Positions 1 to 39,578 of a stretch of DNA of 39,578 nt are shown in pieces. The notes under the pieces are model-generated. The model was not told where the DNA came from, did not search any database, and worked only from the letters and a program-made list of their open reading frames with translations. The stretch lies in the NCBI GenBank assembly GCA_054600435.1, contig BAAIJX010000007.1:682001-721578 (forward strand). Reading direction: 5' to 3'. Source of the stretch: Neophaeotheca triangularis (Eukaryota). Made by a program: the position numbers and the translations under genes. Position 1 is the first letter of the stretch. Every line of letters begins with the position of its first letter.

Positions 1-384
1 ATGGGCGGCGACGGCAGCCTCGACGACATCGCCTGGACGAGTCGCTCATGGAAGGGGTTCGAAGCCTACAGCGACAGCAAACTTCACAATGTCATGCTCG
101 CTCTGGCGGTTTCCAAGCGTTTCAAGGACGTCCATAGCAATGCCATGGACCCCGGATGGGTGCAAACGAAGATGGGCGGGGCGGGTGCCCCTGGCGACGT
201 AGCGCCACCCTCGAGGCTTTTGGCCGAGTATGCGGCGGGTGAGCACAAGCTTGCTGGGGTTTCGGGGACGTATTTTAATGTCAAGGGGGCTACTGAGCCT
301 TTGGCTGTGGCTAAGGATGTGGGCAAGCAAGATGAGTATCTGAAGAAGTGTGAGGGGTTTTCAGGGGTTTCGCTGGCCTCGTAA
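1..384 (+). CDS. Short-chain dehydrogenase/reductase, C-terminal part (5' end lies outside the window)
   Basis: YxxxK catalytic motif (AYSDSKLHN) followed by 'NAMDPGWVQTKMGG', typical of SDRs. No Rossmann TGxxxGxG motif is present, so the gene is partial. Stop TAA at 382-384. Confidence 0.85.
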   Translation: MGGDGSLDDIAWTSRSWKGFEAYSDSKLHNVMLALAVSKRFKDVHSNAMDPGWVQTKMGGAGAPGDVAPPSRLLAEYAAGEHKLAGVSGTYFNVKGATEPLAVAKDVGKQDEYLKKCEGFSGVSLAS

Positions 385-949
385 TCATTCGTAGACGCTT
401 GAAAGGAAGGCTCAGTGTTCTTGTCATGATGGGCTCTACAACTTAAGCGTCCACTTGTACGCTAAGCATCTGTGATTTGCAGACGATCACCCATGACACT
501 TGCTGAGCAGCAGTTCCGCTTTCCTGTCGTTCTGCTTTCCAAGTCATGTTTCTGTAATGGTATAGGCAAATGATAGCAAAGTATGTCACGTCACAAACGA
601 CCCGCAATCTCAGGAAGCATCAAGAGCAGGAGATACAGGACGTAGGTTTGGTCTCTCGCGATTCGCATACCAGCAGTGAAGTGGTACGTCCGGTGGATTC
701 GTGTCATGGACAATTGTCAGTGGTACTTCTTCCGGGAAATCGCGATGTTGTAAAGAAGAGAGAAGACCGAAAAGATGAGATGAAGTCGAGGTCGAGCAGA
801 GACTGACTGACCGCGCGGAACATCCTCGGCGGAATGTGGACCCGACTCCACCCTCAGAGCTTTGCAAGCCAACTTCAATCTTCAAGCTTGCTTGCTCTGC
901 CTTTTCTCTTCTTCCTCCAACACACACCGACATGTGAAATGCCAACGCC

Positions 950-2778
950 ATGGACACGCTCGACAAAACAGAGTGGGATGTCTTGATTTCCGGCACAGGG
1001 CTGAAACAATCTTTACTGGCGCTGTAGGGACGCCCCCACGACCATACTTCTATGTATGCACCTCAGGCTGACTGACCTCAAGGCCATCATGAAGCGCCCT
1101 TTCCCGCTCGGATAAGAAAATACTCCACGTTGATGCCAATACCTACTACGGTGGCGACGAAGCTGCGCTGAGCTTAAATGAGCTCGAAAATTGGGTCGAA
1201 TGGCATGCTTCGCCTGGTGGGACCAGGTTCAGCCTTGCAGAATGCGTGACCTTCCCCAGTGAGGAGGATGGACCAGGCAAAAAGCTCGCTACCCGAGGCT
1301 ACTCCATCTCGTTGGCTCCACAGATTCTATACACTCGCTCGAACCTGCTGTCTGCCCTGGTGTCGTCTCGTACCCACGGCCAGCTGGAGTTTCAGGCGGT
1401 AGGAAGCTGGTTCCTCCTGAATCAACCCGAGAGCCCACCACCCTCGTCTGGAGCTAGCGTAGTAAGAGTACCAGGCGGACGGGAGGACATATTCAGAGAT
1501 GATCACCTCGATCTGCGTTCGAAGCGCAGGTTGATGAAATTTCTGCAATTCGTCTCGAAGGCTTCGGAGGACCCTTCAGCATGGCAGGCTTCTGCTCAGA
1601 AGTCCTTGCCGACCTTCTTGGAGAAGGACTTTAACCTTGCGCCTGCTTCTCACGCGCCTTTGCTTGCTTTGACGCTGTCACGGGACGCGCCTGAGAAGAC
1701 AACAGTGGAGTACTCGCTGCCCAAGATCGAGAGGCACTTGAGAAGCATTGGTGTCTTCGGCCCAGGCTTTGGTGCAGTTTTACCCAAGTGGGGCGGTCTG
1801 GCCGAAATCGCACAGGTTGCTTGCCGCGCTGGCGCTGTCGGTGGAGGCGTTTATGTCTTGAATAAAGGCATCAAGTCTCGGTCTCTTTCGCCAATTGGCC
1901 AGGGGAAAGGACAAGACATTGAGCTTGCTGATGGTGAACGAGTCACCGCACAGCATGTCATCGCTGGGCTGGATGATTTTTCTGCTCCTGCAGCGGACTC
2001 CAAGGCAAGGGCCACAGCAGACACGTACAAGTCTGTGTCTGTAGTCTCGAGTCCCCTAGCACACATCTTCCCGCCGGTGACAGGAGGTGGCATCACTCCA
2101 GCAGCGGCCATGGTTTTCGCTCCTGCAAGCACCAACTCCGAGCCGCCGGTCTACATTTCAGCACACTCGTCTGACTCGGGCGAATGCCCAACTGGACAAT
2201 GTAAGTTGCACTGCTTCTTCTTTATTTCTCACTCCACCGAAAAGATGATCAACACTTATGAATACTTATCTACATTGGCTGAACTGGCTTAATTGCCTTG
2301 ACGACCACAACTCTGACAACCTGATCCATTTCACAACACAACCACTCTTGTTTAGCACCAGCATGAAACAAAGCAAACTTGCTAACCAGATTGCGAATTA
2401 GGTGTCATGTACGCTTCTCTTTCGCTCAATGCGACCGACGACCCATCCTCAGCTTTTGAGCGCTTGCATGAAGCCGTAGCGCAGCTGCTTTCCGCTCCTT
2501 CGTCGGTAATAGCTACGGAAGAGACTGCCGGAGCATACGCACGTGTTCTTTGGCGCTTGCAATATGTCCAACACACTCCAGTAGCTGCTTTCCCAGATGT
2601 TGACGAGGCGGACAAGGCTCTGCAGTATTTCGCGCCAATGGCTCCCGACTTGGCGCTGGAAGATGATGTCTTGGAGGAAGTCAAGGGTGTTTGGCGTGGG
2701 ATTGTTGGAGACGAGGCAGACGATGAGGAGTTCTTGAAGTTTGAGCCTAGACAGGCTGAAGAGGAGGACGAAATGTAG
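950..2778 (+). CDS. MRS6: Rab escort protein / Rab geranylgeranyltransferase component A (GDI/REP family), ~518 aa; exons 950-1023, 1095-2200, 2402-2778
   Basis: The spliced N-terminus MDTLDKTEWDVLISGTGLKQSLLALALSRSDKKILHVDANTYYGG is the GDI/REP signature. Also VP..REDIF...L..KRRLMKFL and PKWGGLAEIAQVACRAGAVGGGVYVL. Introns GTAGGG..AAG and GTAAGT..GCTAAC..TAG keep the frame (total 1557 nt). Confidence 0.93.
2241..2327 (+). ncRNA. Intronic box C/D snoRNA, probable snR62/U34 homologue (2'-O-methylation guide for LSU rRNA)
   Basis: Lies in the unusually long (201 nt) intron 2 of the REP gene. Box C-like ATGATCA 2245-2251, guide CTTATCTACATTG 2265-2277, D' CTGA 2279-2282, C'-like TTGACGA 2298-2304, box D CTGA 2313-2316 or 2321-2324. 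The guide is the reverse complement of the conserved LSU rRNA stretch CAAUGUAGAUAAG (rRNA sequence from memory). Confidence 0.8.
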
Positions 2779-3275
2779 TTCCCGCCACTGGGTGGTCTCT
2801 CCACTCGATAGTGTCCCTAAGCTACGACGACTATATGCCGCTATGTTGTCTTCATTCCGCGTGTATTGTACATGCTCATCGTCCTTCTGCATTGTCCATC
2901 CGTGTCTGCAGCCGCGAATTTTCCCAATTGGTCATCGCCGCTGCTGTTTGACTGCATGTGTACCGTCTCTGCGCGGACTAAATGTCCTTTCTGCGCCATC
3001 CTCCTTCGGCGTTTGGGGAAAACAGCGGCTTCTATGCTCTTTGATCTGCCAGCACTCTCGGTGCTTCGGGCTGCAGCAGTCCCCTTTCCTGATATCCAGT
3101 CGACCCGGCATCCCTAGCTCGAATCTACGCCGCAGCTTTTCGCAGTCAACAACCCTCCATCCCTGGGATAAACGACCATCCAGTCCCACAAGCCACTACC
3201 ACAGCAATCCACAACCGTACTCTCCACACAACAAGACATCGACAATTCATCCAGCACCAGCGACCTCCAATCCCT

Positions 3276-4337
3276 TCACCCCCAACTCTTCCCCAACCTC
3301 AAAACCTTCTCCACCCCCCCAGCAACCCTCCCGACCTCTCCAGCCTCCCTCTTTGCGGCTCCCACCCCGTGCAAAAAAGCACCCTCTAACCCCAGATTCT
3401 CAAAAACCTCCCTCCGCTCTTCCCAGCTGCCGTAGACTTCGCTTTCAACATCTCGCGGCGCGCCGAAGAGGTTGAGGTAGCCGTACGGGTTGGATTTGGA
3501 AAGGGTGTGGGTTTTGTGATCGGTTGAGAGGGGAAAGGAGGGGGGTTCTTGGAGGAGAGGGTTTTGTTTTGACGGGGAGGGTGGCGGGGTGAGGCCGGTT
3601 TGGAGCAGTAGGGTGAGGGTTGTTAGTTGGTGGGTTAGGAGTTTGGGGGCGGAGGTGTTGAGTTTGTTGTTGGTGGGTTTGGAGGTTGTCCAGGCAGAAG
3701 AGGTTGGGGGGTTGTTGGAGGTGTTGGTGTGGGAGGCCGTGGAGTCCGGGCTGTGGTGCCATTGCAGCAGGTTTTGGAATTGGCGGAGCGTTTTCACCCA
3801 CCCGCCTGGCGCGCTTACGACGTAGGATCCGTTGGTTGTGAGGAGCCAGTCGAGCGTTTCGAGGGACGAGAGGCGGATTTCGCTGGAGAGGTGGGAGAGG
3901 CCGGCGCGGGTGTAGAGGAGGAGGGGCTCGATGGAGGCGGAGAGGTCGGTTGGGGGAAGAGCGCGGAGGAGTTTGAGGAGTTGGCTGCGGACGGCGGAGG
4001 AGGAGTCGAGGATTAGGGGTTGGGCCTTGGTGACGATGGTTTCGGCGGGGACGGGGAGGGGAAGAGGGGAGGTGGTGAGGGCGGCGGTGGTCAGGTGGGC
4101 GAGAGCGTCGCGGCGTTGCTGGTCGGCTTTGCTGGAGAGGAGGGAGAGATTGTGTTTGAAGAGCGTGCTTGGGTCGCGGCCGCCTTCGCTCAGGCTTTGT
4201 TGCTTTAAGACGATACTCTTTGCTGTGAAGCTCGTGTCGGTTGCGTTGGTATTGGTTGGGCGCGCTTTGCCGACTTTGAGCTTGGGTTTTTGAAAGTCCT
4301 TTTTCTTTTCATTCTTCTTTTTTGTTGAGTTTGTCAT
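3276..4337 (-). CDS. IPI1: Pre-rRNA-processing protein Ipi1 (Rix1 complex), 353 aa, intronless
   Basis: N-terminal KKKNEKKKDFQKPKLKVGKARPTNTNATDTSFTAKSIVLKQQSL, plus LILDSSSAVRSQLLKLL and the C-terminal EAGEVGR. First ATG at 4335-4337; the ORF-track start at 4394 is a TTG. Confidence 0.93.
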   Translation of the reverse strand: MTNSTKKKNEKKKDFQKPKLKVGKARPTNTNATDTSFTAKSIVLKQQSLSEGGRDPSTLFKHNLSLLSSKADQQRRDALAHLTTAALTTSPLPLPVPAETIVTKAQPLILDSSSAVRSQLLKLLRALPPTDLSASIEPLLLYTRAGLSHLSSEIRLSSLETLDWLLTTNGSYVVSAPGGWVKTLRQFQNLLQWHHSPDSTASHTNTSNNPPTSSAWTTSKPTNNKLNTSAPKLLTHQLTTLTLLLQTGLTPPPSPSKQNPLLQEPPSFPLSTDHKTHTLSKSNPYGYLNLFGAPRDVESEVYGSWEERREVFENLGLEGAFLHGVGAAKREAGEVGRVAGGVEKVLRLGKSWG

Positions 4338-4577
4338 GATCGCGAGATGATTATTAGTGATTGTAGTGTTCCTGTATGTAGAAGGTATCGTCAAATGGGG
4401 GGAGAATGGTCAATCGCATCGGAGTTAAGAAAAAGTTCAGGCCGAGGCTTTTCCTGATTCGCGCGCACAGCCACAGGGCGCGTCCCCCGATCAACATCCT
4501 TCCCTTTTCGGCCAACTTCATTCTCTCTCCCACACAGACAGTAAGACCACGATCAGTGACACGATTGCCAATCGAAA

Positions 4578-4994
4578 ATGCAACAACCGACACCCTCCGA
4601 AGAGACCTCGGCGCTCTTATCCCGCCTAGCCCAACGCCCAGGTGTCCAAAGCACCCTTATCCTCGCCCGCAACACTGGCGCCATTGTGAAGTCTTCCGGC
4701 CTGTTGACAGCTGAAGACGTCGCCGCCACCGACCCCGCCACTACCAACGGGGCATACACCAACGGAGGAACCGCTGACGGCGAAGTACGAAAGAAACAAG
4801 GCACACGCGCTGCTGATGAGGTCGCCCGTGTCGTTTGGGGTTTCGCCCGTGCGGCTGGGGAAATGGTGCAGGAGCTGAATGGGGAGGCGGACGAGGCCAA
4901 GTTGTTGAGAGTCAGGACGAAGAAGAATGAAGTTATGATTGTAGGCGAGGGGCAGTTTCTGCTGGTTGTGGTGCATGATACTCCGCCGGCTTGA
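4578..4994 (+). CDS. Roadblock/LC7 (dynein light chain-like) domain protein, 138 aa
   Basis: LSRLAQRPGVQSTLIL...G.IV.S and KLLRVRTKKNEVMIV....FLLVVVH match the roadblock fold pattern. Single exon. Confidence 0.85.
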   Translation: MQQPTPSEETSALLSRLAQRPGVQSTLILARNTGAIVKSSGLLTAEDVAATDPATTNGAYTNGGTADGEVRKKQGTRAADEVARVVWGFARAAGEMVQELNGEADEAKLLRVRTKKNEVMIVGEGQFLLVVVHDTPPA

Positions 4995-6204
4995 GAAGGG
5001 GGTTACGGATTGCTTTGTGAGATGTTATGAGCACGAAATCGCGGCAAACGGATAATTCCTGCTAGCAAGAGGGTAGCTGTGGGAAGTTTACAGCTGTGGC
5101 GACGACAGCTACATGTGTGGCATGAGGGCTGAGCAGGCCAGTCTACCACTCATGCTACATGTCTTCAGACTGCGACCTCTTGTGGGACGCCGCAGCCATG
5201 CTCGTCTCGTCACAACATCTACGCCTGCACAAACTTGAACTTATCGAGCCCCTCGCTCCGTCCCCGCTTCGACCATCATCGGGCGCTTGCATTTGCACAG
5301 GAGATGCACGGCCAGGCGATCGCGCGCAAGCTCAATCTCTGTCCGTCTTCAATCTGGCCGCCGACAAGATGGCTTGATTTTCCAAGGCTGAGGCAACACG
5401 TGAGCTGGAATGAAGCAGTCAGGCTCAGGAAGCGATTGTTCAGAGATGGCTGCCGATAACTCCAACCGGACTTGGTAGTGGCTGTCAGATGTGTCTTGAA
5501 GCCTGGATTCTGACCCTTGTGTATACACGCAATCAACGAGGCGCGCCCAAAGGCGGATACTATCGAGCAAGCGCGTGGCTATAGGGTCAGGCTGGGCGGA
5601 GCGAGTATCAGTAGAAGCAGAGTAGAAGCTTCACCAGAGATGACAGTTAATCAGTCGTACTCGTACCTGTGCCGGATTTAACATTCCTTATCGGTCTTGT
5701 GTCTCCGCCAGGCACATTTATACTACCTCCTATTATGCCCTGGCAGACCTACTAGGTACCTACTTTGTTTGCCTCGGTCGTTGCTCGGGAATAACCTTTA
5801 ACCAATGGCGGCCTGCGTCACCTTGCATATTGGAGGGGCAGTGACGATAGTACCTTACTAGTATTACCTCCGTAGCCTATTAGCGAGGGGCAGGGACGAC
5901 ACAGGTCTCGACCCACGACCATGACCTTCTTTGCATTGATGACAAAAACATCATCGGATACTGTGGATAAGGTAAGGTACCTAACCTTATGTAGGTCCAA
6001 GTTAATGTAGTGCTAGTAATAGTAGACCCCCATCACGGTCGCCTACGTTGAAGCATAATAGTAGTTAGTGTACACAAGTTTGCTCCTCTTCACGAACCTT
6101 CCTTTCCTTCCTCCTTTCCAGTAGCTAATCGACAACTCTTTCGTCTCAACCACTTCAACTCAGTACCAGACCCCTATCAGTACCACCATCCCCAACTAGA
6201 CAAG

Positions 6205-6838
6205 ATGGCTCCATTAAAGACTGGAGACAAGTTCCCTGAAGGCGTCAAGTTCGAGTACGTCCCCTTCCACCCCTTCAACTCTCCAACCCAGCAACTAACA
6301 ACCCCATCAGCTGGGCGCCCATCACCGACCCTGACCCGACCCAATGCGCCATGCCCCAAGAATACGACGCCTCGAAAGAATTCGCCGGCAAGAAGGTCAT
6401 CGTCGTCTCGGTGCCGGGAGCCTTCACCCCCGGCTGCCAGGCCTACCACCTACCGCCCTACATCGCGCAGCTTGACAAGCTGCAGAGCAAGGGCGTCGAC
6501 CTCGTGGCTGTCATTGCTTCCAACGATGCCTGGGTCATGGCCGCTTGGGGCAAGGTCAATGGTGTCAAGGAGGGCCAGCCCATTTACTTTTTGAGCGATA
6601 CCAAGACTGGGTTCAGCAAGAACCATGGCTGGGCTGCTGGCATGGGAGATCGCAATGGCAGGTGGGCCATGGTCGTCGAGAAGGATGGGACTATCAGCTA
6701 TGCTGAGAACGAGGACAAGCCGAGTAACGTTACGGTGAGTAGTCGTTTGTTGCGTTTGTTGCGTTCGAAGGGTTGGGACCGGTCGCTGACTTTGAACTGT
6801 AGGTTTCCGGCGCCGACGCTGTTCTGTCGAAGCTTTAA
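6205..6838 (+). CDS. Prx5-type peroxiredoxin (Ahp1/Pmp20/Asp f3-like), 169 aa, peroxisomal PTS1 -SKL; exons 6205-6254, 6311-6734, 6803-6838
   Basis: Active site VPGAFTPGC, NDAWVMAAWG, an N-terminal Cys (DPTQC) placed like the resolving Cys of Asp f3/Ahp1, and catalytic Arg in RNGRWA. Introns GTACGT..CTAAC..CAG and GTGAGT..CTGAC..TAG. The last exon reads VSGADAVLSKL*. Confidence 0.95.
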
Positions 6839-7177
6839 AGAAGGGGATATAGAAGGACGGATAGCAGTATGTTTATAGAAGCAAAATAGAGGCATATTCG
6901 ACATGAGTCCTGAGGTGTTGTGAACGAGGCAAGTTCCCGGACTGACTTCGCATCTTTCTTCACTCCCGACCTCACCTCACACACCTCCGCTCCTTCCTAA
7001 TGGGTTTGCGTGAATGCGTAGTCCCGGAGTAGCGTCATCGACGTGTTTCTGCCTGGGACACGGCTACCTTAGCATTCAAAACACTTCACTCCAAGCTTTG
7101 AAAAACAACACTCGCACCTGTACCTTACTTCTTGAGACATGCGTCTCTACTGAACGACAACTCCGAACCCCCTCAAC

Positions 7178-10100
7178 ATGGCACCCAAGAGCAAGATACC
7201 CACTCCTGCTATAAGACAGCCAACTTCCCTTCCTCCCGAAGGCAACATGCCCAGTCGTTTCGCTTCCTTTTTCAAGGACATGGAGAACGAGAAAAGCGCT
7301 GCGCCTGGCAAAGTCGCAGATTCCCTCCCAACAACCAACAACGACAAAACCGCCAACGCCAGCATCGCACCACACACCTCTCCTCCAATTTCGCACTCTC
7401 CCGCAACCATCACCATGTCTTCTTCCACAGCCTCCGCCCAGCAAGACCCAGACACTGGCGCTTGGAGCATGCTCTCCGAGCTCAACGTCACCTCACCCGG
7501 CACCAACCCATCGCAATCTCTCTCGCAAGCCTTCATGCAAGATCCGGAGACTGGCGCCTGGCCTGTTGAAATCCAAGAGCACGGCGCGCCTGCTGATGTC
7601 GCTACGCCGACCGCCATCGCAGATACTTTCGAAGGCGTTTCGATTACCTCGGAGGATGAGTCTGCTAGCAGTGAGGACGCACGCCTTCAAGCTGCACGTG
7701 CGCGACTTGAAGAGATGATTCAGAACATGCACTCCAGCCCTTTCCAAGAAGACTTGGAGACCGCCGAGCCCAACGCCTCAAACTGGTACGACGAGTCGCA
7801 CGCCGACTTCGCTGACATGAGCGATGAGATCCTAAGTCCTGTGAAGCTTTCTTCGCAATCCGCCAACATGTCTGGTGATGTTGAGCCTTCTTACTCTGGC
7901 TTCAACCCCTTGAACGGCACACGTGGCAGTCCTCCAGCATCGCAGCAACACGCTGATCAAGAGTCATCATCGGATGACGACGATTATGGCGATGGGCCCA
8001 TGCCTAAAGTTCGCCTGGTGGAAGGGGAAGAAGAGACCGCAACATCTAAGGCAAACGACTCCGATAATTCTTACGGCTCCAAGCAATCCGACACCTCTTC
8101 ACCTTCGAAGCTCGAAATCCTGCTCCGTAGACCCCTAGACGAGGGAACCAGCGCTGAAGATGAAGAGCAGAGCTCAGCTCGGGCGTTCTCTCCCCATCAG
8201 CTCTCCTCGCCTAGCGCGTTGCTGGAGGATTCCACGAGTCCCTCGCTATCCGCGATGAAGGACAGTCCGTCATCTATACCATCGGGCCAGGAAGTCACCT
8301 CCGTCACAAGCCCAGCCATCCCGTCTTCGCCTCCAAAATACATGACCTCGCCCACACGCTTGACCTGGGGGATGTTAAGCTCCCCACCGGCGCAGAAGGA
8401 CATACCACCAATTTCGGTTAACAAGGACAAGTCTTTCACAACTGTGCTACATCCGTCGCAATCACCTACCCACCTTCCACCCGTGCCGGTCGAAGACGAC
8501 AACACCCCGTCACCGACTACCATTGAGAGTTCAGATACCTTGGCCGATGACTCGCCCAGTCTCGAGAACATGCGCTACGTCTCTCCCTCCGACTACGGTC
8601 CTTCCTTCGACAATATCCCCGTCGTTCCCGTTTTGGGTGACGATGGCTTGACTTGGACGTTCTCGCCTGTCAATGAGAACGATGGCGAGGAACGCGAAAA
8701 GCTTGAGAAAATCATGCCTGTTGGTGAGGTGGATGGGTCTGATGCACCTGCGACGAGTGGTGTACAGAATGATCCGATGGCGAGCACGAAACCGCTGTTT
8801 GGCCCGCTGTTTGGGACCCAACCTACGGGGACTTCGAACCTTTTCTCCGAAGACCAATCTAGCTTCCACGGACCGTTCAGAGTACAAAAGACTTCCATCG
8901 CCGTTGGCCCAGAAGACGAAGTCTACGCCGACATTCTGTCCAAAATCCACCACCTGGCTGAGGGAACAGTACAAATGCGTTTGGGAATGCTTATGGAAGC
9001 TGGGCCGATGCTCCTTATCGAGAACGTTGACTACAACCCTTATTCCACAACAGTGTATGATCCCAAGGACGGCGACTTTTCCAAGGTGCTACCTCTTCTA
9101 CACCAGCTTGCTCAGAAGATTCAAAAGCCTTTGGTAGGGGCGCTCTCACTTGTCAGTGGCAAGTTGCGCCTTCTTATTGGGGCTGCTGATGTTGTGTACG
9201 AGGAAGAGAATCATCTCTTTGCGCCTTGGAGTTTGGGCAATGGCTCACTGTTTGGGCGAGGACCCGAAGAGCCCGCCGTCGTCGGACCGAGCAACTGTGG
9301 CAATGCCAATGATGTGGTGATTCAGATCCGTCGTCTCGCTCGCGAGCTTGGAGAGCCAGTGATTGCCGTTAGATACCGGACCGAAACGAACGAAGACTGG
9401 CGCTTCGAGCCAGCGCTTTTTATCAATTCCCTCAAAGACGCGTCCTGGAAGCCCATAGTTTACGACCCTCAGGACGGCAGCTTCGAAAAATTGCTTCCAG
9501 TCATCTTCCAATTTCAAGAAACGGTCCAAAAACACCTCATGGCTCACTACTGCACCGATGAGAATCTTGAGCATCCTCATCTCATGATCTTAGCTGCCGA
9601 AGACCCCAAATCGACCTATCCCAACGGAGCCAGGTTATTCGCCGAACCGTACCGATGCCCCGAACATCCCAATCCCGACTCCTTCCGCCCCGTCTTCAAA
9701 GACAAAGGTACGTGAACTCCAACCCAAACCCCGAAAAGATAAACAAAAAACCGTCCCACTAACCCCCTACCCCTGTCCAATTCTAACAGACTTCAACGCC
9801 CCCCAAGCCCTCACAAACACCATCGAAAAATCCACAACCACCCCCGACGCTTTGCGCATGTGTCTCGCCCACCCTGCTCTCACGCTGCTGGACTTGCAAA
9901 CCGCTTTCCGCTATGCGTTCGACCTGCTACAAGCTGCGAATGTCGAGAAGCGCAGGCTTTGCAAGCTGCGCGACAAGAGTGACGAGGTTGGCGAAGCCGA
10001 TGGCCCAAGTTCTAGACGCTCTTCCGAGCCGCCATCACTGGAGGAGCTCTTTTCCCTCTCGGCCAAAGATTGTAGGCTGGGGATTATGGATTTTGTTGAG

Positions 10101-10280
10101 GCGCGCGTTCAGGTCTTTGAGGAGATTGAGGGCTTGCTTGCGGCTAAGCGTGTTGAGGTTATGGAGAAGCGGAAGAAAGCTGAAGGCAAGAAGTTTGCTG
10201 AGTTGGTTGAGGATGCTGTGTTCACTGTCATCATGCTGGCGCTTTTGGCGGCGCTGTATGCCTTTCTTCGCGGGACTTAA
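7178..10280 (+). CDS. Hypothetical ~1006-aa protein: acidic Ser/Pro-rich N-half, duplicated alpha/beta domain, C-terminal transmembrane helix; exons 7178-9707, 9790-10280
   Basis: The 845-codon ORF joins in frame to the 9852-10280 ORF through intron GTACGT(9708)..CTAAC..CAG(9789). The protein ends AVFTVIMLALLAALYAFLRGT*. No family recognised. Confidence 0.8.
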
Positions 10281-10995
10281 GGGGGTGGGGAGTTGCTATG
10301 CGATGCGGTGTGATGCAGTGCTGTGCTGGATAGGTTGGATGCTGCATTCTATCCTAGCTGTATTGCACAAGCACAGACGAGGTCGACGGAAGAGCGAGGA
10401 AGGAAATCGATGATGGGGTTGGATTGGTGTTGGCGGTATCAGTAGTTGCTAGCCCTTAGCCCAGTAGATAGTCGAGATGTACCATTCATGCGGAAACCCT
10501 GATTGCTTCACTTTACGGCGTTCCTTCTTTGACCAACTGGTTCCTTCTCACCTGCCATTCTCGTCAACAAGAGGGAGGGGGTTTCTGGCAATTACGATTG
10601 CAGCGGTGCTTTCCCCCGTTCTTGCTTCGCAATCTCACTTGCCACTTTTAAAGGAAAGCAGTTCCAGATCTTCATCTTCACTTACCTTTCTTTCCCATAC
10701 TTCAGTAGTCTGAAACTCCGAAACGCGTTCACATCCCATCACTTCTGACCCACCAACCACAAGACAACGCCAAACAAATCCACAAAAGCGCCGCCACCAC
10801 CACACCATCCACCACTGGTACTCCAGCTCAAGCCATCTCATACGACCCGCTACAAACAAAATACCGCCACCTCCACCACCCATTTGACCAGCTCAACCCC
10901 TACCACACCCAACTCATCTCCCCACCCATCCACACGAACCTAAACCTCGAACCCTCCAAAAAAAAAAAAAAAGACCTCCAAAACTCCGAATAACC

Positions 10996-11919
10996 ATGGC
11001 CCTCGCCCCCCTCCCGACGCCCTCAATCCCGACGCCCCTCCTCCTCCTCCTCGAATCCCCCGGCCCCAACTTCGCCGCCCTAAACAGCGCCCTCCGAAAC
11101 CCGGACCTCGCGCCCCTAACCCTGGAAGAAGCTCTCAAACACGCCCTCAACCTGCTAACGCTAACCATGGGCGACGGGTACGATTTCGAGCGCCACCCGG
11201 CGGCGGCGTTGGAATTGGAACTGGCGTTTCCGGGGTTGATGGAGGGGGTTGTGGAGTTTATGGAAGAGTTGCAGGGTAAGGATCTGGTGCCGGAGAGGTT
11301 GGGGGTTGAGGGGGAGGGGGGGCGGTGGCGGGCGGGCAGGGGGAGAGGGGGTTGGGTTTGTGGGATGAGTGGGCCGCAGAGGGTTGCTGAGGTTAGGGTT
11401 GCGGTTGTTAGGGCTGTGAGGTTTCGGGAGAGGTTGAGGAGGGGGCTTGCTGGGGAGAGGGAGCGGAGGGGCAGGGAGTTGCGGCGGGAGAGGGCGGGGG
11501 TTGCGCTGGCTGTGGAGGAGTTGGGGGGTTGGCTTGGGAGGGCTGTGTGGGAGGAGAAGAGGAGGGGGGTGGAGGAGAGGGTTCGGAGGGCGCTTTTGGA
11601 GAGGGAGGAGGGAGAGAGAAAACGGGGGATGGCGGGTGGGGGCGAGGGGTCTGGGGTGGAGGAGGTGGGGGATGGACATGCGGCGGCTGTTGTGAAGAAG
11701 GGAGAGGAGTCGAAAGGGCGGTTGGTGGAGGATGGTCAGGGTTGTGCGCAATGTGAGTTGGAGAACAAAGAGGGCGGGATCAGGAGCGGGCATGTCTGCG
11801 AGCACGGCAAGGAGGAGGGTAATATGAAGATTCTGGCCATCAAGTTGAAGCTGAGAGAAAAAGAGCAGGAATTGGCTGCTATTGAGAAGAGGATGGAGGA
11901 GGGGGGGTTTGAGCTTTGA
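10996..11919 (+). CDS. Hypothetical 307-aa protein (Glu/Arg/Gly-rich, C-terminal coiled coil, CxxC...HxCxH motif)
   Basis: ATG in good context (ACCATGG) after a C/A-rich leader. Protein-like helical segments, and the same 5' C-rich to 3' G-rich coding skew as neighbouring real genes. No family recognised. Confidence 0.6.
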   Translation: MALAPLPTPSIPTPLLLLLESPGPNFAALNSALRNPDLAPLTLEEALKHALNLLTLTMGDGYDFERHPAAALELELAFPGLMEGVVEFMEELQGKDLVPERLGVEGEGGRWRAGRGRGGWVCGMSGPQRVAEVRVAVVRAVRFRERLRRGLAGERERRGRELRRERAGVALAVEELGGWLGRAVWEEKRRGVEERVRRALLEREEGERKRGMAGGGEGSGVEEVGDGHAAAVVKKGEESKGRLVEDGQGCAQCELENKEGGIRSGHVCEHGKEEGNMKILAIKLKLREKEQELAAIEKRMEEGGFEL

Positions 11920-13064
11920 AGGTGGGACTACCTTGGACAAGGACGATTGGGCCACCGCCGCTCGAACAGTTCTACTATGCGTTTGCTGTCGCTTCAGACT
12001 AGGACCGCCTCAAGCAAGGAAGACTGGACCATGGCCGTTGTGATCTCGCAGGGCCCTGCCATGCCTTTGCTGTCGGCTTAGGCTTCAACTGGCTAGCCTG
12101 GATTCCTCCATAATCTCTACCTACCTTTGGCACGGCCGGTCGCAATACCCACAACGTCGAAGACCTCCGCAACGCGTCTGCTGCCCTTCGACACGCAAAA
12201 TTGCCGGGCTCGAGTTCGATCGCTAGTCCTTTGAAGGCAATGAGGGTTTGGGGTTCTCTCCTTCTCGCGTGGCTCTGGGACCAAATCACCAGCTCTTGGG
12301 TCGTTGGGCGACGCTTTCGGACTCCCGCTCATTGCGGAACTCGCTTCCGTAGCTTTAGTCACTGCTCAATGTTCTTTTCTTTCCTCTACTCTCTCTCTCT
12401 CTCCTTTAGTAGGTAGGATCTGTGCTCATTTCTCGGTTGATAAGGGTTAGTTTAATTATTCCTCGCGCCGTCAATCTTCCACTCGACGCTACCAGGCCAT
12501 CAAGTCATTTATTCTCCTGTACTGGCACCTGTCGGGATTCGGGAGCAAGGAACGCGGCTTCCCTTTTCCATGAGGTCGCAAGTCACGTTCCCGGACCTTT
12601 TGTTTTTTGCTTTTTTACAGCTCGAGCCCGCTCCAAATCCAGTCTCGCAGGTGGTGAATGGAATTTCTTGAAAGAAAAGCGTGCCTCACAGACCTCTCTT
12701 GCACATTTTGGCGAAGAGTGACTGTCGCGAAGAAAGGTGGAAGTGGTTGGTTATTCTTCCCTTCCGTCTCCAGATGCGATAACGGCCGGGAAGAAGAGAG
12801 TCGGAAGAAGACGGGCCGGCGATGTGTATGTACCTTTTTTTTTTAAGAGGCAGAGGTGGTAAGGTAAGGTAGGTAGGTGCTGTAGGGACGGTAGCAGCCC
12901 GGTATTACCGAAGGACGCTACCCGATGACACTGCCTAGGTATGTACTAGGTAGTACTCCTGACTGGCTTTGACGCTTTTACCGAGTCTTCCTCGCCGTCG
13001 TCGGCCGAAATGATAATAATGACATTGCGTCGTGGAGCAGGCAGCCAGGAGAGTTGGGCGCGCA

Positions 13065-13076
13065 CGGAGTGACGGA
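13065..13076 (+). promoter_or_regulatory. Candidate carbon-source-responsive element (Cat8/FacB-type) upstream of malate synthase
   Basis: CGGAGTGACGGA fits the CSRE consensus CGGNBNVMHGGA, ~870 bp upstream of the ATG of a glyoxylate-cycle gene. The motif is short, so a chance match is possible. Confidence 0.35.
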
Positions 13077-13388
13077 GAGTACGGTACCTAGTAGTGAGCT
13101 CGTTGAAAGCAGTACCTAGTGGGCTCGTTCCCTTCTTATACATCGCTCATTGGACGAGCGGTTGCTGCGGGTATGGCGGTCGTCCGGAAGAGGTAAGAGG
13201 CAACGAGTGTGTTATCGAGGATACCTTAGTACTACTAGTATGTAGTAGATGATGGTGCATGTTTCGGTAGGAAGTCTACCAACTCGTTTTTGATAGACCT
13301 GGTGTATGTACTACTGGAGTTCTCTCCTACCTTTTAGTTATATCCTTGTATTATGATTGTTATTGTTATTTCTATGAGCGTCGAACTA

Positions 13389-13476
13389 CCTCGGTACATA
13401 AAGCGACGACTGACTGTAAACAAAGGCCGACGGTGACTAGGTCAGATCAACTTGGCATCAATGTCCCATTTCACAG

Positions 13477-13516
<40 letters not shown>

Positions 13517-13715
13517 GATTTGTACCGCATACTAGATAGCAGATGACTAGATAAGTTACCTACCTTAGGACTACTACTAGTACTGCTATGACTATCGGGA
13601 GAGCCTCCCCACAAAACTTCTCCGCCCGCACGATTGACATCCGATCCGCTCAGCAAGCTCCGTTCTCTCTCTCTCACTCACTCTCCCCCCTCCAGCCAGC
13701 TCCATTGCACCTCGG
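13389..13715 (+). promoter_or_regulatory. Two CCTCGG motifs (FarA/FarB/Ctf1-type fatty-acid response) at 13389-13394 and 13710-13715
   Basis: CCTCGG is the established FarA/B site in promoters of peroxisomal and glyoxylate genes in filamentous ascomycetes. Both copies lie within 560 bp of the malate synthase ATG. Confidence 0.5.
13478..13516. repeat. (ATT)13 microsatellite
   Basis: Perfect trinucleotide run read directly. Confidence 0.97.
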
Positions 13716-13792
13716 GAAAGTGGAAGAGGACCATCACTACTGCTAGGTACACCAACACACTGTAGCTCGGCCTAAAGCTTTGTGACGTCGAC

Positions 13793-13805
13793 TATAAGTA
13801 TATAA
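13793..13805 (+). promoter_or_regulatory. TATA-like element of malate synthase
   Basis: TATAAGTATATAA ~140-150 bp upstream of the ATG, followed by a CT-rich then CAA-rich leader. Confidence 0.55.
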
Positions 13806-13945
13806 CTAACTTCCATCTTCCCAATACCTACACCTTGTCATCATCAATCACTCTTTCCTCCCGATTCCCCTCCCTCCCCTCTATCAATAACAAGAACACT
13901 GCTAATAACCCCACCACCAATAACAACAACAACAACATCATCGTC

Positions 13946-15796
13946 ATGCCTCCCGCAGACCCCCAAACCATCCTCAAGGACGTCAACGTCCACGGTCCTC
14001 TCAACGACCAAACCCGTAAGATCCTGAGCAAGGATGTCACCGTCTTCCTCGCCATCCTGCACCGCGCCTTCAATGGCACCCGCAAGGCCCTCCTCCAACG
14101 CCGCATGATCCGCCAGCAAGAGCTTGACAAGGGCAACCTTCCCGACTTCCTCCCCGAGACCAAGCACATTCGTGAAAACGATGCCTGGAGGGGCGCTCCC
14201 CCGGCTCCCGGTATGGTGGACAGGAGGACCGAGATTACCGGTCCTACCGACAGGAAGATGGTTGTCAATGCCTTGAACTCGGACGTCTGGACATATATGG
14301 CCGACTTTGAGGGTAGGACAATTTCCCACCACAGCCATCCCTTCTCCATCCAACCTATGCTGATTGACTTGCCCCGGCAGACTCCACCGCCCCGACGTGG
14401 GATAACATGATCAACGGTCAGCTCAACCTCTACGATGCCATCCGCAGGCAAGTCGACTTCAAGCAAGGCGAAAAGGAATACAAGCTGCGCACAGACCGAA
14501 CCCTGCCCACTCTCATCAACCGTCCTCGTGGCTGGCACTTGGAGGAGAAGCACTTCACCGTCGATGGCGAGCCCATTTCCGGTTCGCTCTTCGATTTCGG
14601 TGTCTACTTCTTCAACAACGCCGAGGAGCTGGTCAAGAGGGGATACGGCCCGTACTTTTACCTGCCCAAGATGGAGAGCCACCTCGAGGCCAGGCTGTGG
14701 AATGATGTCTTCAACCTCGCCCAAGACTACATTGGCATGCGCAGGGGTACTTGCAGAGGTACCGTGCTCATTGAAACCATCATGGCTGCCTTTGAGATGG
14801 ATGAGGTATGATTGGCGTCATTCGTCTTTACAGATCAAACAACCGACTAATCTTCCTCTTCAGATCATTTACGAACTGCGCGACCATTCGTCCGGCCTCA
14901 ACTGCGGTCGCTGGGACTACATCTTCAGCGTCATCAAGCGCTTCCGCCAAAACTCCAGCTTCGTCCTCCCGGATCGCTCGGCCGTAACAATGACCGTCCC
15001 ATTCATGGACGCTTACGTCAAGCTGCTAATCAAAACCTGCCACCGTCGTGGTGTCCACGCCATGGGCGGCATGGCAGCACAAATTCCCATCAAAGACGAC
15101 AAAGAAGCTAACGACAAAGCCATGGACAATGTGCGCGCTGACAAACTCCGCGAAGTCCGCGCCGGCCATGACGGAACCTGGGTCGCGCACCCGGCCCTCG
15201 CCGTCATCGCCGCCGAGGTCTTCAACACGCACATGCCCACTCCCAATCAACTGCACGTTCGTCGCGAAGACGTGCAAATCTCCGGCAACGACCTCCTCAA
15301 CATGAACGTGCCCGGCAAAATCACCGAAGACGGCATCCGCAAGAACCTAAACATTGGGCTCGGATACATGGAAGGCTGGCTCCGTGGTGTCGGCTGCGTG
15401 CCCATCAACTACTTGATGGAAGATGCCGCTACGGCCGAAGTCTCGCGCTCCCAGCTGTGGCAGTGGGCCAAACACGGTTCCGTCACTGCCGAGGGCAAGA
15501 AGGTCGATAAGCAGTACTGTCTCCGATTGCTGCAAGAGCAGACGCAAGAGTTGGAGAAGAGCGCGCCCAAGGGTAACAAGTATCAACTCGCTGCCAAGTA
15601 TTTCGCTAGCCAGGTTACTGGTGAGGAGTATGCCGAGTTTTTGACTTCGTGAGTTTACCCCTTTCCCCCGCCCCCCTTTGCCCGGGTTTTGGAAATGTGG
15701 TTTGGTTTTGCTTGACTAGTTGGCTGACTATTTTACAGTTTGCTTTACAACGAGATTACGCAGACGAGTGAGAAGACTCCCGCTGCGAAGCTTTAG
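13946..15796 (+). CDS. MLS1: Malate synthase (glyoxylate cycle), 544 aa, PTS1 -AKL; exons 13946-14312, 14381-14805, 14864-15648, 15739-15796
   Basis: Motifs [62 protein letters not shown] and [18 protein letters not shown]. Three GT-AG introns preserve the frame (1635 nt). Ends PAAKL*. Orthologue of A. nidulans acuE. Confidence 0.98.
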
Positions 15797-16232
15797 GGGT
15801 TGAAGTCTTGACTTCGGACGGCAAATGGAAAATGGGAAAAATGAGAAAATGTCGTGGGTGGTGAAAGTTCTCTTTTTTTCTTCTTCCTTTTCTTCCTTGG
15901 AGTTGAACCGAGTCTTGAATTGAATGGAATACCAGATTTTTTGATTGAATTGTTTAGCTCTGCGTGTGTGCGTGCTATCCTGCGTTTTGTACGATAATTC
16001 CTTACCTGTATACGCCGAGGGGGGGAAAAAGAAACTATTTTTGAAGTTCTCGTTTCATTGAAGTCCATTGCAGAAAGATCGGGGGCCGTGTTTGTCAAAC
16101 TTGCTTTTCTCCCTTGAGGTTGTTTTGTCGTTTTCGAGTCGAAACTTTTGTCGTGGTCGTCGTCGCCGCTGTCTTCGTCCTTTTTTTCTCCTTTTTTTCT
16201 TTTTAATAGGAAAACCCCCATTCGACAGAGAT

Positions 16233-16560
16233 CTATCTACCTACCTACCTACCTGCCTGCCTATCTACCTGCCTGCCTGCCTGCCTGCCTGCCTACCTGC
16301 CTACCTACCTATCTACCTGCTTACCTACCTGCTTACCTACTACCTATCTGCCTACCTATATCTACCTAACTACCTACCTACCTACCTACCTACCCACCTA
16401 CCTGCTTACCTACCTGCTTACCTACTACCTATCTGCCTACCTATATCTACCTACCTACCTACCTAAATGCCTACCTACCTACCTATCTACCTGCTTACCT
16501 ACCTACCTATCTGCCTACCTACCTATCTGCCTATCTACCTATCTACCTACCTACCTACTT
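16233..16560. repeat. Compound (CTAC/CTGC/CTAT)n tetranucleotide tract with an internal 53-bp exact duplication (16316-16368, 16401-16453)
   Basis: Read directly. It accounts for the spurious LPTY/LPAY ORFs. Confidence 0.95.
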
Positions 16561-16718
16561 ACAACCCAAACAGAGCGACAACAAAAAAGCGAGAGAGCGT
16601 TTGTACCCACCTACTTACAACCCAAACAGAGCGACAACAAAACAGCCTAGAAAGCGAAATGCGAAATGCGAAATGCGAAATGCGAAAAGCGAAAAGGAAA
16701 AAGAAAAGCGAAAAAGCG
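16553..16718. repeat. 34-bp direct repeat (16553-16586, 16609-16642) followed by a (GCGAAAT)4 array with a degenerate tail
   Basis: ACCTACTTACAACCCAAACAGAGCGACAACAAAA occurs twice. GCGAAAT units start at 16654. Confidence 0.9.
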
Positions 16719-17275
16719 CGGTTTCGATTTCTTCCGAACCTACTCACTCACTCCCTCACTCGGCCGCCTCCCTCCCTCTCCAGCTCTCAACCTTGGAATC
16801 CTCTCAACCACTTGGCCGGCCTCTTCTCGTGTCTTCGGATTGGGGTGTCGAGTGTGTTTCCTTTTTTTTTTTGCTTGGGATTGGTTGGTTTGGTCGCCTG
16901 CACTTATCTACCAGGTCTTCAACAAGAATCTAAGCGTCTATTATATACCCAAGTGAGCCTCTTGCCGACTCTTCACTATCTCTCCTAACTCCTGCTCAAT
17001 AGACGGACGGACGGACGGACGGACACGGAGGTTTTGGGGGCGAAAAATCTCGCTCGCGCTTGGAGTTTGTGGAGGAGGGTGGGATAAAGTACTCGCTTGC
17101 TCGCTTGTGATTGGTTTTTGTTGGAGGTCGAGGAGAGGAAAGAAAATTTTTGGGTCATGGGGGTGGAATGCGTGAAATAGGGGCTTGTTTTGCTTTTTTA
17201 TTTTCACTTTCTCTTTCTCTTTCTCTTTCTCGTTCTTTGAGGGAGAGAGAGAGAGAGAGAAAGAGAGAGAGTATC

Positions 17276-17560
17276 GAATGCCTTTTTGGTCGGTATCGTC
17301 GTTTATCTAACCCTCCTTGTTCCCTCTCATCTGATGGGAGGAAGCCTTGGATTTTATTTTATTTCCTTCTCTCTTTTTTTCTCCTTCTCTTTTTTCCTTC
17401 TTTTTTTCGGTTTTTCCCCCCCCCTAAAGAGAGGGAGAGCGATTATCGTAAAGAATACCTCTTTCATTGGCATCGTCGTTTATCTAACTCTCCTTGCTCT
17501 CTTTCATCTGATGAGACGAAGCCTCGGAGGGGTTTTCTTTTTCTTTTTCTTTTTCTTTTC

Positions 17561-17639
<79 letters not shown>

Positions 17640-17725
17640 AATAGAATGGAATACCTCATTAGTTGGCATCGTCATTTATCTAACCCACCTCATCCTCTTT
17701 CTCCCAATGAGACAAGAGTCCCGGA
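17276..17725. repeat. Three diverged ~76-bp direct repeats (17276-17351, 17453-17528, 17649-17725) separated by T/C-rich then GA-rich spacers
   Basis: Shared core GAATRCCT...GGYATCGTCRTTTATCTAACYC...ATGRGA...YGGA, aligned by eye. Confidence 0.88.
17567..17636. repeat. (AG)35 microsatellite
   Basis: Perfect dinucleotide run read directly. Confidence 0.97.
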
Positions 17726-17874
17726 CTTTCGAATTGTCTAGATACCCTTGCTTTCCTTACGATCAGTACCAACAGCTCTGATATGTAGTGTGGCACTCTA
17801 CCGATACCGCTACCTTTACTACTTCTAAGCAACCCCCCCCTTTTCCCCCAAAACGGCTGCTAGTCTAGCCTATC

Positions 17875-20800
17875 CTACCCACCCCTCCTCGTACTCATAT
17901 ACATCTCCAAAGCACTCCCATTCGAACTCTCAGCCCGATGCCGGCTCAGAAAACTCGCCTCGCTGCGTCTAGCGATGCGGCTTTCCCAAGCACTGCTACC
18001 GCTGCCACCGCTGCCACCGCTGCCACTACTTCCTCCACTGCCACTGCCACTACCACTCCCGACCCCCACATCACCACCACCACCACCAACCCCCCGACTC
18101 TCCCCCAACCCCTGCACCAACATCCCCCCAGTCCCGGTCCCGGTAGTCGCCGTACGACTAGTGGCCATATGACTTGCAAGAGTGGGCGAACTGGTTGGCG
18201 AAAGAGGCGCGTTCATGCTGCCGTTGGTGCGGAGGACTGCCATGAGAGCGGCTTGCAGGAGGGCGTTTTGCTTTTCTAGCGCTTCGACGCGGGCGTCGAG
18301 GCGGCGGTGGTGTGGAGGGGGTTTGTGGATTGTGGGGGGCGGGTTGGTGGTGGTGGTGGTGGAGTTGTTGTTATTTTTGTTGGTGGAGTTATTGTTGTTG
18401 GTGGGGGGATTGGTGGTGTAATTGTTAGCGAGTTTCTGATTACCGCCGGCGGTGCTAAAGCGTTGGGCTTGCGAGCTGACGTGGTGGGGTTTTTTAGTCG
18501 GGGGGGAGGGTGCGCGAGGGGTGATTTCATAAGTTGGGGGGTTAGGGAGGGATTTCTTGGTATTGGACGTTGAGGCCGTGTTGGCGATGGTGGCGGTATT
18601 GGTTGTGGTGGATTGATTCGCGCCGTGGGCTTTTTCAGATCCCGAAGCTGGCGGGGTGGGCGGGAGAGCGCGGTTGGGAGGGGGCGAGGGTAGGGGTGGA
18701 GTGTCGTCTTTGACGTACTCTGGGGCGGGGCTGCCGGCGCGGGATGGAGGGGTTTTGGCTGCGTTGTGCCGGCTGCGACGGTTGAGTGCGTTGCGAGGAA
18801 TAGATGCCGAGCGGGGGCGTGGCGCGTAACTCTTGCCTTCTTTGAGGATGAGTTTGGCGGGTTTGGGGGTTAGGCGGGCTTTGGGGACGGGCACTTCTTC
18901 CGCGACGAGCATGACGGGGCTGAGTGTCATGTTTGAGCTTGCTGTGCGTTGGGATGCTGTCGCTGAAGTGGGTGTGTAGCCTGTTTTGTCACTGGTGTCG
19001 ATTTGGGCGACTTGGGAGGAGACGGATGATACTGGTGTTAGGGTGGATTCCGTCACTTTTTTGAAACTGGCGTTGCTCGATGCTGTTGATGAAGTGCGAG
19101 TTGCCAGGGGCGCAGGCTTGAGCTCAGGGATGGTGATTTGAGGTCGTATCTTGCGAAGACGTTGACGCGGAGCTGCCGCGGACGGAGTTGATTGTGTCTG
19201 CGGCGTCACGAGACCGTTCATGATGGTGTCGATTGTTCTCGGCACTGCAGGCTTATCTCGAATTTTACGTGCTTTGATGCGTTCCTCCCTCGCTTTCCTC
19301 GACATGGGGTTCACCGTGTGACGACTCAACCCGCTCTTGTCCTTCCCTCGAGACTTTGGTCGAGATAGGGGGCCGGTACATTCAGTAGTGACGGTAGGTT
19401 TGATCGGTTCAATCTCATTCGCGTACTCGTTGGCACCGAGGATACTAGGGGCAACCTTTGGCGTAGCCGATCTTCCAGAGTCATTGGTCACGAGAACGCT
19501 CTCGATGTTTCTGGGATCCCGTCGCAGTCTCAGAGGGCTACGCGGTGGTGGCGGCCCTGGGCTGTCGGAAACGCTTCGAGGGTAGAGAGTAGAAGCCATG
19601 CTGGAAGCCCGTTGCAACAAGACCGGATGGCTGGCAAAGCGTCTGGGTGAAGGATGCTTGATTTCTACTTCCTTCTCAGAACGATTATGCTTGACTGGAA
19701 ACTCTTCCTTGGGCAGCACCAGCTTGGCCCGTGGTGCGCCAACATTGGGTGCGACTTTTATTGGATGGCTGGAAAGCGCTCGTGTGGAGTCGAGAGATCT
19801 TTTGGCGGGAAATTCATTGAGCGAGTCGTAGTAGTCCGCAGCTTTAGAAATGGCAGAAACCGGCTCCGGCGTTGGGGGACTTGAGGCTGCTGGTCGCACA
19901 GGAGAGGAGCTGTGGTCTATGATTCGCACTGTTGTGTCGCACTTTCCCAATGGTTGACTGCAAGTACGGGGTGAAGTCGTATTGGGGATGCGTGAAGCTC
20001 GCTCTTTACTGTAATGCAAATTCCAGTCGTCCAAAGGATCGTTGGTGGAATTGGTATCATCTGGATAGGAAATGGACACTCGTGACTCGAGTATGTCGTG
20101 GCAATCGGCGGCGTGCTTCTTCTCAGGAATCGGCGACAAGTCGTTGCTACGAGAGGCCTTTTCGGCTTCGGCTTGTTTACGCAGTTCTTCATCGGTAGGA
20201 ACATTGAGTGCGAGATACGATTTGCCTAACACATTGTCAGTTGTCTTTCCAGCAGCAAGCTCTGGATTCACTCACCATGCGAAGTCGTCCTCTGCTTGAC
20301 ATGCGGATTAAGCAACATGCCCTCATCCCTGTAAAGCACATCATTCAAACTACCATCCAGAAAGAGTCAGCAAGATGCCTCGAAGAGAACCCAGCACCAC
20401 CAAACCTCAAAACGGAAAGAAAACCCACCGCTCATGAGCATCCTCCACCTCGGCCGGCATCCCATTGCCACCACCACTGCTGCCACTCCCCCTCTCCCCT
20501 CCACCCCCACCCAACCTCAAAAACCTCAACGCCTTCTTCGCCCCCTGTGCCCCATGCCCCGACGAAACCCCACCATTCCCACTAAGCAATTTGCTAGGCC
20601 TCCGATGCGGCGCACAAGGCCCAGTCGTACGCAGAAAATAGGCCAAATCGTGGCTGGCATTGCTACTAGGCAATTGCAGCAGACTCGTCTGGGTTAGCAT
20701 CTTGTCGCCGCAGCGGGTGGAGTAGGGGGCTTGGTTTGTGCAGTCGAAGTTCATGGAGAACGAATCACGTGAAGGGGGATCTTTGGCATCAGTGTCGTCG

Positions 20801-21153
20801 CTGTCGTTGTAACTTGTTGTAGTGGGAGGGAGGGGGAAGTCCGGGGTGGGCGAGGGGGTGGTGGTGATGTCGATGGTGTTGGAGCGGAGGATTGAGGTGT
20901 TTGGCCTGGTGGTAGAGGTGGTGTTGGAGTGGTTTTGACCCATGGTGTTGGCATTGTTCTCGTATTTTGTGTTGCTGGTTTCGAGAAACGGATGGGTGGT
21001 GAGAGGGTAGATGGGGGAGAGCGCGGTGCCGGCGGGTTTTCTGTTCATGCCGGCGGAGGCCGAGTGCGTTGGCCGGGTGCCAGTCGCAGGCTCAAAGGAC
21101 TTTGGTGTATGGTCCACGAAAACCGGGCGGCGCTGGGGCACGGCTGTTTGCAT
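17875..21153 (-). CDS. Hypothetical ~1042-aa Pro/Ser/Thr-rich protein with C-terminal coiled coil; exons 21153-20429, 20328-20276, 20225-17875
   Basis: The 248-aa and 798-aa ORFs join in frame through a 53-nt internal exon, with introns GTGGGT..CAG and GTGAGT..CTGAC..TAG (total 3129 nt). Short motifs SHDLAYFLRTTGP, PPPPRSPLR, PLPSPPPNRALPPTP and LDARVEALEKQNALLQAALMAVL. Confidence 0.8.
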
Positions 21154-21920
21154 TTGGGAGGGGGGTAAGGCGTGGCAGCGAGCGAGAAGAGAAGAGAGGA
21201 GAGAAGAGAAGAGAAGAGAAGAGAAGAGAAAGCGATTGGATGCGGTATGGCAGGTGTGCCCGACGTTGTGTACGTATCAAGCGTAGGTCACGAGAAGTAC
21301 AGCGGTAGCCAGCTCCGAGCTAGCACGAAAAGCCCAAGGAGGAAGAGGAGGGAAGGAGAAAGCAGAAAAAGTGGGAAAGGAGAAGAGAGGAAAGAAAAGG
21401 AAAGTGAAGGGAGGAAAAAGAAGTATTGGAAGAAGTGAAGTGGGAGAGTAGCAAGTCGTCCTGGCAATGTTTATCATGTAGACGACTCGACCAGAATTTT
21501 TTCCTTTACCACCCTTGAATTAGGAGGTGTATGGGCAAAGAGAGACGGGGCCATGGCTTTGTGCAGTAGTACATAACATGACCTACTGTAGCATCACAAT
21601 AGGGAGCAAGGAAGCGACGCAACTGGTGGGTCGTGGCACTGGCACTGGCACTGGCACTGGCAAGGTACTACTGAGTGAGGTACCGTTACCACTGCAGCCC
21701 TGGCAGCGCATCTGTACCACAGTCACCCGCAGAAAGTAAGCAAGGGGGCTATGCTATGGGAGCAAGGATGAGGTGGTGAGGAAGAAGACGAGTACAGTAC
21801 AGGTGCAGTTGGCGTAGCACAAGCACAACAGCTGCATCGCCCAATGCAAGCCGCAAACGTTGCGCAACTCGACTTTTCGGTCTCGTTTCATGTCGGAGCG
21901 ACGCAAGTTGGGCAACGCAA

Positions 21921-21972
21921 GTTGTTACTGTTACTGTTGTTACTGTTACTGTTACTGTTACTGTTACTGTTA
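21921..21972. repeat. (GTTACT)n hexanucleotide microsatellite; nearby (GGCACT)4 at ~21635-21660 and (GAGAA)n at ~21185-21230
   Basis: Read directly. Confidence 0.9.
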
Positions 21973-22646
21973 GTAGTTACTCTCCATACATTGGATAGGT
22001 GCTTGTAGGTCACGGGTACGTGCAAAAGACGGGTATGAAGACACATCACACATCACACACACGGACGAGCTATAGCCAGTGTCAAGTCCAGCTCAGGAGC
22101 ACATGGGACATGGGACATGGGACATGAATGGGATGGCGGCGGGAAAAGCAAAGCGAGGGACGACCTTGTTCACCCAGAAAGAACAGGAACCTTCTATCTG
22201 TCTGTCCCTCCCTTCCCTTCTCGTTGACAGAGGCAAGGAGTGCATGTGTGTCTGTGTCTGTCCTCCCAATACGCCGAAACGTCTCTCAAATCCACACATT
22301 ACGAGCGAGCGAGCAAGCAAACTCTCGTCGTGATGGAAGTGAAGTTGGGTCTGGTGCGGTGGGGGAGGGGGGTATCTAAAACTTCAACTACAGTATGCCC
22401 GGCCGGTCATGTCGTCCTGGCTGATTGACAGGAAGCAACATCCCATCCCTCTCGCACCTTGGCCCACCAAAAAAAGAGAAAAAAAAAAAAAAAAGGACTC
22501 GCGCCCTATCACACCACAAGATGACCTTTCCCCCCCATAAAACTCCACCGCTATGCTAGATGTAGAACCGTGAAACCCCATTTCTCCCCAATCCAGCAGA
22601 CTCTCAGAGTGCCTAGTTGATACAAAAGTCCCCATGCTACATCCCT

Positions 22647-25600
22647 CTACCTCTTCGCCCCACCCCCAACCTTCTTCCTAGGAATAAACGCACTCGACTT
22701 CTTCTGCCCCAACTGTTGCGCCGTCGACATGGCAGGTTTCATCTTCGGCCTAGCAGCAGCAGCAGCAGCAGCCTCAGTTTCAGCAATCCCAATGCCACTA
22801 CCACCATCTCCACCTCCATCTCCACCTCCAACCTCAACACCAACACCAACACCAACGCCCGCGTCCGTATCCGTATCCGCATCCGCCATCTCCACGTCCT
22901 CACGAGGAAGCTTGGAAACATGGCGCCCATCGCCCTCAGCCCGGCGCTTGCCTTTGATCCGATCTTGGAATTTGTACGTGACACCTTCCATTTTGTCCGA
23001 CGTGTCGTCTCGGCCGGTGGCAGGTGTAGTAGCAGCTGGCCTAGCAGCAGTCTGTGCGACAAGACCAGGGCCGCCCGTACCCGCGACACCTGTCACGCCC
23101 GCTGCCAGCCTCGGCGTAGCACCCGCTCCCAACCCATCACCATCACCATCGGCATCGGCGGCAAAAGAACTCGAAGCCTTAGCCAACATCCCCCGCAAAT
23201 CCCCCGTCGAATACCTCCCCCGACTCTGCGAATCCTGAATCAACAACCGCCAAAACTCACCCCTAATCAGCGACTCGGAATTTCCCAAAACCCAAAGGCT
23301 TGACTTTGCCCTCGTCAAGCCGACGTTCATACGGCGGATATCCTGCAAAAATCCGACGCCACCGGCGGGCGAAGCACGCACGCACGAAAAGATGATGATG
23401 TCGCTCTCCCTGCCTTGAAAAGCGTCCGTGGTATTGAATTCAATGCTGTCAAAGATGGAATTCCCGTACCGGCTGGAGAATTTGTCTTTGAGAACGCGGA
23501 GTTGCGCTTTGTACGGGGTGATGATGCCGATTTGGCCTTTGAAGTCGTGCGAGGGGAAGTCGGTCGTTAGACGGTCGACGAGAGCCATGGCGATGTCGAT
23601 TTCTTGCAAGTTGACGAGCGAGTGGCCTTTGCCGTATTGGTGCTGGCCCTTGACGTCGAAGAAGCGGAACGGCGCGAGGAGCGAGCTGGCGTGCCAGGGT
23701 TTGGCGCGCAGGGCGGCCATGCCCGTGCCGTCTTTGAGGAGGCCGTCGTAGAAGGTCCGGGAAGGGAAAGCGCTGATTTCCGGGTGCATACGGTATTGGG
23801 TGTCGAGGAGGTGGACTTGGGCGGGTGCGTTGTTTTGCATACGGACGAAGAGACTCTGCTCGTATTGGAAACGCGCGGCTTCCTTGGAGAAGACTGTGGG
23901 TGGCAGCTGCTTAGGGTCCCCGACCATGATGCACTTGATGCAGCCGTACTTGAGTGGGATCAGAGAGCTCATCTCCACGCACTGCGCGGCTTCGTCGATG
24001 ACCACCGTCTCAAACTCGATGTTGACGTTCTGAAACATGTCGTGCCCGCTACCGCTGAGCGTGGCGCAAATGACATGGGCATCGTCAAGAACGGCCTGCT
24101 GGGCTCGCTTCTTGCTCAACTCCGCTTCTCGATTGCTCGACGCCTCAGTGTCTTTGATGCTCTCAATGTGGGACGAGAGCGCAGCTCGTTTCCTTCTCAT
24201 AGCAGCGATTTCTTCTTCCAACTTTTTGAACTCGGCACCCTTGACCTCGCCGCTGTCACGCTTGTCCTGAATCACCTTGAGCGCATCTGAAAGCGACTTG
24301 TGCTCCTGGAACACCGCCGCGCTCTTCTCCTTCTGTTTCGCGTCCTGGCCGCCACCCAGGCGTTTCTGCACAAGCTCATCCATCGTCACATCGACGACTT
24401 GCTGGTTGATAGCATCGCTCCTTCCAATGCGTACGACATTGAGAGGGTAATGCTTGCCGCTCTTGGTCTTGACGCCTTCTTTCAGACGCATGACCAACTC
24501 ATCCACGGCAGCATTGCTAGGAGCGCAAACCAAAAGTTTCTTGGGCGCGACATCCATGCTGTTCACCTGCCCGCCGTTTGCAGGCCTGGGAACATTTATT
24601 TTCGTAGCACCACCAGACTGCGCCAGCTGCGTCGACAAGAGGCCGCCAACAATCGCAATGATTGTTTTGGTCTTGCCACTGCCCGGAGGCCCCTGGATCA
24701 AGCTGAACCCCTCATTCTCCATGGCGGCGTTGATAGCTTCACTCTGAGCGCGATTGACGTTCCACACATCCTGACACGTCTGGATCTGCTTCTCCGTGTA
24801 GTCGATCTTGGGGGAAGGTTTCGCGCGGGTGATTTGGCTGCACAAGTCGTAGTACTGAAGCGCTTGCAGCGCGCCGTACTCGCGCTCCAGCGGCGTAATG
24901 CTCGAGATCTTGATACCGTGCACCACTGCCTGCGTAGTGAGGTGTGAAGGCAAGTTGCCGCGCGGCATGCTCTGGTAGACAATTTCAAGACCGGCCTTCT
25001 GACGCTTAATCTTGTAGATGCGAGCGAGGGCGTTGGGCGCATCCTTGTCCTGCGCGGGTTTCGGGGATTTAGATAGTAGCACGATGTCACCTTCCTGAAG
25101 TCCAGTCTCCTTGTTGTCCTGGAAAGAGATGAGCGAGCTAATTTCCACCATGCCATCCACGTTGCTCCGACTCGAGATCTTGATGTCGTAGGGTTTGCTG
25201 CTATTTTCTTCGCGAGCCCGGATCAGACCCTGCCACGCTTCCAACGTCAACAGCGGCTGGAAAGTCTGCTGGTATGTAGTCGGATCGTTGAAGACATTCG
25301 CAACCTGTTGGAATTGATTCTTGTTCGCTCCAGGAGGGTAATGCCCGTCGTGGAAAAAGTCCCACCCAAGTATAACTTTATGTAGCGCCCCGAGATCAGG
25401 CTTGAGTCGCGCGCGCATGTCCCTGGCGTTCCGCTGAGTCCGCTGAATCCTCATCGGCTTCCGTTGCTCAGCCTTGATGTTCTCCACGGCCGGCATGTTC
25501 GCTTTGCGCTCTTTCTTTGCGTTTGGGTTGGGTCCGAAGAGATCCACGTCGTCATCGTCGTCATCATCATCATCACTCTCCTCGTCTGAAGATATCATTA

Positions 25601-28600
25601 ATTGCGGTCCCGGCATGCTGTGATCCTTACCCAAGTTACCAAGATTCTGAGCCCCAGTACCCGCACCCGTTCCCTTACTCTTGGCCAGAAACGCCGCTTT
25701 CCTTTTCTCCGCTTCTTCCTTCTCCTTCAAACGCTTGGCCTTAAAATCACTCATCTTCGCCGCATTCTGCTGAGCAACTTGCGCAGCCTGCGCGTTCGCG
25801 ACCCCAAGTGTCTTCATGAGCTTGTTGTCCGGCCGCTTCGCCGCTGCCATGGCGGCCGCAGTCCCATTCTGCTTTTGCTTCTGAGCGACATCTGCCCAAG
25901 CATTTACATCGAGAGCGCCTTTCTTGGGCTTCTCGACCTTTGTAGCGGTTGCGGCAGCACCGCCCGCGCCCGACGAAGCCCAGTTCTGCAGTAGCGTCTG
26001 CTTCTGTTTAGGCACCGTCGGCTCGAGCTCGACCACAGGCGCGATGTGGTGACCGGTGTACTTTTCGAGCGCCCGCTGTAACTCAGCCTTGTGCGTCATG
26101 GTCAACTTGGTCTTGACATAGCCCGGCATCTTCTCAGAGGTCGTGACAATTCTCCTGACGAAATCGACCGCAGCGTCATCGACCCTAATGCCGACCTCGC
26201 GCAGCCGGACCAGCATTTTGCTCGTCAAGCCTACCGCTTTGTCGATGAGCCACTCGTCCCGAAGACGGAGCCAGCGAGTCAGTGGCTCGAAGGCCGACTT
26301 GGGATCCTTCATCAGCTCCCTGGCGATAGCGTCGTGAGAGTCCGGCTGCCCCATTTCGCTTTCGATAGCACTGGCAATGACAGCGTACTGATCAAAGAGG
26401 TTGTCGGCGAAATCCAGAGTCTCACGACAAAACTCCGCCATGAGATTCTTTGCGTAACCAAGGAAAGCCCAGTTCTCGGTCTCGGCGAACATGGTGCTGG
26501 TGACGTTCCAGGTACACGTCCAGAACTCCTGCAGGATTCTCCAATTCGTAGGTAACTCCTGAGATCTGAGCAGGCCGTCGCGGCTGTTGCAAAGGGCGTC
26601 GAAAATCTCGTGGCAGACTTTGAGGAGCATGGAGCAGGGAGCAAAATTCTTGGCTTTGACAGTCGACTTCTGAGTCTGCACAATGGCCGGAATGATCTTG
26701 TCCGCGTGATGTTCGGTGAGGTGCCTCAAACTATCCCGACGGCTGTCCTGCTCGGTTATTTCCTTGATCACGTTCAGCGCTGCGGCGTGGACTTCTGGGT
26801 TTCCAGAGAACAGCAAAGACATCAGCCCGGTCGTCGCCGTCTGATCGAAAAGCAGCTGTCGGGATTGTGAGGGTAGAAGATTGCTAAGGCCACCCAGTAG
26901 ATTGTCCACGACGTAGGTCAAGACGCGATCCAAAGCATTGTTCCACTTCTCGGTGATCTTTGGCGCTATTTGCATCTGACGCGAGCTGAACTTCTCCAAC
27001 GACAACAGACCTATGACTCCAGAGAGAATGGCTTTTGGCAGATAAGGGTTGCCTTTCTCGACCGCGCGAAGACTAGTCTTCCAGATCTTGAGCCCGGAAA
27101 CAGCGAGGTCGTGGTCAAGGGTGTTGTTCTCCTCAATTACATCACGGTCATTGGCTAGAGACTGCACGTCTAAAGCCAGCGAGTACTCGATGATGTTGAG
27201 GTAAGACATGTCGATGGGTTCCAGGATTGACTTCTTCTCGACCCCGCGCAACTCCTGCATAACCGTATCGAACCAAGGCACGACCACCCCCTCAATCATT
27301 TGCTGTATGACGAGACCACCCTTGACGCTTCGACGCATAATCGCCAGCGACTCCTGCAAACACTCGATTCCAGTCTGCCAGGCCAGGAGTCTCGCATGCT
27401 CTGTGTATTCGGACTTGTCTTGGAAGTGCTGAAGAAAGTGGTCGAGAAGCGCATTGGTTGGAGGCACCAAGTTCATCGGCTTGATAGACCGAAGGAACGG
27501 CAAGACCCAGGTGAACTTTTCAGTGAGCTCTACTGGATTGCTCGCGACAGTCTGCGCCATAAGCCGTGTCAGTCCCGGCGAAGTACAGATATTCTGCACC
27601 ACAGCCGAAGCCGGAACAGTTCCCAAGGCCTCCCAGAAATCAGTCGGGCTGAGTTCCAAGAGCATTGAAAAGGCGTCCAGCTCGTCCTTGAGGTGGGTAT
27701 CGTCGATTTGGAAATGCTCAAGGCCAGTGGTAAAGAAGTTGCGGTCCATCGATCTCAGGTCCTGCGCTACCATCTGCTTGGAGAATCGCGAGAGGAGCAG
27801 CTTCATGCCGCGCCAGAATTTGGGCAGAAAGGTCTGATCGAGCGATTTGATGTCGACACGCGCGACAGCCTCTTCCACAAACTGCTTGAAGCTCATCTCG
27901 AAGTTCGTGGTGGTCAGAGGAAGCTTCACCTTCTGAAAGTTGCTGCTCGCCCACTGCCAACGCAGACTGCTGGTCGGAGCGAAGAAGAAGGCGCCCATTC
28001 CCGGACAGTACGACGGTAGCCTGATTCTCTTGTTCGACTGCACCAGCGCAAACGGCCCGTCAAACTCCCGCTGAAGAATCTCCTCATCCTTGAGAAAAGG
28101 AACGCAATTCAGCGCCTCAAACATGGCAAACATGCCCTCATCCCCTGCATTCTGAATCTTGCGGTCTTTGGCCGGTAGACAGTTGAGCTTGGCCGTCAAC
28201 TTCCTCAAACCCCCAGAAATGCGCTCCTTGTTCATCTCATCATAACGCTCCATGAACACATCCACATCCTCCTTATCAAACAGACCCTCCAAAGAAACCG
28301 CCAATTGATTTCTCGAGCGGTGGTACTCGCGGATGCAGATGTCGCAACGTGTGAGCTGCGTGGCCAAGTGCTTCTTCAGCTGCTCCTGATACGGTATAGC
28401 CTCGTGGCCGTCAAAGGCCATGATCCTAATGCCGAAGAAGACATCCTCGCGCCTTTGCTCGGCGTCTCTGATTCTCTCGTGTCGTATGGCCTTCTCTTTC
28501 GGTGACTCGTCGGTTTGCAAAGGGAGAAAGTCTTCGTCGAGGTGGAAGGCATTCTCGTCTTGAACGGTGCGGGGACAGAACCAATGGAGGTTTGGGTCGA

Positions 28601-28700
28601 GCTTGAAGAGGTAGCTTGGGGGAGGTGTTAGCTGGATGAATTGGTTTGATTAGGAGAGAATAGGGAGTACTTACTCAAGCTTCTCAACAATGTCTGCCAT
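22647..28700 (-). CDS. SEN1: Sen1 / senataxin superfamily-1 (Upf1-like) RNA/DNA helicase, ~1997 aa; exons 28700-28675, 28614-22647
   Basis: N-terminal Sen1 domain (LHWFCPR, LTRCDICIREYH). Helicase motifs LIQGPPGSGKT, LVCAPSNAAVDE, IDEAAQ, VGDPKQLPPT, QYRMHPEIS, TDAFQGRE and RRMNVGLTRAK. Intron GTAAGT..GCTAAC..AAG is in frame. Confidence 0.97.
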
Positions 28701-29323
28701 GTTGGCGGAGTTGCTCCGTGAGGATGGCGGTGGAACTTGAAGGCGTGACCAGTCCTGGGTGAAGTGGGGAAAGGAAGGAAGAGGCCAGGGCCAGTGGGTA
28801 GGTGAAAGTAAATACTAAGGCAGTGAGCACGTAAATGCCAACCCAAGGTCTTTCATATCTCAGTGTTAGTGCATTGTGCTAGAAGACAAGTCCATGTGCT
28901 CAAATTCACGTCGTAATGGTCGGCGGGCAGGTCAAAGGAGTGGAAGGCTTCCTCGAAGGCCGGTGCTGATATATATACCCTGATGAACGAGTGCGTGCAG
29001 AGCGAGCGTGACGGTGGAGAAGCAGCCGGAAGACTAGGGTTTTGGTGACTGGTTGGACAATACCCTTGGGTAATTATCCGCAGTTCGAGGGTGGTGAGGT
29101 TCACTGTTGTTGGTGTGGGCAAAGGTTAGGGTATGGCAGAAGTCGAAGTGGTACCTAGTAGTCGGGTGGATTGTTTAAAGATGGCCCTGCTGCAAGCACT
29201 TCGGCTTCAGATCCGAGACGCGATCAAAGCGCGTCTCTCTAGAACGTCATCAACAATGCAATGCATAGAGTACATAAAGTATTTGCTGTAACTACCTTAG
29301 GTAAGCCAGCGCGAGGTGGGGTT

Positions 29324-29489
29324 TTCAGACGGTTCTCCAGGAGAACCATCTTGGCATTTCGTCCGGTTCTCCTGGAGTACCGTCCAAAATTACCCCCCCT
29401 TTTTTTTCGTACGGTTTGTCCAGAAAGCCAAGATGGTTCTCCTGGAGAACCGTCTGAAGTGCCAAGATGGTCCTCCTGGAGTACCGTCC
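29324..29489. repeat. Palindromic repeat array: perfect 32-bp inverted repeat (29324-29355 / 29427-29458) built from a 17-bp palindrome present 4-5 times
   Basis: TTCAGACGGTTCTCCAGGAGAACCATCTTGGC and its exact reverse complement. Core GGTTCTCCWGGAGWACC (one mismatch in the last copy) at 29331, 29365, 29435 and 29469, with a degenerate copy at ~29413. Confidence 0.93.
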
Positions 29490-30220
29490 TAAGCCTACAC
29501 CGTATACTGTCAAAACAACCTACCCCAACGTGTAATATTCAATTATAACTTCACTTTTGGACAAGATTGTCCATACACTTCCATGATTTCCAGTCGTCGA
29601 GTACTAGTTCACCTAATATACCTAGGTAGGTACCTGAACGTGATTCGCACAGACTAGTAGAGGTAAAGTGAGCCTCACTCCACTACCTTCACCAGCCTCG
29701 TCAATACTAAGTCTCTCCAGCTGGCCGACAAGACACCTTGCCATTTGCATGGACAGTTTGAACATCAACGTGGACAGAAGCATACTAAAGCACAAGAACA
29801 TGCGCGTGAAAGACGTATTAGAGCTCCAATCTAGTCAAGGCGCGGGTAGCTGTGAGTTTAGTTGCACTAACCACCTGAGACAGCGCCCCAGCGGATCAGC
29901 CCTCGGCTTTCCGGAGGTAGCTGGATGAAAGTACGAGCATCGAAGTCGCCATAGCTCTCGATATATGAGCTGGAAGGTGCCAGTCCTCCACCGGCCCCCA
30001 AGGAGTCACGTAGCTTTTGCCCTCTGGTCTTTCGGTAATGGTGGAATGGAAGGCTTTCAGGGTTGTCTACTTGCTATGTTCCTTGTTGCGGCCTTGTATT
30101 TCGCTTTAGGCCTTGTCGCGAGGCGTAATGTTTGTCGGCTGCAGTCGCTACAGCCTTCCACTTGCCGCCTGTAAGAGAAAAACAAAGCGAGCCCTTCGGC
30201 ATACCTATGTCTTGATTCTC

Positions 30221-30881
30221 TCAATTGCAAGCCTCGTACTCATTATCGTCAAAGATCATTGCTACAGCAATCTCAGGCTGATCCGTGTAAACAATCGCCA
30301 TGTTCATCTCAACCAGATCGGTAAAAGTGTCGGGGAAAGTCGTGGTCGAAAAGTTCCCGGGGATGTCTTGATTGGGTCCAGGGTTGAAGATCAGAGAGTG
30401 GTAGACGAAGCTACCGTCGCTCTTGCGCCCGGCCGCTTGCATGTTGCAAGCGGTTGGAGGGGAGACGGAGTTTTGCAGGTTTGTGACGCAAACGAAGGCG
30501 ATGGATTTTTGGTTGAAGGTCTGGAACTCGCTGTCGGCTTTGAGGTTCCAGCTGGGCATGTGGCCTTCTCTTGGGATCGAAAGGCTGCCGGCGCCGATGA
30601 CGTTGGGGGCGCTGGGGAACTTGACGATCAGTTGGCCGGGGCCTGAGATGTAGTCGAGAGCGTGGTATCGCATTGGGTTTGGCGAGGAGGTGGCCACAGG
30701 AGATAGCTCAGGGATGATTCCTTCGAGGAGACTAGTGTCGTCGAACTTTTGATTGTCATTAGTTTTTCTTCGCTGTTGTGCAGGAACGAGACTTTGAGCA
30801 TACATTGTCAGAGAACGTCTGGCAAGCGGCGACGGCAAGACCTAGCTGCACTGCGGCAGCGGCGATAGTCTTGGTGAGCAT
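30221..30881 (-). CDS. Small secreted protein, ~200 aa, predicted beta-rich; exons 30881-30804, 30745-30221
   Basis: Exon 1 encodes a signal-peptide-like MLTKTIAAAAVQLGLAVAACQTFSDN. A phase-0 intron GTATGC..CTAAT..AAG joins it to FDDTSLLEG.... Four Cys. Confidence 0.8.
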
Positions 30882-31867
30882 CCCGAGTCAAGTTTCGATA
30901 GAGGAGGGATCAATTGAGGGAGGTGTCTTGCTGTTCCTGAGTGCAGAATGAGGTCGTTTGTTGGACTTTTATGTCTCGGGAATGGGCACAGACGATACAT
31001 CTCCACCATCTCTAAACTAAAGACCTACCTCCTCATCGTCAAGGTCCGAGAAAGTGTGAACCGAAGCGGGGAATTGGCATCATCGAAGAAAACGAGATCA
31101 CATTAAAGCGCATCTTTCCGAGCCTGGTGTAGAGATAGAGTTCTTTCATGGTATTGTCGTCCGCACAAGGTTCGAAGATCGTCACATCAGCCGCGAGGCC
31201 GATTTGACTTGAGCGCAGTAAACCGAGGCTCTTGGATCTTGAGGGGCGGCATTGCAAAAGCTAAGGAAGCTGAAGCGTAATTCGTACCTTGGTATGTTCT
31301 CGTCGACGCGGACTACCTATATCTGTGCCAACATAGAGGCCTTCGAGGACGTCGATCTTTCGACCAGATCCGCAGTAGCTGTGCACACCGTCCTTTCCCA
31401 GCCAGGGCTTCTAAACTGCTGATGACATCCTTCTCAAGACGGCGAACAAGAGAGCAAGGCACTTTATTCAGGCCGAAAGACACTCCTTAGTGATGATGAG
31501 CAAACGCTGTGAAAACAAGCCTTCTACAAAAGACGTCGTCTAAGCGTAAGGTACTTGTTGCGGCTTGGCACGTGCTTTTCATCGAGTCCGCCTGTCTTCA
31601 GTCTTTACTTTGTCCGCGCGATGGGACCGTGGTGTGGAATGTCTTACAGTACCAGAGAGTCACCGAAAGAGTCATCTAATCGAGTGACTGGACTCACGAG
31701 CATGGTTGAGGCAGAGGCAAGACAGCACAAAAACAAGAACGCAACGAGCCCCCAAAAGCCAAGCCAAGGCAGTAAGAGTGTCATGTATACAATCTATCGT
31801 CAACATCGTGAAAGCCTCGCTATGCCTGATTCCTCGTACACGTTAAAGCCAATAAACCTCGTCTCAT

Positions 31868-33870
31868 CTATGCGTCCAGCTTCAACTGGTCAAGCAGCGT
31901 ATCAATCTTCCCGAGCAAGATTTGATAATTCATTGCATCCTGTGCAAACTCATCACCCGCGACATCGCCGTTCAAAGTCCGCACAACGCCAGCTTCCACC
32001 TGCTCGATGTCTGGAGCGAAAGAGTCATTCGTGGTAGCAGTGGTATCGGAAGCATCGTGCGGCGGGGTTTGACCGGAGTGGACGTCGACGCCCTCGTCCT
32101 CCTGGTGCTTAAGTGCCTCTTCCTGGGATCGCTCCAGGGCAGCCGACTCGTCCATCATCTCGTCGAAACCCGTGTCCTCGAATCGCAACCTGAAGCGTTC
32201 GGAGAGGTAGTAGCGGATGTCATCGACCAGCTCGACGGTGTCAGTTTCCTGACGGCCGCGGATCCGCGACGCCGACTCCCGCACCAGGTCCGCGAAGTCG
32301 GGCTCGTCGATGTAGCGCTCGAGGCGGTAGGCGATGTATCTGGCGCCGAACTCCTCGAGCCGATGGACACGAGTGTCCCAACCTGCGCGCACCACGTCGT
32401 AGATGTCTATTTCTTCTTCCAGGGAGGTTTCGCCGCGAGGGTTTTCGCTTTCCACTATCGAGGCTGAGCCGTTGCCTAGTGTGGAAATGAGTAGTGCGGC
32501 GCGTTGCTTTAGGCGCTCGATGAAAAGCATATCGGCGGCTGCGAGGACGTCCAGTGCGAGTGATAGCGGGAAGTCGGCCTTTTCGGTGTAGAGGAATGTG
32601 AGGATGACTTCGAGGACGGCGGGCGAACAGTCTACAGGGACTACCTGGAGGTGGGTCGTTTCCTGGCCTTCCCGGAAAGGAGATGCGAACATGGTAGCGA
32701 AGAGCTCCGACCTGAGTAGCATCGCACGATGGCAGGGGAAGAGGACGGAACGCTTCGTCGATGCTGGTTGCTGCGTTTGCGAGGGGCCGATGGGTATTCC
32801 GTTGAGAGGGCCTTCTGTATGCCTTGCATCCGACGATGTAGCGGGCGATTCTTCCTCTTCATACGGCTCATCAGCCTGCAACAGCACGTCCGCAAAGATC
32901 GCATTTTCACGATCCCACCTCACATCCGCCACCTTCTCGGTATCAATGTGAACCTTGTTCGCCAAAACATTCGCCCTATACCATTCCTCGATCTGATTCC
33001 GTGCCCTGTCCACCTCCTCAGTCCGTCGTTGTCTCGCCTGCCTCCGATCACCTCCCTGAAGTAACCCCTCGAACAACCTCTCAATCTCCAATTGTCGACT
33101 GAGCTTATCAATACCCGTCAGAATAGCCTTTTCCTCCTCACCATCGCCCAGATCCGCCGACACCTCACCCATGTACAGGTACCGTATGCACGTCTCAAAA
33201 GCCTGCGTGGGCACACTGTGCGAAAGCTTATAGCTCGTTGTCTCAGGCTTCTCCTCAAACTTGCGCCTGAAATATGGACTCCTCGCGCTCAACACAAACT
33301 TGTGCAACGGGAAACTCGTATCGGCAGTGTGCAGAGTAATATCGCTAGTTTTGGGCACTTCCCGGGAAAGCAGACTAGTAATGTGCGCGGCAAGCGGTTG
33401 CAAAGGGTCGGTGGACTTGGAGTAGTCGTAGGAAAGCAGGAGGTTGCGGATGCGGTCGTTGAGGGCGTTGTACAAGCAGCGCTCGCCTTGGAACGTGTCT
33501 CGTTCGCAGAGGGCGCCCTGCTCGAGCAGCATGCGCACGACTTCGAAGTGACCGCATAGTGAGGCCTAGTGGTTCCTTTTCTCAGCATCAGTCGCGATTA
33601 CCTGACGGGGAGGATGATTCGGGGGAATGTGGGAAAGTGGCTTACCAGGATCAGAGGTGTGTAGTCGTAGGGATCGCGGGCGTTGATGTTGACACCCTTG
33701 ACGATTTGCTCTTGGCAGGCTTTCAGGTCCCCTCGCCGGCACGCCTCACAGAACCAGCGGAAGTCATCTGAGGTATCGAGAGGGTTTTCTTCTTTTAAGC
33801 GGCCAGAGGAGATCTCTTGCTTTTCAGCGTGCAGTGCCGCTTCGATCTGGTACTTGCTGGCAATGGACAT
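31868..33870 (-). CDS. Ankyrin-repeat and double BTB/POZ domain protein (ABTB1 / S. pombe Btb3-like Cullin-3 adaptor), ~640 aa; exons 33870-33646, 33565-31868
   Basis: Ankyrin segment EACRRGD...GVNINARDPYDYTPLILASLCGHFEVV. BTB1 SDITL..FPLHKFVLSARSPYF. BTB2 ADVLL...FPCHRAMLLRSELFATMF. Intron GTAAGC..CTGAG..TAG, phase 0. Confidence 0.93.
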
Positions 33871-34417
33871 GTTGGGGAATTGATTTTAGGGCCGATATTA
33901 GGACGAGATCTAGGTTGCCTCAACGATGCAATGCATTGAACCTATCCCTTTGCGAATGGGTCAAGAAAGAGGCGGGAAGACTGAGGTTATACCCATTCCT
34001 CCCGATTCAAAGACTCGATGCCCGCCAGAATGACGTACAAAACCCCCGAAGCGGCCTAGCAAGCTGCTAGCGGCGATAAACCGAGCTATCTCCGACGCTT
34101 ATCGCAACATCATCTGCTGAGCATGGGCTCGAGCCCATGCCAAATGGCGATGCATGACGACCAAAAGGACTACCTAGGTAATAACACATGGTGTTACAAC
34201 AAGCGTGTATCGTATTGAGAGAGAGAGCCTACCAAAGATGACTACGAAATGCCCAACTCCGGCCATGCGCAACGCGCTCAAAACTCCATGAGACCCCCGG
34301 GGGACTGCGACGACCCAAATGCCTCAATGCCCAATTGCCCAAATGCCAAACTCCATGCCTTTCAAAAGCGCCCATTTCCTTCCCTTTCCCGCTCGTATGC
34401 ATTGCGCAACATGAAAA

Positions 34418-36853
34418 TCATCTCAAAGCCAAAGCGTTCCTCGTCTTCTTCGCCAAAAACGGACTGGGCATCTCCTCGCCGTCCTTTTCGGGACACCATT
34501 TCGCCGGGCTGGGGAGCATGGTGGGCTTGTTGGCAAAGCCGCCTTCGCCCTCAGAATCTGCGCCATTGCGCGCCTGCTGCAATTCGAGGAGGCTGCGACC
34601 CTGGACTTGCAAGTTGTTGCGGTGGGCTTGACGCGCGAGCCCGCCGTCTTTCTTCATCAAACCCGCTGCGCTGCTGGTTGTAGTGGGTGGCGGAGGCGCT
34701 TTGCGCGAAGGCGAGAGGGCGACGGGGTCCGGACGCTTGCGCGTTGGTGATGCTCGAACGACTGGGACATTCGAGGCATGCGACGAGGGTGGTCGGTTTT
34801 CCTTTTGCGCGACTGGCGATCTCCTGCCATTCAGGCCGGTGGCGCGACCCTGCGCCTGCGGCATCTGGATTGGCATTGTCTTCTGCCTGCCTAAGCTTGG
34901 TCTGCTCCGAGGCTTTGGTCCGCTAGCTGAGGGCGCAGCGAGAGCCTTGAACGGATCGCCCCCAGCACCCGCGTTGTTGGACAATCCGCTGGCTGGCCTA
35001 GAAGGGGACTCGTTGAGTTCATCGTCGTCGTCTATGTCATCGGCAAACCTTCCCTCGCCCGCTTCCTCATCGGGTGGCGGCAAGCTGGTTGCGGTCGCAA
35101 AGATGTTCCTCCTAGGCTGTTGCATCTGGATGCCATTACTCTGCCTCGTCTTGCCATCATTGCGACGCGGAGATAGCGACAAACCCTTAATGCTCATCGG
35201 GCTTGGGTCCGCCATCTGTACATCCATCGGGCTGTTTGCAACCTTGTCGAAGCCATGGTTGGCCAACGTGCGGGCACGTGTGAAGGGAGTCTTGCCACTC
35301 CTCTTCATGGGCTTGGTGCGCTGAGCGAGGGGCGAGGTTTGATCGCCTGGGTGATCATCCAGCGAAAGCCCTGTCATGTCTGTGAGTTGAGAGTCTTCAC
35401 CCAGCGCTGGCGAAGAAGCAGAGGTCTCGAGGGTCGTGGCGGTTGTTTGCGTCCGGAAGCTCGCAGCTGCGTTACCTTTGGTTGGAGGAGGGGTCGACGA
35501 CCGCGTCTCGGAGCCCTTCTCTTCGCGACTCCCGGTGCGACTGTGCGACTCCATGTTCAGGGTTGCAAGGTGTTCGGCAAGCTTGCTTTGAGCGCGATTT
35601 TCCACCTCGGTCTCGAACTGTCCCATCAGGCTTTCTTTCTCCTTATCGATGGTTTCCCGCACCTTCTGATCAATGACCAGCGTCGCCCGAGTGTGCCATT
35701 CCATTTCGATTTGCTTTCCAACGCCCTGCAGCCTCTTGACCTCGGTCTGCAACTCCGCCACCTGTTTCTGCGCAAGTGTGAGCCTGTAGAGCGCCGCATC
35801 CCTTTCCCTCTCGACCTTGACGATGACATTTGCTTGCTCCAACTTCGCCCTGCCCAACTTGATCCGGCCGACGCTCAAAAGCTGAGCCGTGTCTGGCCTA
35901 TCTCTTGGGTTGACCTTCAAGCACCATGCGATGACATCGTTGAGCTCTTGCGAATATTGGGGAGGCAGCCGAGCGATGCGCCCATCTTTGATCTTCTTGA
36001 TAAGCTCAAAGTGGGTGCGTGCGTTGAAAGGCGGCTCGCGGGAGCAAAGCTCGTATATGATACAGCCTAGCGACCAGATATCGGAATGGTGCGAGTAGCG
36101 CTCAGCTGCGCAAATCTCAGGGGACATGTAAAATGGTGTGCCCACGTAGGTCGAGGCGAAGTCGTGGGAGGCGATGATCTTGGACAGACCGAAGTCGCCA
36201 AGTTTGACCGAGTTGCCCGTCGACAGGAAGACTAAAAGAAGGTTAGGACGCTGGCTCGTTGTCCTGAGCACGAAGAGTACTCACCATTCTCCGGCTTGAG
36301 ATCGCGGTGCAGAATGACAGTATGACCAGTCTTGCTGACAATCGCCCTTCCTTTGCCCAGGTTGCCCTCCATACCTGGCGTGGGAGGATCGTCACCGTAA
36401 TGGCAACGATACAGCGCAGCGACCAGCTGAGCGAATATTGTCCACACAAACTCCTCATCGGCGTACTGGTTCCTATCTTTCAGCTTCTTGATGTACCCGC
36501 CCAAGTCGCCATTGCCACAGTACTCCATGTACAAATGCAGATCGTGTGAATCCTTGAGATGGTTGCGGTGGTAGTACTGGACGATGTTGCCATGCCGAAG
36601 CGATTGAAGGATGCGCAGTTCGGCGTGCAGCTGCTCCCGTTCCTTGTCCGACATGCGCGAATATGATATTTCCTTGCGACACATGATCTGGCCATCTTCG
36701 CGCCGGCGCACTTTGCGGATGATACCGAAGGATCCTTGGCCTAGAGGAAAGATGGTGAGATTGATGTTTTAGGGTTTCAAGCCAGTCTTGATGCAGCGAC
36801 ATACCAATCTTCTCCAACACATCGTACTTGTTTTCCTCAGATTCGGCCACCAT
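34418..36853 (-). CDS. nimA: NIMA-family G2/M Ser/Thr kinase, ~772 aa; exons 36853-36805, 36740-36285, 36231-34418
   Basis: KIGQGSFG, CRKEISY, LYMEYCGNGDL, HRDLKPENVFL, KLGDFGLSK and YVGTPFYMSPE, with a fungal NimA-type insert after RCHYG. Then a coiled coil and an SP-rich tail with a KEN motif and the terminal MPSPFL. Both introns are phase-1 GT-AG. Confidence 0.96.
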
Positions 36854-38267
36854 ATTAGGCTGGCCTGCCTGCGGCGCCATACTGCCCTCTCCTTCGTGTC
36901 TTCTTCCTCGATATTAGGGTTGAGAAAAAGTGTATGCTCGGGACTGTCTGTCGTGATGCCGTTGTATGGTTGTAGCGACTTTGTAGCTGCGTAGTCAAGA
37001 CGATACCATGCTAAGGTATGCCTTGTTCTGTTTGAAGGGGGAGGGAAGAGCAACGAGGGTAAGCTACGAGGTCGAGGATGTAGGTAGTGATGGTGTGTAG
37101 AGAGCAAAGCAGAGCGATTGAGAGCTGTTGCTGCAAGTACAGTACAGTATGCAGAAGACAATAATGGCTCGATATGGACCACTAGTATTCGTTGCTTGGT
37201 GAGCAGGCGCAAGCGTCAAGCGTGAAGCTCCAACTGTTTACAGCGCGGGCAGCTCGCATAGTAACGAGTTGCTAGGCCAGCTGCTTGGGGAACGTAAGTT
37301 GCCTAAGGTAATGTAGGGTAGGTAAGCCGAGCTTTGGCCTTGCAGGTGAGTTTGGCTGCGGCTGGCTGGCTGGGGCACGTGCTGGGGGAGACGGCGGGCA
37401 GTCGGAGAGTCGGAGTCGGTGCCTAAGTGGAGCATGCGGCTCCGCCAGAGCCAGCCACAGGCGCACCGCCTCATTGCGCCACATTTGACTTCCGATATTC
37501 CACCTCACAGACGGCAAGGTCCGCGCCATCTTTGGCATTAGCGGGCTTGGCGTCCTCAGCCCTACTGTATAGTATCAGACTTCACCAAGGCCAGGACGTT
37601 GGCCGGGTAGGGCGGCACATCGCATCTCTTCTCTTATTATTATTATCATTATCTGTCGAACCTGTTTTGCCCGACAAGACCAGCGCCAATGCCACCACCA
37701 TACCAGCGGTGTGCTGAGCCACGCTTGGAGGCATGTGGCTTTGCTAACCTGGCACCATCGTCAATGGCTCTCCCTATCCGCACGACAACCGGACATGCAC
37801 AATAAAGTCTTTTCAGCAAGCGCATGGCAAAAATAGGACAGAGACGCCGAGCAGGGCAACCTCGCTATGCCAGGCCAGGCTCGTACCACTTCGAAGGTTG
37901 GATTGCAGACATGTGCAATGGCGGAAGTACGTAACCAAGGGTCTTGGCTCAAGCAAAAAACTCCCAGCGGCAAAACACGCCGAACTTTCCGCGGCATCGC
38001 GAGGGCGCGACTACGTTATAAAGATAAGGCCCAGCATAAGTATCTTCCCCTTTTTCCGCAATCTTCTTACCTTCTCACTACTCCTACTCCTACTCCACAA
38101 AGACTTTCCACTGCATTCTATCCAAGGCGCAAAGTTGTCGAAGAACACGAACCCGAAAACAGCAGAGGTCGAAACTCGAAACCAAACATCAACTCCAGCC
38201 CTACCCGCAAACCGCTCCTAGCGCGTCATCCCAGCCCAAAACCAACCTCACCTCCAACTCGACCGAA

Positions 38268-38517
38268 ATGTCTTCCTCCAACGGCGATGTCTGCCTCTAC
38301 CTCCTCGCAGTCTTCATCCCGCCGCTCTCGGTCGTCCTCAAGGCCGGTTGCGCCGCCGACTTCCTCATCAACATTTGTTTGACCATGTAGGTTGCCGCGC
38401 AACATCTTCAGCTCTTATGTTCCGCCTTACTGACAGTACCTTAGTCTCGGATGGATCCCAGGTGTCATCCACGCCTGGTATGTTATTGCCAAAGGCGACC
38501 CTGCTAGAGCGGAGTGA
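38268..38517 (+). CDS. PMP3: Pmp3/RCI2 (UPF0057) plasma-membrane proteolipid, 63 aa; exons 38268-38386, 38445-38517 (absent from the ORF track)
   Basis: The spliced product MSSSNGDVCLYLLAVFIPPLSVVLKAGCAADFLINICLTILGWIPGVIHAWYVIAKGDPARAE matches the family signature. Intron GTAGGT..CTGAC..TAG. TATAAA at 38017-38022. Confidence 0.93.
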
Positions 38518-39135
38518 TCCCCCGATGCCTTCTTTCCTCAGAGGAAAACAAACCAAAGCTTGATAGCTCGCTTGCATCTACGGGCAATCCTCGTGTTGCG
38601 GAAGCTTGCTAGGCCTGTAGAGGCGGGGGAAGATGCAATGGCATGGTTAGCCGGCGCAGAGACGATGTAAGAGTCGCGGAGATACGAAGGAGGATCAGGA
38701 AAAAATCGTCCCAAGCGGGATGTGTTGGATAATGGTCTAATCGCGAAGGGTTCAGCCGGTCTGACCCCCGGGGAGTTTTCTGGATACCCATATCGCTAGC
38801 AGCCATTTTAATCAAAGTTCACCAAAGCATACGCCTCTCACAGCACCATGCAACCCAAAACAGGTAAGGATGATGAACATTACGAACGAAGTCGTTGACG
38901 TTCTCGCTGCACTTAGCGGTGTCGCAGACGCAGATTCACGCCCAACACATGTTCCGAGTGTTGACAACGCATTTCTACCCATCGCCCACAAAACTGTGCT
39001 CCGCTCCCACGCAACCACCAACTCACATCCAACCTCTCAAGAAGCAGAACAACTACCTCAGCAAAGTGCAAAACCCCCAAGCCAGCTTAAATCAATAATC
39101 ACCACAACACCACCGCCCGAAAAAGACAAGGAGAC

Positions 39136-39434
39136 ATGGCGTTCCTCCTCGCCCTCCCAGCCAACTGGATCATGCTTCAGACCCTCAAAGCCGTGGGCTT
39201 CGGCGCTCTCGGACCAATTGCCGGTGCGAAGCCAGCTCAAGACCCGCTCCTTCTTTGGTTTACTAACAATTCCAAAGCGGTCTCGCAGCCCAGTGGCAGG
39301 CCGTTTTTGGCATCAATGCGCCTTTTGCCTTCCTTCAGGGTGCTGCGATGGGAGGGCGGGCGGCGGCCGTGCTTGAGGGTCTTGTTCAAGTAGTTTTGGG
39401 GGCTGGGGTTGTTGCTGGGGGCCCGATGAGTTGA
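39136..39434 (+). pseudogene. IFI27/ISG12 (Ifi-6-16)-like small Gly/Ala-rich membrane protein gene, ~81 aa, one base out of frame at the splice junction (pseudogene or sequence error)
   Basis: Exon 1 (39136-39223) ends AVGFGALGPIA. After intron GTGCGA..CTAAC..AAG(39277), a different frame reads GLAAQWQAVFGINAPFAFLQGAAMGG...*, which completes the family motif. The exons sum to 245 nt, one short of 246. Confidence 0.65.
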
Positions 39435-39474
39435 CGTGGGTGGCGGGAGCGTGGACAGAGGGAAAGGCATGGTT

Positions 39475-39578
39475 GGGGGGGGGGGGGGGGGGGGGCCCAG
39501 GAAAATTAAAAGATTTTTAAACCATTTATTTATATATACCCCAACAGTTACCCCGGCCAGGGGGGCACGGGTTTAATT
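39475..39578. other. Poly-G run followed by an AT-rich low-complexity tail, possibly low-quality contig-end sequence
   Basis: G20 run at 39475-39494, then homopolymer-rich sequence unlike the rest of the window. Confidence 0.45.

Follow-up and report, generated by a model that had tools for sequence, protein, structure and literature searches.

The window, meaning the whole stretch of 39,578 nucleotides of Neophaeotheca triangularis contig BAAIJX010000007.1 that was analysed, carries near its start a gene for a Rab escort protein (REP), whose second intron very probably holds a box C/D snoRNA orthologous to Neurospora Nc CD22, yeast snR62 and human U34, as its boxes, guides and relatives indicate. 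The first intron of the same gene bears overlapping branch motifs and an upstream acceptor that appears to be unproductive. The features are as follows, in window coordinates except for the last.

950..2778, plus strand: Rab escort protein (REP/MRS6-type) gene, single copy; exons 950-1023, 1095-2200 and 2402-2778; 518 aa
1024..1094, plus strand: intron 1, productive form; 71 nt, ending in AAG, at the same position in orthologs
1068..1076, plus strand: tandem overlapping branch motifs CTGACTGAC, with candidate branch A at 1071 and 1075
1081..1082, plus strand: putative unproductive AG acceptor of intron 1, upstream of the productive one; 29 of 30 orthologs have such an additional AG
1090..1092, plus strand: TGA read in frame when splicing goes to the upstream acceptor; ends the frame after 27 codons
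2201..2401, plus strand: intron 2, host of the snoRNA; 201 nt, GT..AG; ortholog introns 174-232 nt (n=46 of 61)
2237..2326, plus strand: predicted box C/D snoRNA, ortholog of Nc CD22/snR62/U34; ends placed from the boxes
2242..2248, plus strand: box C AAGATGA; A replaces the usual U at position 2; register taken from orthologs; identical letters in runs X2 and X3
2259..2266, plus strand: candidate element for extra base pairing with 18S 882-889, its complement; shares its final 2 nt with the D' guide
2265..2277, plus strand: D' guide, 13 bp with the genome's own LSU rRNA; target U1874 (yeast Um1888)
2279..2282, plus strand: box D' CTGA; in REP-hosted cores CTGA 46 of 61, CTGC 12, CCGA 2, CTGT 1
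2298..2304, plus strand: box C' TTGACGA
2311..2319, plus strand: D guide, 9 bp with 18S 891-899; D+5 target U894 (Neurospora 18S-Um893, predicted)
2321..2324, plus strand: box D CTGA, 77 nt before the intron end
2381-2386, plus strand: branch motif of intron 2
G000:C81:1281-6902 (L003): complete 18S, 5.8S and LSU rRNA unit of the same genome

Splicing out 1024-1094 and 2201-2401 yields a 518-aa open reading frame, the product of which belongs to the GDI/REP family PF00996 (exon 2 against Pfam GDI, E 4.3e-20). In a comparison with solved structures the nearest was REP-1 (E 4.8e-16), GDI scoring 3.8e-13 or weaker, and the genome contains one strong match to the family together with one distant member on contig C45. 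The earlier note, made from the DNA letters, had given intron 2 as 201 nt, which the GT..AG boundaries bear out, and had predicted a read-through peptide in the unspliced frame, which is present and ends NTYEYLSTLAELA. Its statement that the other introns measure 50-100 nt holds for REP intron 1, where it was checked (71 nt; 49-94 nt in the 28 ortholog ends with a donor found). A peptide-pattern search for REP loci found none.

Downstream of REP lie IPI1 (Ipi1_N) at 3276-4337 on the minus strand and, divergent to it, a Roadblock/LC7 protein at 4578-4994 on the plus strand, which recurs within 3 kb of ortholog REP genes at locus L050 only. The adjacency of IPI1, which the earlier note had remarked on, is real in the window and was found in none of the 27 REP-hosted loci whose downstream DNA reaches 2.5 kb or more (tblastn, E 1e-4), a negative in which sequence divergence of IPI1 could hide some copies; a gene link between IPI1 and the snoRNA was rejected on this count. 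Across 1146-1270, run X2 has two equally deep contigs, the first without differences from the window and the second with 7; they represent two alleles or two strains in the sample. Runs sharing few words with the window were rejected as evidence of habitat.

The boxes of the snoRNA follow from a box-for-box alignment by eye with Nc CD22, which places box C at 2242-2248 and box D at 2321-2324. The D' and C' boxes reported earlier are present, as is D, while the earlier register of box C, ATGATCA at 2245, was rejected, since the columns after GATGA vary among orthologs and the register is wrong. The two candidate D boxes likewise reduce to one, the CTGA at 2313 being rejected because it falls inside the conserved 18S guide. 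AAGATGA has a single mismatch to RUGAUGA, at position 2, and aligns with ATGATGA of the orthologs; the tally among REP-hosted cores is ATGATGA 51, AGGATGA 4, CTGATGA 3, GTGATGA 2 and AAGATGA 1, the last five letters having been fixed by the search pattern. Run X2 covers 1241-2900 with 8 differences, none of them in intron 2, and run X3 covers 2146-2296 with none at all; because both carry identical letters, the odd box C does not stem from an assembly error. The absence of differences in intron 2, against 8 in 1,660 nt elsewhere, is no evidence of constraint, about one being expected. The altered box is probably tolerated, since it belongs to the genome's only copy of this guide. In K-turn geometry a change at position 2 of box C concerns the bulged position and leaves the pairing of GAUGA with box D intact.

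The snoRNA lies 41 nt from the donor and 77 nt from the acceptor, against ortholog medians of 39 and 70. The Rfam check proposed earlier did not recover the expected models: at the gathering score nothing matched the window snoRNA, snR62 and SNORD34 included, and with E allowed up to 10 it was overlapped by a single weak match, to Afu_328 (17.7 bits, E 6.1), again without snR62 or SNORD34. The weak matches to Afu_328, snoZ247 and SNORD46 were taken as chance or shared boxes, and the miss is attributed to low sensitivity of the models for filamentous ascomycetes, because the target and the Neurospora sequence both match; the assignment to the snR62/U34/Nc CD22 family is accordingly founded on that target and that sequence, not on Rfam. 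Fungal intronic box C/D copies often lack a terminal stem. In the terminal-stem test, the consensus fold of 16 sequences reached -0.31 kcal/mol with no covariation, and intramolecular pairing was rejected as the cause of motif conservation for want of a conserved fold. Judged from the known biogenesis of the family, the REP pre-mRNA would be spliced, intron 2 released and trimmed to a snoRNA of about 85-90 nt, which would then be loaded with Snu13, Nop56, Nop58 and fibrillarin to act as a guide for 2'-O-methylation.

The 13 nt at 2265-2277 are the exact complement of the genome's own LSU rRNA, in agreement with the earlier note. Guides of box C/D snoRNAs measure 10-21 nt and stop one base short of D or D', as this one does. 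The genome contains CAATGTAGATAAG at two sites: window 2265-2277, where it stands as the complement, and the LSU rRNA gene on contig C81. Counting by the D'+5 rule, the pairing falls on LSU U1874 in CAA[U]G, numbered from the Rfam start, which agrees with the site named earlier as yeast Um1888; in the available part of PMC5199042, Um1888 is made by snR62. The duplex energy is -17.3 kcal/mol, and, of the 260 CTGA sites in the window, this is the only one that has an rRNA complement of at least 12 nt. The guide-plus-D' pattern at up to 2 mismatches gave one match in the genome, as did the control pattern, and the guide to LSU U1874 is single copy in the assembly. With the pairing observed, and by analogy with snR62 and Nc CD22, the D' guide would direct 2'-O-methylation of LSU U1874.

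Orthologs were sought in metagenomes with a pattern that combined GATGA, the 13-nt guide and, further downstream, CTGA, and which returned at least 118 loci; REP surrounds the snoRNA on the same strand in 74 of these 118 among the matches listed (tblastn). After removal of duplicates, 99 cores including that of the window remained, 61 of them with REP. The donor follows directly after G-Q-x codons in 46 of the 61 distinct REP-hosted cores; it stands 32-77 nt from box C in the 46 introns where it was found, and box D stands 61-89 nt from the intron end (n=60 of 61). Box D', box C' and both 18S elements described below are conserved although they lay outside the search pattern. The sample, inferred from REP identities of about 35-55% at loci that carry no taxon names, would cover several classes of filamentous ascomycetes.

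Among the 38 cores without a REP match, 9 look like true ascomycete copies. L076, negative by tblastn, has a REP exon end visible by HMM, and L086 and L099 are too short; at L022, L033, L041, L118, L069/L108 and L075 no REP was seen, three of them having over 3 kb upstream. The remaining 29 arose by chance or belong to other eukaryotes. REP hosting is therefore widespread, not universal, and copies outside REP such as L069 and L075 suggest that the snoRNA has changed its host gene. Yeast snR62 is a stand-alone gene, and human U34 lies in an intron of a ribosomal-protein gene. Both 18S elements are present outside REP in L069 (2990-3080), L075, L022, L041, L118 and L033. The copies in L069, L075 and L022 are in an intron of an apparently non-coding host, situated upstream of an acetyltransferase-like and an Hsp70-like open reading frame (names by eye). 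Additionally, L046 3001-3077 (also L065, L091, L107 and L109) has a guide of U34 type, differently flanked, within an intron of a gene with a DEAH-helicase-like exon (by eye); copies of this type are probably from a non-fungal eukaryote.

While the core of the earlier reading stands, it missed a guide to 18S, the partner element of that guide and the arrangement of intron 1. The D guide pairs with 18S 891-899, and 2259-2266 is complementary to the stretch immediately 5' of that, 18S 882-889. In 18S, 5.8S and LSU combined, each of the two target words has a single occurrence, and the two lie 10 nt apart; pairing of either element with LSU was rejected, their complements being absent from LSU and 5.8S. 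Duplex energies are -13.9 kcal/mol for the D guide and -8.1 kcal/mol for the extra element, or -3.7 kcal/mol for the 6 nt of the latter outside the D' guide. In orthologs the 18S duplex measures 9-12 bp, the 9 bp of the window being the shortest class, and in 48 of the 49 cores that have the guide, D+5 falls on U894, the guide keeping a constant distance from box D.

The two 18S elements are kept or lost together. Both are present in 47 of the 61 REP-hosted cores and neither in 12; the D guide occurs by itself in 2 and the upstream element by itself in none. On a tree, both motifs are missing at six separate places, one of them near the branch that carries the window. Either trait undergoes 6 changes, the two agree at 41 of 42 tips, and none of 4,000 simulations of independent loss matched this agreement, figures to be read with the tree being rough and with both motifs having been defined once the data had been seen. 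FastTree was used for a quick tree of tblastn pieces, rooted at the midpoint and built from 44 sequences with at least 200 aligned residues, 42 of them distinct. Near the window's REP at about 50% identity, L083, L013, L048, L057, L073, L016 and L028 have lost both 18S elements and kept the LSU guide; the intron-1 arrangement is kept where readable, and the group offers a natural control for methylation of 18S U894. Considering the observed pairing and joint conservation, 18S 882-899 is most likely bound through two separate elements, the 9-bp D guide and the 7-8 bp of 2259-2266, which flank the C/D motif, and such binding would lead to methylation of U894. Yeast 18S has no ribose methylation listed between Am796 and Am974 in the available part of PMC5199042, and the accessible text of Liu 2009 (PMC2780460) contains no report of a test of Um893. 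That extra 18S methylation sites exist in the group follows from the 33 ribose methylations of Chaetomium thermophilum 18S, against 18 in yeast, in the portion of PMC12723226 at hand (Table S3).

In intron 1, 1024-1094 was the only donor and acceptor pair, among those tried, that leaves an open frame. RNA cover consists of two contigs in run X5, none of them over intron 2 or with the productive intron-1 joint; one 151-nt contig (depth 6.9) skips 1024-1082, not 1024-1094. A survey of 38 REP loci with enough upstream DNA gave 30 distinct intron ends, 7 being unparsed and 1 a duplicate, and 29 of the 30 possess two overlapping branch motifs with a near AG. The first branch A stands 9 nt from the near AG in 23 ends, 10 nt in 5 and 11 nt in the window, and the second 5-7 nt from it; the productive acceptor follows 6-18 nt past the near AG and reads AAG in 29 of 30. 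Of 53 intron-2 ends from these genes, 6 have the tandem motif, 10 an additional AG and 2 the ending AAG; Fisher tests on such counts exaggerate significance, since they ignore the relatedness of the sequences. Splicing to the near AG would bring a premature stop in all 29 cases, through an in-frame insertion with its own stop in 18 (about 2.8 expected) and a frameshift in 11. The stop lies directly before the far AG in 13 of the 18 in-frame cases and in none of the 11 frameshift cases, and the frame class changes 5 times on the tree. On these comparisons, a conserved unproductive acceptor in REP intron 1 is probable.

According to the available part of PMC4408805, 96% of Neurospora introns have 9-25 nt between branch and acceptor and 90% end in YAG. 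Because of this spacing, the first branch A can be expected to reach the near AG and the second not. We infer that the choice of branch point switches REP splicing between two forms, one unproductive and one productive: the first branch point would lead to the near acceptor and always to a premature stop, and the second, too close to the near AG, to the weak distal AAG and to REP. Through such a switch the gene could be transcribed at the level required for the snoRNA while REP protein stays low, although the link between the unproductive site and snoRNA output is tentative. Gene prediction for REP can be misled by the upstream AG, and annotation gains from recognising it.

That the motifs in intron 2 are a chance arrangement is a negligible prospect: the boxes are only 4-7 nt long and Rfam is silent at its threshold, but a 13-nt rRNA complement arose in just 6 of 20,000 dinucleotide shuffles of the intron, dozens of divergent REP genes keep the arrangement in this intron, and it matches a cloned Neurospora RNA. 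It is also very improbable that the window copy is decaying or weakly active through the loss of U from box C. AAGATGA is unique among the 61 REP-hosted cores and the 18S duplex is of the shortest class; yet this is the only guide copy in the assembly, the other boxes and both guides are intact, G occupies the same box C position in 4 of 61 orthologs, and the letter is identical in two other runs. The two 18S elements might instead serve as a folding chaperone for the 18S central domain, with U894 unmethylated, as the lack of a methyl at this site in yeast, the short 9-bp duplex and the listing of some yeast guides with absent methylation, such as snR190/Gm2395 (PMC5199042, in part), would allow. 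This is unlikely, since a D guide fixed in its distance from box D, and with it D+5 on U894, is what guided methylation calls for, and C. thermophilum 18S has the larger set of methylations given above.

The balance is even for the proposition that the intron-1 motif and upstream AG control the level of REP protein without regard to the snoRNA, or are tolerated splicing noise. L005, without the tandem arrangement, and, among the unparsed loci, L020, L052 and L062, without the tandem motif by eye, keep the snoRNA, as does L040, likewise unparsed, which has the motif; use of the upstream acceptor was seen in one RNA contig. Noise leaves unexplained the contrast between introns 1 and 2 in tandem motifs (29 of 30 against 6 of 53), the branch-to-AG distance held at 9-11 nt and the excess of stops (18 of 18), whereas nothing in the data argues against control of REP only. 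Returning to the switch coupled to the snoRNA, the fullest version would make REP a two-product unit across filamentous ascomycetes, with the branch switch of intron 1 and a double-guide snoRNA whose 18S contact is held by jointly lost elements and places a methyl absent from yeast; as a whole this is doubtful.

As to novelty, the snoRNA is an ordinary member of a known family, and the family and its predicted 18S target are already in print in the accessible portion of Liu 2009 (PMC2780460). In the literature on fungi no account of a REP-hosted snoRNA or of REP splicing was found, and the supplements of Canzler 2018 and van Nues 2011 may bear on this; the main text of Canzler 2018, as far as available, does not name snR62 or CD22, and 12 of the 15 supplements of PMC3577648 contain no REP names. 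New against the literature found are the 18S partner motif, lost together with the D guide, and the unproductive acceptor of REP intron 1. The joint loss of the two elements is the first comparative support found for the single-sequence 18S prediction of Liu 2009. Intron 1 would supply a fungal housekeeping gene with a small, conserved switch to unproductive splicing and, if tied to the snoRNA, would extend the human principle of host genes and NMD to fungi with a defined sequence mechanism.

The closest known relative is Nc CD22 (EU780946; PMC2780460, in part), a cloned, intronic RNA of 79 nt that directs 26S-Um1866 through D', is listed as the homolog of snR62 and U34, as the earlier identification of an snR62/U34 equivalent would have it, and has 18S-Um893 as a second predicted target through D. 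By eye, the window snoRNA shares its intronic position, its D' guide to 26S-Um1866, its predicted D guide to 18S-Um893, its C' box and its end. The motif before the D' guide is also the same, with no role assigned to it in the available text of that paper, which likewise does not name the host gene of Nc CD22. The window snoRNA differs in its box C AAGAUGA, a canonical D' (CCAA in Neurospora), a longer D'-C' spacer and a shorter 18S duplex. S. cerevisiae snR62 and human U34 (SNORD34) have the same LSU target, yeast Um1888, while no 18S target is listed for them in Table 1 of Liu 2009, as far as that source was available.

Extra base-pairing of the kind described in the accessible part of van Nues 2011 (PMC3116282) raises methylation up to five-fold; that paper also lists snR62, as pairing close to its own target. 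The element in the window resembles it in being short, conserved and away from the D box, in matching rRNA beside the methylation site and in overlapping a guide by 1-2 nt; in contrast, it sits beside one guide (LSU) and would serve the other (18S). For intron 1, the comparison is with human snoRNA host genes, which often yield NMD-sensitive splice forms (Lykke-Andersen 2014, PMC4233243, in part). Those hosts are like REP in being protein-coding, in having an alternative form with a premature stop and in still releasing the snoRNA intron; there decay was seen directly, whereas for REP the evidence is sequence conservation among fungi and one RNA contig. Unlike the human hosts, the proposed REP switch would operate through branch points 4 nt apart.
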